The notes: generated from the sequence alone by a model not told the origin. A stretch of DNA of 64,000 nt from Tidjanibacter sp. (GCA_045543795.1 JAZPXV010000015.1:22953-86952); one strand, 5' to 3'; shown: positions 1 through 64,000, counted from the first letter of the stretch. Program-made: numbers and translations.

Positions 1-639
1 CCTGCACTGGCAGTTCCCTACAACCTTTTCTCGGCTCGCAGCCAGATTTCCAACGCAACCTCGTTGGCCAACTCGTCGAGCAAGGTTATCTCTAACGTAA
101 ACTATGAGGGCTACACCGTCGACAGCGAGGGTTGCATCAACTTTGCCGTGCTGGGCAAGATTGAGGTTGCAGGCCTCACTCGCGAGCAGGTAGCCGCCAA
201 GATTCAGGCACTGTTGGTTGACAAGATGCCCGACCCTGTGGTTACCGTTACCATCGTCAACTTCTACGTTACCGTCATTGGTGAGGTTAACCGCCCTGGC
301 ACCTACAACTTCCCTGGCGACAGGCTCACCCTGCTCGAGGCTATCGGCTTTGCAGGCGACCTGACCGTCTATGGCGAGAGGAGCAAGGTGATGGTCATCC
401 GCGAGGAGGCCGAGGGTAGGCATGTAGAGATTCTCGACCTCAAGTCGAAAAACATCTTCGCGTCGCCCTACTTCTACCTCAAGCAGAACGATGTTGTATA
501 CGTCGAGCCCGTAGGCGCAAAGGCCAAGAGTGTTTCGACCTTCACCACCTACTTCCCCATCATCACCTCGCTGGCATCGCTCGGTACCAGCATTGCCATG
601 ATGATCTATTATGTAACCTATGCATCACGTCTGAGATAA
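1..639 (+). CDS. Polysaccharide export protein, Wza-like (Poly_export/SLBB); the 5' end lies outside the window
   Basis: Frame 1 is open from nt 1, with no stop before the TTG listed at 64. The product has an SLBB-type core (GKIEVAGLTREQVAAKIQ, VTVIGEVNRPGTY, NDVVYVEP) and a C-terminal hydrophobic segment. It sits directly upstream of a Wzc-type kinase. Confidence 0.8.
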   Translation, partial: PALAVPYNLFSARSQISNATSLANSSSKVISNVNYEGYTVDSEGCINFAVLGKIEVAGLTREQVAAKIQALLVDKMPDPVVTVTIVNFYVTVIGEVNRPGTYNFPGDRLTLLEAIGFAGDLTVYGERSKVMVIREEAEGRHVEILDLKSKNIFASPYFYLKQNDVVYVEPVGAKAKSVSTFTTYFPIITSLASLGTSIAMMIYYVTYASRLR

Positions 640-660
640 TAATTAAAACTACGATAAATA

Positions 661-3150
661 ATGGAAAACATTAACTATCAACAAAATCCCCAGGGCCCAC
701 AGGGTGGTCAGGAGGAGCAGGGAACCGAGATTTCGCTCAGGTCTATCTGGTCATTCTTCATCAACAACTGGCTCTGGTTTGGCATTTCGGTATTTGGTTG
801 CCTCTGCTTGGGCTTCCTCTACTGCAAGGTTTCGCCCAAAATCTACTCGTCGTCGGCAGTTATCTATGTTGATGAGAACGCTTCGCGTAGTGTTAAGTCT
901 GACGTAACCTCGATGACCAACCTGCGTATGATGCGCCAGACATCGGTGGTCGATAACGAGTCGGCAATTCTGCGCTCGTACACCCTGATGGAGAAGGTTG
1001 TCAAGAACCTCAACGCTAACATCTGCTACTCGGTGCAGGCCAAACTGCGCAAGGTGGAGATTTACGGCCCTTCGGCTCCCGTAGAGGTGGCGGTTGACTC
1101 GCTCAAATACCCCTTTGCACTCGAGCTGCAACTCAACGGCAACGACCTGACAGGTAAGATTAAATATCGCACCCCAGGTAGCCGCAAAGATAGCGAGCAG
1201 AAGTTTGAGGTGGCCTATGGTTCGCCCGTAGTGAGCGAGGCTGGTATCTTCCGTGTGCTGGCCAACGACAATCTGGCCGAGGCTACAAAGAAGGACAACC
1301 GCCTCTTTGTTAAAGTTTCAAGGCCCAGTGGCTATGCCAGGGCTCTGCAGGCCAACCTGTCGGTAGCTCCTACCAGCAAGACCACCAGTCTTATCAACGT
1401 GAGCATGAAGAGCCCTGTGGCTCAGAAGGCTGCCGACCTGGTTAACGAGCTGATTTACGTCTACAACGAGGATGCCAAAGAGGGTGAGCGTGCTGTTGCT
1501 CGCGCCACTATGGAGTTCGTAGACGAGCGCTTGGGCGTAGTTGGTGCCGACCTCGAGAGCGTAGATACCGAGGTTGAGTCGTACCGCAAGAAGAGCCGCT
1601 CAGTTAACTCGACAGCCGAGGGTAGCCTCTACTTGCAGACCGCCAACAAGCTCGAGGAGGAGGCTGTGAAGATTGAGACCCAGAAAGTGCTGCTGAACGA
1701 CATCCTCAACTCGGTCAACAAGACTATGGGCAAGGTTGAGCTGATTGCCAACCTGGGCCTGGAGGATGGCTCGCTCAATGGCCTTATTTCTGACTACAAC
1801 AACTCGGTACTGGAGTACAAGATGATGGGTGGCGACCAGAAGTTGAGCAACCCCTCGGTAGCCAATGTTCGCGACAGGGTTTTTGCGCTGCAGGCACTGC
1901 TGCCCCAGTCAATTGCCAACCTGCGCACCTCGCTCGAGTTGCAGTTGCGCTCGGTTGAGAAACAGATTGCCGAGAATAGGTCGAAAGTTAGCGACCTGCC
2001 CACTATCGAGAAGGAGGCACAGTCGATCTTGAGGGATCAGGAGATTAAGGTGGGTATCTACTCGTTCCTGCTGAACAAGCGCGAGGAGACCAGCCTTAAG
2101 CTTGCCACCACCGCACCCATTTCGCGTATTATCGACCCTGCAATGGCTGCATCAGCTCCCATTTCGCCCCGTACTATGATGATTATGTTGCTGGCCTTGA
2201 TTGTCGGCTTTGTAATTCCCGTAGTGGTTATTTTGGTTGCCGAGGCTCTGCGCAATAAGATCTACTCGGTCGAGGAGGTTGAGAGCGAGATTGGCTCGGT
2301 AGTGTCGATTGTAGGTGCAATTCCCTCGAAGGAGGACAAGAAGAGCAACGACATTCTGGTTACCCCCAATAGCCGCGACGCTATTGCCGAGGCATTCCGT
2401 ATGGTGCGTACCAATATCGACTTTATGATGCCCGAGGGCGGCAAGGTGCTGATGGTAACATCGACCATTCCTCACGAGGGTAAGACCACAGTAGCCCTGA
2501 ACGTAGCCCTTTCGTTTGCCATCACTGGCAAGAAAGTTATCGTTGTGGATATGGACTTGCGCAAGGGCTCGATGGAGCAGCGTATTGGCGACGAGCACCA
2601 CACCTTTGGCGTGGTAAACTACCTGGTGGGCAAAGAGAGCAATATCGACAACCTTATTGTTAGGGATTGCTTGCACGATGTTGATGCTCTGTTTGTGGGT
2701 ACCATTCCTCCCAACCCTGCCGAGTTGATTATGCGTCCCCAGCTTGACGAGTTGTTTGCTGAGTTGCGCAAGAGGTACGACTATGTGATTGTCGATACCG
2801 CACCTATCGCACTGGTTACCGATACTATGGTTGCCAACCGCGTAGCCGATATGACTCTCTACTGTATGCGTATGGGCCACACCGAGAAGATGAGCTTCGA
2901 GACCGTCAAGGCTATTGCTGGCCGTAAGAGCCTGAAGAATATGGGTATCGTGATGTCTGACGTAGGCGTTGAGACCATCTACTATGGTGGCGAGAAACGC
3001 AAACAGACCTACGGTTATGGCTATGGTTACGGCTACGGCTACGGTTATGGCTATGGTTATGGCTACGGTTATGGCTACGGCCACGGCAAGGACGGCAAGA
3101 AGAACAGGTACAAAGGCCTGCTCGGTAAGTTGTTCAAAAAGAAAAAATAA
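661..3150 (+). CDS. Wzc-type protein: polysaccharide co-polymerase (chain-length determinant) fused to a bacterial tyrosine autokinase (BY-kinase)
   Basis: 829 aa. Two TM segments (WLWFGISVFGCLCLGFLY and MMIMLLALIVGFVIPVVVILV) flank a long coiled region. Motifs: Walker A TSTIPHEGKTTVALN, VVDMDLRKG, Walker B YVIVDTAP, and a C-terminal tyrosine cluster. Confidence 0.9.
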   Translation: MENINYQQNPQGPQGGQEEQGTEISLRSIWSFFINNWLWFGISVFGCLCLGFLYCKVSPKIYSSSAVIYVDENASRSVKSDVTSMTNLRMMRQTSVVDNESAILRSYTLMEKVVKNLNANICYSVQAKLRKVEIYGPSAPVEVAVDSLKYPFALELQLNGNDLTGKIKYRTPGSRKDSEQKFEVAYGSPVVSEAGIFRVLANDNLAEATKKDNRLFVKVSRPSGYARALQANLSVAPTSKTTSLINVSMKSPVAQKAADLVNELIYVYNEDAKEGERAVARATMEFVDERLGVVGADLESVDTEVESYRKKSRSVNSTAEGSLYLQTANKLEEEAVKIETQKVLLNDILNSVNKTMGKVELIANLGLEDGSLNGLISDYNNSVLEYKMMGGDQKLSNPSVANVRDRVFALQALLPQSIANLRTSLELQLRSVEKQIAENRSKVSDLPTIEKEAQSILRDQEIKVGIYSFLLNKREETSLKLATTAPISRIIDPAMAASAPISPRTMMIMLLALIVGFVIPVVVILVAEALRNKIYSVEEVESEIGSVVSIVGAIPSKEDKKSNDILVTPNSRDAIAEAFRMVRTNIDFMMPEGGKVLMVTSTIPHEGKTTVALNVALSFAITGKKVIVVDMDLRKGSMEQRIGDEHHTFGVVNYLVGKESNIDNLIVRDCLHDVDALFVGTIPPNPAELIMRPQLDELFAELRKRYDYVIVDTAPIALVTDTMVANRVADMTLYCMRMGHTEKMSFETVKAIAGRKSLKNMGIVMSDVGVETIYYGGEKRKQTYGYGYGYGYGYGYGYGYGYGYGYGHGKDGKKNRYKGLLGKLFKKKK
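3010..3087 (+). repeat. In-frame (Tyr-Gly)12 + His-Gly coding repeat forming the kinase tyrosine cluster
   Basis: Read directly: tacggt tatggc tatggt tacggc tacggc tacggt tatggc tatggt tatggc tacggt tatggc tacggc cacggc. Synonymous codons are shuffled, so the DNA repeat is imperfect. Confidence 0.95.
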
Positions 3151-3201
3151 CTATTGGTCAAAAAAAGTTGCCAAAAGTGTTGTAATAAAAAAATAATGCT
3201 A

Positions 3202-3209
3202 TAACTTTG
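3202..3209 (+). promoter_or_regulatory. Bacteroidetes -7 promoter element (TAacTTTG) upstream of the small histone-like gene
   Basis: Matches the TAnnTTTG consensus, 48 nt upstream of the ATG at 3257. Confidence 0.5.
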
Positions 3210-3256
3210 CAAATGACCTAAACATCATAAACACACATCATTAAACTTCAATTACT

Positions 3257-3430
3257 ATGCAAAATTTGGTAGAGAAAATCAACGCTCAGATTGAGCAGTT
3301 CCAGGTAAATGCAAAACTCCAGGTTGAGAAAGGCAACAAAGCTGCTGGCACCCGTGCTCGTAAAGCTGCTTTGGAGGTATCGAAACTGATGAAGGAGTTC
3401 CGTAAAGCATCGGTAGAGGCTGCTAAATAA
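3257..3430 (+). CDS. Small basic histone H1/Hc1-like DNA-binding protein (57 aa); below the size cutoff of the supplied ORF track
   Basis: My translation: MQNLVEKINAQIEQFQVNAKLQVEKGNKAAGTRARKAALEVSKLMKEFRKASVEAAK. The KGNKAAGTRARKA...KEFRK core resembles the Bacteroidales 'histone H1' family. It has its own -7 box and a strong terminator. Confidence 0.7.
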   Translation: MQNLVEKINAQIEQFQVNAKLQVEKGNKAAGTRARKAALEVSKLMKEFRKASVEAAK

Positions 3431-3458
3431 TCGGCCAACCGACCTTTAAGGATTCTAT

Positions 3459-3496
3459 GAGGGCCGCACTGATTCGACAGTGCGGCCCTCTTGTTA
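3459..3496 (+). terminator. Rho-independent terminator after the histone-like gene
   Basis: 13-bp perfect stem GAGGGCCGCACTG / CAGTGCGGCCCTC with loop ATTCGA, followed by TTGTTAT. Confidence 0.7.
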
Positions 3497-3523
3497 TATA
3501 GGCAGAAGTATTAAAACCGCTAA

Positions 3524-4027
3524 TCAAGCCGTTAGTCGCAGCAGACTATCGAGCGAGAACCTGCCAGCCCCCACTATGAGCAGAAAGATGTATATGCCAG
3601 CATAGACAACGTGTAGCTCGGCCTGGGCAAAGGTCTGCCCTGGGAAGAATAGAAAGGCTGCGCCAAACATCACAACGACCATAACTGCGGAGGCGACGCG
3701 CGTAAAGAGCCCTATTGCCAGTAGCACCCCTGCGCCAAGCTCGAGTAGCCCCACGATGGTGACCACCTGGTCGGATGTGATGCCCCAAATCGAGGGGTAC
3801 TGGTTCTCGATTAATAGGTAGTCTTGCGACTTGGTTATGGCCTGCGTAAAGAGTAGTGTGGCGACAAACAGGCGCAGAAAGAGCACACCTCGGTCGGCCG
3901 TAAGGAGCCGTGGCGAGGGGGTATCAACGGGTGCAGATGCAGGAGTGGATGCAGAAGCAGATGCAGGAGTGGGGGCGGATGTAGGGGCAACGGAGCCCCT
4001 CTTCTTGTTTTTAGTGTTGGCTGTCAT
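3524..4027 (-). CDS. DoxX family membrane protein
   Basis: Four hydrophobic helices typical of DoxX follow an Ala/Ser/Pro-rich N-terminus. I prefer the internal start MTANTKNKK (ATG at 4027) over the ORF-track start at 4084. Confidence 0.6.
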   Translation of the reverse strand: MTANTKNKKRGSVAPTSAPTPASASASTPASAPVDTPSPRLLTADRGVLFLRLFVATLLFTQAITKSQDYLLIENQYPSIWGITSDQVVTIVGLLELGAGVLLAIGLFTRVASAVMVVVMFGAAFLFFPGQTFAQAELHVVYAGIYIFLLIVGAGRFSLDSLLRLTA

Positions 4028-4115
4028 AATAGAGAGAATAGAGGTTGCTTTTTGACTCTGCAAAAAGCAACCTCTATGCCACAACTATTATATAAATAAT
4101 AATAGGTATAAACTC

Positions 4116-4583
4116 CTATCGGCTCAATTTGTCGAGCAACACCTGACACCCCTCTTCGAGCATATCGAGTACCAGCTCAAAACCATCGGCCCCTTCGTAG
4201 TAGGGGTCGGGCACATAGTCGTAGCCAAAGTGGGCGGGGATGTAGTCGGCCATACGCTCGAGCTTCTGTAACCCCTCGACAGTGGGCGACAGACGGCTCA
4301 GGCTCTCGTATACCGAGTCGTCCATAGCCAGTAGCAGGTCGAAATGGTCGAAGTCGTCGGCCCTAACCTTGCGACTGCGGTGGGTGAAGTTGTAGCCGCG
4401 ACGCTTGCCTGCCGCCCTCATTCGTGGGTCGGGCAGGTCGCCAGCGTGTCCGCCGTAGGTGCCTGCCGAGTCGACCACAAATTGGTCGGCAAGCCCTTTG
4501 CGGATGGTCAGTTGGCGAAAAATCTCATCGGCTGCCGACGAGCGGCAAATGTTGCCGAGGCATACGAAAAGTACTTTCTTCAT
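4116..4583 (-). CDS. Low-molecular-weight protein-tyrosine phosphatase
   Basis: 155 aa with N-terminal P-loop VCLGNICRS (CX5R-S) and a DPYY motif near the C-terminus. It is the cognate class for a BY-kinase. Confidence 0.9.
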   Translation of the reverse strand: MKKVLFVCLGNICRSSAADEIFRQLTIRKGLADQFVVDSAGTYGGHAGDLPDPRMRAAGKRRGYNFTHRSRKVRADDFDHFDLLLAMDDSVYESLSRLSPTVEGLQKLERMADYIPAHFGYDYVPDPYYEGADGFELVLDMLEEGCQVLLDKLSR

Positions 4584-4731
4584 AATTACATCACAAGTTG
4601 GTTCTATTCAAAGTTGTATAACAAGAGCTAATTTTAGGCGCACAAAGCTCGAAAAAGCGGAGTTTACTCGTTAGTAAATGAGCATTTTTCAGAGCGAGTG
4701 CAACGACAAAGTAGCCTTGTTAGACAGCTTT

Positions 4732-5931
4732 TTATCGTATTGTTCCTGGGTAGACCTTCAGTGCCTCACGCAATATCTCGCACGATGCCAGCAGGTCCTC
4801 CTTGCAGAGCACATAGGCCAGTCGAGCCTCTTGCTTACCCTTGCCAGCCGTAGCATAGAAACCCTGGGCAGGGGCTATCTGCACTGTGGCCCCTTTGTAC
4901 GAAAACTCCTCGAGCAGCCAGCAGGCAAACTTATGGCAGTCATCTACGGGAAAGCGTGCAATGGTGTAGAACGCCCCCTGGGGCAGTGGCGAGTAGACAC
5001 CCTCAATCTTATTCAGCTCGCTCACCAGACAGTTGCGGCGCGAGGTATACTCGGCCACCACATCATCGAAGTAGCTCTGCGGAGCATCATAGGCTGCCGA
5101 GGCGGCAATCTGGGCCAAGAATGGAGGCGACAGACGTGCCTGGGCCAAGCGCAGGGCAGCGGCTATAACATCTTTGTTGCGGCTAACAATGTTACCCAAC
5201 CTTACGCCACACATACTAAAGCGCTTCGACACCGAGTCGATAACCACCACATTCTCGTCAATCCCCTTGAGCGAGAGGGCCGACACCTGCTTGGTGCCAT
5301 CGTAGCAAAACTCGCGGTAGACCTCGTCGCTGATGAGGAACAGGTGGTAGTGGCTCACCAAGTCGGCCAACATCTTCATCTCCTTCTCGGTGTAGAGGTG
5401 GCCCGTAGGGTTGTTGGGATTGCAAATCAGAATGGCTTTGGTGCGCGGAGTGATGCGTTTTACAAACTCCTCTACGGGGGGCAGCGCAAAGTCGTTGTCG
5501 ATGGTGCTGGGCACAGGTACCAGTATGGTGTCGTAGCTTGCAGCAAAGGTGTTGTAGTTGGCATAGAAGGGCTCGGGCACCAGAATCTCCTCGCCAGGGT
5601 TGGCACACACCAGCATAGCCATCTGGGCCGCCTCGGTGCCGCCGAGGGTAACTATCAGGTCGTCGATATCGAGCTTGATATTGTTCTTGCGATAATAGTC
5701 AATCAGCTTTTGGCGATAGGGCAACAAGCCTGCCGAGTGCGAATAGGGAAAGATTGTGTCTTGTACGCCCTGCACAGCCTTGAGGGCCTCGGCAGGGGTT
5801 TGGATGTCGGGTTGGCCAATGTTAAGTTTGTAGATTTTTGTGCCACGGGCGGCTGCGGCCTCGGCCAGCGGAACGAGCTGGCGGATGGGCGAGATGGGCA
5901 ACGTGTGGCTCTTGGCGGAGATTTTCAACAT
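4732..5931 (-). CDS. PLP-dependent aminotransferase, class I/II (aspartate aminotransferase-like)
   Basis: 399 aa with NPNNPTG and SVSKRFSMCGVRLG (PLP lysine) motifs. Confidence 0.85.
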   Translation of the reverse strand: MLKISAKSHTLPISPIRQLVPLAEAAAARGTKIYKLNIGQPDIQTPAEALKAVQGVQDTIFPYSHSAGLLPYRQKLIDYYRKNNIKLDIDDLIVTLGGTEAAQMAMLVCANPGEEILVPEPFYANYNTFAASYDTILVPVPSTIDNDFALPPVEEFVKRITPRTKAILICNPNNPTGHLYTEKEMKMLADLVSHYHLFLISDEVYREFCYDGTKQVSALSLKGIDENVVVIDSVSKRFSMCGVRLGNIVSRNKDVIAAALRLAQARLSPPFLAQIAASAAYDAPQSYFDDVVAEYTSRRNCLVSELNKIEGVYSPLPQGAFYTIARFPVDDCHKFACWLLEEFSYKGATVQIAPAQGFYATAGKGKQEARLAYVLCKEDLLASCEILREALKVYPGTIR

Positions 5932-6036
5932 AGCCGTAGAGTTTTAAGATTGATATATATTTTGTGCGATTTTGCCAAAAAAAGTTGCTTGCCTTGTAAA
6001 AATATCACATTTATGGCAAAAAAACAAAAAAAAGAT

Positions 6037-6044
6037 TACATTTG
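6037..6044 (+). promoter_or_regulatory. -7 promoter element (TAcaTTTG) upstream of mscL
   Basis: TAnnTTTG match 48 nt upstream of the ATG at 6092. Confidence 0.45.
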
Positions 6045-6091
6045 TGGTAAGAAAACTTTTTTACACACTAATCCACTAAAACTTTTTAACT

Positions 6092-6523
6092 ATGTCATTT
6101 TTGTCCGAATTCAAGAAATTTGCGCTCAAAGGTAACGTCGTAGATATGGCAGTCGGTGTTATCATTGGTGGTGCATTTGGTAAGATTGTAACCTCGTTGG
6201 TTAACGATGTTATTATGCCTCCTCTGGGTATGCTTATTGGCAAGGTAAACTTTACCGACCTGGCCCTGAACTTGGGTAGTGCCGAGGCTCCCGTAATGTG
6301 GAAATATGGTGCATTCTTGCAGCAGGTATTCGACTTCCTGATTGTTGCAATGTGTATCTTCTTGCTCATCAAGGGTATCAACCGCCTTTCGGAGCTGACC
6401 AAGAAGAAAGAGGAAGAGGAGGCTGCCGCACCTGCACCTGCTCCTGCTCCTGCACCCGAGCCAGAGCCTACTAAGGAGGAGATTCTGCTGACCGAGATTC
6501 GCGACCTGCTGAAAAACAAATAG
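6092..6523 (+). CDS. mscL: Large-conductance mechanosensitive channel
   Basis: 143 aa. The N-terminus [33 protein letters not shown]...IMPPLG is the canonical MscL signature. The C-terminal linker is [20 protein letters not shown]. Confidence 0.95.
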
Positions 6524-6569
6524 TCGTCGGCAGTAGTAAAGATAGAGTTCCAACTCTTTCGACCAAAAA

Positions 6570-6615
6570 CGAGCGAGCCAACCACCCATCATCGGGTAGT
6601 TGGCTCGCTTGGTTT
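6570..6615. terminator. Hairpin between convergent mscL and the lipoprotein gene
   Basis: Stem CGAGCGAGCCAAC / GTTGGCTCGCTTG (one G-T pair) with a 16-nt loop. Confidence 0.45.
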
Positions 6616-6638
6616 GGTATGATTACCGACCCATTTAC

Positions 6639-7526
6639 TTATTCATACTCGTAGCGAACACCAAATATGCACTCAAAGGTTATTTCATTATTGAATGTCA
6701 CTTTAACAGTGTAAAAAACAACATCGGGTTTTTCTTCAAACACCTTTTCACCCATCTTGAAGTAAATCCTACTGGGAGCATAACATTGCATAAGTTCTGT
6801 TCTCCAATCAACCACCTCTGGGAAGTCCTCGTTATACCAATCTAATCGGCCCGTAAGGTCATATAAATCGCCCACATACTCACCATTGGGATAAGAAAAT
6901 AGCATGGGAGACACCGCACTATAAACTTCCCACATATCCATCAAATTACCACCTGGCTCGACACCCCACAAAGTCTGATCGGCAGTGATTTCCAAGTTGG
7001 TAATACGTCCATTGACATAATGTATTTCATACGGAGCATTGAAATAAATACTTCCATCATAGGAGTGCTTAACCATCTCGTTTTGTATATTTGTCATCAC
7101 CTCGCTGTGCTCTTTGCTCCAAGCATCGTAATCGGCCCTCCAACCATCAAGATCTTTTCTACGTGAGTTAAAAGCTATAACCCATCCGACATTTTCAGGG
7201 CTCTTTTTAGATGTGTTTAGTGTTTTCCAAGTTGCAAACATATATGGATCCTGATCTAGGACTAAAACATAAGGTCTGGCAGGTGGTGCTTCATCACACA
7301 AATCATCTCCATTTGTAACTGGTTCTTCGGGCTCTACAGCATCGGCGCTATCGCCACTTGCTGTACCCTCATTAGTGCTTTGCGAATTATCTTCACCTTC
7401 GACTTTGGTTGTCTCGTCGCCTTCTATATTCTGCTCTACCTCGGGGGCACTCACCTCGGGCTGGGGCGCACACGCAACCATGCAGAACATCGCTGCCATA
7501 GCTGCTATTATAAAAATTCGTTTCAT
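6639..7526 (-). CDS. Hypothetical lipoprotein in an AT-rich orphan gene
   Basis: 295 aa with signal peptide plus lipobox (MFCMVAC) and an acidic low-complexity linker. The C-terminal domain has no motif I recognise. The gene is visibly more AT-rich than its flanks. Confidence 0.6.
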   Translation of the reverse strand: MKRIFIIAAMAAMFCMVACAPQPEVSAPEVEQNIEGDETTKVEGEDNSQSTNEGTASGDSADAVEPEEPVTNGDDLCDEAPPARPYVLVLDQDPYMFATWKTLNTSKKSPENVGWVIAFNSRRKDLDGWRADYDAWSKEHSEVMTNIQNEMVKHSYDGSIYFNAPYEIHYVNGRITNLEITADQTLWGVEPGGNLMDMWEVYSAVSPMLFSYPNGEYVGDLYDLTGRLDWYNEDFPEVVDWRTELMQCYAPSRIYFKMGEKVFEEKPDVVFYTVKVTFNNEITFECIFGVRYEYE

Positions 7527-7731
7527 ATATTTATAGAGTATTAAAAATTAAAGTCATAATGGTTTTTGTGAGTGTACACCTTCCCGTTTGCAATATAATA
7601 TATATATATATGCAAAATCCAAATATTTGGCAAGGAAAATTATTGATTTAGAGCAAATTTATTGCTCGGTGGGAATAATTACACACCCCCACTCGACACA
7701 TTGCACATAACGACAAGCACCCCCACCTAAC

Positions 7732-7779
7732 AAAACAAACGACCTCGCCCACTCTTACTTGGGCGAGGTCGTTTGTTTT
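7732..7779. terminator. Bidirectional terminator downstream of mutS2
   Basis: 19-bp perfect stem AAAACAAACGACCTCGCCC / GGGCGAGGTCGTTTGTTTT with a 10-nt loop. Confidence 0.75.
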
Positions 7780-7803
7780 GGTTATGACTGCGAGCGGAGC
7801 GCG

Positions 7804-10281
7804 CTACTTGAACTTCACTACGGTAACGCCTGCGCCACCTCGGTCGGGGTGGTCGTCGGTAGCCGAGGCCACCTGGGGGATATAGCGCAAGTAGCGGCGT
7901 ATCTCCTCCTTCAGAGCACCCGTACCCTTGCCGTGCAGAATCGTAACCGACCCTATGCCAACCATTATGGCATCGTCGATAAAGTCTTGCACAATATCCA
8001 GCGCATCGGCAGCGCGTTGGCCCCTGACGTCGAGATTGTCGCGGAAGTTGAGTTTGCGGCTCGATATATCTACGCTCACCACCGTACGGGCCGTAGTGGG
8101 CCTTGTCTGTTTCTTATACTCGCTATTCGATATAGCCTCCAGGCGGTCAATGGCAATGGTGGTCATAATCTGGCCAATGGCCACAGTGGCCTTCTTGCCC
8201 TTCATCGACACAACCTCGCCCACACCGTCTTGGCCAACAATGCGCACCTTGGCACCCACCTCGATGGGCAGCACTTTGGGCTCCTCGGGCTTCTGCTCCA
8301 CCTCCGTAGCCTCGCCCCTTTGGGCCTTACGTTCGGCACGTTTTTGGCGGCGGCGCTCAATCTTCTCCATCTCGCGCTCTACCCTCTCGCTCTCGGCCGA
8401 AACGTAGTCGACCTCCTCAACCACGCGCTCCTTGAGCGACTCAATCTCGCGACGGGCCATTCGGGTGGTCTCCTTGTCGGCCTGCGACTCGCGAATAACC
8501 CTCACAGTGTTCTCAATCGTGCGGTTGGTCTGGTCCAAGATGCTCTTTGCATCCTCTTTGGCCTGACGTATGATGGCTGCGCGTTCCTCTTTCAGCTTGG
8601 CGAGTCGGTCGGCATACTCGCTCTCCATCTCCTCCACGCGCTTGTCGGCAATGCGTATGCGCTCGCGTTTCTGCTCCCAGTAGTTGCGGTTGCGAGCCAC
8701 CTCGCGTAGCTGACGTTCGAGGCTTATGACCTCCGAGCCTGCCTTGTCCGAGGCGTTGCGAATGATGCTCTCGGGCAGGCCAATCTTGCGAGCAATCTCA
8801 ATGGCAAACGAGCTGCCTGGCTCGCCCATCTCGAGGCGGAACAGGGGCCTGATGTTCTGCACATCGAACATCATTGCACCATTTACCACCCCTCGGTGGT
8901 TGGAAGCAAAGTATTTAATATTGGTATAGTGAGTCGTAATAACGCCATAGGCCCCTGCCTCGACAAACCTCTCGAGTATGGCCTCCGAGATTGCACCGCC
9001 AATGACGGGCTCGGTACCGCTACCAAACTCGTCAATCAGCAGCAGCGCCCTCTCCGACGCCCCAGCCAACATCTGCTTCATATTGAGCAGGTGCGACGAG
9101 TAGGTACTCAGGTCGTTGTCGATGCTCTGCTGGTCGCCTATGTCGATATATATGTGGTCAAAAATGGGGAGTTCGCTCACAGCGCTGGCCGTAATGGCGA
9201 TACCGCACTGGAACATATACTGCAACAGGCCCACAGTCTTAAGGCAGACCGACTTACCACCTGCATTGGGGCCCGAGATAACCAAAATCCTGCGCCCCTG
9301 GTTGAGCACCAGGTCGAGGGGCACAACCTCTTTGTGCTCCCTGGCCAGAGTCTGCTGCAAGAGTGGGTGGCGAGCATCGCTCAAGCGCAGCACCCCATCC
9401 TCCGACACGATAGCCTTATAGGCACCATTATCAATAGCCCAGCGAGCCTTTGCACGCAGCATATCGAACTGGGCCAAGTAGTGGCCACTGGCTTTCAAGT
9501 CGGGGCAATATGGGCGCAGAGTGGCTGCAAACTCGGTCAAGATGCGTATAACCTCGCGTCGCTCGGCATACTCCAACTCCTTGAGGGCATTGTTAATCTC
9601 TACCACCTCTACTGGCTCGATGTAGACGGTCTTTCCCGTTGCCGACTCGTCGTGAACAAAACCTTTCAGCTTGCGTTTGTTGGCCGCCGCTACGGGGATA
9701 ACCGTGCGTCCCTCGCGCACCGACAGCGAAGCATCACTCTCCACAATGCCGTTTCTGATAGCCTCGGCCAGCACAGCGTGTAGCCTCTTGGCCGCCTGTC
9801 CCTCGTGCGAGCGTATAGAGCGACGTATGTCGTACAGCTCGGGGCTGGCGCTATCGCGCACCTCGCCTGTGCGGTCAATGATGGTGTCGATATGGCCCAC
9901 AATCTCGGGGAAGTAGCCCACCCCCTGGCCCATCTGGGCCGAGAGTGTAAAGCGCTCCTTGCGAGCCTCGAAAAACCTCACACCCTCGCCTACCGACTTA
10001 AGTCCTGCCCTCAGCTGCACAAGTTCCTCACCCTCGAGGAACGACCCCTCGACGGCCAGCTTGCTCACCTCGGCACCAAACTCGGCCAGCTCGCCCTTGG
10101 GGAAGTCGTGCTCCATCATCAGAGCTTCACGGAACTCCTCGGCCACAGCCTGGCGTGCAGCCACCTCGGCCGCATCGGTCGAGAATGTCTGCTCGGCCAT
10201 AAGCGAGGCTCCCGCCGAGGTCGAACACCTCTCGAGCAACTGTGTGCGTATGCGGTCAAAACCGAGTTTCTGTTCTATCAT
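7804..10281 (-). CDS. mutS2: Endonuclease MutS2 (MutS ATPase core plus C-terminal Smr domain)
   Basis: Walker A ISGPNAGGKS, MutS motif STYSSH, DEFGSGTEP, and a C-terminal Smr region (LDVRGQRADDAL...LHGKGTGALK). The start is placed at MIEQKLGF (ATG at 10281). The longer ORF-track N-terminus runs through a repeat module. Confidence 0.9.
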   Translation of the reverse strand: MIEQKLGFDRIRTQLLERCSTSAGASLMAEQTFSTDAAEVAARQAVAEEFREALMMEHDFPKGELAEFGAEVSKLAVEGSFLEGEELVQLRAGLKSVGEGVRFFEARKERFTLSAQMGQGVGYFPEIVGHIDTIIDRTGEVRDSASPELYDIRRSIRSHEGQAAKRLHAVLAEAIRNGIVESDASLSVREGRTVIPVAAANKRKLKGFVHDESATGKTVYIEPVEVVEINNALKELEYAERREVIRILTEFAATLRPYCPDLKASGHYLAQFDMLRAKARWAIDNGAYKAIVSEDGVLRLSDARHPLLQQTLAREHKEVVPLDLVLNQGRRILVISGPNAGGKSVCLKTVGLLQYMFQCGIAITASAVSELPIFDHIYIDIGDQQSIDNDLSTYSSHLLNMKQMLAGASERALLLIDEFGSGTEPVIGGAISEAILERFVEAGAYGVITTHYTNIKYFASNHRGVVNGAMMFDVQNIRPLFRLEMGEPGSSFAIEIARKIGLPESIIRNASDKAGSEVISLERQLREVARNRNYWEQKRERIRIADKRVEEMESEYADRLAKLKEERAAIIRQAKEDAKSILDQTNRTIENTVRVIRESQADKETTRMARREIESLKERVVEEVDYVSAESERVEREMEKIERRRQKRAERKAQRGEATEVEQKPEEPKVLPIEVGAKVRIVGQDGVGEVVSMKGKKATVAIGQIMTTIAIDRLEAISNSEYKKQTRPTTARTVVSVDISSRKLNFRDNLDVRGQRAADALDIVQDFIDDAIMVGIGSVTILHGKGTGALKEEIRRYLRYIPQVASATDDHPDRGGAGVTVVKFK

Positions 10282-10300
10282 TTTGTTCTTTTTTGTTTTG

Positions 10301-10341
10301 TTTTGTCGCTTTTTTGTAAAAAAGCGACGCAAAAAACTTTT
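10301..10341. repeat. 41-bp hairpin module, copy 1 (second copy at 42807-42847)
   Basis: TTTTGTCGCTTTTTTGTAAAAAAGCGACGCAAAAAACTTTT. Its reverse complement matches AAAAGTTTTTTGCGGAGCTTTTTTACAAAAAAGCGACAAAA at 42807-42847 apart from 2 nt. Confidence 0.85.
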
Positions 10342-10419
10342 CTGAGATACTCGCTTCGCTCATATCTCTTACACTCCATAGGTAATACTTCTATGCAAGG
10401 CTGAATTTCGGCAAATGTT

Positions 10420-10588
10420 GAAAATCAAAAATCTGTGCCGAAGGCACTCCTCAATTTTCCATTTTCGCAAATGCGAGTAAGCGAGAGCAGAGCAAATTCA
10501 TTTGCTCTGCCGAGCGGGAGCATTTTAGACAAAATTTATTTTGTCAATTTTCAATTCGTCGGTCGACGGTTGACGGTCGACGGTCGAC
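10420..10588. repeat. Mosaic of intergenic modules between lptD-like and mutS2
   Basis: GAAAATCAAAAAT, then GTGCCGAAGGCAC (10435-10447), then CAATTTTCCATTTTC. Next is the palindrome GCAGAGCAAAT-TC-ATTTGCTCTGC, then GACAAAAT-TT-ATTTTGTC, then CAATTTTCAATTC, then the 7-bp array TCGACGG TTGACGG TCGACGG TCGAC. Confidence 0.8.
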
Positions 10589-10591
10589 CCC

Positions 10592-13378
10592 CTACTCGTA
10601 CAGCTGGTCGTAGTGCGATGAGCTCTTCTCGTACTTGAGGTCTTGCAGCAGCGATGACTTGACATTGATGCGGAAGCTCCAGCTCTTGCGGTAACCAAAC
10701 GGCACACACGAGAAGTTCATCTGCCAACAGTGCAGGTCACGCACTATATTCACAACGCCAGGCGTAAGTTCCTTCTTATCAAAGTCGAAACCACCCGTAT
10801 AGGATATTGCCCAGTTGTTTTGCTTGTCGAGCGTCACCGAGGCATTGAATCCGAGCGTATTGACCACTCGGGACTTCACACCGTTGTTGGTGTAGTTAAT
10901 CGAGTAGTTGAAAGACACGTTCCACGGCATCGAGAAGTCGTAGTACTGCGAGGTCATAAGTTGTCGCCTCAAGGCCGGATCGAGCGGGTCGTTGGGGTCG
11001 TAGAAATATGGGTTCGAGTACTCGGGATAGTCCTTCGATATATCGTTGATGGTGGCCTCGGTGTAGAGGTTCGACGAGTTGAACGTATAGCCGCACGACC
11101 AACCCGTAGAGGCAATACGGCCAGGGATACCGCGTGTGAGCAACAGCAGTTTGTTGTAGCGCTTACCCGTAGTTTTGTCGACCTCGTATGGGTCGAGTGT
11201 CATCGAGATGTTGATACCGAACTTGGGAATAATACTCGAGCGTATTCGCACAGGTATCGACTGCGACAGTTTCATCGAGTCGGCCAGGAAGTTGTAGCCC
11301 AGCGAGAACGAGAAGTCGTCGATAATCTTCACCTTCTTCACACCCGTAGTATCCTCGTCGCTCTTGACCTTCGCCTCGAGGGTTTGGGCCATCGAGAACG
11401 ATATGCTGGCGTTGCGACCGCTACTGGGCACGCCATAGAGGTCACCTGCATAGGGCGAGTACTTGACGGTCTTTTCGGGGTCGGGGCCTGCCTGAACGGT
11501 CTTCCAGTAGCCATACTTCTCTTTGCTAAAGTCGGGCGCTATCGAGCCGCTCAAACTCATATTTATGGTGTGGCGAATGGCCTTGACGTATGCGTTGGGA
11601 TTCTTGAACTGGTAAAGACCATACAGGGTGGTGTTGGCCGATACCGAGGCGTTGTAGTCGTAGACGCGGTAGAAGCCCCTGACGGTATCTTTGTCGATAA
11701 TCTGCGTTTCGGGGTTCCAGGTCTGCTCGACCTTGCGGAAGTACCAGCGCTCGGTGTAGTTCACCGAGGGCGAGAGGTTGATGTAACCCAGCACGTTGAA
11801 CGATGCACTGATGGGCAGCGAGTGGCGCACACCATTGCGGAATTGGCCCAGTGCCTGCTTGGTGAAGAGCACATCGTCGGTGGTCTTGATTGAGTTCTCC
11901 ATCTGCGCCTTGTAGGTCATAGCAATCTTCTCGTACCAGCGCTCCTTGCCCACCACAACCTTGCGTTTGAAGGGGTAGAAACGGTTTACGTTAAGGTTAA
12001 TCGAGGGCAGACCGAGCGACACATCACCCGTATTGAGGTTTTGCGAATACTGAATATTGGCCGACATCGAGATTGGGGTACCCTTCCACGAGTGCGAGTA
12101 GGCAATCGACGAGTTGGTCTGGGCGTTCAGATACTCGCTCAGAGAGGTCGATGCCAACTTGTTGTAACCGCTTGTCGAGAAGTTGACGTTGGCCGAGAAG
12201 GTCGAGTTGGGGTTGTACTTCGAGTCTTGGCTGTGTGTCCAGGTCACCTTGAAGTTGTTGGAGTTCTGGTAGTCGGCCGACCCCTTTTCGCCGATAACTG
12301 TCTTGGCATAGTTCACGCCCACCGAGCCGTTGAACTTGTAGCGCACGCGGTAGTTTGATGCTGCGGCCAACTCCCACGAGCCGAGGGTGTAGATACCACC
12401 CGTCAGCTTGAGGTCAATATAGTCGTTGAAGGCAAAGTAGTAGCCACCATTGCGCAGATAGAAGCCTCGAGTTGCATCCTCGCCATACGATGGCATAATG
12501 AAACCCGTCTTGCGCTTCATATTCATCGGGAAGAATATCTCGGGGATGACCAGTGGCAGGGGCACATCGGCAACGACCAAGTAAAGTGGGCCCGAGACAA
12601 TCTTCTCGCCTGGGATAAACTTGGCCTTGGTCATACTGATGTAGTAGTGTGGGTGGTCGGTGTGTTCGCAGGTGGTGTAGACGCCGCCACGAATGTTGAA
12701 CGACTTGTCGGGCATCATCTTCACCTCTTTACCCGTCAGATAGCCCTCGCCATCTTTGGTCACTACGCCCTTAATCTTGGCTCGCTTGGTGTCGATGTTG
12801 TAGGTTACGGTGTCCATCGTGTAGGTGGCGCCCGCCTCGGTAAACTCGGGTCGGGTGTGGCCGTATGCCGAGGTGTCGGCCTTGCCGTATGCCAGAATCT
12901 CTTTCGACTCCATCGACACACGCATATAGTCGGCCTTGATGTTCATATTGCCGTAGGTCACATCGCCCTGCTCGTAGATGTGTACCATCTTGCCCCTCAC
13001 GTCGTAGTAGAGCGAGTCTTTGTTCTTGCCGTTGATAATCTCCTCGAGGAAGTTCTTTTGCTTGCGCCCTGCGGTGTCGGCAGGTACCGAGTCTACACCA
13101 ATGGTGAGCAGACTGTCGATAGCGCTTTGCTGTGCCCTTACCTCAAGCGAGTCGGAGCCCATAAAGGCCCTGCTGCGTTCGAGCTGCTTGACACGCTCGG
13201 GCGCAGTGGTCTGCAAAGAATCTTTGGCGGAGAGTAATTTTTTTTCGCTCGCGGGCAAATTTTGTGCCCCGAGTGAGCCTACTCCAGCCAAAAATAAGGC
13301 AGACAGAAGTGTGTATTTTATCGTCTTAAAATCCAAAATATCGCAAAAAAGTGTTACCTTTGCCGACAAGGTCGGCAA
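10592..13378 (-). CDS. Large outer-membrane beta-barrel protein, LptD/OstA-like (putative LPS assembly protein)
   Basis: 928 aa with a signal-like N-terminus, aromatic-rich alternating beta-strand composition throughout, and a C-terminal aromatic end. Its size and position beside the amidase fit Bacteroidetes LptD-like proteins. Confidence 0.6.
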   Translation of the reverse strand: MPTLSAKVTLFCDILDFKTIKYTLLSALFLAGVGSLGAQNLPASEKKLLSAKDSLQTTAPERVKQLERSRAFMGSDSLEVRAQQSAIDSLLTIGVDSVPADTAGRKQKNFLEEIINGKNKDSLYYDVRGKMVHIYEQGDVTYGNMNIKADYMRVSMESKEILAYGKADTSAYGHTRPEFTEAGATYTMDTVTYNIDTKRAKIKGVVTKDGEGYLTGKEVKMMPDKSFNIRGGVYTTCEHTDHPHYYISMTKAKFIPGEKIVSGPLYLVVADVPLPLVIPEIFFPMNMKRKTGFIMPSYGEDATRGFYLRNGGYYFAFNDYIDLKLTGGIYTLGSWELAAASNYRVRYKFNGSVGVNYAKTVIGEKGSADYQNSNNFKVTWTHSQDSKYNPNSTFSANVNFSTSGYNKLASTSLSEYLNAQTNSSIAYSHSWKGTPISMSANIQYSQNLNTGDVSLGLPSINLNVNRFYPFKRKVVVGKERWYEKIAMTYKAQMENSIKTTDDVLFTKQALGQFRNGVRHSLPISASFNVLGYINLSPSVNYTERWYFRKVEQTWNPETQIIDKDTVRGFYRVYDYNASVSANTTLYGLYQFKNPNAYVKAIRHTINMSLSGSIAPDFSKEKYGYWKTVQAGPDPEKTVKYSPYAGDLYGVPSSGRNASISFSMAQTLEAKVKSDEDTTGVKKVKIIDDFSFSLGYNFLADSMKLSQSIPVRIRSSIIPKFGINISMTLDPYEVDKTTGKRYNKLLLLTRGIPGRIASTGWSCGYTFNSSNLYTEATINDISKDYPEYSNPYFYDPNDPLDPALRRQLMTSQYYDFSMPWNVSFNYSINYTNNGVKSRVVNTLGFNASVTLDKQNNWAISYTGGFDFDKKELTPGVVNIVRDLHCWQMNFSCVPFGYRKSWSFRINVKSSLLQDLKYEKSSSHYDQLYE

Positions 13379-13445
13379 AACCCCACAAAAATGGGCCCTT
13401 CGACCCGATTAACGTAGTTAATTATTCAGCAAAAATAACAAAAAA

Positions 13446-14669
13446 ATGAAAGCTACAACTCGCTTTTTGATGATATTAACGCTTTGTTTGCCTTTTGTCG
13501 TATCGGCACAGACCAAAAACGAGCTGCCCGATGTGGGAATCGACTGTGTGGTTATTGATGCTGGACACGGTGGCAAAGACCCTGGATGCTCGTGGGGAGG
13601 CAACCTCGAGAAGGACCTCAACCTGCGCGTGGCACTACGCCTTGGCGCTATGATTGAGCAGGCCTATCCCGACGTAAAGGTCATCTACACTCGCAAAGAC
13701 GACCGCTTCATCGAGCTGCACGAGAGGGGCGACATTGCCAACCGCGCAGGGGCCGACCTGTTCATATCGATTCACACCGACGCTGTGGGCAACAACACCG
13801 CCCACGGCAACTCGACCTACATAATGGGTAACGACAAGAGCGAAAAAAACCTTGCCGTAGCGCAGAGGGAGAACTCGGTAATCGTTATGGAGGGCGACTA
13901 TGAGGCCAAATACGAGGGCTACGACCCCAATAGTGCCGAGAGTTTTATCATCTTCTCGCTGATGCAGTATGCCTATTCGGAGCAGAGTATGATTTTTGCA
14001 GAGATGGTGCAGAAGCACTACTCGCTCAACACCCCCATAACCAACCGCGGTGCTCGCCAGGCCCCCTATCTGGTGCTGTGGCGCACAGCTATGCCTGCGG
14101 TGCTGACCGAGCTGGGCTTTATGACCAACAAGAGCGATAGGGATTACCTGTTGAGCCCCGAGGGTGAGCAGGCTGTGTCGAAGGCTCTGTTCGACGCCTT
14201 CAGCGAGTACCGCACCAAGTGCGCCGACAAGGCGAACCTTGCCCAACCCCAACAACCTCAACAGCCCCAGGCCGAAGTTAAGGCCGAGCAACCAAAGGCC
14301 GAGCAGCCCAAAGCCGAGGTAAAAGCCGAAGAGCCAAAGGCCGAGGTGAAGAAAGAGGAGCCCAAGCCCCAGGAGCCAAAAGAGCAACCCCAGGTTAAGC
14401 AGGAGCCCAAAGAGGAGCCACTGAAGTTCTACGCCCAGTTGTGTACCCTCTCGGCCAAGAGTAACCCCAACGATGCCAAGTTTGGCCACTACAAGGGGCG
14501 CATTGTGCAGAAGCAGACCGCCAGTGGCAAGTGGCGCTGTATGGTCGAGGGCAAAGATTACAACGAGGCCAAGCGCATAGCTGCCGAGGCTGACAAGCGT
14601 GGCTTCAAAGGGGCCTTTGTGGTGGCCTTCCGAGGCGACAAGTGGATACCCCTGGCCGAAGCACGATAG
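13446..14669 (+). CDS. N-acetylmuramoyl-L-alanine amidase (Amidase_3) with a K/E/P-rich linker and C-terminal SPOR-like domain
   Basis: VIDAGHGGKDPG and SIHTDA zinc-ligand motifs. The linker is KAEQPKAEQPKAEVKAEEPKAEVKKEEPKPQEPKEQPQVKQEPKEEP. The C-terminus is FYAQLCTLSAKSNPND...GFKGAFVVAF. Confidence 0.85.
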   Translation: MKATTRFLMILTLCLPFVVSAQTKNELPDVGIDCVVIDAGHGGKDPGCSWGGNLEKDLNLRVALRLGAMIEQAYPDVKVIYTRKDDRFIELHERGDIANRAGADLFISIHTDAVGNNTAHGNSTYIMGNDKSEKNLAVAQRENSVIVMEGDYEAKYEGYDPNSAESFIIFSLMQYAYSEQSMIFAEMVQKHYSLNTPITNRGARQAPYLVLWRTAMPAVLTELGFMTNKSDRDYLLSPEGEQAVSKALFDAFSEYRTKCADKANLAQPQQPQQPQAEVKAEQPKAEQPKAEVKAEEPKAEVKKEEPKPQEPKEQPQVKQEPKEEPLKFYAQLCTLSAKSNPNDAKFGHYKGRIVQKQTASGKWRCMVEGKDYNEAKRIAAEADKRGFKGAFVVAFRGDKWIPLAEAR

Positions 14670-14733
14670 AAACAGCCCCTCCAACACGAACAAACGAACA
14701 CAAAACAATAACTCAACACACACAAACAACTTT

Positions 14734-16830
14734 ATGAAAAAGAACTTATTGGCAGTAGTTATGACAGCAGCTGTGATAATGAGCGGTTGTGACAACAACC
14801 CACTGATTAACCCCGCCGACACCCCCTTCGGCACCCCCGAATTCTCGAAAATCAAAATCGAGCACTATATGCCCGCCTTTGAGCAGGGCCTCAAAGAGGC
14901 TCGCGCCGAGTTGGAGGCAGCAATCAACAACCCCGAGGCTCCCACCTTCGAGAATACCATCGAGGCTATGGAGCGCGGTGGCGAGTTGCTCAACCGCGTG
15001 TCGACCATCTTCTTTGTGCTCGACGGCAATGAGACCTCGCCCGAGATGCAGGCACTGGCCCTGGAGATTCAGCCCAAGTTGGTTGAGTTCTACAACGATA
15101 TGAACCTCAACCCCACCCTGTGGCAGAGGGTTAAGGCTGTCTACGAGCAGCGCGAAAGCCTCAACCTGACCGAGGAGCAGGCCAAACTGCTCGACGACAC
15201 CTACAAGGGCTTTGTGCGCTCGGGTGCCAATTTGAGCGACGAGCAGAAGGAGGAGTATCGCAAGATTTCGACCGAGCTGTCGAATATGACTCTCAAGTTT
15301 GGTCAGAACGTACTGGCCGCAACCAATGCCTACACCCTCAACATCACCAACCCCGATGAGGTGGCCGAGTTGCCCGACTTTGTGAAAGAGAATCTGGCTG
15401 CCGAGGCCAAGGCTCGTGGTCAGGAGGGTTGGACCGTAACCCTGCAGGCTGCAAGTATGTCGCCCTTCTTGACCTACTCGTCGAACAGGGACTACAAAGA
15501 GCAGGTGTGGAAGGCCTACAACTCGCGCTGTATTGGTGGCGAGCTGGACAACACCGAGCTGATTAAGGGCATCACCGAGCTGAGGCTCAAGAGTGCACAG
15601 TTGTTTGGCTACGAGACCTATGCCGACTTTGTGCTGGAGGAGCGTATGGCCGAGAATCCCCAGACCGTAACTTCGTTCCTCGACGAGCTGCTGACCGCCA
15701 CCATTGGTCAGGCTCGCCGCGAGGTTGCAGAGGTGCAGCGCTACGCACGTCGCAATGGCGCCAACTACGAGCTTATGCCCTGGGACTTTGCCTACTGGAG
15801 CGAGAAGTACAAAAACGCCACCTATGCGTATAACGAGGAGGACGTAAAACCCTACTTCGAGCTGGAGAATGTAAAGAAAGGTATCTTTGAGTTGGCAGGC
15901 AGGCTCTACGGAATCAAATTTGTTCAGAATACCGAGGTGGATGTTTACCACCCCGACGTGCAGGTTTACGAGGTACGCGAGGCCAACGACGAGCTGCTGG
16001 GTCTGCTCTATATGGACTTCTTCCCCCGTGCAACCAAGAGCGGCGGTGCTTGGATGACTTCGTTCCGCGACGTGTATGTAGACAAGGATGGCAACGAGGT
16101 GCGCCCCTTGATTTCGATGTGTGGCAACTTCACCAAGCCCACCGAGAGCACCCCTTCGCTCTTGACCTTCGACGAGTTCACCACCTTCTTGCACGAGTTT
16201 GGCCACTGCCTGCACGGCCTGTTTGGCAAGGGTAGCTACGCTTCGCTGACCGGCACTTCGGTCTACCGCGACTTTGTTGAGCTTCCCAGCCAGATTATGG
16301 AGAACTGGGCTACCGAGCCCGAGTTCCTCGACATCGTAGCCGTTCACTACCAGACCGGCGAGAAGATGCCCGAGGAGCTGAGGAGCAAGATTATCGACTC
16401 GAAGAACTACTTGGCAGCCTACTACAACACCCGTCAGGTGGCCTATGGTAGCAGCGATATGAAGTTCCACTCGATTACCGCCCCCATTGCCGATGCAGTA
16501 GCCTTCGAGAAAGAGGCTCGCGCTGCTTGCGAGGTGCTGCCCACCATCGAGGGTTACTCGCCTTGCGCTGCCTTCACCCACGTTTTCTCGGGCGGTTATG
16601 CCGCAGGCTACTATGGCTACAAGTGGGCCGAGGTGCTCGATGCCGACGCCTTTGCGCTGTTCAAAGAGAAGGGCATCTTCAACCAGGAGGTTGCCGCCTC
16701 GTTCCGCGAGAACATCCTCTCGAAGGGTGGTATCCGTCACCCTATGGAGCTCTACGTTGCCTTCCGTGGCCACAAGCCCGCAACCCAGGCTCTGATCGAC
16801 GAGATTGTAGTGCCTGCAAAGAGGAAATAG
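14734..16830 (+). CDS. dcp: M3 family peptidyl-dipeptidase (Dcp-like), lipoprotein
   Basis: HEFGH zinc motif (FLHEFGHCLHG). I chose the start MKKNLLAVVMTAAVIMSGC (ATG at 14734, lipobox) rather than the ORF-track start at 14599. Confidence 0.85.
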   Translation: MKKNLLAVVMTAAVIMSGCDNNPLINPADTPFGTPEFSKIKIEHYMPAFEQGLKEARAELEAAINNPEAPTFENTIEAMERGGELLNRVSTIFFVLDGNETSPEMQALALEIQPKLVEFYNDMNLNPTLWQRVKAVYEQRESLNLTEEQAKLLDDTYKGFVRSGANLSDEQKEEYRKISTELSNMTLKFGQNVLAATNAYTLNITNPDEVAELPDFVKENLAAEAKARGQEGWTVTLQAASMSPFLTYSSNRDYKEQVWKAYNSRCIGGELDNTELIKGITELRLKSAQLFGYETYADFVLEERMAENPQTVTSFLDELLTATIGQARREVAEVQRYARRNGANYELMPWDFAYWSEKYKNATYAYNEEDVKPYFELENVKKGIFELAGRLYGIKFVQNTEVDVYHPDVQVYEVREANDELLGLLYMDFFPRATKSGGAWMTSFRDVYVDKDGNEVRPLISMCGNFTKPTESTPSLLTFDEFTTFLHEFGHCLHGLFGKGSYASLTGTSVYRDFVELPSQIMENWATEPEFLDIVAVHYQTGEKMPEELRSKIIDSKNYLAAYYNTRQVAYGSSDMKFHSITAPIADAVAFEKEARAACEVLPTIEGYSPCAAFTHVFSGGYAAGYYGYKWAEVLDADAFALFKEKGIFNQEVAASFRENILSKGGIRHPMELYVAFRGHKPATQALIDEIVVPAKRK

Positions 16831-16910
16831 TTTTTCACAATGGGGTGGCGCACCACCCCGTTGTAGAGATAGGATAATAAAACCACACTCACCACCAAAA
16901 CGCCAAGCCT

Positions 16911-19226
16911 ATGAATTATTCACTTGGACAGATAGCCGAAATTTCGGGCGGCAGGCTCGTTGGGGCCGACATAGCCGTCAGGGGTGTAATGACCGACTCG
17001 CGCCACAGCTTTGCGGCCGACAGGATGCCCATATTTGTTGCCATTGAGGGTGTAAACCACGATGGTCACCGCTTCGTAGGCGACCTCTATCGCAGGGGCG
17101 TGAGGGCCTTTATGGTCGAGCACGATGTAGAGTTTGGACTCTACCCCGAGGCAGGCTTTGTGGTGGTACGCAGGTCGCTCGCCGCATTGCAGAAGCTGGC
17201 AGCCTACCACCGCTCGACTTTCAAGGGCAAGGTGGTGGCTATCACAGGCTCGACGGGTAAGACCACTATGAAAGAGTGGATAGCCCAGGCCGCACCCGAC
17301 GGTATGAGGGTGTTCCGCTCGCCCAGGAGCTACAACTCACAGTTGGGCGTGGCGCTGTCGCTGCTGATGATTGAGGGCACAGAGGATATGGCCGTAATCG
17401 AGGCTGGTATATCGAGGCCCGATGAGATGGCTCGCCTGGAGGCTATGATTAGGCCCGACATAGGCATCTTCACCGCCCTGGGCCACCAACACGACGAGAA
17501 CTTTATCGACTGGGGCCACAAGGCTGCCGAGAAGGCTGTACTGTTCAGCCGAGCCAAGTGTGTGGTTTACAACTCTACCAGCGAACACATAACCGATGCT
17601 GTGGCGGCCGTAAGGTGCAAGATTGGCGCGACCGACATATTGGGTATGGCCGAGGAGCTGTATGCCCTGCTGGGCTACGACCGCGCCGAGACCAAAGAGC
17701 GCCTCTCGGGGGCCGAGCCTGCAAATATGCGCCTCTCGCTGGCCGAGGGATTGGGCGGAGCGGTGGTGTTGAGCGACACGCACAACACCGACATCAACTC
17801 GTTGCGCATAGCCCTCGACGAGCTGAACGACGTGGCTGCCGACCGTCACAAGATACTGATACTCTCGGACATACTCTACAGCACCCTACCCGAGGGAATA
17901 CTCTACTCGCAGGTGGCCGAGATGTGCGCCCAGGCAGGCTTGAGCCGCTTTGTGGGCATTGGCAAGCGTATAAGCGCCCACAAAGACCTGTTTGACTCGA
18001 GCTACGACTTCTACTTCTCGGCCGACGAGTTTCTCAAGACTCTCACCCAGAACGACATCGAGCAGGCGGCCGTGTTGGTCAAGGGAGGCCCAATGTCGGG
18101 CTTCGACCGCATAGTTCACGCCCTGCTGCGCCAGAGCCACACTACGGTGTTGGAGGTCAATCTGTCGCAGATGGTGCGCAATCTGAATGTCTACCGCTCG
18201 CTGATGCCTGCAGGGAGCAAACTGGTGGCTATGGTCAAGGCGTCGAGCTACGGCCACGGCGACTACGAGATTGCCTCGGCGCTGGAGCACGAGGGTGTTG
18301 ACTACCTGGCAGTTGCATTTGCCGACGAGGGTGTACTGCTGCGCCAGAAGGGCATCACTATGCCCATTGTGGTGCTCAATGCCGATGCCGACAGCTTTAG
18401 GCTTATGACCTCATACCGCCTGGAGCCCGAGATATACAACTTTGCCTCGCTCGAGGCCTTCGCCGCAGCCGTTACCGCAGCAGGCGAAAACGACTACCCC
18501 ATACATCTGAAGGTCGATAGCGGTATGCACCGCCTGGGCTTCACGATGGAGGATGTCGAGAGGCTCAACGGCCGCCTGGCCGAGCTGAAAGAGCTGCTGA
18601 CCGTAAGGAGCATATTCTCGCACCTGGCCACAGCCGATGACCCTCAGCAGACCGACTTTGTGGCCACTCAACAACAGCGATTTGCCCAGGTTAGCGACGC
18701 CATAATGGCTTCGCTCGACTACCACCCACTGCGCCACCTCAACAACACCGCTGCCATAGAGCACTACCCCACCTCGGCCTACGATATGTGCCGTCTGGGC
18801 ATAGGCCTGTATGGCGTGGGGGCCGAGGGTGTTAGGCCCATTTCGAGGCTCACAACTCGAATTGTACAGATTAAGAAACTCGCCCAGGGCGAGAGCGTTG
18901 GCTATGGCCGCGCAGGGCAAATCGATACCCCCACGACCATTGCCACCATACCCATTGGCTATGCCGACGGATTGGACCGTAGGTTGGGTTGCGGAGGCTG
19001 GAGTGTGAGCATTGGCGGCAAGAGTGCCCCCATTGTTGGCCGCGTGTGTATGGACAGCTGTATGGTCGACGTAAGCGGCATAGATTGCAAAGAGGGCGAC
19101 GAGGTGGTAATCTTCGGTGGCGAGGCTGGCTCGGTCGAGCAGATGGCCGACAAGCTGGGTACCATCCCCTACGAGGTTATGACCTCTATATCGAGGCGCG
19201 TAAAACGCATCTACGTCAAGGAATAG
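16911..19226 (+). CDS. Bifunctional UDP-MurNAc-tripeptide--D-Ala-D-Ala ligase (MurF) / alanine racemase (Alr)
   Basis: 771 aa. The N-terminal half has the Mur ligase P-loop ITGSTGKTT. The C-terminal half has the Alr PLP site VKASSYGHG and YGRAG...PIGYADG. This fusion is common in Bacteroidetes. Confidence 0.9.
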   Translation: MNYSLGQIAEISGGRLVGADIAVRGVMTDSRHSFAADRMPIFVAIEGVNHDGHRFVGDLYRRGVRAFMVEHDVEFGLYPEAGFVVVRRSLAALQKLAAYHRSTFKGKVVAITGSTGKTTMKEWIAQAAPDGMRVFRSPRSYNSQLGVALSLLMIEGTEDMAVIEAGISRPDEMARLEAMIRPDIGIFTALGHQHDENFIDWGHKAAEKAVLFSRAKCVVYNSTSEHITDAVAAVRCKIGATDILGMAEELYALLGYDRAETKERLSGAEPANMRLSLAEGLGGAVVLSDTHNTDINSLRIALDELNDVAADRHKILILSDILYSTLPEGILYSQVAEMCAQAGLSRFVGIGKRISAHKDLFDSSYDFYFSADEFLKTLTQNDIEQAAVLVKGGPMSGFDRIVHALLRQSHTTVLEVNLSQMVRNLNVYRSLMPAGSKLVAMVKASSYGHGDYEIASALEHEGVDYLAVAFADEGVLLRQKGITMPIVVLNADADSFRLMTSYRLEPEIYNFASLEAFAAAVTAAGENDYPIHLKVDSGMHRLGFTMEDVERLNGRLAELKELLTVRSIFSHLATADDPQQTDFVATQQQRFAQVSDAIMASLDYHPLRHLNNTAAIEHYPTSAYDMCRLGIGLYGVGAEGVRPISRLTTRIVQIKKLAQGESVGYGRAGQIDTPTTIATIPIGYADGLDRRLGCGGWSVSIGGKSAPIVGRVCMDSCMVDVSGIDCKEGDEVVIFGGEAGSVEQMADKLGTIPYEVMTSISRRVKRIYVKE

Positions 19227-19227
19227 T

Positions 19228-19944
19228 ATGGCAAACTACGGTAAGATATATATGCTGCCCTGCCCCATTAGCGAGGGCAACCCTTATGACACTCTGCCCG
19301 AGGCAAATCGCGCTGTTATGGCCTCGATTGACTACTTTATAGTCGAGAATGTGCGCACCGCGCGACGCTTTCTATCGGCAGCCAAGATTGGCGTGGCTAT
19401 CGACTCGCTCGAGTTTGCCGAGTGTAGCGAGCACACCACAGCCGCCGACATCGAGCCCCTACTGGCCCCCGTACTTGCAGGGCGCAACTGTGGCATCATC
19501 AGCGAGGCAGGCCTGCCAGGCATTGCCGACCCTGGAGCCGACGTTGTGGCCGCCGCACAGCGCAAAGGCATTGAGGTGATACCCCTTGTGGGCCCTTCAA
19601 GCATACTTATGGCGCTGATGGCGAGTGGCCAGAATGGCCAGAGCTTTGCCTTCAACGGCTACCTGCCCATCAAGCCTGCCGAGCGCACCAAAGCACTCCG
19701 CCACTTCGAGCGCAGGGCACAGCAGGAGCGCCAGAGCCAGATATTTATCGAGGCCCCCTATCGCAACGTAAAACTGTTGGCCGATATGCTCGCCACTCTC
19801 TCGCCCGCAACCCTGCTGACCGTAGCAGCCGACATCACAGCCCCAGGCGAACTCATACGCACTCGCACCATTGCCGAGTGGCGCAACACCCCCACCCCCG
19901 ACATCCACAAACGCCCCACCATATTCATCCTGGGGGCGCAGTAG
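19228..19944 (+). CDS. SAM-dependent methyltransferase, tetrapyrrole-methylase fold (RsmI-related)
   Basis: 238 aa with ISEAGLPGIADPGADVV and GPSSILMALMASG motifs. Confidence 0.7.
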   Translation: MANYGKIYMLPCPISEGNPYDTLPEANRAVMASIDYFIVENVRTARRFLSAAKIGVAIDSLEFAECSEHTTAADIEPLLAPVLAGRNCGIISEAGLPGIADPGADVVAAAQRKGIEVIPLVGPSSILMALMASGQNGQSFAFNGYLPIKPAERTKALRHFERRAQQERQSQIFIEAPYRNVKLLADMLATLSPATLLTVAADITAPGELIRTRTIAEWRNTPTPDIHKRPTIFILGAQ

Positions 19945-20021
19945 GCATTGTCGCAACCCAGTAAACAGACCACAGACTACTCGCACGACAACAAAATAAA
20001 TAACTCAAAATACTAATAATT

Positions 20022-22151
20022 ATGAAGCTCAAACCACTATTCTACACTCTGTCGGCGGCAGCAATGTCGCTCGCAGCACTTCTATTTGTGCAGTGTACTC
20101 CTGTAGCTGAAAGTTTCCAGCTCGGCAACAGCTCGACCGTAATCCCCCTGACCGTCAAGCAGGGCACCACTGCCCACTTCCTCACTGACTACTATCCCCA
20201 GTGGGAGGGGGCTACAAAGCTGACAACCAGCGACGAGCGACTGCAGCTCAACCCCACCACCGACAACTGGGAGCAGTTTGAAATAACCACCCAGAGCGAT
20301 GTGATGGTATCGACCATAGAGGTATGGCACAACGAGGCAAAACTGTCGATTGTAGTGCTGGGTGGCCAGCGCGACACCGAGGGCAGCTATATGTCATCCA
20401 CCAATATCAAAGGTGGCAACATCACCGTTTGGGCCTCGAAGCCCGTAGTAGAGGCCGTAGCAATGTGGCAGAACGAGGTGATTGAGGATGTAAAAATCGA
20501 GGGCAACACTATCGAGGTTGCCATCCCCAGCGTAGCCAAGAAGCACCAGCGCTCGGCTGTCCGCATCTTTGCCGCCTCGGAGGATGGTCGCTTCAACGAC
20601 GTACTCCTGCCCCTCGAGTATGGCAAGGTGGTGGTCGATGCCGAGGATATCCGCCGCCAGGACTTCCAGTCGCAGATTCTCTACTCGCTGATGATTGACC
20701 GTTTCAATAACGGCACCACCGCCAATGACTGGAAAATCAACTCGCCCGAGGTGTTGGACAAGGTTGACTACCAGGGTGGCGACATTGTGGGTATCACCCA
20801 GAAGATTGAGGATGGATTTTTCAACGACCTGGGTATCACGACCATTTGGATTTCGCCCATCACCCAAAACCCCTACGATGCGTGGGGCCAGAACCGCAAC
20901 CCCGACACCAAATTCTCGGGCTACCACGGCTATTGGCCCATCTTTAGCACCGTTGTAGACAAACGCTTCGGTACCGACGAGGAGCTCCGCACAATGCTTG
21001 CCGAGGCACACGATAGCGAGCTGAACGTCATCCTCGACTATGTGGCCAACCACCTGCATATCGACTCGCCCGTACTGAAAGAGCACCCCGACTGGACAAC
21101 CGACCTGATGCTGCCCGACGGCCGCAAGAACATTGGTCTGTGGGATGGCGAGACACGCCTTACCACCTGGTTTGACGAGCACATCCCCACCCTCGACACT
21201 CGTCGCAATGAGGTGTGCGAGCCTATGACCGACTCGGCTCTCGTTTGGGTGCGCAAGTTCGACTTCGACGGCTTCCGCCACGATGCTTGCAAGCATATTC
21301 CGCTGAACTACTGGCGTATGCTCACCCACAAGATGAAGTCGTCGATGCCCGACCGTCAGCTCTGGCAGATTGGCGAGACCTATGGCGACGTTGAGCTCAT
21401 TGGCTCGTATGTAAAGAGCGGTATGATTGACTCGCAGTTTGACTTCAACCTCTACCACACCTCGCGCGATGTGATTATTGATGAGAGTCGCTCGATGCGC
21501 GACATTGCAAAGGCAGTAGAGGAGGCCGAGGCTGCCTATGGCTCGCACCACACAATGGGTAACATCACCGGCAACCACGACAAGGCTCGCTTCTTGTCGC
21601 TGGCTGGTGGCGACTTGACGCTCCAGAATGGCGACGACAAGTCTATTGGTTGGAATCGCAAGGTGGTTGTGGGCGACAATGTGAAGGGCTATGCTCGCCT
21701 GTCGCTGCTGAAGGCCATTATTTCGACCGTACCAGGCGTACCCTGCGTATACCAGGGCGACGAGTATGGCATACCTGGTGGCAACGACCCCGACAACCGC
21801 TATATGATGGAGTTCGACGGCTACAACGAGTTCCAGCAGGCAGAGCTTGCAGCCACCAAGGCGATGTTTAAGTATCGCCGCGCTTCGATGCCTCTGATGT
21901 ATGGCGACTACCGCACCCTGTATGTCGATGACGACGTGTTTGTATTCCTGCGCCACTATATGGGCCAGTGGGCTGTTGTTGCCCTCAACATCCGCCCCGA
22001 AGCTCGCCAGGTGGAGGTAGCTATGCCCGAGTTCGTTGGGGCCAAGAGCGCCCAGGTAGCTCTGTCGACCGAGGGCGGCAAGGCTTTGCTCGAGGGTGGC
22101 AATCTGAGCATCGACATCCCCGCATACGGATATGTAATTGTGAACAAGTAA
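20022..22151 (+). CDS. GH13 alpha-amylase family glycoside hydrolase with N-terminal accessory domains, lipoprotein
   Basis: Lipobox LLFVQC. GH13 regions are DYVANH, GFRHDACKH, WQIGETYG and TGNHDKARF. Confidence 0.85.
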   Translation: MKLKPLFYTLSAAAMSLAALLFVQCTPVAESFQLGNSSTVIPLTVKQGTTAHFLTDYYPQWEGATKLTTSDERLQLNPTTDNWEQFEITTQSDVMVSTIEVWHNEAKLSIVVLGGQRDTEGSYMSSTNIKGGNITVWASKPVVEAVAMWQNEVIEDVKIEGNTIEVAIPSVAKKHQRSAVRIFAASEDGRFNDVLLPLEYGKVVVDAEDIRRQDFQSQILYSLMIDRFNNGTTANDWKINSPEVLDKVDYQGGDIVGITQKIEDGFFNDLGITTIWISPITQNPYDAWGQNRNPDTKFSGYHGYWPIFSTVVDKRFGTDEELRTMLAEAHDSELNVILDYVANHLHIDSPVLKEHPDWTTDLMLPDGRKNIGLWDGETRLTTWFDEHIPTLDTRRNEVCEPMTDSALVWVRKFDFDGFRHDACKHIPLNYWRMLTHKMKSSMPDRQLWQIGETYGDVELIGSYVKSGMIDSQFDFNLYHTSRDVIIDESRSMRDIAKAVEEAEAAYGSHHTMGNITGNHDKARFLSLAGGDLTLQNGDDKSIGWNRKVVVGDNVKGYARLSLLKAIISTVPGVPCVYQGDEYGIPGGNDPDNRYMMEFDGYNEFQQAELAATKAMFKYRRASMPLMYGDYRTLYVDDDVFVFLRHYMGQWAVVALNIRPEARQVEVAMPEFVGAKSAQVALSTEGGKALLEGGNLSIDIPAYGYVIVNK

Positions 22152-22172
22152 TAATCTAAATACCAACAAATT

Positions 22173-23570
22173 ATGATGAAGAAATTATTTGCGCTGGTCG
22201 CCCTTGTTGCGACCCTGATGAGCTGCGGTGGTGCACAGACCGAAAGCACATCGACCTTCGACAAGTTCAACTCTGTTGTCTATGAGCTGAATGTTCGCCA
22301 GGCAACCGAAGAGGGTACCTTTGCAGCTGCCGAGGAGTATCTGCCCGAGCTCAAAGCTATGGGCGTAGACATCGTGTGGCTTATGCCTATCAGCCCCATT
22401 GGCGTTGACGGTCGCAAGGGCACTCTGGGCTCGTACTACTCGATTATCGACTACAAGGCCATCAACCCCGAGTTTGGTACTATGGAGGACTTTGACCACT
22501 TCCTGGCCACCGCTCACGAGCTGGGCCTGAAGGTCATTATCGACTGGGTTGCCAACCACACCTCGCGCGATGCAAACTGGTGGAAAGAGGGCAAGAAGGA
22601 TTGGTATGTGCTTGACCAGAAGACAGGTCTGCCCATTGTCGAGTATGACTGGACCGACATTGCAAAACTCAACTACAAGAATGAGGATATGCGTGCTGCA
22701 ATGCTCGACGCCATCAAATTCTGGATTGAGAAGGGCGTTGATGGCTACCGTTGCGACGTTGCAATGAACGTGCCTGCCGACTTCTGGAAGAAGGCTTGGG
22801 AGGAGGTTCGCAAGATTAACCCCGACGTATATCTGCTTGCCGAGGGCGAGGAGACCTGGCTGCACGAGTGTGGCTTCGACGCCACCTACGCTTGGGAGCT
22901 GCACCACATCTTCAACGCTATGGCCAAAGGCGGTAGCGAGACCAAAAATGTGGCTGGCGACGGCACCATCAAGACCAATGCCAAGACCGTCAAAGACCTC
23001 AAAGAGTATATGGAGCGCGACGACCAGAAGTATCCTGCCCCCGCAATGCGCCTGATGTTCACCTCAAACCACGATGAGAACTCGTGGGCAGGTACCGAGT
23101 TTGAGCGTATGGGCGATGCCCACAAGGCTCTGGCAGCACTCACCTTTGTTATGCCCAAGTCGCAGCCCCTTATCTACACTGGCCAGGAGATTGCCCTGGG
23201 CCGCCGCTTGCAGTTCTTCGAGAAGGACTCGGTGAAGGAGCTTGTTGACCTCGAGTACGGCAAAGAGTACCGCAACTTCTACCGCACCCTCTGCTCGTTC
23301 CGCCACGCAAACAAGGCCCTGGCAGCTGGTGCCGATGTAGCCCCCGTAGAGTTTGTAGAGGGTGTAGGCGAGAACGTGTTGGCATTCTCGCGCCAGAAGG
23401 AGGACAACACCGTGCTCTGCCTGTTCAACTTCTCGGCCGAGCCCACCACCGTTACCCTCACCGAGGCCGAGGCTGGCGACTACACCTGCGCTTGTGGCCA
23501 GGCTAAGAGCTTCAAGGCTGGCGACACAGTAGAGCTTGCCGCCTGGGGCTTTATGCTGCTGGCAAAGTAG
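22173..23570 (+). CDS. GH13 alpha-amylase, lipoprotein
   Basis: Lipobox LMSCGG. GH13 regions are DWVANHTS, DGYRCDVAMNVP, LLAEGEE and FTSNHDENSW. Confidence 0.85.
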   Translation: MMKKLFALVALVATLMSCGGAQTESTSTFDKFNSVVYELNVRQATEEGTFAAAEEYLPELKAMGVDIVWLMPISPIGVDGRKGTLGSYYSIIDYKAINPEFGTMEDFDHFLATAHELGLKVIIDWVANHTSRDANWWKEGKKDWYVLDQKTGLPIVEYDWTDIAKLNYKNEDMRAAMLDAIKFWIEKGVDGYRCDVAMNVPADFWKKAWEEVRKINPDVYLLAEGEETWLHECGFDATYAWELHHIFNAMAKGGSETKNVAGDGTIKTNAKTVKDLKEYMERDDQKYPAPAMRLMFTSNHDENSWAGTEFERMGDAHKALAALTFVMPKSQPLIYTGQEIALGRRLQFFEKDSVKELVDLEYGKEYRNFYRTLCSFRHANKALAAGADVAPVEFVEGVGENVLAFSRQKEDNTVLCLFNFSAEPTTVTLTEAEAGDYTCACGQAKSFKAGDTVELAAWGFMLLAK

Positions 23571-23587
23571 GCTTTTCATCCAATGGC

Positions 23588-23626
23588 AAAAAAAGGAGTA
23601 GAACTTGACAGGTTCTACTCCTTTTT
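23588..23626. terminator. Bidirectional terminator after the second amylase gene
   Basis: AAAAAAAGGAGTAGAAC-TTGACAG-GTTCTACTCCTTTTT. Confidence 0.75.
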
Positions 23627-23653
23627 GCATATCCGAGTATTGGTTTACGGTGT

Positions 23654-23691
23654 CTTTTAAGTGGCTTAAAGCCCTTAAGGCCCTTAATGAC
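23654..23691. repeat. 9-bp CTTAARGNC tandem array, locus 1
   Basis: CTTTTAAGTGG CTTAAAGCC CTTAAGGCC CTTAATGAC. Confidence 0.85.
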
Positions 23692-23713
23692 TTTTGGTCG
23701 GTAGAGCGCACAC

Positions 23714-23751
23714 AAAAAAGCCCGATGCAGTTGGTTTGCATCGGGCTTTTT
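23714..23751. terminator. Bidirectional terminator (GCCCGATGCA-stem family) downstream of the second dcp gene
   Basis: AAAAAAGCCCGATGCA-GTTGGTT-TGCATCGGGCTTTTT. The same stem sequence recurs at 42252-42290. Confidence 0.8.
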
Positions 23752-23768
23752 GTACTGAAATGTAGCTA

Positions 23769-25907
23769 CTATTTCTCCTCGGGGGCAGCAACCTCCTCGG
23801 GGGTGACAAAGCCACGCGAAATCATCAGCGCATCGCGACTGGGGTCGGCACCGCGGAAGTCGCGGTAGAGGCTCATACCATCTTTCATACCACCCATCTC
23901 CAGCAAAGTGCGGAATCGGGCCGCAGTCTCGCGGTCAAACAGGTTGCCAGTCTCGACAAACGCCTGGTAAGCATCTTTGTCGAGCACCTCGGCCCATATA
24001 TAACTATAGTATCCCGACGAGTAACCACCATCGAAGATGTGCGAGAAGTAGGTGTAGCGGTAGCGAGGCGCAATCTCCTCAATCAGGCCACGCTGCTCGT
24101 TGAGCACCTTGCGCTCAAAGGCGTTGATGTCGATAGGCTCGGTTACGGCCAAGTTGTGGATATCGAGGTCGCTCAGCGAGGCTGCCAACAGCTCGGTGGT
24201 CATAAAGCCCTGGTTGAAGAGGGCGCTCTTCTGGATACGCTTAATCAGGTGGTTGGGAATAACCGAGCCATTCTGGTAGTGGAGTGCATAGGTCTTGAGC
24301 AACTCGGGCTCCATTGCCCAGTTCTCCATAATCTGGCTGGGGAGCTCAACAAAGTCGCGCTCAACACCACTCAAGCCCTTATAGGGCACCTGTGCAAAGA
24401 GGTTGTGCAGGGCGTGGCCAAACTCGTGGAAGAAGGTCTCTACATCGTCAATCGACAGCAGCGAGGGAGCCTTGCCCACAGGGCGTGGGAAGTTGCAAAC
24501 TACGGTAACTACGGGGGTTACGCGCTTGCCGTCCTTGATGCTCATATCTACATAGCTGCCGCACCAAGCGCCAAAGCCCTTGCCTGGACGTGGGTGGAAG
24601 TCGAAGATAACAACGCCCAGGGTGGTGCCATCGGCATCAAACACCTGGTAGGCGCTACACTCGGGGTTGTAGACGGGCACCTTGGCAGGGCTAAATGTGA
24701 TGCCATAGAGGCGGTTGCAGAGGCCAAACACACCCAGGCGGACATTGTCGAGCGAGAAGTACTGGCGGATGCTCATCTCGTCGAGGCTGTAGCGCTGCTT
24801 GCGCAGTTTCTCGGCATAGAACCACCAATCCCACGACTGGAAGGGGGCGTCACCCAGGTCGCTCTTGGCGAGTTTTTTCATATCCTCGAGCTCCTGCTTG
24901 GCCGTCTCAAGTGCGGGGCCCCAAATGCCGTCGAGCAGTTCGTAGACAGCCTCGGGGGTTTTGGCCATAACATCGTCGAGCACAAACTGTGCGTGGGTGT
25001 CGTAGCCCAGCAGGTTGGCCCTACGGGTACGCAGAGCAAGCAGGGTATTGATAACCTCTTTGTTGTCGTTCTTGTCATCGAGGTTACACTTGGTCAGGTA
25101 GCCAGTGTAGAGCTTCTCGCGTAGGTCGCGCTCCTTCGAGTAGGTCAGGAAGGGAATCATACTGGGCTTGCTCAAGTCGAAGAGGTACTTATCGGTGTAA
25201 CCCTTTGCCTCGGCAGCCTCGCTGGCTGCGGTGCGCACGCTCTGGGGCAGTCCGTTGAGCTGGTTGGCCTCGAGCACCATCTCAAACTCGGCATTGGCTG
25301 CGAGCAGGTTTTTGGCATACTGCACGCCTGCCTCGGAGAGCTTCTGGTTAATCTCGGCGAGCTCTTTCTGGTCGGCCTCCGACAGGTTGGCACCCGAGCG
25401 CTCAAAGCTCTTGTAGGTCTTCTCTACCAGGCGGAGCTGATACTCGTCGAGCCCTGCATTTTTGCGGCCCAAGTAGACCTTTTTGACACGTTTGAACAGT
25501 TCGGGATTCATCATAATCTCATCGCTGTGTGCCGAGAGCATAGGGCTCACCTTGCTCTGAATCTTCTGCATCTGCTCGTTGGTATCGGCCTCTGCCACCA
25601 GGAAGAAGCAGTTGCTCACACGACTGAGCAGTTCGCCTGCATTGTCGAGAGCCAGGATGGTATTCTCCCAAGTGGGCTCGTCGGGGTTGTTGACGATGGC
25701 CTTAATCTCCTCTTTGTGGGCCTTCATTGCGGCCTTAAAGGCGGGCATATAGTCATCGAGCTCGATTTGGTCAAATGGGGGCACACCCAGGGGGGTGGTC
25801 CACTCGGCCAGCAGGGGGTTCTCGCGCGAGGCCGAGCCACCCTCGTTAGTACACGAAATTGTCATAATCGCAATCAGTGTGGTCAGTAATACGAATGTTT
25901 TCTTCAT
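23769..25907 (-). CDS. dcp: M3 family peptidyl-dipeptidase (Dcp-like paralog), lipoprotein
   Basis: 712 aa with lipobox MTISC and HEFGH motif (FFHEFGHALHN). It is collinear with the 14734-16830 product but clearly diverged from it. Confidence 0.85.
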   Translation of the reverse strand: MKKTFVLLTTLIAIMTISCTNEGGSASRENPLLAEWTTPLGVPPFDQIELDDYMPAFKAAMKAHKEEIKAIVNNPDEPTWENTILALDNAGELLSRVSNCFFLVAEADTNEQMQKIQSKVSPMLSAHSDEIMMNPELFKRVKKVYLGRKNAGLDEYQLRLVEKTYKSFERSGANLSEADQKELAEINQKLSEAGVQYAKNLLAANAEFEMVLEANQLNGLPQSVRTAASEAAEAKGYTDKYLFDLSKPSMIPFLTYSKERDLREKLYTGYLTKCNLDDKNDNKEVINTLLALRTRRANLLGYDTHAQFVLDDVMAKTPEAVYELLDGIWGPALETAKQELEDMKKLAKSDLGDAPFQSWDWWFYAEKLRKQRYSLDEMSIRQYFSLDNVRLGVFGLCNRLYGITFSPAKVPVYNPECSAYQVFDADGTTLGVVIFDFHPRPGKGFGAWCGSYVDMSIKDGKRVTPVVTVVCNFPRPVGKAPSLLSIDDVETFFHEFGHALHNLFAQVPYKGLSGVERDFVELPSQIMENWAMEPELLKTYALHYQNGSVIPNHLIKRIQKSALFNQGFMTTELLAASLSDLDIHNLAVTEPIDINAFERKVLNEQRGLIEEIAPRYRYTYFSHIFDGGYSSGYYSYIWAEVLDKDAYQAFVETGNLFDRETAARFRTLLEMGGMKDGMSLYRDFRGADPSRDALMISRGFVTPEEVAAPEEK

Positions 25908-25940
25908 AGTTATTTTTGGTATATTGATTAGTTGTCAATC

Positions 25941-26795
25941 TTATGCCCTAATCTTGGCAATAAGTCCCTGAAGCACAGCGCCTGGGCCGAGTTCAACAAA
26001 CTCTTCGGCGCCGTCGACCAGCATAGCCCTCACGCTCTGTGTCCACCTTACGGGCGAGGTGAGCTGGGCCACCAGATTGGCCTTAATTTCCTCGGGCGAG
26101 GTGTGGGGTTTGGCGTCGACATTTTGGTACACGGGGCAGCGTGGGGTGTGGAACTCGGTCTGCTCTATTGCCTCGGCCAACTTAACCCTTGCCGACTCCA
26201 TACAGGGCGAGTGGAAACCTCCGCCAACAGCCAGTGGCAGAGCACGCTTGGCCCCCGCCTCTTTGGCCTTCACCGAGGCCTCTTTAACAGCCTCGATGGT
26301 ACCCGAAATAACCACCTGTCCAGGGCAGTTGTAGTTGGCAGCCACAACACCCTCAATGCCGCTGCAAACCTGCTCGACAGCCTCATCTGGCAGGCCCAAT
26401 ACGGCTGCCATAGTCGAGGGCACAGCCTCGCAAGCGGCCTGCATAGCCAGCGCACGGGCATAGACCAGTCGCAGACCTGCCTCGAAGTCGATTGCACCCG
26501 AGGCTACCAGGGCACTGAACTCGCCAAGCGAGTGGCCTGCCACCATATCGGGACAGAACTCGTCGCCCAGGGCTACTGCGGCTGCCACCGAGTGGATAAA
26601 TACCGCAGGCTGAGTGACTTTGGTCTGGCGCAACTGCTCATCGGTGCCACCAAACATAATATCGCTAATCTTGAAGCCCAAGACTTCATCGGCTTTGTCA
26701 AAAAGTGCTTTTGCGGCGGGGCTGCTCTGGTAGAGGTCGTGGCCCATGCCGCTGAATTGTGCCCCTTGTCCAGGGAAAACAAATGCTTTTTTCAT
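25941..26795 (-). CDS. fabD: ACP S-malonyltransferase
   Basis: 284 aa with FPGQGAQ and active-site GHSLGEFSA motifs. Confidence 0.92.
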   Translation of the reverse strand: MKKAFVFPGQGAQFSGMGHDLYQSSPAAKALFDKADEVLGFKISDIMFGGTDEQLRQTKVTQPAVFIHSVAAAVALGDEFCPDMVAGHSLGEFSALVASGAIDFEAGLRLVYARALAMQAACEAVPSTMAAVLGLPDEAVEQVCSGIEGVVAANYNCPGQVVISGTIEAVKEASVKAKEAGAKRALPLAVGGGFHSPCMESARVKLAEAIEQTEFHTPRCPVYQNVDAKPHTSPEEIKANLVAQLTSPVRWTQSVRAMLVDGAEEFVELGPGAVLQGLIAKIRA

Positions 26796-26834
26796 CTCTC
26801 AAAAAATTATTTTACGCGAATGCAAATATACAAA

Positions 26835-26925
26835 TTGAAATCGAAAGTCGAAACACGCCACCAAATTATGCTCGCGGAGGCCAAAAAAATGGTGCAAAGT
26901 AGGGCTTTCGATTTTCGATTTCGAT
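26835..26925. repeat. Inverted repeat built from TCGAAA-type 6-7-mers in the fabD/plsC divergent spacer
   Basis: The left arm TTGAAATCGAAAGTCGAAA (26835-26853) matches the reverse complement of the right arm TTTCGATTTTCGATTTCGA (26907-26925) with 2 mismatches. The spacer is 53 bp. Confidence 0.8.
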
Positions 26926-26935
26926 TAAAAACACC

Positions 26936-26943
26936 TATATTTG
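26936..26943 (+). promoter_or_regulatory. -7 promoter element (TAtaTTTG) upstream of plsC
   Basis: TAnnTTTG match about 80 nt upstream of the ATG at 27024. Confidence 0.45.
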
Positions 26944-27023
26944 CAGGTTGTAATATAAATTGAGGTAATCTGCCACCAAATGTCACTCTGGGTGGGTAGA
27001 TTTGCAGCAAAAAGTGATAGAAA

Positions 27024-27773
27024 ATGGTAGTAATGATACTCTACATATTGGTGATTGTGGTCTGGGCGCTGTTGTCGTTGGTGGCAATGTCCGTCACAGC
27101 ACTGATTGACTTGGTCGTGGGCAAAGAGCGCCGACTGACGCTCTGGCTCTCCTATGTGGTGGCCCGAATGGTCTACCGCCTCTCGCCCGCCTGGAAGGTG
27201 CGCATCGAGGGGCGCGAGAACTTTCCGACCGACAGCCGCCCATACGTCATCACTGCCAACCACCAGTCGTTCTTCGACATTCCGCTTTTGTTTTTCATCC
27301 CCCCTCGCAACGGCTTCAACTTTGTGTCGAAGATAGAGGTACGCAAAATTCCTGCCATAGGATGGATGCTCGGGCTGAGAAACGACATTGTTATCCAACG
27401 AGGCACCACCAAAGCCGCCGCAGCCGTAATGGAGCAGGGCTCGAGACACCTGAAGGGTGGCACCAGTGTAGTAATCTTCCCCGAGGGTACACGCAGCAAG
27501 GATGGCCAGGTACACTTGTTCAAGGAGGGTGCCTTCCGACTGGCCCAGGAGTGTGGCGTAGACATTGTGCCCTGCGTGCTCGACGGCACACCCAACCTGT
27601 TGACCAAGCGAGGGCTCAAGCGCAGCATACTCACCCTGCGAATACTGCCCACCATCAAGGCCGAGCAGATTGAGGGCCAGAATCCACGCGAAGTGGCCCA
27701 GAGAGTACAACAACTCACAGCCGAGGGGCTGGCCGACCTTCGTGAGAGGGTGAAGCAACCCACCGACAAATAG
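27024..27773 (+). CDS. plsC: 1-acyl-sn-glycerol-3-phosphate acyltransferase
   Basis: 249 aa with an N-terminal TM segment and acyltransferase motifs NHQSFFD and FPEGTRS. Confidence 0.85.
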   Translation: MVVMILYILVIVVWALLSLVAMSVTALIDLVVGKERRLTLWLSYVVARMVYRLSPAWKVRIEGRENFPTDSRPYVITANHQSFFDIPLLFFIPPRNGFNFVSKIEVRKIPAIGWMLGLRNDIVIQRGTTKAAAAVMEQGSRHLKGGTSVVIFPEGTRSKDGQVHLFKEGAFRLAQECGVDIVPCVLDGTPNLLTKRGLKRSILTLRILPTIKAEQIEGQNPREVAQRVQQLTAEGLADLRERVKQPTDK

Positions 27774-27828
27774 AGAAAAGAGAGAGATATCGAACAAGAA
27801 ATAATACTATAGATACAAAACTAACAAC

Positions 27829-29703
27829 GTGGCAAACGAAACAAACAAAATAGCAAGTCAGTATACCGACGAGGATATCAAGAAGTTGCCCCCACGCGAA
27901 CAGGTGCGCCTAAGGCCTGGTATGTGGATTGGCAAGCTGGGCGATGGCTCGCTGGCCGAGGATGGTATCTACACACTCATCAAAGAGGTGGTAGACAACT
28001 CGGTCGACGAGTTCACTATGGGACACGGCTCGCTAATCGACATCACTATCGAGGATAAGTGGGTTACCATTAGGGACTATGGTCGTGGCATACCCTTGAA
28101 TATGCTCGACGCCTGTGTGGGCGAGATGAATGTGAGTGGTAAGTACAACGGTGCAGGCTACAAAAAGACCGTAGGTCTGAATGGTGTAGGTCTGAAGGCC
28201 GTCAACTACCTCTCCGAGCACTTCGAGGCTCGTAGCGTCAGGGATGGCAAGTCGCGAACAGTGGTCTTCGAGCAGGGTATCCTCAAGGAGGACAGGCGCG
28301 AGGACAATGTGACCGACAAGCCTGGCACCACGGTGCGCTACCTGGTAGACCAAGAGATTTTCGGCATCTACGACTACAACCCCGAGTATGTCGAGCAGAA
28401 GGTGCGCAACTACACCTATCTGAACACTGGCTTGGCCTTCCGCCTGAATGGCAAGAAGTACGAGTCCAAGCACGGCCTGCTCGACCTGTTGACCGAGAAT
28501 ATGGGCGAGGAGCCTCTCTATGCGCCCATCCACCTGAAGGGCAAGGATATTGAGATTGCCTTCACTCACGGCTCGGGCTATGGCGAGACCTACTTCTCGT
28601 TTGTCAACTCGCAGCACACCACCCAGGGCGGTACCCATCAGGCAGCCTTCAAAGAGGCGGTGTCAAAGACCATCAAGGAGTTCTTCAAGAAGGACTACGA
28701 CCCTGCCGACGTGAGGGCCAGTATTATTGCGGCTGTGAGCGTGAGTGTCGAGGAGCCCGAGTTTGAGAGCCAGACCAAGATTAAGCTCTCGTCGAAGAAT
28801 ATGGGCCCAGGACTGTTGTCGGTGCGCCAGTTCATTGGCGACTTCGTAAAGCAAGAGCTCGACAACTATCTGCACAAGCACTCCGAGACGGCAACCATAA
28901 TGAACAAGAAGATTGCCGACAATGAGAAGGAGCGCAAGGCCATCACCACAGTGCAGAAGAAGGCTCGCGAGATTGCCAAGAAGGTGAGCCTCAACAACCG
29001 CAAGCTGCGCGACTGCAAAATTCACTACTGCGACGACAAGAACCCTCGCAAGGAGGAGTCGATGATATTCATCACCGAGGGACTTTCGGCAAGTGGCTCG
29101 ATTACCGCATCGAGGGATGTTCAGACCCAGGCTGTATTCTCGCTCAGAGGTAAGCCCAAGAACTGCTATGGCGAGAGCAAGACCTTTGTCTACAAAAACG
29201 AGGAGTTCAACCTGCTGCAGGCCGCGCTGGACATCGAAGAGAGCATCGACAACCTGCGCTACAACAAGATTATCATCGCCACCGATGCCGATGTGGATGG
29301 TATGCACATCAGGCTGCTGATGATGAGCTTCTTCTTGCAGTTCTTCCCCGAGGTTATTAGGCAGAATCACCTGTTTGTGTTGCAGACCCCTCTGTTCAGG
29401 GTGCAGAACAAGCAGCAGACCAAGATACTCTACTGCTACAACGAGGAGGAGAAGCAGAAGGCTATGGACGAGATTGGGCCCAACTATGAGGTTACGCGAT
29501 TCAAAGGTTTGGGCGAGATTTCGTCGAGCGAGTTCAAGGAGTTCATTGGCCCCAAGATGAGGCTCGAGCCTGTGAAGATTTCGGCCGAGGAGCCCATCCA
29601 CACGATGCTGGAGTTCTATATGGGCAGCAACACCCCCGAACGCCAGGGCTTCATTATCGACAACCTGCGCATCGAGGCCGACTATGTCGATGACCTTAGG
29701 TAG
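27829..29703 (+). CDS. parE: DNA topoisomerase IV subunit B
   Basis: 624 aa with a GTG start, GHKL ATPase plus TOPRIM domains (EGLSASGS, ATDADVDGMHI). The short GyrB-like form directly upstream of a ParC-type subunit matches the Bacteroidetes topo IV arrangement. Confidence 0.85.
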   Translation: MANETNKIASQYTDEDIKKLPPREQVRLRPGMWIGKLGDGSLAEDGIYTLIKEVVDNSVDEFTMGHGSLIDITIEDKWVTIRDYGRGIPLNMLDACVGEMNVSGKYNGAGYKKTVGLNGVGLKAVNYLSEHFEARSVRDGKSRTVVFEQGILKEDRREDNVTDKPGTTVRYLVDQEIFGIYDYNPEYVEQKVRNYTYLNTGLAFRLNGKKYESKHGLLDLLTENMGEEPLYAPIHLKGKDIEIAFTHGSGYGETYFSFVNSQHTTQGGTHQAAFKEAVSKTIKEFFKKDYDPADVRASIIAAVSVSVEEPEFESQTKIKLSSKNMGPGLLSVRQFIGDFVKQELDNYLHKHSETATIMNKKIADNEKERKAITTVQKKAREIAKKVSLNNRKLRDCKIHYCDDKNPRKEESMIFITEGLSASGSITASRDVQTQAVFSLRGKPKNCYGESKTFVYKNEEFNLLQAALDIEESIDNLRYNKIIIATDADVDGMHIRLLMMSFFLQFFPEVIRQNHLFVLQTPLFRVQNKQQTKILYCYNEEEKQKAMDEIGPNYEVTRFKGLGEISSSEFKEFIGPKMRLEPVKISAEEPIHTMLEFYMGSNTPERQGFIIDNLRIEADYVDDLR

Positions 29704-29715
29704 AGTTGAAAATTA

Positions 29716-29787
29716 TTTAAGGACCTTAAAGCCCTTAAAGTCCTTAATGACTTAGGACGATTAGACGTTTGACGTTAGACGTTAGAC
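29716..29787. repeat. 9-bp CTTAARGNC array (locus 2) followed by a 7-bp GACGTTA array, filling the parE-parC spacer
   Basis: TTTAAGGAC CTTAAAGCC CTTAAAGTC CTTAATGAC TTAG, then GACGATTA GACGTTT GACGTTA GACGTTA GAC. The parC ATG is at 29800. Confidence 0.9.
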
Positions 29788-29799
29788 AAAACAAAAAAG

Positions 29800-32799
29800 A
29801 TGGAAGATAATAAAAACATAGAGAATCTTAACAACGAGAATTTGGAGCAGGTTAGCACCACTACCGACGAGCCTATCGAGGCCACCGAGGCCGACGAGGT
29901 TGTGGAGGTAAAGGATGTCAACTCGCGCAAACTCTCCGACAAGTATGCCAAGCTGATGGGTGAGGGCGGCAAGGCTCGCACCAAGCTGACGGGATTGTAC
30001 CGCGACTGGTTTTTGGATTACGCCTCGTATGTAATCCTGGAGCGTGCGGTGCCCTACATCGACGATGGTCTGAAGCCCGTACAGCGACGTATTCTGCACT
30101 CGATGAGGCGTATGTATGACGGCAGCCGCATCAAGGTGGCCAACATTGTGGGCCACACAATGCAGTTCCACCCCCACGGCGACGCCTCGATTGGCGATGC
30201 GCTGGTGCAGTTAGGCCAGAAGAACCTGCTTATTGACACCCAGGGTAACTGGGGTAACATACTGACGGGCGACGGAGCTGCCGCACCTCGTTACATCGAG
30301 GCCAGGCTGTCGAAGTTTGCGCTGGAGGTTGTATTTAGCCCCAAGATTACCGAGTGGATGCTCTCATACGACGGCCGCAACAAAGAGCCCGTAACGCTGC
30401 CCGTCAAGTTCCCCTTGCTGCTGGCACAGGGTGTAGATGGTATTGCAGTAGGTCTGTCGTCGAAGATTCTGCCCCACAACTTCAACGAGCTGTTAGACGG
30501 CTGCGTGGCACACCTCAAGGGCGAGGAGTTTGAGCTCTACCCCGACTTCCCCACTGGCGGTCTGATGGACGTGAGCCGTTATAACGACGGCTTGAGGGGT
30601 GGCTCGGTCAAGGTTAGGGCTCGCATCAACAAGATAGACAAGCGCACCATTGCCATTACCGAGATTCCCTTTACCACCACGTCCGAGAGTGTGAAGGAGT
30701 CGATCGTAAAGGCCTCGGAGCAGGGCAGGATAAAGATTAAGAACGTAGACGACAACACCGCCTCGACGGTGGAGTTGTTGGTACACGTTGCTGCAGGCGA
30801 GTCGCTGGACAAGACCATCGACGCTCTGTATGCCTTCACCGACTGCCAGGTGTCGATTTCGCCCAATGCGTGTGTCATTCGCGACGACAAGCCCTGTTTC
30901 TTGGGCGTAAAGGATATTCTGCGCTACAATGCCGAGCACACTCGTTCGCTGCTGGGCAAGGAGTTGCAGGTGAGGCTCGATGAGTTGAATGAGGAGTGGC
31001 ACATGGCCTCGCTCGAGCGCATATTTATTCAGAACAAGATTTACCAGGTGCTCGAGAAGTGCAAGTCACCCGAGGAGGCCTACAAGGCTGTGGATGATGC
31101 ACTAGAGCCCTTCAAGAAGTTGCTCCGCAGAGAGGTGACCAGAGAGGATGTAATCAAGCTCACCGAGCTGAAGTTTATCCGCATCACTCGCTACGACCTC
31201 GACAAGGCCGACAACCACATCAAGGCAGTCGAGAAAGAGACCAAGCAGGTACGCCACGACCTGGCCCACCTGACCGACTACGCCATTGCCTACTTTGAGG
31301 GCATCAAAGAGCGTTACGGCAAGGGGCGCGAGCGCAAGACCGAGATTAGGGAGTTCGACACCATTGCCCAGTCGAAGGTGGCCGTAATAAACTCTAAACT
31401 CTATGTCGACCGCGAGGGTGGTTTCTTTGGTATTGGCAACCAGATGCGCCAGTACACCTACGTTTGCGAGTGCTCGGATATGGACGATGTGATTATATTT
31501 GCCGAGGACGGCCGCTACACCATACGCAAGGTGCTCGACAAAGACTACTTCGCCCCAGGGATTGTCTATGTGGGCGTGTTCCGCAGGGGCGACGAGCGCA
31601 CCATCTACAACGTGCTCTACCGCGATGGCGACAAGGGTGCCAATATGATGAAGCGTTGCGCCATCAGCGCCATCACACGCGACAAGGAGTACAACATCAC
31701 AAAGGGTACCCCCAAGAGCCGCATTCTGCACCTGAGTGTCAATCCCAATGGCGAGGCCGAGGTATTGAAGATTATCTTCCGCCAGAAGGCCAAGCTGAAG
31801 AAGGCTATTGTAGACCTCGACTTCAGCCAGTTGGCAATCAAGGGCCGCAGTTCGCAGGGCAACATATTCTCGCGCAACCCCATTCACAAGATTCTGGTCA
31901 AACAGAAGGGCATCTCTACCCTGTCGGGCCAGCAGATTTGGTACGACGAGGATGTCAAGAGGCTCAACGATAGTGGTCACGGCAGGCTGTTGGGCGAGTT
32001 TGAGGGCAACGACAAGATTATTGTCTTTACCTCGAAAGACCAGTTCTACACCACTGGCTACGACGTCGGCCACCACTTCCCCGAGGATACCACCAGGGTT
32101 GAGAAGTACGACTCGGCCAGAATATACAGCGTAATCTATTGGGACAGCGTAGCCCAGTATTACTATGTCAAGAGGTTTATGGCCGAGGCCAACGACAAAA
32201 TGTCGTGGTTTGTGGATGAGGAGAATCCCAAGTCGAAGGCCATAGCCCTGACCGACGAGCCCAGGCCCGCAATGGAGGTTGTCTATGGTGGCGTTCACTC
32301 GACCAAGCCTTCAGACATCATCGACGTGGCCGAATTTATTGGCGTCAAGGGCTATAAGGCCAAAGGCAAGAGGGTTACGACCTACGAGGTCGAGAAGTTG
32401 AGGTTCATACCCAGCTACTTTGCCCCCACCCCAACCGAGCCCGAGGGTGGCAACGAGAATGACGAGCAGCAGAGCGAGCAGACCACCGAGCCAGCAATGG
32501 CACAGCCCGACTTTGAGTTAGTTCAGCCCGACGTGGCAGAGCAGAGCGTGGCAGAGCAGAGTGAAGAGCTTGTGGCACCCGAGAAGCCAAAGGCAAAGGC
32601 GACATCGAGAGCCAAGAGCGAGCAGCCCGACCACTATGTTGCGCCCGAGGTTGTCGAGGCCCCGGCGGTGGTGCCCCTCGATGACGACGAGCCCGTAGCT
32701 GTGGGGCCCACCGAGGATGTGGTGCTCGAGATAATCGTGCCCACAGGCGACGACGAGCCCTCGCACAACCCCGACATTCAACAGCTAAACCTATTTTAG
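29800..32799 (+). CDS. parC: DNA topoisomerase IV subunit A with a long acidic C-terminal extension
   Basis: 999 aa with GyrA/ParC N-terminal motifs (DGLKPVQRRILH, active-site region AAPRYIEARL). It is paired with parE. The last ~130 aa are low-complexity (E/P/V/A rich). Confidence 0.85.
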   Translation: MEDNKNIENLNNENLEQVSTTTDEPIEATEADEVVEVKDVNSRKLSDKYAKLMGEGGKARTKLTGLYRDWFLDYASYVILERAVPYIDDGLKPVQRRILHSMRRMYDGSRIKVANIVGHTMQFHPHGDASIGDALVQLGQKNLLIDTQGNWGNILTGDGAAAPRYIEARLSKFALEVVFSPKITEWMLSYDGRNKEPVTLPVKFPLLLAQGVDGIAVGLSSKILPHNFNELLDGCVAHLKGEEFELYPDFPTGGLMDVSRYNDGLRGGSVKVRARINKIDKRTIAITEIPFTTTSESVKESIVKASEQGRIKIKNVDDNTASTVELLVHVAAGESLDKTIDALYAFTDCQVSISPNACVIRDDKPCFLGVKDILRYNAEHTRSLLGKELQVRLDELNEEWHMASLERIFIQNKIYQVLEKCKSPEEAYKAVDDALEPFKKLLRREVTREDVIKLTELKFIRITRYDLDKADNHIKAVEKETKQVRHDLAHLTDYAIAYFEGIKERYGKGRERKTEIREFDTIAQSKVAVINSKLYVDREGGFFGIGNQMRQYTYVCECSDMDDVIIFAEDGRYTIRKVLDKDYFAPGIVYVGVFRRGDERTIYNVLYRDGDKGANMMKRCAISAITRDKEYNITKGTPKSRILHLSVNPNGEAEVLKIIFRQKAKLKKAIVDLDFSQLAIKGRSSQGNIFSRNPIHKILVKQKGISTLSGQQIWYDEDVKRLNDSGHGRLLGEFEGNDKIIVFTSKDQFYTTGYDVGHHFPEDTTRVEKYDSARIYSVIYWDSVAQYYYVKRFMAEANDKMSWFVDEENPKSKAIALTDEPRPAMEVVYGGVHSTKPSDIIDVAEFIGVKGYKAKGKRVTTYEVEKLRFIPSYFAPTPTEPEGGNENDEQQSEQTTEPAMAQPDFELVQPDVAEQSVAEQSEELVAPEKPKAKATSRAKSEQPDHYVAPEVVEAPAVVPLDDDEPVAVGPTEDVVLEIIVPTGDDEPSHNPDIQQLNLF

Positions 32800-32986
32800 A
32801 ATTGAAAATTGAAAATGGAAAATTGAAAATTTTTTAAGGGCCTTAATGACCTTAAAGCCCTTAAAGCCCCACAACCACTCCTCCCCTAAGTTAGGGGAGG
32901 TGACCGAAGGTCGGAGGGGTCTGCTCAAACACTCGTGCCAAAGGCACACCACAATTTTCAATTGTCCATTTTCAATTTTCAATTTC
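32800..32986. repeat. Composite MITE-like element with ~34-bp inverted arms of TTGAAAA heptads enclosing other modules
   Basis: The left arm AATTGAAAATTGAAAATGGAAAATTGAAAATTTT (32800-32833) pairs with the right arm ACAATTTTCAATTGTCCATTTTCAATTTTCAATTTC (32951-32986). The interior holds a 9-bp array (32833-32868), REP-like unit A, and GTGCCAAAGGCAC (32935-32947). Confidence 0.85.
32866..32924 (-). repeat. Two-hairpin REP-like unit, copy A
   Basis: The reverse complement reads GCAGACCCCTCC-GACC-TTC-GGTC-A-CCTCCCC-TAACTTA-GGGGAGG-AGTGGTTGTGGGGC. Confidence 0.85.
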
Positions 32987-33024
32987 AACCCGTCGTTCGA
33001 CTTTAGACGTTAGACAAAAAGAAA

Positions 33025-33534
33025 ATGGTTCTGTTTTTGGTAGGATTTATGGGGTGCGGCAAGAGCACCGTTGGTCGTAAGCTGGCCGAAGCAAAGGGCT
33101 ACAACTTTGTAGACCTCGATGCCGAGGTGGCCCGTATGGCTGGAATGAGTGTGCAGGAGATTTTTGCCACACAGGGAGAAGAGGCCTTCCGCCAGATGGA
33201 GCGACAAGCCATAGAACAACTATCGCTGGACGACCGCACAGTGGTGGCCACAGGTGGCGGTGCCCCCTGCTACGGCGACAATATGCAGCTGCTCAAGGCC
33301 AAAGGCACAACCGTATATCTGAAGATGTCGGCCGAAGCACTGACCGAAAGGCTCCAGCACGTCAGGGTTCCGAGGCCCAAAGTGGCAGGTATGGATGCCG
33401 AGCAGTTGGGTGACTATGTCACACGCCTGTTGGCCGAGCGCGAGCCCATATATATGCAGTCGAGGGTGATTGTGGACTGCAACAATGTGAGCAGCGGAAT
33501 GGTGGCAGGCAAGTTGCGCTACCTACTTAAGTAG
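33025..33534 (+). CDS. aroK: Shikimate kinase
   Basis: 169 aa with P-loop GFMGCGKST and ATGGG motif. Confidence 0.9.
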   Translation: MVLFLVGFMGCGKSTVGRKLAEAKGYNFVDLDAEVARMAGMSVQEIFATQGEEAFRQMERQAIEQLSLDDRTVVATGGGAPCYGDNMQLLKAKGTTVYLKMSAEALTERLQHVRVPRPKVAGMDAEQLGDYVTRLLAEREPIYMQSRVIVDCNNVSSGMVAGKLRYLLK

Positions 33535-33584
33535 AAGCCAATTAATTACTCAACAATATTAGTAACCAAGCAAAAAAAGCAATT

Positions 33585-34373
33585 ATGTTTGACAACAGGC
33601 CCATAGGAGTATTCGATTCGGGAATGGGAGGACTATCGGTATGGCAAGCGCTACGCCGCGAGTTGCCCCACGAGTCGCTCGTCTACCTGGCCGACGGCAA
33701 GAACTGCCCCTATGGCAACAAGCCTGCCGCCGAGGTGGCCGAGCATGTGAGCCACGCCATCGACGAGCTCGTAAGGCGAAATGTCAAGCTGATTGTTGTG
33801 GCCTGCAACACCGCCACCGCCGTAGCCATCGAGGCTATGAGGCAGCGCTACCCCGAGATACCCTTTGTGGGTATGGAGCCAGCCGTAAAGCCTGCCGCCC
33901 TGACCACCAAGACGGGCACAATAGGCATATTGGCCACCCGTGCGGCACTGGCAGGCGAGCTATTCCGCCACACTTGCGAGAAGTACTCCGACGGGGTACG
34001 AATCATAAGCGCCGTAGGCGAAGGCTTTGTTGAGGCCGTCGAGGAGGGGCGCGAGAGCGATGCCGACACACTGATGCGCATACGCAAGGCTGTGGGGCCG
34101 ATGCTCGAGGCTGGGGCCGACAAGATTGTATTGGGCTGTACCCACTATCCCTTCTTGGCCCGACAAATACACGAAGTCATAGGCGAGCGCGAGGTCGAAC
34201 TGATAAACCCAGCGCCTGCCGTTGCTCGTAGGGCCGCCTGGTTGCTCGACCAGCACCATACAGCCGCTGCCCCCGACCACAAGCCCGACTACTCGTTTGT
34301 GACCTTTGCCGACGACAGCTACCTGGCCCGCATAACCGACAAGGCTATGATGTTGGCCGAGGAAGAGGAGTAG
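33585..34373 (+). CDS. murI: Glutamate racemase
   Basis: 262 aa with FDSGMGGLSV and the catalytic Cys motifs VACNTAT and GCTHYP. Confidence 0.92.
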   Translation: MFDNRPIGVFDSGMGGLSVWQALRRELPHESLVYLADGKNCPYGNKPAAEVAEHVSHAIDELVRRNVKLIVVACNTATAVAIEAMRQRYPEIPFVGMEPAVKPAALTTKTGTIGILATRAALAGELFRHTCEKYSDGVRIISAVGEGFVEAVEEGRESDADTLMRIRKAVGPMLEAGADKIVLGCTHYPFLARQIHEVIGEREVELINPAPAVARRAAWLLDQHHTAAAPDHKPDYSFVTFADDSYLARITDKAMMLAEEEE

Positions 34374-34454
34374 AAGATTTCGCAGACGACATCCTATTAG
34401 CCACACACAATTCAACCCACTTACCTACCAAACACCTTATACCACACACACGAT

Positions 34455-37217
34455 ATGGCTACCAACAGAAATAACACCCCCAAGAAGCCGACACGCAAGG
34501 CTACCAACACCCCCGAGCGCAAGCGTTTTACACTCAGCGACCAACATCGTTGGGTCATTTGCTTCACACTGTTTTCGATTTCGGTCTTTGTACTGATGTC
34601 TATAATATCGTACTACTTCACCTGGCGCGAAGACCAGATTGGTGGCGGAGCACCAGCCAACAATGGCGGCTCGATTGGCCTGCTGATAGGCCAACTGCTG
34701 GTGGGCGACTGGTTTGGTGTGTGCGCCCTGGGTGTACCAATTGTGGGTATGCTAATCTCGCTGCGTATTATGCTCGGCCAGAGGGTGTTTATCGAAAAGG
34801 CCCTGCGCATAACACTTATTGTGATGATTCTGGGCTCGCTGACAGCTGGCTATGCCTTTGGCACCAAGTGGGATGTCTTTGGCTCGGGCCTGGGCGGCAA
34901 GTTGGGTATTGATGTGGCCAACTGGCTCGAGCAGTACATTGGCGACCTGGGGTTGTTGCTTATGCTACTGATGCTGTGGGTACTCTTTGCGGTGTACGCC
35001 AACAGCAAGACCATCAATACCGTAAACAAGGTGGCAAGCAAGGGTGTTGACCTGTTCCGCAGGCACGAGGGCGAGCAGGGCGAAAGTGGCAACGACTACG
35101 AGCGAGATGATAGCTGCAACGAAGACTACTACGGCCGCGAGGTGACCGACAGGCCAAACGAAGATGGGGTGGTATACCTCGACAATGAGCCCGAAAGGCA
35201 GCCCGTCGACGAGCCCGAGGCCGACACCCCTACTCTGCCAGAGGAGAGGGCTAATGGCGAGAATGACAACCTTTTGGTAATCAACCTCAACGACGACAAT
35301 GACGACGTTGTGGCAACAAGCACCCCAAGTACACAAGCCACAAATGGCACCCACGACAGCCACGTTGTACCCCTCGATGACGACGAGGAATATGGAGCAC
35401 AAAGCCAACATCGCTCGGTTGCACAGCGCGTAAACAACGACGATGACGACGAGTTCCAGATTTACAAGGCCGACGGAGGAATGGAGGGGCTGCCCCAGAA
35501 CAGCGAGGCCGCTGCCACTGCTGCCACTGCCACCGCAACGGCAGCCGCTGCCACCACAGTCGCTACCGCCGCAGCAAAAGGCGAAGAGATACTGATTGGT
35601 ACGGGTGGAGTTGTTGCCACAGGCGAGGACGGCCAGGTGGAGATTATCAAGCAGGAGCACGAAGAGGATGAGGCTGGTCGCATAGGCTCGTTCTATGACC
35701 CCACACGCGAGTTGAGCCGCTTCCAGAGGCCACCGCTCGAGATTCTCGACACCTACGACACCCAGGCGGCACAGATTCCATACGATGAGATTGAAGAGAA
35801 CAAGAACCTTATTCAGACCACTCTCGAATCGTTCGGCATAAAGATTAAGAAGATTACCGCCACCATAGGCCCCACCGTAACGCTCTATGAAATTGAGCCC
35901 ACGCTGGGCACCAAGGTGGCCAAGATTAAGAGCAGCGAAGACGACATTGCCATATCGCTCAAGGCTATGAGTATCCGTATGATTGTGCCTATGCCAGGCA
36001 GGGGTACCATAGGTATTGAGATTCCCAACCGCACAAGGCGCATTGTGTCGATGCACTCGGTCGTAAGGTCGGCCAAGTTCCAGGAGAGCAAGTACGAACT
36101 GCCCATTGTGCTGGGCAAGACCATCCAGAACGAGACCTTTGTGATTGACCTGGCCAAGATGCCCCACTTGCTGGTGGCAGGTGCTACGGGCCAGGGTAAG
36201 TCGGTGGGCCTGAATGTGATTATCAACTCGCTGCTATACAAAAAGCACCCTGCCGAGTTGAAGTTTGTGATGGTCGACCCAAAGAAGGTTGAGTTGTCGC
36301 TCTACTCTAAACTCGAGAAGCACTATCTGGCCAAGATGGAGAGCGAGGATAACGCCATACTGACCGACACGCAGAAGGTGGTCTACACCCTCAACTCGCT
36401 CTGCAACGAGATGCAGGCACGCTACGACCTGCTGCAACTCGCCTCGGTGAAGAAGATTAGCGAGTACAACCAGAAGTTCTTGGCTCGCAAGCTCAACCCC
36501 AACAAGGGGCACCGCTTCTTGCCCTACATTGTGGTCGTAATCGACGAGTTTGCCGATATGATTATGACCGCTGGCAAAGAGGTCGAAACACCCATCATCC
36601 GTCTGGGCCAGTTGGCTCGTGCGGTGGGTATTCACCTGATTATCGCCACCCAGAGGCCCGACGTGAAGGTCATCACAGGTCTGATTAAGGCCAACTTCCC
36701 TGCCCGAATTGCCTTTAAGGTGACGTCGATTGTCGACTCGCGCACCATTATTGACCAGACGGGTGCCAACAAACTGATTGGTTTGGGCGATATGCTGATG
36801 ATGATAAATGGCGAGCTGACACGTTTGCAGTGCGCCTTCCTCGACACCCCCGAGATTGAGCGCATAACCGACTTTATAGCCAAGCAGAAGGGCTACGAGA
36901 GCGCCTACTTGTTGCCCGACTATGTGCCCGAAGATGGCGGTATGGGCGGTGGCGGCGGAGTTCGCGAGAACATTGGCAACCTGGACTCGATGTTCGAAGA
37001 GATTGCTCGCTTTGTGGTCAACAACCAGCAGGGCTCGACCTCGTTCATACAGCGCAAGTTCAATGTGGGCTACAACCGCGCAGGCCGCATTATGGACCAG
37101 CTGGAGCAGGCGGGCATTGTGGGGCGCAGCGAGGGCAGCAAGCCCCGCGAAGTGCTCATCAGCGACCCCACAACCTTAGAGCGCATCTTGAACGACTTGT
37201 ACATCGACAATATGTAG
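34455..37217 (+). CDS. ftsK: DNA translocase FtsK
   Basis: 920 aa with N-terminal TM helices, a long acidic/Ala-Thr linker, motor domain Walker A GATGQGKS and Walker B VVVIDEFAD, and a C-terminal gamma (winged-helix) domain. Confidence 0.92.
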   Translation: MATNRNNTPKKPTRKATNTPERKRFTLSDQHRWVICFTLFSISVFVLMSIISYYFTWREDQIGGGAPANNGGSIGLLIGQLLVGDWFGVCALGVPIVGMLISLRIMLGQRVFIEKALRITLIVMILGSLTAGYAFGTKWDVFGSGLGGKLGIDVANWLEQYIGDLGLLLMLLMLWVLFAVYANSKTINTVNKVASKGVDLFRRHEGEQGESGNDYERDDSCNEDYYGREVTDRPNEDGVVYLDNEPERQPVDEPEADTPTLPEERANGENDNLLVINLNDDNDDVVATSTPSTQATNGTHDSHVVPLDDDEEYGAQSQHRSVAQRVNNDDDDEFQIYKADGGMEGLPQNSEAAATAATATATAAAATTVATAAAKGEEILIGTGGVVATGEDGQVEIIKQEHEEDEAGRIGSFYDPTRELSRFQRPPLEILDTYDTQAAQIPYDEIEENKNLIQTTLESFGIKIKKITATIGPTVTLYEIEPTLGTKVAKIKSSEDDIAISLKAMSIRMIVPMPGRGTIGIEIPNRTRRIVSMHSVVRSAKFQESKYELPIVLGKTIQNETFVIDLAKMPHLLVAGATGQGKSVGLNVIINSLLYKKHPAELKFVMVDPKKVELSLYSKLEKHYLAKMESEDNAILTDTQKVVYTLNSLCNEMQARYDLLQLASVKKISEYNQKFLARKLNPNKGHRFLPYIVVVIDEFADMIMTAGKEVETPIIRLGQLARAVGIHLIIATQRPDVKVITGLIKANFPARIAFKVTSIVDSRTIIDQTGANKLIGLGDMLMMINGELTRLQCAFLDTPEIERITDFIAKQKGYESAYLLPDYVPEDGGMGGGGGVRENIGNLDSMFEEIARFVVNNQQGSTSFIQRKFNVGYNRAGRIMDQLEQAGIVGRSEGSKPREVLISDPTTLERILNDLYIDNM

Positions 37218-37240
37218 GAGTAGGTCTATTTAGTAGGGGA

Positions 37241-37300
37241 GATTTTAAGCCACTCCTCCCCTAAGTTAGGGGAGGTGCCCGAAGGGCGGAGGGGTCTGCC
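37241..37300 (-). repeat. Two-hairpin REP-like unit, copy B
   Basis: The reverse complement reads GGCAGACCCCTCC-GCCC-TTC-GGGC-A-CCTCCCC-TAACTTA-GGGGAGG-AGTGGCTTAAAATC. It lies 24 nt after the ftsK stop. Confidence 0.85.
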
Positions 37301-37334
37301 CCCTAAAAAACAACAAACAAACTAAACACGCAAA

Positions 37335-37946
37335 ATGAAACGCATTGCAATAACCATATTGGCAGCCCTATGCACCTTTGCAGCAGGGGCCCAGGGCAGT
37401 GGGGCCGAGGTGCTCCGAGCAATGAGTCAAAAGTTGGCCCAGATGGGTAGCTACCGCATAGACTTTGCCATAGATATGCCTGGCGTAGAGGAGCCCTCGA
37501 AGGGTTACTGCCTGGTGGAAGACGATAGGTATGTCATCGACGTAGACGGCCTGGCCCAGGGCTACGATGGCGAGGCGGTGTGGATGCTCAACAACCTCAC
37601 CAAAGAGTACACACTCGACAGCCCCAAGCCCCAGAGTCGCAACCTCTTCGACAACCCCACAAAGGCCTTCGACTTTAGCGAGGATATGTTTGAGGTAGAG
37701 AGCTTTGCAACCAAGTCGGAGGGCGAGTGGCGAGTGGTGCTACTGCCTGCCGAAGGGGTGCTCGACGGCATTGAGCGAGTGGTGGTCGATGTGGACCAGA
37801 GGAGCCAACTCCCCACCCTGCTCGGCTACGATATGGCTGGCGTGGGCATCTACATCGAGTTGGTGAAAATCGCCCCCGTCAAGAGCTCGACCAGCGACTT
37901 CCAAATTGCCCCACCCGAGGGGTATGAAGTGATAGATTTCCGATAG
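37335..37946 (+). CDS. LolA-like outer-membrane lipoprotein carrier protein
   Basis: 203 aa with a signal peptide. Its size and position immediately after ftsK match the conserved ftsK-lolA synteny. The sequence itself has only weak diagnostic motifs. Confidence 0.55.
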   Translation: MKRIAITILAALCTFAAGAQGSGAEVLRAMSQKLAQMGSYRIDFAIDMPGVEEPSKGYCLVEDDRYVIDVDGLAQGYDGEAVWMLNNLTKEYTLDSPKPQSRNLFDNPTKAFDFSEDMFEVESFATKSEGEWRVVLLPAEGVLDGIERVVVDVDQRSQLPTLLGYDMAGVGIYIELVKIAPVKSSTSDFQIAPPEGYEVIDFR

Positions 37947-37980
37947 TAGCGGCCCACCCTATTACACCCCACAAGACCAC

Positions 37981-38019
37981 AAAGCCACCCTGCAAATCAA
38001 GCACCAGGGTGGCTTTTTT
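37981..38019 (+). terminator. Rho-independent terminator after the lolA-like gene
   Basis: AAAGCCACCCTG-12 nt loop-CAGGGTGGCTTT followed by TTT. Confidence 0.75.
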
Positions 38020-38020
38020 G

Positions 38021-38150
38021 TAAAGTGGCTAAAAAGTGGGCTAAAAGGGCAATAAAGGCCATTTGGGGGCTCGGAGGGCCCAACATCTCGACGCCGCAAA
38101 AGCAAAAGTGGCTCAAAAGGGCTAAAAATGGGGTTTAACGGGTAAAAAAA
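38021..38150. promoter_or_regulatory. Helically phased A-tract / GGCTAAAA repeat block upstream of gyrA
   Basis: GTGGCTAAAAA GTGGGCTAAAAG GGCAATAAAG ... GCAAAAGCAAAA GTGGCTCAAAAG GGCTAAAAAT ... GGTAAAAAAA. A-tract starts are at about 38022, 38031, 38043, 38054, 38104, 38115, 38124 and 38144, giving 9-12 bp spacing. Confidence 0.55.
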
Positions 38151-38247
38151 CTACGTTTTTTTTGCCACCCCACAAAAAAAGTGTATCTTTACACGTTAAA
38201 ATAGCCACGGCAAAAACTTATACAAGAGATACAACAATTCACTAAAA

Positions 38248-40833
38248 ATGTCTGAACTGAACGACAACGTAACTTTGACCGAGCAGCTCCCACCCGAGGA
38301 GCGCATCATCAAGATTAACATCGAGGATGAGATGAAGACCGCCTACATCGACTATTCGATGTCGGTAATCGTGTCGCGTGCTCTGCCCGACGCAAGGGAC
38401 GGTATGAAGCCCGTACACCGCCGCATCCTCTATGGTATGAGCCACGAGCTCGGCCTCTACTCAAACAAGCCCACCCGTAAGAGCGCCCGTATTGTGGGTG
38501 ACGTAATGGGTAAGTTCCACCCCCACGGCGACAGCTCAATCTACGACGCTATGTGCCGTATGGCCCAGCCCTGGAGCCTGCGTTACCCCCTGGTAGATGG
38601 TCAGGGTAACTTCGGCTCGATGGACGGCGACTCGCCTGCAGCAATGCGTTACACCGAGGCCCGTATGCGCAAAATCACCGACGAGGTGATGGCCGATATC
38701 GACAAAGATACCGTAGACTTTGTATACAACTTCGACGACACCGAGTTGGAGCCTACCGTACTGCCCACCCGAGTACCTCTGCTGATGGTTAACGGTTCGA
38801 GCGGTATTGCCGTAGGTATGGCAACCAATATGGCTCCCCACAACCTGTCGGAGTGCTGCGACGCCATCTGCGCCTACATCGACAACCCCGATATGGAGCC
38901 CAGCGAGATGTGTCAGTATGTCAAGGGCCCCGACTTCCCCACTGGTGCCGTAATCTACGGCTACGAGGGCGTAAGGGAGGCTATCGAGACTGGCCGCGGT
39001 CGCGTGGTTATGAGGGCCAAGACCGAGATTGAGTACACCAAGAGCGGCAGGGAGTGCATAGTGGTGACCGAGGTTCCCTACACTGTTAACAAGGCCGAGA
39101 TGGTGCAGAAGATTGCCCAGATGGTCAACGAGAAGAAGATTGAGGGCATATCGTACATCAACGACGAGAGTAATAAAGAGGGTGTGCGAATCGTTATTAT
39201 CCTCAAGCAGGATGCCGTAAGTAGCGTAGTGCTCAACACTCTGTACAAGATGACCCCCTTGCAGACCTCGTTTGCGGTCAACAACATCGCTCTGGTAGGT
39301 GGCAGGCCCGTATTGATGAACTTCAAGGATATGGTCAAGAGCTTTGTGGAGCACCGCCACGAGGTAGTCGTAAGGCGTACCAAGTACGACCTGGCTGCTG
39401 CCGAGGCAAGGGCCCACATTGTTCAGGGCTTGCTGATTGCCCAAGACAACATCGACGAGGTTATACGCATCATCCGCGCATCGCAGACTCCAGATGTTGC
39501 CAAGGCAGGCCTTATCGAGGCATTCGGTTTGAGCGAGGCGCAGGCTGCTGCTATCGTAGATATGAGGCTGAGGGCTCTGACTGGTCTTGAGAGGGGTAAG
39601 TTGGAGGCCGAATTGAAGGAGCTGATGGAGAAAATCGAGTACTTCAAGAACGTACTCTCCGACGTGAAGATGCAGTTGCAGATTGTCAAAGACGAGACCA
39701 ACGAGATTAAGGAGAAATATGGCGACGAGCGCCGCACCGAGATTGTGATGAGCGCAGGCGAGTTCAACCCCGAGGACTTCTATGCCGACGAGGAGGTTGT
39801 AATCACCATCTCGCACATGGGCTACATCAAGCGCACCCCACTGGCCGAGTACCGCTCACAGCATAGGGGCGGCATTGGCGTAAAAGGTAGTGCCACAAGG
39901 GATGAGGACTTCATCGAGCACATCTACGTCACCACAGCCCACAACACAATGCTGTTCTTCACCGAGAAGGGCCGTTGCTACTGGCTGAAGGTTTACGAAA
40001 TCCCCGAGGGCACAAGGGCATCGAAGGGCAGGGCTATCCAGAACGTAATACAGATTGAGCCCGACGACAAGGTGAGGGCCTATCTGAATGTTCGCCACCT
40101 GGAGGACAAAGAGTATGTCGAGAGCCACTACATTGTGATGTGTACCGCACAGGGCGTAATTAAAAAGACCTCGCTCGAGGAGTACTCGAGGCCCAGGCGC
40201 AATGGTGTGAACGCTATCAACATCAGGGAGAACGACCAGCTGATTAACGCAGTGCTGACCAGCGGCAAGGCCGAGATTCTGATTGGTACCCACGAGGGTA
40301 AGGCTATCCGCTTCAACGAAGATACCGTCAGGGCCATTGGCCGTACAGGTACTGGTGTGAGGGGAGTTGAGATTGAAGAGGGCAACAAGGCTATCGGTAT
40401 GATTTGCGTAGAGCCCGACGACACCAAAGACATCTTGGTACTGAGCGAGAAGGGCTACGGCAAGCGCACCGACTTGGACGACTACCGCAAGACCAATCGT
40501 GGCGGCAAGGGCGTTAAGACCATTCAGGTGACCGAAAAGACTGGCAACCTGGTGTCGATTCAGGCCGTAAGCGACGAGAACGACCTGATGATTATCAACC
40601 GCAGTGGCATAACCATCCGTACCGCAGTGAGCGACATCAGGGTTGCAGGCCGTGCTACCCAGGGTGTTAAGATTATCAACCTGCGCGATGGCGACTCGAT
40701 TGCCTCGGTAATGGCGGTGCCCAAGAACGAGGATGAAGAGGTTGCCGCAGTTGTGGCCGAGGAGGGCGCAGCAGTTGTAGCCGAAGAGGTTGTTGCAACC
40801 GAGGGCGCAACCGAGGCTCCTGCAAACGAGTAA
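38248..40833 (+). CDS. gyrA: DNA gyrase subunit A
   Basis: 861 aa with [26 protein letters not shown] (QRDR), active-site [10 protein letters not shown], and C-terminal beta-pinwheel repeats. Confidence 0.95.
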
Positions 40834-40896
40834 CATTACCCAAACAACACAGAAATAAACACGAAACAAAAACCAATAAACAACATTCACAGAGCT

Positions 40897-42231
40897 ATGA
40901 AAAAGACATTTCTGACGATTGCAGCCGCACTGTTGATGTGCGTGCCAACCTTTGCTCAACAGCAGCAGAAGGTTGATGTTGAGGGCCTGCTCAAGAAGAT
41001 TGAGAAGTCTGACGCAACTATTGCTAACGAGAAGAAGGCTACCAAAGCCAGCAACTGGGTTAAACGTGCCGAGATTATGATGGAGGCCGAGACCGCCTAC
41101 ACCTCGAACATCTACGAGACTATGGAGGCCAATATGGTACTGATGCTGCTCGGCAACCCCGCCACCCAGGAGCAGGCCGAGGTTGCAGGCAACCCCTACC
41201 TGAAGATGGGCTACGAGGGCTTTGCTATCTACCTGGGCGCAGACCAGAGGGTTAAAGGCTGGGAGGTTCCCAACCCCGTATACCCTGGCGCAGTTGACAA
41301 AGCTATTGAGGCTTACAACAAAGCCTACGACCTGAACCCCAAGCTGGCTAAAAAGACCGCCGAGGGCTACCAGAAGGTTATCAGCGCTATTCAGAAAGAT
41401 GCAGGTAACTACTACTTCTTGCGCGACTTCGGCAAGGCTGCACAGTGCTTCGAGAAAGCATACGAGGTATCGTTGATGCCCGCTGCAGGTGTTAGTGTTG
41501 ATACCCTGAGCATCTACAACGCAGGTTTCACCTCGTACTTCTCGGGCGACTTCGAGCGCAGCGTTAAAGACCTGCTCATCGCTGAGGAGCTTGGCTTCTA
41601 TCAGGATGGCGAGCTCTACAACGTGCTCTACAACTCGTACCGCAGTCTGTGTGGCGAGGACAAAGAGAAGTTGGCTGGTGCCAAAGAGTTCTTGCTCCGT
41701 GGTCTGAAACAGTTCCCTGGCAACTCGAACATCATCACCTGCTTGACCGACCTCTACCTGGCTCTGGGCGAGAATCCCGAGGAGATTGTACCTCTGGTTA
41801 AGACCGCTATCGAGAGCGAGCCCACCAACGCTATGTTGTGGTATGGCCTCGGCTCGGTTTACAAAGAGCTGAAGAACTACGAGGAGGCTATGAAAGCCTT
41901 TGATGAGGTTGTCAAACTCGACCCCACCAACTCGGCTGCTCACTACTTCATCGGCTACCTGTATGTACTGATGGGTGATGCCAAGAACGACGAGGTTAAC
42001 GCAATGCCTTGGACTGGCCGCGAGAGCTACGACCGCGAGTACCAGAAAGTTCTCGACCTGTATGCACAGTCGGTTGCTCCCTTTGAGAAGGCTTATGAGC
42101 TGAACCCCAACGAGATTGCATTTGCCGAGTACCTGAAGGTTGTTACCTTCAAGCTGCGCGATATGGCTCCCCAGTATCAGGAGAAATACGAGAAATACAA
42201 CGAGATTTTCAAACAGATGAGTGGCAAATAG
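40897..42231 (+). CDS. Tetratricopeptide-repeat protein with signal peptide
   Basis: 444 aa with TPR-like repeats (e.g. WYGLGSVYKELKNYEEAMKAFDEVVKLDPTN). Confidence 0.7.
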   Translation: MKKTFLTIAAALLMCVPTFAQQQQKVDVEGLLKKIEKSDATIANEKKATKASNWVKRAEIMMEAETAYTSNIYETMEANMVLMLLGNPATQEQAEVAGNPYLKMGYEGFAIYLGADQRVKGWEVPNPVYPGAVDKAIEAYNKAYDLNPKLAKKTAEGYQKVISAIQKDAGNYYFLRDFGKAAQCFEKAYEVSLMPAAGVSVDTLSIYNAGFTSYFSGDFERSVKDLLIAEELGFYQDGELYNVLYNSYRSLCGEDKEKLAGAKEFLLRGLKQFPGNSNIITCLTDLYLALGENPEEIVPLVKTAIESEPTNAMLWYGLGSVYKELKNYEEAMKAFDEVVKLDPTNSAAHYFIGYLYVLMGDAKNDEVNAMPWTGRESYDREYQKVLDLYAQSVAPFEKAYELNPNEIAFAEYLKVVTFKLRDMAPQYQEKYEKYNEIFKQMSGK

Positions 42232-42251
42232 TCGAAGCTTGTCTTTCGTAC

Positions 42252-42290
42252 AAAAGAGCCCGATGCAGATTGGCTGCATCGGGCTCTTTT
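42252..42290. terminator. Terminator (GCCCGATGCA-stem family) after the TPR gene
   Basis: AAAAGAGCCCGATGCAG-ATTGG-CTGCATCGGGCTCTTTT. Confidence 0.8.
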
Positions 42291-42318
42291 GTGTATCCAA
42301 GCACCTACCGACATAAGC

Positions 42319-42365
42319 CTTTAAGGGCCCTTAAGGGCCTTAAGGACCTTAAAGTCCTTAAAAAA
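42319..42365. repeat. 9-10-bp CTTAAGG tandem array, locus 4
   Basis: CTTTAAGGGC CCTTAAGGGC CTTAAGGAC CTTAAAGTC CTTAAAAAA. Confidence 0.9.
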
Positions 42366-42418
42366 AACACTCCCCCTCTAAGTTAGAGGGGGTGTCGCGT
42401 AGCGACGGGGGCGTGTGT
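42361..42418 (-). repeat. Two-hairpin REP-like unit, copy C
   Basis: The reverse complement reads ACACACGCCCCC-GTCGC-TAC-GCGAC-A-CCCCCTC-TAACTTA-GAGGGGG-AGTGTTTTTTT. Confidence 0.8.
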
Positions 42419-42452
42419 TTTAGCTATCAGCGGTCAGCATTCAGCCTTCTTG

Positions 42453-42512
42453 ACAGACCCCCTCGGCCTACGGCCACTCCCCCTAACTTAGGGGGAGAGT
42501 GGTCGTGGGGTG
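42453..42512 (+). repeat. Two-hairpin REP-like unit, copy D
   Basis: ACAGACCCCCTC-GGCC-TAC-GGCC-A-CTCCCCC-TAACTTA-GGGGGAG-AGTGGTCGTGGGGTG. Confidence 0.85.
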
Positions 42513-42619
42513 CCCAGGGGGAAAGTGGTGGTGGGGCAACCAGGAGGAGGGTTGTGGTGGAGCAACCAAGGGGAGAGTGGTGGTGACCCCCCCAAAAGAG
42601 AGTGGTGTAAGGGTTTTTT
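42490..42619 (+). repeat. Degenerate 26-bp tandem repeat x5, G-rich on the + strand
   Basis: AGGGGGAGAGTGGTCGTGGGGTGCCC / AGGGGGAAAGTGGTGGTGGGGCAACC / AGGAGGAGGGTTGTGGTGGAGCAACC / AAGGGGAGAGTGGTGGTGACCCCCCC / AAAAGAGAGTGGTGTAAGGGTTTTTT. The first copy is the 3' arm plus tail of unit D. Confidence 0.85.
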
Positions 42620-42643
42620 CTCGGTGGGGATGGGAGCAGGAGC

Positions 42644-42771
42644 AGAGGAAAGTGGGGATGCTCCGAAGGGGCAAACCTCAAAATAAATAGAGAGAGTACG
42701 GCTGCAAATCCATTTGCAAGCAAACTCTCTCTATTTATTTTGAATCGTGCCGTCAGGCACCACTTTCCTCT
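42644..42771. repeat. Nested palindrome (12-bp outer arms, 18-bp inner arms, 7-bp core hairpin)
   Basis: Outer arms AGAGGAAAGTGG (42644-42655) / CCACTTTCCTCT (42760-42771). Inner arms AAAATAAATAGAGAGAGT (42680-42697) / ACTCTCTCTATTTATTTT (42724-42741). Core TGCAAAT-CC-ATTTGCA. GTGCCGTCAGGCAC lies at 42747-42760. Confidence 0.9.
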
Positions 42772-42806
42772 AATACCACGCCCAGACTCAACGCAAAGGC
42801 TACACT

Positions 42807-42847
42807 AAAAGTTTTTTGCGGAGCTTTTTTACAAAAAAGCGACAAAA
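42807..42847. repeat. 41-bp hairpin module, copy 2
   Basis: AAAAGTTTTTTGCGGAGCTTTTTTACAAAAAAGCGACAAAA. See copy 1 at 10301-10341. Confidence 0.85.
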
Positions 42848-42891
42848 GCCCAGCGCCGAAGGCAAACAATTCAGTGCCGTTGGCGGCCGAA

Positions 42892-44220
42892 TCAATACCC
42901 GTAGCGTTGGCGGTTAGCCGACAAGAGCCAGAGGGTAAGCACTACCGACAGGGCCTCGGCCACCACAATGGCCCACCAGATACCCTCGACACCCATCAAC
43001 TGGGGCAGCAGCAGGATTGTGGCTGCCTGGAACAGAAACATTCGCCCAAACGAGAGCAGGGCCGAGATGACACCATTGTTGAGTGCCGTAAAAAAGGCCG
43101 AGCCAAAGATGCCTATAGGGGCGAAGATGAACGAGATTGAGTAGATTGCAAAGGCGTGGCGGGTGAGTTGGGTGAGCCCCGCGTCGTAGCCCACAAAGAG
43201 GCGCGATAGCCACTCGGCCGAGAGCTCTGCCGCAGCGACCATAGCCACAGCCGAGGTCATCAGTATCACCAGGCTTTTGCGAAAGAGGTTGTGCAGTTCG
43301 CGGCGGTTACCAGCCCCGTAGTGGTAGGACACCACGGGCGACACTCCCATAGAGTAGCCCAAAAAGAGTGCAATGAAGAAGAAGTTGATATACATCACCA
43401 CTCCGTAGGCGGCCACTCCGTCCTCGCCCAGGAAGCGCATAAGTTGGAGGTTGTAGAGTATCGTCACAAACGACATCGACACGTTGGTGACCAGCTCGGA
43501 TGAGCCGTTGAGCGACACCCTGGCCAGTGCTCGCAGGTCGAGGTGCGTTGAGCCCAGGCGCAGGTTGCTGCCATTGGGCATTGCGAAGTAGACCAGTGGC
43601 AGCACTCCGCCCACCACCTGGCCTACGGCAGTAGCCAGTGCAGCGCCCACAAGTCCCCACTCAAAGACCGCCATAAAGAGCCAGTCGAGCACCGCATTGG
43701 TAACGCCTGCCGCCACCGTAACCTTCAGCCCCAGTTCGGGCTTGCCTGCGGTAACCAGCAGTGCCTGGAACATATTTTGGAGCATAAATGCGGGCAGGGC
43801 AATGAGCAGTATGGCGCCATACTCGACGCAGTAGTCTATCATCGAGCTATCGGCCCCGAGCATTACCGAAATCTTGGGCAGCAGGGGCAGTCCCACCGCC
43901 GCAAGCAGTGCCGACAGGCCCAGGCCCACATATACGAGCATAGAGAAGATGCTGTTGGCCCTCTTAGGATTGCCCTCGCCCAGAGTCTTTGCCACCAGAG
44001 CGCTACCACCCGTACCGAGCATAAAGCCCAGCGAGCCGAGTATCATCACAAAGGGAAAGATGATGTTGAGCGCTGCAAAGGGTGTCTTGCCCACATAGTT
44101 CGACACAAAGAAACCATCGACCACGCTATAAATCGAGGTAAACAGCAACATTCCCATCGAGGGGAGCGTAAATCGCAGCAGCTTGGGGTATGTAAAGTTT
44201 TCCGAAAGTGATATATTCAT
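42892..44220 (-). CDS. MATE family efflux transporter
   Basis: 442 aa, about 12 TM helices, typical MATE N-terminus (LLRFTLPSMGMLLFTSIYSVVDGFFVSNYVG). Confidence 0.88.
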   Translation of the reverse strand: MNISLSENFTYPKLLRFTLPSMGMLLFTSIYSVVDGFFVSNYVGKTPFAALNIIFPFVMILGSLGFMLGTGGSALVAKTLGEGNPKRANSIFSMLVYVGLGLSALLAAVGLPLLPKISVMLGADSSMIDYCVEYGAILLIALPAFMLQNMFQALLVTAGKPELGLKVTVAAGVTNAVLDWLFMAVFEWGLVGAALATAVGQVVGGVLPLVYFAMPNGSNLRLGSTHLDLRALARVSLNGSSELVTNVSMSFVTILYNLQLMRFLGEDGVAAYGVVMYINFFFIALFLGYSMGVSPVVSYHYGAGNRRELHNLFRKSLVILMTSAVAMVAAAELSAEWLSRLFVGYDAGLTQLTRHAFAIYSISFIFAPIGIFGSAFFTALNNGVISALLSFGRMFLFQAATILLLPQLMGVEGIWWAIVVAEALSVVLTLWLLSANRQRYGY

Positions 44221-44301
44221 AGTTAAGTTGGCTTGGGCGGTAGTAACAATAGGGGACCGCTCGGTCCCCTATTGTTGTGTATATATTATATAATGTGTCG
44301 A

Positions 44302-44991
44302 TTAGATATCGTCGGTGCGGAACTCGTAGCCCAGGCGTTTGCCGGTCTGTAGCTTGGGGTTCTCCATACGCGACTCGAACTGCTCGATGTTGGCATTCTT
44401 GACAGCATCATAGGGGGGCATCAGCAGGTCGAAGCCCAGCGAGTAGAGCATAGCACGCTCGACAATCTCTACCACAGCCTGGCGCGAGATGGCCTCCTGA
44501 CCAAAACTATCAACACGCCAACGCTCTTGGCGCTTACCCTCAACAAAAAACTTATTCTCGTGGTTGATGAAGATACGCCCCACCAGGTAGCCCTCGTCGT
44601 CGGCACGTTTGAACTTGAACGAGTCGGAGAGGAAGTTATAGATGTTAATCACACCGCAGTAGCTCCTCTGGTTATCCTCCTGCACATACTTGTTGTGCCA
44701 GATGCGGTGGTCGCGCTCGAAGGTAAAGACGTTGGTGTGCATAGCAAACACAAGCACATCGCCTGCCATCTGGATTCGTGCCTCGAACTTACCGCGGTCG
44801 CTATACTCGATGCGGATACGTTTGTCAAGTTTTTCGTCGAGCTCTTCATCGATCTCGGTCGAGAACTCGTGGAGTACATCTTTGAGCTCGTTGAAGAGAG
44901 TGTTGGTGTTGTCGAAAACGCGCTGTTTGAGGCCCGACTTGCTGACGAGCAAATCTTTAATCTGTGTTCGTAACTCGGATTGCGATTCCAT
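44302..44991 (-). CDS. Conserved hypothetical cytoplasmic protein, function unknown
   Basis: 229 aa from MESQSELRTQIKD (ATG at 44991). The longer ORF-track start would overlap the upstream gene. There is no signal peptide and no motif I recognise. Confidence 0.6.
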   Translation of the reverse strand: MESQSELRTQIKDLLVSKSGLKQRVFDNTNTLFNELKDVLHEFSTEIDEELDEKLDKRIRIEYSDRGKFEARIQMAGDVLVFAMHTNVFTFERDHRIWHNKYVQEDNQRSYCGVINIYNFLSDSFKFKRADDEGYLVGRIFINHENKFFVEGKRQERWRVDSFGQEAISRQAVVEIVERAMLYSLGFDLLMPPYDAVKNANIEQFESRMENPKLQTGKRLGYEFRTDDI

Positions 44992-45080
44992 AGTGGTTTT
45001 GATTGTGTGTGTGCTTTTTAAGCTGTGTGGATTAAAAAAAAGTGTGAAAAAATATGTGATGATATCGTCTTTAGACGACT

Positions 45081-45932
45081 CTACTCGATATAGATTTGCT
45101 GCCCCTCGGCCAATGCAGCGCCTCGGTCGGCAATGTTGTTGAGCTTGCACAGGCGGCGAGTGGATACTCCCACCACGCGGCCAATGCGACCAATCAAGTC
45201 GCCCTTGTGGGCCAAGATGTAGCGCCCACCCTCGTCGGCATAGATGCCATAGCCACTGATGCGGTGCAGAGGTACGGCCACCCTATCGACATCGACTGCC
45301 ACCACAACCTCAACCTCGGCAGTATGTTCTTGGGCCTGCTCGCCCTCTTTCACCTCGCTCTGGGCAGGAGTGGTGGGCTGTGCAGGGGCCTCGTAGTCGG
45401 CCAACAGTGCATTGTCGTAGCGGTAGAGCTGGTGCTCCTCGATAATCTTTATCAGCAGTTCGGCATATACGGGGTTGGTGGCATAGCCTGCAGCCTTAAG
45501 GCCGTGGGCCCACCCTTTGTAGTCCTTGGGGTCGAGCGTGAAAAGCCCCTTGTAACGCTCCCTCTCCGAGAGGAACAGCGAGTGGTCGATATAGCTCTCC
45601 TCGACCGAGTCGTAGCTGCGGAAGCACTCCTGTGGGGCATCGTCATCGTGGCGCAACGAGGGGCCATCCCACGAGCCTCCACACTTGATGCCAAAGTGGT
45701 TGTTGCCCTCGCGTGCAAGCCTCGAGTTGCCATTACCCGACTCGAGCAAGCCCTGGGCAAGAGTAATGCTGGCAGGGATGCCATAGAGGGCCTGCTGCTC
45801 TACTGCCAGAGGAGCATACTTGTCGATATACTCTTTGCGAGTGAGCTTGGCCTGCTCTTGTGCCGACACCGCTCCACCCATAAAGGCAAGCGCACCGAGC
45901 ACCAAGACTATATGTCTAACTAATTTTGTCAT
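45081..45932 (-). CDS. Peptidoglycan hydrolase: GH73 N-acetylglucosaminidase domain plus C-terminal LysM
   Basis: Signal peptide, the glucosaminidase motif ITLAQGLLESGNGNSRLAREGNNHFGIK, YATNPVYAELL, and a C-terminal LysM-like region (HKGDLIGRIGRVVGVSTRRLCKLNNI). The start is at MTKLVRH (45932). Confidence 0.8.
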   Translation of the reverse strand: MTKLVRHIVLVLGALAFMGGAVSAQEQAKLTRKEYIDKYAPLAVEQQALYGIPASITLAQGLLESGNGNSRLAREGNNHFGIKCGGSWDGPSLRHDDDAPQECFRSYDSVEESYIDHSLFLSERERYKGLFTLDPKDYKGWAHGLKAAGYATNPVYAELLIKIIEEHQLYRYDNALLADYEAPAQPTTPAQSEVKEGEQAQEHTAEVEVVVAVDVDRVAVPLHRISGYGIYADEGGRYILAHKGDLIGRIGRVVGVSTRRLCKLNNIADRGAALAEGQQIYIE

Positions 45933-46018
45933 AATCGCCACAAAGATATGTATTTTTTTTATTTTTTGTACCTTTGTGGCCAAGGCCATAACATATTAAT
46001 ATAAAGAGGGGCAAACCG

Positions 46019-47056
46019 ATGGTAACGCACAGCACAGTAAAACACGTTTTGGTAATCCGCCTGCGAGGATTGTCGCAGACGGCTATGTGTGTTCACGCCT
46101 TGAGGGGACTGCGCCGCGACTTCCCCGAGCTGAAGATTACAGTCTTGACCGTCAGGCAGTTCGAGCCACTATTCAGGGGTGTCGAGGGTGTCGAGTACCT
46201 CTTTGCCGACGAGCCTTGCTACAAAGGTGTGGCTGGCGAGTGGCGCTTGTGGCGCTCGATACAGCGCCTGGGCGTTGATGCCATAGCCGACCTTGAGGCG
46301 AGTGGCCGCTCGCGTAGGCTTGCTTTCAGTTTGAAACCTCGACGCATAGCACACATCGACAAAAGCCGCAACGAACGCCGACTTTTAACCCGTAAATTCC
46401 GCAAAGTTATGGCCCAGTTAGAGCCCTTGTCGCAACGTAGTCGCGAGGTTTTCAACCAGTTAGGCCTTCCATTCTGTATGCCCGCCCCCATACGCCGTAG
46501 GCGCATAAGCGAGCCCCCACAAATTGCAACCATACTGGCTGGCGAGAAGCGCGGAGTGTGGATTGGCGTGGCCCCTTTGTCGCCCAACCACGGCACCTGC
46601 TACCCTATTCCCCAGGCAGCCGAACTGATTGGCCTGCTGGCCGACAAGTACGATAAAGTCTTTGTCTTTGGCAACGGCAAGTACGAGAGGCAGTTCTGCG
46701 AGGGTATGCAGAGCAAGTTCGAAAGTGTAATCTCCATAGCCGAAAGGGCCTCGCTGAGTGAGCAGATGGAGCTGATAAAGATGCTCGATGCGGTGGTGAC
46801 CATCGATGGCCCAATATTGAGCCTTGCATCGCTGGTGGGCACCCCTGCGGTGTCGATTTGGGGAGCAACCCACCCCTTTATCGAGTCGTGTGGCTATGGG
46901 CAAAACCCTGCCAACAGCGTTCAGATAGAGCTTCCGTGTCGCCCTTGCTCGGTCGACGGACGCCACCAATGCCTGCTCGGAAGCCACGAATGTATGAGGC
47001 GCATAACGCCCCAAATGGTCGCCAAAAGGGTTGAAGAGGTCGTTAAGGGCTGTTAA
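46019..47056 (+). CDS. Glycosyltransferase family 9 (heptosyltransferase-like)
   Basis: 345 aa with GT9 layout: N-terminal VLVIRLRGL...D, a C-terminal region with the motif GPILSLASLVGTPAVSIWG, and a CRPC...C cluster. Confidence 0.75.
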   Translation: MVTHSTVKHVLVIRLRGLSQTAMCVHALRGLRRDFPELKITVLTVRQFEPLFRGVEGVEYLFADEPCYKGVAGEWRLWRSIQRLGVDAIADLEASGRSRRLAFSLKPRRIAHIDKSRNERRLLTRKFRKVMAQLEPLSQRSREVFNQLGLPFCMPAPIRRRRISEPPQIATILAGEKRGVWIGVAPLSPNHGTCYPIPQAAELIGLLADKYDKVFVFGNGKYERQFCEGMQSKFESVISIAERASLSEQMELIKMLDAVVTIDGPILSLASLVGTPAVSIWGATHPFIESCGYGQNPANSVQIELPCRPCSVDGRHQCLLGSHECMRRITPQMVAKRVEEVVKGC

Positions 47057-47190
47057 TACAAAAATTATTAAAAAAATTTACTATCAGTTTAACACATATC
47101 TACAAGCCTAAATATCAAAAACTTACACCACAAACAGCGGCAAAAGTATGTAAATTTAATGTTAAATTATTATTAAAAATTTTTAATTTA

Positions 47191-47221
47191 TTTGCAGGTT
47201 TCAAAAATTGCCGTACCTTTG
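47191..47221 (+). promoter_or_regulatory. Near-consensus Bacteroidetes promoter (-33 TTTG, 19-nt spacer, -7 TAccTTTG) with no ORF downstream
   Basis: TTTG at 47191-47194 and TACCTTTG at 47214-47221. Confidence 0.6.
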
Positions 47222-47227
47222 CAGTGA

Positions 47228-47348
47228 AGTTTTAAGGTTCATTTAGGTTAGTAGTTTTAGGTTAGTAGAAACAGGGCAAGAGTGATTCTATCCCCTGTTT
47301 AAGTTAAAAGCTCGCGATTTTTTTCTTATCAAATCGTGGGCTTTTTTA
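47228..47348 (+). ncRNA. Candidate small RNA (~120 nt) defined by a promoter and an intrinsic terminator
   Basis: There is no ATG-initiated ORF. The region contains the direct repeat TTAGGTTAGTAG x2 (47243-47254 and 47257-47268), the hairpin AAACAGGG...CCCTGTTT (47269-47300), and the terminator GCTCGCGATTT-10 nt-AAATCGTGGGC + TTTTTT (47310-47347). The 5' end is estimated only. Confidence 0.4.
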
Positions 47349-47436
47349 TTTCCCCCTACCTACACCCCTCAACCCAAAGGGTTGCACGCTATTTGCAAAC
47401 AAATCCTAACGACACAATAAAAAACTAAAAAACTCG

Positions 47437-47468
47437 TTTGGTTTTTCGAGTTTCCTGCGCTACATTTG
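47437..47468 (+). promoter_or_regulatory. Promoter of the TetR/efflux operon (-33 TTTG, 20-nt spacer, -7 TAcaTTTG)
   Basis: TTTG at 47437-47440 and TACATTTG at 47461-47468. Confidence 0.55.
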
Positions 47469-47478
47469 CGCCACAAAA

Positions 47479-47496
47479 CACTTATAAATATAAGTG
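47479..47496. promoter_or_regulatory. Putative TetR operator: 8-bp inverted arms with a 2-nt spacer
   Basis: CACTTATA-AA-TATAAGTG lies immediately downstream of the -7 box. A further half-site, ATATAAGTAC, sits near 47516. Confidence 0.5.
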
Positions 47497-47543
47497 GGCC
47501 GCAACGACCGCACACATATAAGTACAAATAAAGCAAAAAAACA

Positions 47544-48158
47544 ATGACAACCAGAGAGCGCATAGTAACTACGGCAACCGAAATGTTCATTGCCCAGGGC
47601 ATTCGCTCGGTGCGTATGGACGACATTGCCCGCCAGTGTGGCGTATCAAAGCGCACCATCTACGAGCTCTTCAAAGACCGCGAGGAACTCATTGGCGAGA
47701 GTATGCGTCACCACGCAATACAGAGCCACACCCAGAGCGAGCAGGCTGCCGAGGGTGCAGAGAATGTTCTGCACGCATTTTGGCTCGTGTCGACCAACGG
47801 CAACCGATTTTGTAAGGGCAACCACACAATCATCGACGAGTTGCGACGTTATTACCCACAGGTGATGGAGCAGCTGATGATAGATATTCACGAGGCTGTA
47901 GTGGTCCACACGCGCGACAAACTGTCGGAGGGTGTGACCGATGGGTTGATAATCCCAAGCCTCGACCTGGATTTCTTCTCGCGAGCTCTGACCAACTATG
48001 TCTACGGCCTTGGGATTATTAGTGCCAACACCCAGACTACGGGTGTGGTCATTACCGACCAGACTATGCCCACAGCCGTACTGGTCTTTCTGCGAGGTAT
48101 CTCGACCGAGAAAGGCCGACGCTACATTGACGATAATTTACTAATAAACAATAAATAA
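47544..48158 (+). CDS. TetR/AcrR family transcriptional regulator
   Basis: 204 aa with the N-terminal HTH RERIVTTATEMFIAQGIRSVRMDDIARQCGVSKRTIYELF. Confidence 0.88.
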   Translation: MTTRERIVTTATEMFIAQGIRSVRMDDIARQCGVSKRTIYELFKDREELIGESMRHHAIQSHTQSEQAAEGAENVLHAFWLVSTNGNRFCKGNHTIIDELRRYYPQVMEQLMIDIHEAVVVHTRDKLSEGVTDGLIIPSLDLDFFSRALTNYVYGLGIISANTQTTGVVITDQTMPTAVLVFLRGISTEKGRRYIDDNLLINNK

Positions 48159-48185
48159 TTTCATTTTTCTGAATAAGAAGCAGTT

Positions 48186-49616
48186 ATGAAGAGAATCATC
48201 ATCTGTTTGGCCACCGCTGTGGCGGCCCTGTGGTCGACGAGTGTCGGCGCACAGCAGTTTGAACTCTCGCTCGACAAGGCTCTGGAAATCGCACTGAGCG
48301 ACAACCCAACAATTCAGGTTGCAGGGCTGGAAATCGAGCGTCAGGATTGGGTTAGGAAACAGACCATTGGCAACTTGTTGCCCAATGTGTCGGTCAGCGG
48401 ACAGTACTCATATAGTATTGTCAAGCAGGAGATGGCCAAAGGCCTCTCGTTTGGTGCCGACAACAGCATCTCTACCCAGGCATCGTTGAGCCTGCCGCTG
48501 TTTGCACCCACCGTTTACGAAACCCTCAAGATGAACCAAACCCAGTTGGAGCAGGCTGTCGAGAGCGCTCGCAGCAGCAAGATTAACCTTGCCAACGAGG
48601 TCAAAAAGGGATTTTACAACATTCTGCTGGCCGAGCAGTCGCTGGTTGTACTGAAGGAGAGCGAGAAGTCTATTGCCGAGACCGTAGCCAACACCGAGAA
48701 GATGTATGCCCAGGGGTTGGCCTCGGAGTACGACCTGTTGAGTGCCCAGGTGCAGTTGAGCAACCTGAAGCCCAACATCATCCAGACCGAAAACTCGATT
48801 AAGACCAGCAAGTTGCTCTTTAAGATGTACTTGGGCCTGCCTGCCAATGCCGACTTTACCCTTGTGGGCACACTCGACCAGATGGCCGACCAGGCATCGG
48901 TGAGCACCATACCCACCGACTCGGTAGACATATCGAACAACACCGACCTGCGCTCGCTCGACCTGCAGGCACAGATGCTCAACCACCAGCTCAAACTGAC
49001 CAACGCAAGCCGTCTGCCGACCATTGCTGCGTTCTCGAACTTTATGTTCTCGGGTAACGACAACACGATGGACTTTGGCAGTATGATGGGCGGCGGTATG
49101 GGTGGCCCTGGAGCTGGCAGTGGCTCAACGGGCAGCGGCTCTACCACCAAGAAAGAGTGGTGGTGGCAGCACCCCCTGTCGGCAGGTATCACCATCAGCA
49201 TACCACTCTTCTCGGGAGGCAAGAATGTCAATAAGGTGAGCGAGATTCGCAACTCACTCAGCCAGCTCTCGTTGCAGAGGGAGTATCTGCGCCAGAGCGT
49301 AAACATTCAGGTCGAGAACGCCTTTAACGCCATACTGACAGCACGCGAGAAGATGGCCTCGAACGAGATTACCGTTCGCCAGGCACAGAAGGCCTACGAT
49401 ATTGCCCTGGTGCGCTACAATGCTGGCACCAGCACCATCTTGGAGCTCAACTCGTCGGAGTTGTCGCTCACCCAGGCCAAACTGAACTACTCGCAGGCCA
49501 CCTACGACTACCTGGCAGCCCGCGCCGACTATGAGAAGATTATAGGTCAGGGCTTTGAGCCCGAGCAGACTGCCGAGCCCGAGCAGCCCTCCGACGAGCA
49601 GGGCGCACAGCAGTAG
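48186..49616 (+). CDS. TolC family outer-membrane efflux protein
   Basis: 476 aa with a signal peptide and two OEP repeats. It carries an unusual Gly/Ser-rich insertion (GGGMGGPGAGSGSTGSGSTTKKEWWW). Confidence 0.85.
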   Translation: MKRIIICLATAVAALWSTSVGAQQFELSLDKALEIALSDNPTIQVAGLEIERQDWVRKQTIGNLLPNVSVSGQYSYSIVKQEMAKGLSFGADNSISTQASLSLPLFAPTVYETLKMNQTQLEQAVESARSSKINLANEVKKGFYNILLAEQSLVVLKESEKSIAETVANTEKMYAQGLASEYDLLSAQVQLSNLKPNIIQTENSIKTSKLLFKMYLGLPANADFTLVGTLDQMADQASVSTIPTDSVDISNNTDLRSLDLQAQMLNHQLKLTNASRLPTIAAFSNFMFSGNDNTMDFGSMMGGGMGGPGAGSGSTGSGSTTKKEWWWQHPLSAGITISIPLFSGGKNVNKVSEIRNSLSQLSLQREYLRQSVNIQVENAFNAILTAREKMASNEITVRQAQKAYDIALVRYNAGTSTILELNSSELSLTQAKLNYSQATYDYLAARADYEKIIGQGFEPEQTAEPEQPSDEQGAQQ

Positions 49617-49673
49617 CCACCCCCCAACACAAACAGAGAGAATAACAAAAATAAAAAATACCAAATAAACACA

Positions 49674-50726
49674 ATGAAACGCAACACAATTGTCGTAGCC
49701 TGCTGCATTGCTGCCGCCCTTACGCTGAGCAGCTGTGGCGCAAAGAAAGGCACTTCGCAGGGTGCAGGTCTTGTAGCCCCCACCGAAGTAGAAGTACTCA
49801 CCCGCACTTCGCCCGTAGAGCGAATGACCATCGCCCAGACCGAGGATTTCACATCAACCCTGCTCCCCTACAAGAAGAGCTTTATCACCCCCCAGATGTC
49901 GCTCCGCATCGACAAGATTAACGTCGAGGTGGGCGACCACGTTAAGGAGGGCCAGGTGGTTGCCGAGTTGGACCGCAACCAGTACAACCAGAGCGCCGTA
50001 CAGCTCAAAAACACCAAGCAGACCTTGGAGCGTATGCGTAGCGTATACGAGGCAGGTGGCGTGAGCCAGTCGCAAATCGATGAGCTCGAGACCTCGGTAA
50101 CCGTATTGGAGGAGACCGTAGCCAATCTGAAACGCAGCATCGAGCTGAAAGCCCCCTTTAGCGGCATCATCACTGGCCGTTACAACGAGGTGGGCGACCT
50201 GTTTGCTATGGCAGGTAATGCCGACGGTGGTATGGGTATGTTCCAGATTATGCAGATCGACAAGCTCAAAGCTATCGTAGCCCTGAGCGAGCAGTACTAT
50301 CCCCAGGTCTACAAGGGTATGAAGGTGATGGTCAAGGCCGATGTCTACCCCGACAAGGAGTTCCCTGCAACAGTGAGCATCGTCTACCCCTCGATTAACG
50401 CCACTACGCGCACCTTTAACGTAGAGCTGGTAATCCCCAACAAGGATGAGATTTTGCGCCCAGGTATGTTTGGTCGTGCCACCTTCAATATGGGCGAGCG
50501 CAGCAGCCTGACTGTAGAGGATGTGTCGATTCAGAAGCAGATGGGCGTAAACGACCGCTACGTCTATGTCATCAAAGATGGCGTTGCCGAGCGTAGGGTT
50601 GTAACCCTGGGCCGCCAGGTGGGCAGCCGCGTGGAGGTACTCTCGGGCGTAAACGAGGGCGAGCAGGTTGCCGTAACCGCACTGTCGAAGCTCAAAAATG
50701 GCAGCAAAGTGAAGGTTGTCGAGTAA
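49674..50726 (+). CDS. Efflux RND periplasmic adaptor subunit (MFP), lipoprotein
   Basis: 350 aa with lipobox LTLSSC and HlyD/biotinyl-lipoyl-like, hairpin and beta-barrel segments. Confidence 0.88.
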   Translation: MKRNTIVVACCIAAALTLSSCGAKKGTSQGAGLVAPTEVEVLTRTSPVERMTIAQTEDFTSTLLPYKKSFITPQMSLRIDKINVEVGDHVKEGQVVAELDRNQYNQSAVQLKNTKQTLERMRSVYEAGGVSQSQIDELETSVTVLEETVANLKRSIELKAPFSGIITGRYNEVGDLFAMAGNADGGMGMFQIMQIDKLKAIVALSEQYYPQVYKGMKVMVKADVYPDKEFPATVSIVYPSINATTRTFNVELVIPNKDEILRPGMFGRATFNMGERSSLTVEDVSIQKQMGVNDRYVYVIKDGVAERRVVTLGRQVGSRVEVLSGVNEGEQVAVTALSKLKNGSKVKVVE

Positions 50727-50795
50727 GTCGCACCCCAACATCTACCTACAAGAAAGAAACACACAGACAGAGAGAGAGAGTTTTAAGTTAGCGTT

Positions 50796-53700
50796 ATGAA
50801 AATATACGAAACATCAGTAAAGAAGCCCATTTCGACGGCGCTGATATTCATTGCAGTGATTGTGTTCGGCCTATTCTCGCTCAACAATCTTGCAATCGAC
50901 CAGCTGCCCGAGATGGACTTGCCTGCCATATCGGTCATCACCACCTATCCTGGTGCCAATGCCGAGGATATCGAGACCAACATCACTCGCCGCATCGAGG
51001 ATGGCCTCAACACAGTGAGCAATCTGAAAGAGATTACCTCCAAGTCGAGCGATGGAGTGTCGCTCGTGTCGCTCGAATTTGAGTGGGGCACAAACCTCGA
51101 CGAGGCCTCAAATGATATTCGCGATGCTCTGGGCCGACTGACCGACTATCTGCCCGAGGATGCCGAAACCCCAATTTTGTTCCGCTTCAACTCGTCGATG
51201 ATGCCCATTATGTCGTTCTCGATTACGGCCGAGGAGAGCTACCCCGCTCTGAACAAGATTCTCGAGGAGCAGTTCGTAAACCGCTTGAGCCGCATCGATG
51301 GTGTGGGCTCGGTGGGCATTTCGGGTGCCCCTGTGAGGGAGATTCAGGTTAACGTAGACCCCGTGAAGATGGAGGCCTACGGACTGAGTGTCGAGCAGAT
51401 TGGCGGCATCATTGCCCAAGAGAATATCAACACCTCGGGCGGTACACTCGACATCGGTAACAACACCTACAACATTAAGGCCGACAGCGAGTTCACCAGC
51501 AGCGACGATCTGAAGACCATCCTCATAAGCAACCTCAACGGCCAGGAGGTCTACCTGCGCGACATTGCCGAGATTAAGGATACCCTCGAAAAGCAGACCC
51601 TCGACGAGCGAATGAACGGCCGCCAGGGTGTGAGGGTTATGATTCAGAAGCAGTCGGGTGCCAACACCGTAAGGATTGTGAATGAGGTGAAGAAGATGCT
51701 GCCCTCGATTGAGAAGAATCTGCCCTCGGATGTTGAGATTCACCTGCTGGGCGACTCGTCGAAGAACATCAAAGACAGTATCAACTCGCTGAGCGAGACC
51801 ATTATGTTCGCATTCTTGTTTGTGATATTGGTTGTGCTCTTCTTCCTGGGTAGGTGGAGGGCAACACTGATTGTCTGCCTTACTATTCCCATTTCGCTGG
51901 TGGTAGCATTCATCTATCTGAACCTTACGGGCGGTACACTCAATATCATCTCGCTCTCGTCGCTCTCGATTGCGATTGGTATGGTTGTAGACGATGCCAT
52001 TGTGGTATTGGAGAACATCACCACCCACATTGAGCGAGGCAGCAAACCACGCGAGGCAGCAATCTATGGTACCAACGAGGTGTGGCTGTCGGTAATCGCC
52101 ACCACCCTGGTAGTAGTAGCCGTATTCCTGCCCCTGACTATGGTAGACGGTATGGCTGGTGTGATGTTCAAACAGCTCGGTTGGATTGTGTCGTTGGTTG
52201 TAACCACCTCTACTGTGGCGGCAATTTCGCTCACACCTATGCTCTCGGCCCTGCTGCTCCGCCTGGAGAATAACAAGCACACCTACAAGGGCCTGAGCAT
52301 TGTATACAAGCCTATCGACAAGTTCCTCGCTTGGTTGGACCGCGCCTACGAGCGCATACTGCGCTGGGCACTAGCTCACAAGAAGATTGTATTCTTTGCG
52401 CCAATGGTGATACTGGTATTTGGCTTGTGGCTGTTTGCGACCAAGATTCCCACCGAGTTTATGCCCAGCAGCGATGGCGACCATATGAGCGCCACCATCA
52501 CCCTTGAGCAGAACATTGGCGTTGAGTACACCACTCGCATTGCTCGCCAGATTGACAGCATTGTCTATGCCAACTACCCCGAGGTTATGCTTTTGAGCAC
52601 CAGTGCGGGCTCGGCAAGCACCTCGAACGTATTCTCGGCAATGAGCACCACTGGTAGCAACATCATCAACTACACCTTCCGTCTGACCGACCCCCAAGAC
52701 CGCGAGCGCACCGTATTTGAGATTGCCGATGCTTTCCGTGCCGACCTGGCTACCATACCCGAGATTAAACGCTCGATTGTAAATGCTGGCGGCGGTATGA
52801 TGGGTGGTAGTGGCTCGGTGCAGATACAGATTTTCGGTCACGACATCGAAAAGACCAACCAGATTGCCGACGACCTGATTGCCCAGTTCTCGCAACTCGA
52901 GGGCGCAAGGGATGTGCGTATGTCGCGCGATGATATGAGGCCCGAGTACAATGTCGAGTTCGACCGCAACAAGATGGCCTACTACGGCCTGAACACCTCG
53001 ACCGTTGCGAGCGCTATCCGCAACCGTATAAACGGTATGACCGCCTCGATTTACCGCGAGGATGGCGAGGAGTACTATATCAAAGTTCGCTACGCCGAAG
53101 AGCACCGCACCTCTATCGAGGATGTCGAGAACATCTTGGTCTACAACCAGCGTGGCCAGGGTGTGAGGGTTAAAGATGTGGGCCGCGTGGTAGAGGTCTA
53201 CGCTCCACCAACGATCGAGCGCGAAAACCGCCAGAGGCTCGTGACCGTAACCGTTGCACTGGGTAACAACGTAGTACTGGGCGATATGGTTGCCAAAGTA
53301 AACCAAATCCTCGACCAGTATCCTATGCCCGAGGACGTCTATACCGACATTGGTGGCGACTGGGAGGACCAGCAAGAGTCGTTTGCCGACCTGGGCGTGC
53401 TGTTGATACTGATTGTACTGCTCGTTTACATTGTTATGGCTACCCAGTTCGAGTCGTTCGTGATGCCCTTCATCATTATGTTTACCATTCTCTACGCCCT
53501 CCCCGGCTCGGCCATTGCACTGTGGCTGACCAGCACCCCTCTGAGCCTTATGGCGCTGATTGCTATTGTGATGCTGGTGGGTATTGTGGTCAAGAACGGT
53601 ATCGTTATGGTAGACTTCACCAACCTGCTGCGCGAGCGTGGCGTGGGTATGTACGACGCAGTTTTGGAGGCAGGCAAGAGCCGTCTGAGGCCCGTATTGA

Positions 53701-53960
53701 TGACCTCGCTCACGACCATTTTGGGTATGTTCCCAATGGCGCTGGCGCTGGGTAATGGTGCCGAGCTGTGGCAGCCTATGGGTATTACCATCATTGGTGG
53801 TCTTACCTTCTCGACCGTACTCACTCTGGTTGCTGTGCCCATCCTCTACTATGTATTTATGGGCCGCAGCGAGAAGTATCAGGCACGCAAGCAGGCTCGC
53901 CGCCAGCGCAAGTTGGAGCGCAAGATGGCCCTGCTGAAAGAGAGGGGCGAGGCCGAGTAG
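50796..53960 (+). CDS. Efflux RND transporter permease (AcrB/CzcA superfamily)
   Basis: 1054 aa with the 12-TM, two-large-loop architecture and the conserved VVDDAIVVLENI motif. Confidence 0.92.
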   Translation: MKIYETSVKKPISTALIFIAVIVFGLFSLNNLAIDQLPEMDLPAISVITTYPGANAEDIETNITRRIEDGLNTVSNLKEITSKSSDGVSLVSLEFEWGTNLDEASNDIRDALGRLTDYLPEDAETPILFRFNSSMMPIMSFSITAEESYPALNKILEEQFVNRLSRIDGVGSVGISGAPVREIQVNVDPVKMEAYGLSVEQIGGIIAQENINTSGGTLDIGNNTYNIKADSEFTSSDDLKTILISNLNGQEVYLRDIAEIKDTLEKQTLDERMNGRQGVRVMIQKQSGANTVRIVNEVKKMLPSIEKNLPSDVEIHLLGDSSKNIKDSINSLSETIMFAFLFVILVVLFFLGRWRATLIVCLTIPISLVVAFIYLNLTGGTLNIISLSSLSIAIGMVVDDAIVVLENITTHIERGSKPREAAIYGTNEVWLSVIATTLVVVAVFLPLTMVDGMAGVMFKQLGWIVSLVVTTSTVAAISLTPMLSALLLRLENNKHTYKGLSIVYKPIDKFLAWLDRAYERILRWALAHKKIVFFAPMVILVFGLWLFATKIPTEFMPSSDGDHMSATITLEQNIGVEYTTRIARQIDSIVYANYPEVMLLSTSAGSASTSNVFSAMSTTGSNIINYTFRLTDPQDRERTVFEIADAFRADLATIPEIKRSIVNAGGGMMGGSGSVQIQIFGHDIEKTNQIADDLIAQFSQLEGARDVRMSRDDMRPEYNVEFDRNKMAYYGLNTSTVASAIRNRINGMTASIYREDGEEYYIKVRYAEEHRTSIEDVENILVYNQRGQGVRVKDVGRVVEVYAPPTIERENRQRLVTVTVALGNNVVLGDMVAKVNQILDQYPMPEDVYTDIGGDWEDQQESFADLGVLLILIVLLVYIVMATQFESFVMPFIIMFTILYALPGSAIALWLTSTPLSLMALIAIVMLVGIVVKNGIVMVDFTNLLRERGVGMYDAVLEAGKSRLRPVLMTSLTTILGMFPMALALGNGAELWQPMGITIIGGLTFSTVLTLVAVPILYYVFMGRSEKYQARKQARRQRKLERKMALLKERGEAE

Positions 53961-54013
53961 CAAGCGGTAGGCACACAAAGTTGAACACTAATAGTTTTAG
54001 GAATTTACATATT

Positions 54014-54307
54014 ATGAAAGCACTATTTATATCCTACAATCAGGCTATGACCGAGCGTGTAGAGGCTATGCTCAACGAGGTGGGCATCAGGGGCTTTTCG
54101 CTCTTTCCGCTGACTCACGGCAGGGGCAGCTTCACCGGCGAGCCCCATATGGGCAACCACACTTGGCCTGCAATGAACTCGACCATCATCGCTATGGTCG
54201 AGGACGAGAAGATTGAGCCCGCAATGGCTGCCCTGCGCGAAATAGACAAGGATACCCAGTTGCAAGGTCTGAGGGCCTTCACCTGGACCATCGACAGCCA
54301 GATGTAG
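54014..54307 (+). CDS. PG0541-like transporter-associated small protein (P-II-like fold family)
   Basis: 97 aa from MKALFISYNQAMTERVEAMLNEVGIRGFS...GEPHMGNHTWPAMNS...LRAFTWTI. It lies directly after the RND permease, as is typical of this family. Confidence 0.7.
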   Translation: MKALFISYNQAMTERVEAMLNEVGIRGFSLFPLTHGRGSFTGEPHMGNHTWPAMNSTIIAMVEDEKIEPAMAALREIDKDTQLQGLRAFTWTIDSQM

Positions 54308-54344
54308 AGGACTTTTCGGGGAGTTTGCAACCTCCCCCCTCAAT

Positions 54345-54388
54345 AAAGAACAGCCCACCGAGAGTGCTCGGTGGGCTGTTCTTTTGTT
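54345..54388 (+). terminator. Rho-independent terminator of the efflux operon
   Basis: 18-bp perfect stem AAAGAACAGCCCACCGAG / CTCGGTGGGCTGTTCTTT with loop AGTG, followed by a T-rich tail. Confidence 0.85.
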
Positions 54389-54416
54389 GCTATTTTGCAG
54401 AAAATCATTATATTTG
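54382..54416 (+). promoter_or_regulatory. Promoter candidate (-33 TTTG, -7 TAtaTTTG) upstream of a long leader and a 42-codon ORF
   Basis: TATATTTG at 54409-54416. TTTG motifs end at 54386 and 54398. Confidence 0.5.
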
Positions 54417-54610
54417 TAATGTATGAAACGTGCTAAAAACATATCTACAACCTCTGCTCACACGGCTAACTCGCTGTGGGGGGGGCATTTAGCGCACTCT
54501 GTTTCGACTAATCACAACACTCATTACGACTTGATTTGTTTGGGGTGGCAATCCTTTCGCAAGGGTAGCCGCCTTGGTTTATGTTATATCTAATCCAAAT
54601 TTTTTACACG

Positions 54611-54739
54611 ATGAAAAAAGAAAATTATGTAGCTCCCGAGTTGGAGCAGTTGCAGGTTACGGTTGAGGGAGGTATAGCCACATCTCCTGGCGATGACAAT
54701 ACCGGCTCGTTTGACGGCGAGTGGGTGCCCATTGGATAA
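54611..54739 (+). CDS. Small ORF (42 aa), acidic, no Cys, function unknown; not in the supplied ORF track
   Basis: My translation: MKKENYVAPELEQLQVTVEGGIATSPGDDNTGSFDGEWVPIG. It is followed by a strong terminator and preceded by a ~185-nt leader from the candidate promoter. Confidence 0.4.
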   Translation: MKKENYVAPELEQLQVTVEGGIATSPGDDNTGSFDGEWVPIG

Positions 54740-54765
54740 TCAGTCTTGCAACTCCGCAAAAAGCA

Positions 54766-54800
54766 AAAGCCGCAAGGAACGCTCTGTTCCTTGCGGCTTT
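54766..54800. terminator. Bidirectional terminator between the small ORF and hpf
   Basis: AAAGCCGCAAGGAAC-GCTCT-GTTCCTTGCGGCTTT. Confidence 0.85.
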
Positions 54801-54825
54801 GTGTTGTGTTAAGCAATAAGTTTGA

Positions 54826-55122
54826 CTATTTAGCAAATTTGTCTTTGTGCTTTTCGAGCTGTTTTTTCAGTGCGTCGATAGCCTCATCAACTGCCTCCTC
54901 GAACGATTTGCTCTGGTGCTCTGCAACCAGAGTCTCGGTAGGAACTTCAATCTTGATGGTGGCCACCTTGTTGCCCTGCTCGGGGTCTTTGTCGATTTTG
55001 AGGATAACCTCGGCACCGGTGGTACGATCTACAAAGCGCTCCAACTTTGCCATCTTGTTCTCAATGAATTCGATCAACTTCTTGTCGGCATCGAATTTGA
55101 CGGATTGAATCTTTACGTTCAT
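54826..55122 (-). CDS. hpf: Ribosome hibernation promoting factor / RaiA family
   Basis: 98 aa from MNVKIQSVKFDADKKLIEFIENKMAKLERF...AIDALKKQLEKHK. Confidence 0.88.
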   Translation of the reverse strand: MNVKIQSVKFDADKKLIEFIENKMAKLERFVDRTTGAEVILKIDKDPEQGNKVATIKIEVPTETLVAEHQSKSFEEAVDEAIDALKKQLEKHKDKFAK

Positions 55123-55190
55123 AACTAATCCTCCTATTGTTTTGATTTATGTTGTGCCCTGTCGCCAGGGCGTTTGTAATTCAATTTTTT

Positions 55191-55339
55191 ACAGACCTCT
55201 CCGCCCCTCCGGGGCACCTCTCCTAACTCAGGAGAGGGGTGGTCGTGGTGCTAACCTTTGGCAGTAGCAGGTGGAAAAACCACCACTACTCTCCCCCTGA
55301 GTTAGGGGGAGTGGCTGCAAAGCAGCCGAGGAGGTCTGT
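55191..55339. repeat. Inverted doublet (REPIN-like) of the two-hairpin unit, left of the DUF559 gene
   Basis: ACAGACCTCTCC-GCCCC-TCC-GGGGC-A-CCTCTCC-TAACTCA-GGAGAGG-GGTGGTCGTGG, then a ~35-nt centre, then CTCCCCC-TGAGTTA-GGGGGAG-T-GGCTGC-AAA-GCAGCC-GAGGAGGTCTGT. It ends 2 nt from the DUF559 stop codon. Confidence 0.9.
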
Positions 55340-55341
55340 CC

Positions 55342-55722
55342 TCACTTGGTTCCTCTACGCTCCACTACGGCCTGCTCAATGGTAGCAATAACCATATCAC
55401 TACAATTCCAAACAGCCTCGTTAGGTATACGCAACACTTCTATACCCTCTCGATTGAGAAACCTTGTACGCCTCTCATCTCGCGCCATCTCTTCATCCAT
55501 GTTATGGTGAATACCATCCACCTCAACACACAATCTTACCTCGGGACAATAAAAGTCCAACACATACGGCCCAACAGAGAATTGGCGATACCAGTGTGAA
55601 TTAGCCACCTTTTTCGCTCTCAACATCTTCCACATAGCGTTTTCCTCTGGAGTCGCTTTGCGGCGAAGTTTGCGGCGAAGTTCCAAACCCTCTGGCAAAT
55701 TGTTTGTGCGTTCTACTCCCAT
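55342..55722 (-). CDS. DUF559 endonuclease-domain protein (Vsr-like / PD-(D/E)XK fold)
   Basis: 126 aa. ATPEENAMWKMLRAKK...YRQFSVGPYVLDFYCPEVRLCVEVDGIHH...D..R..FL...G..VLR is the typical DUF559 core. The gene is more AT-rich than its neighbours. Confidence 0.8.
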   Translation of the reverse strand: MGVERTNNLPEGLELRRKLRRKATPEENAMWKMLRAKKVANSHWYRQFSVGPYVLDFYCPEVRLCVEVDGIHHNMDEEMARDERRTRFLNREGIEVLRIPNEAVWNCSDMVIATIEQAVVERRGTK

Positions 55723-55750
55723 TGGGCGCTAGTTCTTATTATCTTATTTT

Positions 55751-55898
55751 ACAGACCTCTCCGCCCCTCTGGGGCACCTCTCCTAACTCAGGAGAGGAGT
55801 GGTCGTGGGTTAAAGGTTGGTTGCGGTTCTCACTCGCCCCACAACTACTCTCCCCCTGAGTTAGGGGGAGTGGCTGCAAAGCAGCTGAGGAGGTCTGT
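55751..55898. repeat. Inverted doublet (REPIN-like) of the two-hairpin unit, right of the DUF559 gene
   Basis: The arms are nearly identical to 55191-55339 (single C/T and G/A differences) while the central ~35 nt differ. The shared flanks TTTTACAGACC and GGTCTGTCCTCACTT are also conserved. Confidence 0.9.
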
Positions 55899-55920
55899 CC
55901 TCACTTAGCTCATACAATCT

Positions 55921-56859
55921 CTACCCCTCTCTGTTGCGGCCGCGGGGGTGGGCGGTGGCATAGACCTCTTTGAGCGAGGCTATGCTGTTGTGGGTATAAA
56001 CCTGCGTCGTGCGCAACGACGAGTGGCCCATAAGCTCCTGTATCTCCCTTATGTCGGCACCATTCTCGAGCAGCAAGGTCGCAAAAGTGTGTCTTAAGAC
56101 GTGGGGGCTCCGTTTGCCCTTAACTCCTGCCTCGGCAAGCCGCTGTTGCACCGCTCGTTCAATCTGGTGGCGACTCATAGGTTCGCCTTTCGATGTTAAA
56201 AATAGCGAAAAATTGTCGTTTGTGCAAATTTTTTGACGGGTAAATTTTAGGTACTCCTCTACCAGAGGGCGTAATCCGCTAACAATGGGCACAATGCGTT
56301 CTTTGTTGCCCTTACCCAGCACACGCACCTCGCCCAGGTCGTGGGCCAGGCTGGCGGTCGTGAGGGCCGTAACCTCGGCCAAGCGGATACCCGTAGCGTA
56401 GAGCAGTAACACCAGCACGGCGTTGCGCCTTACAACATAGTCATCCGAGAGTGCCTCGGCTCGCAGTTCGCCCACCAACTGGGTCATATCGGACTGGTGG
56501 ACATAGGTAGGCAGGTGAGAGGGTACCTTCAGTCGGGGCACACCCTTTGCAGGGTTGACCTCAACCACCCTCTCGACCTCCTTAAGCCAGGTGAAGAAGG
56601 CTCGGACCGACGAGGCCTTGGTATTGACCGATGAGGATTTGCGCTTGGGGCCCATACACCCTGCAACCTCCTTGTCGGAGAGCGACATCACCCACCCCTT
56701 AATGTCGCGCTGGCCCACCTCCGAGGCGGTAAAGTTGTCGACCGAGTAACCGCACCACTCAATGAAGGCTCGACAGTCGCGCAGGTAGTTAGCCACGGTG
56801 CCTGGGGCAAGGCGTCGCTGCGAGGTGAGGTAGATTTCGTATTGGTCGAGCAGGTTCAT
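55921..56859 (-). CDS. xerC: Tyrosine recombinase XerC/XerD family (housekeeping-type context)
   Basis: R..HxxR..Y catalytic set (ATGIRLAEV, HVLRHTFAT, LMGHSSLRTTQVYTH). The start is placed at MNLLDQYEIYL (56859). Confidence 0.8.
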   Translation of the reverse strand: MNLLDQYEIYLTSQRRLAPGTVANYLRDCRAFIEWCGYSVDNFTASEVGQRDIKGWVMSLSDKEVAGCMGPKRKSSSVNTKASSVRAFFTWLKEVERVVEVNPAKGVPRLKVPSHLPTYVHQSDMTQLVGELRAEALSDDYVVRRNAVLVLLLYATGIRLAEVTALTTASLAHDLGEVRVLGKGNKERIVPIVSGLRPLVEEYLKFTRQKICTNDNFSLFLTSKGEPMSRHQIERAVQQRLAEAGVKGKRSPHVLRHTFATLLLENGADIREIQELMGHSSLRTTQVYTHNSIASLKEVYATAHPRGRNREG

Positions 56860-57002
56860 AGTGTCAACATTTGGGGTCAAAGCGGCCACTTCGGGGTGGC
56901 GGTAGTCCAAAGATAGGGTTTTTCTGCCACACCTGCAAAAGAAAAACCAACTCTTTGGGGCTGAAAAATAATATATTATTTTCCATAGTCGTTAAAAATG
57001 TA

Positions 57003-57010
57003 TAAATTTG
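57003..57010 (+). promoter_or_regulatory. -7 promoter element (TAaaTTTG) upstream of bamD
   Basis: TAnnTTTG match 57 nt upstream of the ATG at 57067. Confidence 0.45.
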
Positions 57011-57066
57011 CGCGTTATTTTGCCCTCACTATCGGGCAGCGCTCTTAATGACAGAGTTAGAAATTT

Positions 57067-57942
57067 ATGAACAAGAGAGTAATTTTTAGGTTTGTGGCAC
57101 TGGCTGTGGTGCTTATGATGGTCGGTTGTGGCTCGTACAACAAGCTGCTCAAGCGCAACAATCCCGACGAGATGTTCTATGCTGCCATAGACTACTACAA
57201 CGGTGGCGACTATGAGCGTGCGCTGCAACTCTTCGACGAGATTTCGCCTCGCTATGCCACCACCCTGCGTGCCGACACCATAATGTACTACACGGGTTGC
57301 TGCTTCTACAAGCGCGGCGACTTCACCAGCAGTGCACAGATTTTCGACGAGTACCGCCGTACCTACGGCCGTAGCCCTCTGTTGGAGGATGTTGAGTATA
57401 TGTACGCCATGGGCTACTACTTCTCATCGCCCGAGGCTACGCGCGACCAGACTACCACCATCCAGGCCATCCAGGCCATAAACGAGTATATGGAGCGCTA
57501 CCCCTCGTCGCCCAAGTTGCCCCTGTGCCAGATGCGCATAGAGGAGCTGAAAGGCAAGTTGTACGACAAGTCGTTCTACAACGCTCGTACCTACCACAAG
57601 ACCAGGCGTTACAAGGCTGCCATCATTGCCCTGCGCAACGCTCTGGACCAGTATCCCGAGACTCCCCACCGAGAGGAGATACTCTATCTGACACTCGAGT
57701 CGAGCTACGAGTTGGCCTCCAACTCAATCTCCTCGTTGCAGGTAGACCGCTATCTCGACACGATGGATGCATACTACAACCTCATCTCCGAGTTCCCCGA
57801 CACCAAGCACCGCAGGGCTGCCGAGCGTATTCAGCGCCAGTGCAAAAACTTCCTTGCCAAGCACAATGTCGAGGGCACCGACGAGTCGGCCGATGAGGGC
57901 TACACCACCACACAAGCAGGAAATACAAATACAAACTTATAA
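57067..57942 (+). CDS. bamD: Outer membrane protein assembly factor BamD (TPR lipoprotein)
   Basis: 291 aa with lipobox MMVGCGS and TPR-like helices. The conserved bamD-rpoZ adjacency supports the call. Confidence 0.75.
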   Translation: MNKRVIFRFVALAVVLMMVGCGSYNKLLKRNNPDEMFYAAIDYYNGGDYERALQLFDEISPRYATTLRADTIMYYTGCCFYKRGDFTSSAQIFDEYRRTYGRSPLLEDVEYMYAMGYYFSSPEATRDQTTTIQAIQAINEYMERYPSSPKLPLCQMRIEELKGKLYDKSFYNARTYHKTRRYKAAIIALRNALDQYPETPHREEILYLTLESSYELASNSISSLQVDRYLDTMDAYYNLISEFPDTKHRRAAERIQRQCKNFLAKHNVEGTDESADEGYTTTQAGNTNTNL

Positions 57943-57950
57943 GGTTAGAT

Positions 57951-58262
57951 ATGGAAATCAAAAAGAACGTACCCAACAACACGGTAACTCGCAAATTGAC
58001 CGACATCGACGCCCCCACTGGCAACGTATACGAGTCGGTAACGATTATCGCCAAACGTGCAAACCAGATTGCGACCGAGCTCAAACAGGAGCTCAATCGC
58101 AAGCTGGCCGACTTCTCTACCAATGTTGACTCGCTCGAGGAGACCTTCGAGAACCGCGAGCAGATTGAGATTTCGAAGTACTACGAGCGTATTCCCAAGC
58201 CCGTACTTATCGCAACCGAGGAGTTCCTCGATGGCGAGGTTGTGTTCAAAGAGAACAAATAG
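57951..58262 (+). CDS. rpoZ: DNA-directed RNA polymerase subunit omega (Bacteroidetes long form)
   Basis: 103 aa with the core NVYESVTIIAKRANQI, located after bamD. Confidence 0.7.
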   Translation: MEIKKNVPNNTVTRKLTDIDAPTGNVYESVTIIAKRANQIATELKQELNRKLADFSTNVDSLEETFENREQIEISKYYERIPKPVLIATEEFLDGEVVFKENK

Positions 58263-58455
58263 AGGCTCATACCCATACGCCCCTAACATTCAACCTACAA
58301 ACCATAAGCGGGAGAGAGGCGACCGATTGACGTACCAACAGAGTAAGTCGGAGGCACTCTACCCGCTTTTGTGGCTCAAAAGACCGACAGCAAATGCTGC
58401 CTCACAACCCACCCTCACACTATTTTAAGCTCACAAAAACCCACACCAAACCGCT

Positions 58456-60105
58456 ATGCTACGCCACCTGCTGGTCGAAAACTACGCTCTGATTGAGCGA
58501 CTTGACATAACCCTCAGCCCTGGATTGAACATCATCACGGGCGAGACGGGTGCGGGCAAGAGTATTCTGCTCGGAGCTTTGGGGCTGTTGCTGGGCTCCA
58601 GGGCCGACGTGGCTGCGCTGAAGGAGAACGCCCACAACTGCGTGGTCGAGGGCAGCTTTGCCATTGGCGCCTACGGACTGGAGGAGTTCTTCGAGGAGAA
58701 CGACCTCGAGTGGGCCGACGAGAGCATAATCCGCAGGGTAATAACCCCTGCAGGCAAGTCGAGGGCCTATGTGAACGATATGCCCGTACAGCTGTCGGTG
58801 CTCAAAGAGCTGGGACTCAAGTTGATAGACATCCACTCGCAGCACCACTCGCTCAAGGTTGGTGACCCACAGTTCAGGATGCAGATTGTCGACGCAATGG
58901 CCGACAATGGGGCCCTGGTGGAGGATTACCGTGGGCGTTGGGAGGCTCTGCGCACTGCCCAGTCCGAGCTGGCCGAGGTGAGGCGCACGGTCGAAGCCAA
59001 CTTGAGGGACAAGGAGTATATCGAGTTTCAGTACAACCAACTGGCAGCCCTGAAGCTACGCAGTGGCGAGTTGGAGGAGCTGGAGGCCGAACAGAAGTTG
59101 CTCGACAATGTTGAGCGCATAGCCGAGGCTCTGGGCGAGAGCAGTGCAGCACTCGATGAAGAGGAGAATGGCGTACTGGCCAGAGTAAAGAGGGCCAAGA
59201 GCGCCTTTACCAAGCTGAAGGATGTATATGGCCCTGCAGGCGAGTTGAGCGAAAGGCTCCACAGCGTGATGGTCGAATTGAAGGACATTTCGGCCGAACT
59301 GGGCGACCAGATGGGGCGCGTGGACAACAATCCACAGAGGGCTGCCGAGGTGGTCGACAGGCTCGATGCCATCTACACTCTGTTGCGTAAACACTCGCTC
59401 ACGACGGTAGATGAGCTGATTGCTCTCGAGGCCGACTATGCCACCAAGCTGGCCGTCATTGTCGACTCCGACGAGCGACTGGCCGCACTTGAGAGCCGCG
59501 TGGCTCAATGCACCACCCAGGCCCAGAAGGCCGCCGCCAAGCTGACCGCCTCGCGCCAAAAGGCAGGTGCCAAGTTGGCCAAAGGGGTGGTAGCAATGTT
59601 GGCAAGGCTGGGTATGGAGCACTCGCAGTTTGTGTGCGAGATTGCCCCCACCGAGGGGTTACAGCCTACGGGGGCCGACAGGATTGACTTTCTGTTCTCG
59701 TCGTCGCCCAAGTTTTCGCCCCAGCCGCTTGAGAAGGTGGCCTCGGGTGGCGAGATTTCGCGCGTTATGCTCTGCCTGAAGGCGCTGGTTGCCGACCGAG
59801 CAAATATGCCCACCATCATATTTGACGAGATTGATACGGGCATCTCGGGCCGCATAGCCGATGTTACGGGCCAGATTATTGCCGAACTGTCGGCAGGCCG
59901 CCAGGTGGTGAACATCACCCACCTGCCCCAGGTGGCATCGAAGGGCGACACCCACTTCCGCGTGTGGAAGGATGCCAAAGCAGGGCGCACCAACATAAGT
60001 CTGCTCACCGCCCAGGAGCGCATCGAAGAGGTGGCCAAGATGCTCAGCGGCAACGAGGTTACCGAGGCTGCAATGGCCCAAGCACGCGAGCTGATAGAGG
60101 GATAG
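58456..60105 (+). CDS. recN: DNA repair protein RecN
   Basis: 549 aa with N-terminal Walker A GETGAGKS, a long coiled coil, and the C-terminal SMC signature SGGEISRVMLCLK with Walker B IIFDEID. Confidence 0.93.
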   Translation: MLRHLLVENYALIERLDITLSPGLNIITGETGAGKSILLGALGLLLGSRADVAALKENAHNCVVEGSFAIGAYGLEEFFEENDLEWADESIIRRVITPAGKSRAYVNDMPVQLSVLKELGLKLIDIHSQHHSLKVGDPQFRMQIVDAMADNGALVEDYRGRWEALRTAQSELAEVRRTVEANLRDKEYIEFQYNQLAALKLRSGELEELEAEQKLLDNVERIAEALGESSAALDEEENGVLARVKRAKSAFTKLKDVYGPAGELSERLHSVMVELKDISAELGDQMGRVDNNPQRAAEVVDRLDAIYTLLRKHSLTTVDELIALEADYATKLAVIVDSDERLAALESRVAQCTTQAQKAAAKLTASRQKAGAKLAKGVVAMLARLGMEHSQFVCEIAPTEGLQPTGADRIDFLFSSSPKFSPQPLEKVASGGEISRVMLCLKALVADRANMPTIIFDEIDTGISGRIADVTGQIIAELSAGRQVVNITHLPQVASKGDTHFRVWKDAKAGRTNISLLTAQERIEEVAKMLSGNEVTEAAMAQARELIEG

Positions 60106-60336
60106 AGTGGACAATTACAAAAGAAGGCCTATATATAATATATAGGTATTGGACAATACGGAAAGAGTTATTTGGGTGGTGTATTTTTGCGCCACCCATT
60201 TTGTTTTGAGTCAGTCGGTTAGCGGTAAAAAGTTGCTCTTTGGGGCGTGTAATTTGCACCCCCTACTCGGTTGCACCCCCACAGGGGAGTGAGTAATTTT
60301 GGTGGATAGAAGAAAAAGCAGATAAACCAACAGATT

Positions 60337-61878
60337 ATGACCGACTACAAGAGCGAGCGCGAACAGCTCTCGAAGCTATACAACACCTCACAACCCATTA
60401 TCGACCTGCCCGACAGCACAGTAGAGATACGCAACTACGAGTACACATCGACCTTCCCCGTTGAGTACCAAGATGGGGGCGTGATGCGCGGCAACCTCTA
60501 CTACTTCGAGCTCTCACAAGGGGGCAAAGACGAGAACTACCACTTTGTCTACCCCATAATCACCCCCAAGGGGGCCGACACCTTCGACCGAGCAATCATC
60601 TTCTTCCACGGCCTCAACGAGCGCAGTTGGGACAAATACCTGCCCTGGGCCAAATTTCTGGCCGAGAAGAGCGAACGCCCTGTGGTGATGTTCCCCATAG
60701 CCTACCACATCAACCGCTCGCCCAAGAGCTGGAGCAACCCACGCAATATGCGCGAGGTGGTGAGCGACCGCAGCACAGCAGTCGAGGGAGGCGCCACATC
60801 AACCTTTGCCAATGCCGCCCTGAGCACCAGGCTTGAGAAGAATCCCGAGCAGTTTTTGGTCTCGGGCATACAGAGCTACTACGACGTTCTCGACATCGTG
60901 GGCAGCATCAAGGCGGGCCGTCACCCACTCTTCAGCAAGGGGGCACACGTCGACATCTTTGCCTATTCGATTGGCTGCTTCCTGGCCGAGATTCTGCTGC
61001 TCAACAACTCCGAAGATATATTCCGCAATTCGCGCCTGGCGATGTTCTGTGGCGGCGGCACCTTCGACTCGATGTATGGCATATCGAAATACATTATGGA
61101 CGAGAAGGCCTACGAGAGCGTTATGAGCCTCAACAGCGGCAAGAAGCTGCGCCAGATGGGGCGTAACTTTGTGGGCGCACCCAAGTCTATGCGTTTTCGC
61201 CAGAATTGGGACGCCATAGGGCTGATGATGAACGATGGTGAGCGTCGCTCGGAGCGCGAGCGCCTATTTGCCCACAACGCCCACAACATCTACGCCATTG
61301 CGCTCGAGGGCGACAAGGTGATGCCATTCAAAAAGATTATCCGCACACTGAAAGGTCGACGTGGCGACATACCCACTCGCGTAGAGGTCATCGACTTCCC
61401 CTTTGAGTACTCGCACGAGATACCCTTCCCCACCTCGGAGGAGAAGCAGATGCCGCTGGTCAACAGGGCCTTCAACCTGGTGTTCAACAACATCGTAAAC
61501 TTCTATCTGATGGGCGACAGCGTTAGGGAGAAGGCCGAGCGTTTCCGCCTCGAAAAGGCCGCACGAGCCGAAGAAGCCGCACGCCTGCAACGCGAAAAGC
61601 ACGAGCGCATAAAAGCCGAGAAGGCCGCCAAAGAGGCTGCCAAAGCCGAACAAAAGGCCGCATCAAAGCAGTCGAAAGCCGAGCGCAAGGCTGCCGAAAA
61701 GCAAGCCAAAGCCGAGCAGAAGGCTGCCGCCAAACTCTCAAAGGCCGAGCAAAAGCAGGCTCGGGCAGAGCAAAAAGCTGCCGACAAGCAGGCTCAAGCC
61801 GAGCAAAAAGCCCAGGCTAAAGCGGCCAAAGAGGCTGCCCGAGCCGCAAAGAGAGTGGCAAAGAGGAGCGTGAAGTAA
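60337..61878 (+). CDS. Alpha/beta-hydrolase-like protein (DUF6051-like) with a C-terminal Lys/Ala/Glu 11-mer repeat tail
   Basis: 513 aa with FFHGLNERSW and a nucleophile-elbow-like AYSIGCF. The last ~120 aa are KAEQKAAxKxx-type repeats. Confidence 0.5.
   Translation: MTDYKSEREQLSKLYNTSQPIIDLPDSTVEIRNYEYTSTFPVEYQDGGVMRGNLYYFELSQGGKDENYHFVYPIITPKGADTFDRAIIFFHGLNERSWDKYLPWAKFLAEKSERPVVMFPIAYHINRSPKSWSNPRNMREVVSDRSTAVEGGATSTFANAALSTRLEKNPEQFLVSGIQSYYDVLDIVGSIKAGRHPLFSKGAHVDIFAYSIGCFLAEILLLNNSEDIFRNSRLAMFCGGGTFDSMYGISKYIMDEKAYESVMSLNSGKKLRQMGRNFVGAPKSMRFRQNWDAIGLMMNDGERRSERERLFAHNAHNIYAIALEGDKVMPFKKIIRTLKGRRGDIPTRVEVIDFPFEYSHEIPFPTSEEKQMPLVNRAFNLVFNNIVNFYLMGDSVREKAERFRLEKAARAEEAARLQREKHERIKAEKAAKEAAKAEQKAASKQSKAERKAAEKQAKAEQKAAAKLSKAEQKQARAEQKAADKQAQAEQKAQAKAAKEAARAAKRVAKRSVK
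61642..61740 (+). repeat. Three clean 33-nt (11-codon) tandem repeats inside the hydrolase tail; degenerate copies continue to about 61830
   Basis: AAAGCCGAACAAAAGGCCGCATCAAAGCAGTCG / AAAGCCGAGCGCAAGGCTGCCGAAAAGCAAGCC / AAAGCCGAGCAGAAGGCTGCCGCCAAACTCTCA. Confidence 0.9.
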
Positions 61879-61907
61879 CACCCACTTACCATAAAAGCAC
61901 AAAACAA

Positions 61908-61943
61908 AAGAAGCCAAGATGTTTCCACACATCTTGGCTTCTT
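61908..61943. terminator. Bidirectional terminator between convergent genes
   Basis: AAGAAGCCAAGATG-8 nt loop-CATCTTGGCTTCTT. Confidence 0.8.
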
Positions 61944-61977
61944 CGCTCTCTAATATACTCGTTCCTAACCCTGGAGA

Positions 61978-62733
61978 CTACATCTCATCCGACACCAGCA
62001 CGCGGCCGCAGTACTCGCAGATGATAATCTTCCTGCCCTGGCGAATCTCGCTCTGGCGCTGGGGAGGAATACGGTTGAAGCAACCACCACAAGCGTCACG
62101 CTTGATGGGCACAACAGCCATACCATTGCGAACATTCGAGCGGATACGGCAGTAAGCCTGCAACAGGCGCTCGTCGATTACCTCGCGAGCCTTATCGGCC
62201 TGGGCCTTCAGGTTCTCGATATCCTGTGCGGTCTCGGCGTCGATGCTCTCCAGCTCGGCACGTTTGGCAGCCAAGTCAATCTCGCGGTCGCTCTTTGCAG
62301 CCTCAACATCCTCGATGCTCTGTTTCTTAACCTTCAGGTCGGCAGTGTACTGTTTGATGTGTTTCTCGCACAACTGAATCTGCAGTTTGATATACTCAAT
62401 CTCATTACCAATCGAATCAAACTCGCGGTTGTTGCGAACATTTTTCTGCTGCTCTTCGTACCTGGCAATCTGGATTCGGCTCTGCTCAATATCCTCTTTG
62501 TCCTTGCGGAGCAGTGCGTTGAGCTCGTCGATATCGTTCTGAATTTTGTCGAGGCGGGTTTGCAAGCCAGCTACCTCATCCTCGAGGTCGGCTACCTCCA
62601 TAGGCAGTTCGCCCTTAATCTTGTTGATTTCGTCGATTTTCGAGTCGATTTTCTGCAACTCATAGAGTGCTTTGATGCGCTCCTGCATAGTGTAGTCGAC
62701 GGTCTCTACGTTCTTTCTGTTAGTTGTTGCCAT
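61978..62733 (-). CDS. Coiled-coil protein with a C-terminal C4 zinc ribbon (COG1579/DUF164-like)
   Basis: 251 aa with a long coiled coil, then CGGC...CEYCGR. It pairs with NIF3, as in many bacteria. Confidence 0.75.
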   Translation of the reverse strand: MATTNRKNVETVDYTMQERIKALYELQKIDSKIDEINKIKGELPMEVADLEDEVAGLQTRLDKIQNDIDELNALLRKDKEDIEQSRIQIARYEEQQKNVRNNREFDSIGNEIEYIKLQIQLCEKHIKQYTADLKVKKQSIEDVEAAKSDREIDLAAKRAELESIDAETAQDIENLKAQADKAREVIDERLLQAYCRIRSNVRNGMAVVPIKRDACGGCFNRIPPQRQSEIRQGRKIIICEYCGRVLVSDEM

Positions 62734-62796
62734 ACTCTATATTTGAATCTTCTTAAATTATTATCCCTAACCGATTGGTAAGCCTCCTTACTCGCT

Positions 62797-63582
62797 CTAC
62801 AACATATAGTTTACGGGGTTGACCGAGCAGGTACTCTTATGGAGTGCAAAAGTAGGTAATTTTTTTGATAATATCTCAAACAAAATGTCAATTGCGCAAA
62901 TTTCGGTCTCAAAATGTCCTGCATCGACCAGTATCATACGGTCGGCATCGACAAAATCGTGGTATTTGAAGTCGGCCGACAAGTACATATCGGCCCCAAC
63001 TGCCTCGGCCGCCTCGATGAGCGAGCCACCACTGCCGCTACAAATAGCAACCCTCTGCACCCTCTGGCACCTAATGGGGCTGTGCCTCAAGGCCTCAACT
63101 CCGAGGGTGGTCTTTATCTGGGCCAGCATATCGACCGCAGCCACAGGCTCTCCAACGACCTCGGCCACAACACCTATGCCCACCCCCTCGGTACCCGAGG
63201 GCTCCAACAGAGCCACCTCACGCAGCGAGAGCATCTGGGCCAAGCGGTGGCTTATCCCCTCGGCAGGGGCGCTGTCAAGGTTGGTGTGGGCCGCATAGAG
63301 GGCTATGCCGTGCTCGATAGCCTTGGCAATGGTGCGCTGCTGGCGATTGGCCCAAGCCAGTCGCTTTATGGGGCGAAAGATTATGGGGTGGTGGCTAACA
63401 ATCATCTGCGCCCCCACCTCTATCGCCTCGTCAACCACCTCCTCGGTGACATCCAGAGCCACCAACACGCGCTCAACGTCGGCCTGCGGATTGCCCACAG
63501 CCAGGCCAGCATTGTCGTAACTCTCCTGCCATCCCAGTGGCACCTCGGCCTCAAGCGCCGCAACTATGTCGCATACCTTCAT
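62797..63582 (-). CDS. Nif3-like dinuclear metal center protein (GTP cyclohydrolase 1 type 2 homolog)
   Basis: 261 aa with SHHP, YAAHTNLD and DAGHFETE motifs. Confidence 0.88.
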   Translation of the reverse strand: MKVCDIVAALEAEVPLGWQESYDNAGLAVGNPQADVERVLVALDVTEEVVDEAIEVGAQMIVSHHPIIFRPIKRLAWANRQQRTIAKAIEHGIALYAAHTNLDSAPAEGISHRLAQMLSLREVALLEPSGTEGVGIGVVAEVVGEPVAAVDMLAQIKTTLGVEALRHSPIRCQRVQRVAICSGSGGSLIEAAEAVGADMYLSADFKYHDFVDADRMILVDAGHFETEICAIDILFEILSKKLPTFALHKSTCSVNPVNYML

Positions 63583-63632
63583 ACTGATACAAATAACTCT
63601 CTCTTGTGTTGTTCATTTGGCCACAGCGCAGA

Positions 63633-64000
63633 CTAAAACAGAGTCTGCTCAATCACCCTATTCTTTGCCTCCTTCTTGGACTCTTTGGCCGACTGCTTTG
63701 CCACCGCCAGGCGTATATCCTCGGGCGAGAACAAGTTGCCCCCAATCAGCGTGCCCACCTTGGCCGCCTTGGCAGGCTTTTCGGCCTTTTCGGCCTTTTC
63801 GGCCACTGCACTCTCGGCCACCATAAACTGTTCGTCACCAGCAGGCTGCTCTTCTACAACCTCCACAACCTCGGGCTCCTCTGACACCGCAACAGACTCC
63901 ACAGCCACTTCCTGGGCAGTGGGCTGCACCTCGGCCGCAGGGCTCTCTGTTGCAACTTTGTCGGTCACCACTACCTCATCATCCTCCTCAAACTCAATCA
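63633..64000 (-). CDS. C-terminal part of an unidentified protein (acidic, low-complexity); its 5' end lies outside the window
   Basis: The reading frame stays open beyond the GTG listed at 63971 up to nt 64000 (..IEFEEDDEVVVTDKV..). No recognisable domain falls in the visible part. Confidence 0.45.
   Translation of the reverse strand, partial: IEFEEDDEVVVTDKVATESPAAEVQPTAQEVAVESVAVSEEPEVVEVVEEQPAGDEQFMVAESAVAEKAEKAEKPAKAAKVGTLIGGNLFSPEDIRLAVAKQSAKESKKEAKNRVIEQTLF

Follow-up and report, generated by a model that had tools for sequence, protein, structure and literature searches.

An abundant intergenic three-block DNA repeat of Tidjanibacter sp., best read as a hairpin-carrying variant of the BoxC/intrastrand triplex repeats, with DUF559 nuclease genes as candidate partners

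A short hairpin-forming element recurs in a stretch of 64,000 nucleotides from Tidjanibacter sp. (the window, C15:22953-86952), which raises the question of what is folded, DNA or RNA, and of how the element multiplies. The original prediction had taken it for a two-hairpin, REP-like unit of constant layout, present in eight copies that all lay just 3' of genes. The eight copies were found at the places it had given, with the stems and the TAACTTA or TAACTCA loops that it had quoted, and 0 matches to the strict pattern of the two-hairpin unit were expected in shuffled sequence. The span conserved among the copies was about 49 nt, from ACA(G/C)A through AGT or AAT. The order of the core was ACA(G/C)A, a 7-nt C-rich block (Py1), a GC-rich mini-hairpin (hairpin 1), A, a second 7-nt C-rich block (Py2), the loop TAACTYA, a 7-nt G-rich block (Pu), and AGT or AAT. 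The units of the window and the gene among them are as follows.

32877-32924, minus strand: core of unit A, subfamily 1, reading GCAGA, Py1, hairpin 1, A, Py2, loop, Pu, AGT on that strand
32913-32919, minus strand: Py1 of unit A, CCCCTCC
32902-32912, minus strand: hairpin 1 of unit A, GACC-TTC-GGTC, followed by A
32894-32900, minus strand: Py2 of unit A, CCTCCCC
32887-32893, minus strand: loop of unit A, TAACTTA
32880-32886, minus strand: Pu of unit A, GGGGAGG, with AGT next
Extending to 32866, minus strand: optional tail of unit A, GGTTGTGGGG
37252-37299, minus strand: core of unit B, subfamily 1, with Py1 CCCCTCC and hairpin 1 GCCC-TTC-GGGC
Within 37252-37299, minus strand: Py2 CCTCCCC, loop TAACTTA and Pu GGGGAGG of unit B, without the GTGGTCGTGGGG tail
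42369-42418, minus strand: core of unit C, subfamily 2, with ACACA, Py1 CGCCCCC and hairpin 1 GTCGC-TAC-GCGAC
Within 42369-42418, minus strand: Py2 CCCCCTC, loop TAACTTA and Pu GAGGGGG of unit C, then AGTGTTTTTTTT, without the tail
42453-42512 (core to 42500), plus strand: unit D, subfamily 3, with ACAGA, Py1 CCCCCTC and hairpin 1 GGCC-TAC-GGCC
Within 42453-42512, plus strand: Py2 CTCCCCC, loop TAACTTA, Pu GGGGGAG and tail AGTGGTCGTGGGG of unit D
55191-55339, both strands: inverted doublet 1, a subfamily-4 unit (plus) and a subfamily-3 unit (minus)
55191-55240, plus strand: subfamily-4 unit of doublet 1, with Py1 and Py2 both CCTCTCC and hairpin 1 GCCCC-TCC-GGGGC
55288-55339, minus strand: subfamily-3 unit of doublet 1, with Py1 CCTCCTC, Py2 CTCCCCC and hairpin 1 GGCTGC-TTT-GCAGCC
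55342-55722, minus strand: DUF559 (PF04480) gene of 126 aa, between doublets 1 and 2
55751-55898, both strands: inverted doublet 2, a near-copy of doublet 1
55751-55800, plus strand: subfamily-4 unit of doublet 2, with hairpin 1 GCCCC-TCT-GGGGC
55847-55898, minus strand: subfamily-3 unit of doublet 2, with hairpin 1 AGCTGC-TTT-GCAGCC, which has one mismatch

Hairpin 1, with a stem of 4-6 bp and a loop of 3-4 nt, sits in the linker between Py1 and Py2. Hairpin 2 is formed by Watson-Crick pairing of Py2 with Pu; it has 7 bp and a loop of 7 nt, or 9 bp and a loop of 3 nt if two further pairs within the TAACTTA loop, T-A and A-T, are included. The layout was less uniform than had been proposed. 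The 5' block varied (CCCCTCC, CCCCCTC, CCTCTCC, CGCCCCC and CCCCTCA) and co-varied with hairpin 2, and in unit C, which begins ACACACGCCCCC, this block departed from the consensus of the prediction. Furthermore, the GTGGTCGTGGGG tail, which had been taken as a constant part, was optional: it occurred mainly in subfamilies 3 and 4 and in some members of subfamily 1, and was missing in units B and C and in most genomic copies. The folds were computed by a nearest-neighbour method for the two hairpins, and in unit D an alternative pairing of the tail with the 3' arm of hairpin 1 was possible. Doublet 1, taken at full length, folded as a long hairpin with the ends ACAGACCTC/GAGGTCTGT (z -6.1).

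The unit was not confined to the window. The genome scanned comprised 1.93 Mb in 34 contigs, with 52.7% G+C and 94% completeness. A simple regular expression recovered 173 copies from it, and a profile search recovered 208 units, equal to 0.56% of the sequence, the full layout being parsed in 189 of them. Since 19 of the 68 contig ends lay within units, the real copy number should be above this count. In the same genome, a second family of about 30 copies with the loop (T/G)TCGT had an identical architecture.

The main departure from the prediction concerned the upstream flank. The prediction had counted two hairpins behind a constant 5' sequence; the comparison of subfamilies instead revealed a third block, which divides into the same subfamilies as hairpin 2. 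Py1 mirrors Py2 and hence complements Pu in parallel orientation.

Subfamily 1: Py1 CCCCTCC, Py2 CCTCCCC, Pu GGGGAGG; exact mirror
Subfamily 3: Py1 CCCCCTC, Py2 CTCCCCC, Pu GGGGGAG; exact mirror
Subfamily 4: Py1 CCTCTCC, Py2 CCTCTCC, Pu GGAGAGG; exact mirror
Subfamily 2: Py1 CGCCCCC, Py2 CCCCCTC, Pu GAGGGGG; one mismatch, at the mirrored site
Subfamily 5: Py1 CCCCTCA, Py2 GCTCCCC, Pu GGGGAGC; one mismatch, at the terminal position

The blocks are just 7-8 nt long, and two subfamilies hold a non-canonical triad (C.A-T in subfamily 2). For five of the six subfamilies, the upstream block was nearest to the mirror of its own Py2, and a direct copy of Py2 was a misfit. Watson-Crick pairing of Py1 with Pu was considered as an alternative; it would require Py1 to repeat Py2 directly, and the mirror targets fitted better. 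As the direct copy fitted poorly, pairing of this kind between the flank and the G-rich arm is excluded. A loop-agnostic scan of the genome was in agreement with this: it returned 277 three-block loci with at most one mismatch, and an exact mirror block was present at 115 loci compared with 13 for an exact direct block. The block-shuffled genome gave 0 three-block loci in the same scan. The lengths of the Py1-Py2 linker, made up of the mini-hairpin and A, peaked at 12 and 14 nt, and about 36 loci in the genome had a short linker. In addition, copies in Prevotella MAGs lacked hairpin 1 altogether (CCACCCC-TAA-CCCCTCC-TAACTCA-GGAGGGG), with a linker of 2-3 nt and the TAACTCA loop retained. These short-linker copies tie the family to the classical three-block layout and show that hairpin 1 is an optional structured linker.

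The statistics of covariation supported both the hairpins and the third block. For hairpin 1, 165 copies were parsed from fixed anchors without use of pairing, and the outer stem was Watson-Crick in 626 of 660 cells, against 428 ± 8.5 in shuffles, which, like all the covariation controls used here, ignored the kinship of the copies. When 76 distinct units, drawn from this genome and from other taxa, were aligned without gaps, 97.5% of the cells of both hairpins were paired; the figure was 86.2% in shuffles and 41-60% when the partners were slid. Changes on both sides were seen in eight pairs, the double-changed cells of both hairpins numbered 133 against 33.7 expected, and G·U was found in just 3 of 1064 cells. 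The third block was assessed as a parallel Py1-Pu relation in four columns, written with separate bracket types; 92.8% of these cells were paired compared with 82.7% in shuffles, slid partners were worse, and the 31 double-changed cells (13.2 expected) were reached by none of 500 shuffles. Distinct hairpin-1 stems with perfect pairing numbered at least 14 here and 25 outside this genome, in other taxa. Several subfamilies and genomes had hairpin-1 alleles in common, the imperfect GTCGC...GCGCC among them, so the independent events are in the tens, far fewer than the copies. Many double substitutions with pairing kept indicate that the folded single strand matters and that recent copying alone is insufficient, as the prediction had argued from its compensatory stem changes.

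A hairpin whose arm is mirrored by a third block defines the PIT elements, also named BoxC or TMECO (Holder et al. 2015, PMC4666352), and the mirroring of the 5' arm of hairpin 2 by Py1 places the unit in this BoxC/PIT/TM intrastrand-triplex layout of three blocks. Class II elements consist of a pyrimidine block, a purine block and a reverse-Hoogsteen block, and carry an obligatory Y-motif class on the complement (PMC4666352). Likewise, the unit has three consecutive G/C-rich blocks, a Watson-Crick hairpin and an arm-mirroring third one; read on its C-rich strand it belongs to class IV, and on its G-rich strand to class II (purine motif), so that class II is paired with a Y-motif class on the opposite strand as in BoxC/PIT. 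PIT elements are intergenic, occur in inverted pairs, have no relation to gene orientation and vary from strain to strain (PMC4666352). The unit shared these habits, with many intergenic copies, frequent inverted ("palindromic") pairs, no gene-orientation relation, loci that vary between close relatives, and copy numbers that differ hugely among related strains.

There were also clear differences. The block rule of the triplex motifs (6-15 nt, compatible triads, at most one mismatch for stems of at least 7 nt) described the unit well, with 115 exact loci and 277 within one mismatch. The loop rule did not: ITxF allows loops of 1-6 nt (PMC4666352), and the search of Hoyne et al. 2000 is cited there with loops of 0-10 nt, whereas the linker of the unit is a 4-6-bp mini-hairpin of 11-16 nt, peaking at 12 and 14 nt. 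The unit therefore falls outside those searches, as far as the limits given in that citing source go. Moreover, unlike in BoxC/PIT, the blocks were 7-8 nt and not 9, the loop was a conserved TAACTYA, and the hosts were Bacteroidales and MAGs of Acidobacteria, not Proteobacteria or cyanobacteria. The TMECO pattern CCCTCNCCC-N3-6-GGGNGAGGG-N3-GGGNGAGGG had 0 matches in the genome, even with two substitutions. A match to an already described family would have spoken against a new unit; the match found was partial, extending to the architecture of the described triplex class (PMC4666352) and not to its sequence, and Rfam held no match. The best reading of the unit is that of a hairpin-carrying variant of the known and unexplained BoxC/"intrastrand triplex" repeats.

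The copies behaved as an element that proliferates and not as a regulator tied to particular genes. Within the window, all copies lay just 3' of genes as had been predicted, but this did not extend to the whole genome, where 22 copies lay between divergent (5'/5') genes, 35 between convergent genes and 89 between genes in tandem, with units facing either way. The copies were essentially all intergenic, and the 18 apparent in-gene cases were spurious short ORFs built of the repeat or over-extended ORF starts. Neighbouring units within 160 nt of each other were inverted in 56 pairs and direct in 9. No bias in orientation relative to the replication strand was found with GC-skew and gene-orientation proxies. 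Many other short tandem arrays were present in the same spacers.

The copy number differed widely among relatives. Among 25 congeneric species, it ranged from 0 to 164, and 14 of the 25 carried the motif; the 16 further genera sampled from the order were all without it. In a scan of genome contigs, hairpin 2 recurred with all 21 nt unchanged in MAGs under the labels Prevotella, Alistipes, Bacteroides, Phocaeicola and others, and beyond these in Acidobacteria/Blastocatellia, UBP6 and Roseburia; the Roseburia case may be due to mis-binning. The identity of this hairpin across distant phyla suggests horizontal spread.

Single loci turned over rapidly. The parC-aroK pair was conserved in 13 congeners, and none of the 13 spacers held a unit. 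Behind ftsK, the unit was absent from the spacer to the next gene in 12 of 13 congeners, many of these spacers being just 0-66 nt long, and the spacer of one congener (G014) held a unit of a different subfamily. Several loci were matched at about 94% identity by a MAG with the label Rikenellaceae bacterium SIG173 and at 80-90% by ruminant-gut MAGs with the label Tidjanibacter, so that the host is probably a gut bacterium of the Rikenellaceae. In a sister genome (about 94% identical), the presence of the unit differed in all three spacers compared. Whole spacers were remodelled in this comparison, with no readable target-site duplication, element end or clean filled/empty junction, and the flank consensus also lacked a target-site duplication. 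A metagenome scan with the aroK-like protein reached 78% identity at best and gave no usable filled/empty junction, and an exact-protein look-up returned one contig of 1.5 kb that broke at the repeat, again with no usable junction. The unit is a real, very abundant (about 200 copies in 1.9 Mb) and fast-turnover intergenic DNA repeat.

The loop of hairpin 1 bore on the nature of the folded molecule. Among 122 triloops, 87 (71%) had the form T-N-C and so read G-N-A on the G-rich strand; no triloop read GNA on the C-rich strand. All four bases were used at N (GAA 53, GTA 18, GGA 9 and GCA 7), and the closing pair was C-G in 140 of 141 cases. On the G-rich strand, most 4-nt loops of hairpin 1 were GNNA, and about 29% of the triloops (AAA, AAC and others) lay outside GNA. 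In other taxa, GNA was present on the G-rich strand in 37 of 69 loops and on the C-rich strand in none. Closed by C-G, GNA loops give a DNA mini-hairpin of exceptional stability, and no other triloops form it (PMC13037366, PMC3201870). On its G-rich strand, hairpin 1 thus resembles the d(GCGNAGC)/d(C-GNA-G) mini-hairpins described in these studies. The known motif is, however, a biophysical one and not a repeat family, whereas here it is a linker embedded in a larger element.

A structured RNA, that is, a 3'-UTR stabiliser or terminator with two hairpins selected in the transcript, which the prediction had allowed beside ssDNA, appears improbable. Both hairpins fold well and co-vary, the copies of the window sit after genes, and pyrimidine-motif triplexes can form in RNA, which would all suit a transcript; purine-motif ones form in none (PMC4666352). 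However, the orientation of the units relative to the flanking genes was random (43 same, 46 opposite), 22 copies lay between divergent genes, orthologous genes did not keep their units, G·U pairs were nearly absent, and the bias of the loop is that of a DNA mini-hairpin formed by the other strand, the G-rich one. A T-run of at least four T within 12 nt, which would be in keeping with a terminator, followed 39 of 189 units (21%), and 79% were without it; together with the 43:46 orientation, the unit did not have the gene-oriented GC hairpin and direct T-run of an intrinsic terminator. Furthermore, a search of the whole window with the covariance models of Rfam 15 at the gathering threshold gave no match, and the E-value mode applied to the doublet locus returned only miRNA-hairpin noise (25.8 bits against a threshold of 90). 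The near-absence of G·U, the random orientation, the divergent spacers, the few T-runs and the inability of RNA to form purine-motif triplexes argue for single-stranded DNA over RNA, and we infer that the relevant form is most likely the G-rich single strand. Of the interpretation first offered for the locus, the maintenance of a folded nucleic acid has stood, and the two-hairpin picture and the identity as a REP have not; a role in RNA or the 3' UTR is disfavoured.

The window also contains a gene that may be connected with the repeat. DUF559 (PF04480) genes numbered three in this genome, the one in the window scoring 91.1 bits against a cut-off of 20.6. The DUF559 family belongs to the Vsr-like PD-(D/E)XK clade with an endonuclease fold, and its closest solved structure was PDB 3HRL, "endonuclease-like protein" (E 8e-11). 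All three genes lay between inverted units within 150 nt, and such bracketing was found for just 9 of 1471 crude ORFs. The three paralogs shared 53-58% identity with one another, and each was framed by a different subfamily: the gene on contig C10 by subfamily 1, that on C17 by subfamily 2, and that of the window by doublets of subfamilies 4 and 3. Moreover, the hairpin-1 allele GCCC-GTT-GGGC had only two copies in the genome, both of which flanked the gene on C10.

A similar association was observed in other genomes. Within the genus, 5 of the 14 genomes with the repeat encoded DUF559, compared with 0 of the 11 without it, and the DUF559 genes of three congeners (G007, G015 and G023) adjoined units. 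In other taxa, four more DUF559 genes stood beside units in 820 kb of loci that had been selected only for the repeat. The layout of a DUF559 gene between inverted copies of a dispersed repeat thus recurred in the three genes here, in G007, G015 and G023, and in the four from other taxa. A literature search found no paper that links DUF559 to repeats. Several repeat-rich congeners were without detectable DUF559, such as G022 with 71 copies, which indicates that the nuclease is not needed for the persistence of the repeat and that it could be a passenger. DUF559 is accordingly regarded as a candidate partner of the repeat, linked to it by association.

The family has much in common with REP and REPIN elements. 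Like these, the units are short, GC-rich intergenic hairpin repeats with hundreds of copies and compensatory stem changes, and inverted doublets predominate. As in REP/REPIN-RAYT systems, a small enzyme gene lies between inverted copies and its paralogs are flanked by different subfamilies. Unlike in REP/REPIN, the bracketed gene encodes a Vsr-like PD-(D/E)XK DUF559 protein, and, unlike REP, the unit carries a mirror-symmetric third block. A search for RAYT (Y1_Tnp, PF01797) gave no match in the 94%-complete genome and did give matches in control genomes. Membership in REP/REPIN-RAYT was rejected on this absence of a RAYT/Y1 transposase from the genome, and the "REP-like" of the first description holds by analogy only. 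An ordinary MITE or REPIN moved in trans by a conventional transposase, with the hairpins and the mirror block incidental to its terminal repeats and DUF559 a passenger, is quite unlikely. It would account for the inverted doublets that fold as long hairpins, for the preference for inverted pairs, for the high copy number and patchy distribution, and for the congeners that are rich in repeats and lack DUF559. However, the traits of a MITE were divided, as doublets had inverted ends and single units had none; most copies were single 49-nt units of the latter kind, and no target-site duplication was evident in the flank consensus or in the spacers compared, which were wholly remodelled. In addition, the third block co-varies across subfamilies and phyla, which recognition of terminal repeats leaves unexplained, and all three DUF559 genes are bracketed, each by its own subfamily. 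A host-domesticated site that binds a protein or organises the chromosome (compare BIME/REP with gyrase or IHF), or a pause site of replication or recombination, abundant through its use to the host and not through selfish spread, would fit the strictly intergenic units, their company of short tandem arrays and the local instability associated with TM loci of E. coli (PMC4666352), but is very improbable given 0 to 164 copies among congeners with similar genomes, positions that are not conserved even at 94% identity and the identical 21-nt hairpin in distant phyla.

The reading that best joins these results is a proliferating intergenic three-block DNA repeat that would act through a folded single-stranded form, with DUF559 as a candidate partner, and we consider it probable as a whole. 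In the most likely mechanism, a cognate DUF559 nuclease would recognise the folded G-rich single strand during the spread or homogenisation of the element. On this strand, the linker would fold as the C(GNA)G mini-hairpin, with the third block antiparallel on the purine arm in the triads G.G-C, A.A-T and T.A-T. The folded form might then be recognised, nicked or copied in the course of spread or homogenisation; the cognate enzymes would be the DUF559 nucleases whose genes lie between inverted units, and the solo units and doublets would be non-autonomous copies. Integron attC sites are likewise recognised as folded single-stranded DNA, and their structure is conserved while the sequence varies. 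They are recombined by a tyrosine integrase, lie in cassette arrays and have no third block; neither such an integrase nor such an array is apparent here.

A bolder form of this proposal is that the G-rich single strand folds into a clamp of hairpin, C(GNA)G mini-hairpin and reverse-Hoogsteen third strand, that this clamp is the specific substrate of a cognate DUF559 (Vsr-like) nuclease, and that a DUF559 gene between inverted units is an autonomous mobile element of an undescribed class, with the roughly 200 solo units and doublets as its non-autonomous copies. It is put forward tentatively, as a possible if doubtful extension. BoxC, PIT or "triplex motif" repeats have been known since the 1990s, and to our knowledge they have been assigned neither a function nor a mechanism of spread nor a partner protein. 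In E. coli, PIT elements affected neither replication nor promoters nor terminators in vivo (PMC4666352).

About 200 copies, in several subfamilies whose three blocks change together, provide comparative evidence that a three-stranded fold, beyond the hairpin, is maintained. Published triplex searches with loops capped at 6-10 nt, according to the limits cited for them, miss variants with a structured linker such as this one. These copies and the three diverged DUF559 genes, each framed by its own subfamily, together make the questions of recognition and of the triplex directly testable. If the proposal is true, the nuclease paralogs and repeat subfamilies would have diversified together in parallel to RAYT and REP, and the orphan BoxC/PIT repeats would, by extension, be non-autonomous copies.

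The repeat unit, an intergenic element of about 49 nt, also occurred outside the window in a recurrent long form, at four places in the source genome (contig:positions).

C29:17560-18290, long form of the unit
C23:1793-1933, long form of the unit
C21:2559-2638, long form of the unit
C19:7376-7457, long form of the unit

The long form possessed the third block (Py1), hairpin 1 and the mirror-image block Py2, and its TAACTTA loop and G-arm (Pu) were replaced by the GC hairpin TGCGCG-AGGA-CGCGCA and GACAATTTCGACCA. GACAATTTCGACCA was followed by a second unit, in which ACAGA was missing from the head. Many units of subfamily 2, one of the sets defined by Py1/Py2/Pu sequence, likewise had this GC hairpin after them (AATGTGCGCGAGGACGCGCA). 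Furthermore, a second repeat family with about 30 copies genome-wide had the architecture of the unit with a different loop, and was ordered as follows.

ACCCCTC, third-block position
GC mini-hairpin, followed by A
CTCCCCT, loop (T/G)TCGT, then AGGGGAG
C4:6132, C9:182756 and C3:57203, example copies

The optional tail AGTGGTYGTGGGG (window 32866-32879 and 42498-42512) permitted alternative folds. In unit A (subfamily 1, minus strand) its possible partner was Py1, and in unit D (subfamily 3, plus strand) it was the 3' arm of hairpin 1 (z -3.85). Read from its sequence, the GTGGGG of this tail could also act on the G-arm as a third strand of the G/T type.

Short tandem arrays crowded the spacers of the genus (window 32800-33024 and 42319-42365; compared loci L138-L149, L105 and L088), and were of three types.

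9-mers of the CTTAAGGNC type
6-7-mers of the AATTGAAAATTG type
heptads GACGGTC/GACGTTA

These arrays differed completely from species to species, and also between the source genome and its sister genome of 94% identity; the order of the genes flanking the spacers remained collinear throughout.

For 19 of the 68 contig ends in the source genome, a unit was present at a distance of at most 120 nt. Because these repeats interrupt the assembly, copy numbers in MAGs are underestimates, and the counts of DUF559 (PF04480), the nuclease family whose three genes here sit between inverted units, possibly are as well. The PF04480 control search gave no match in the E. coli control genome.

As for distant taxa, the identical hairpin CCCCTCC-TAACTTA-GGAGGGG with the third block CCACCCC occurred many times in MAGs of soil Acidobacteria gp5/Blastocatellia (L023, L041, L052, L079, L082, L087 and L089). 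On the G-rich strand, the A at the mirrored site of CCACCCC would produce a T.A-T triad. In addition, the subfamily in the Roseburia MAG contigs (L037 and L066) was of the Bacteroidales type, and these contigs may be mis-binned. One imperfect hairpin-1 allele, GTCGC...GCGCC, contains a T/C mismatch and recurred in subfamilies 1, 2 and 4 of the source genome; MAGs with the labels Bacteroides and Prevotellaceae also carried it (L049, L058, L062 and L083). Accordingly, it seems either that recombination or conversion has exchanged hairpin-1 alleles among subfamilies, or that these alleles are old and were horizontally transferred.
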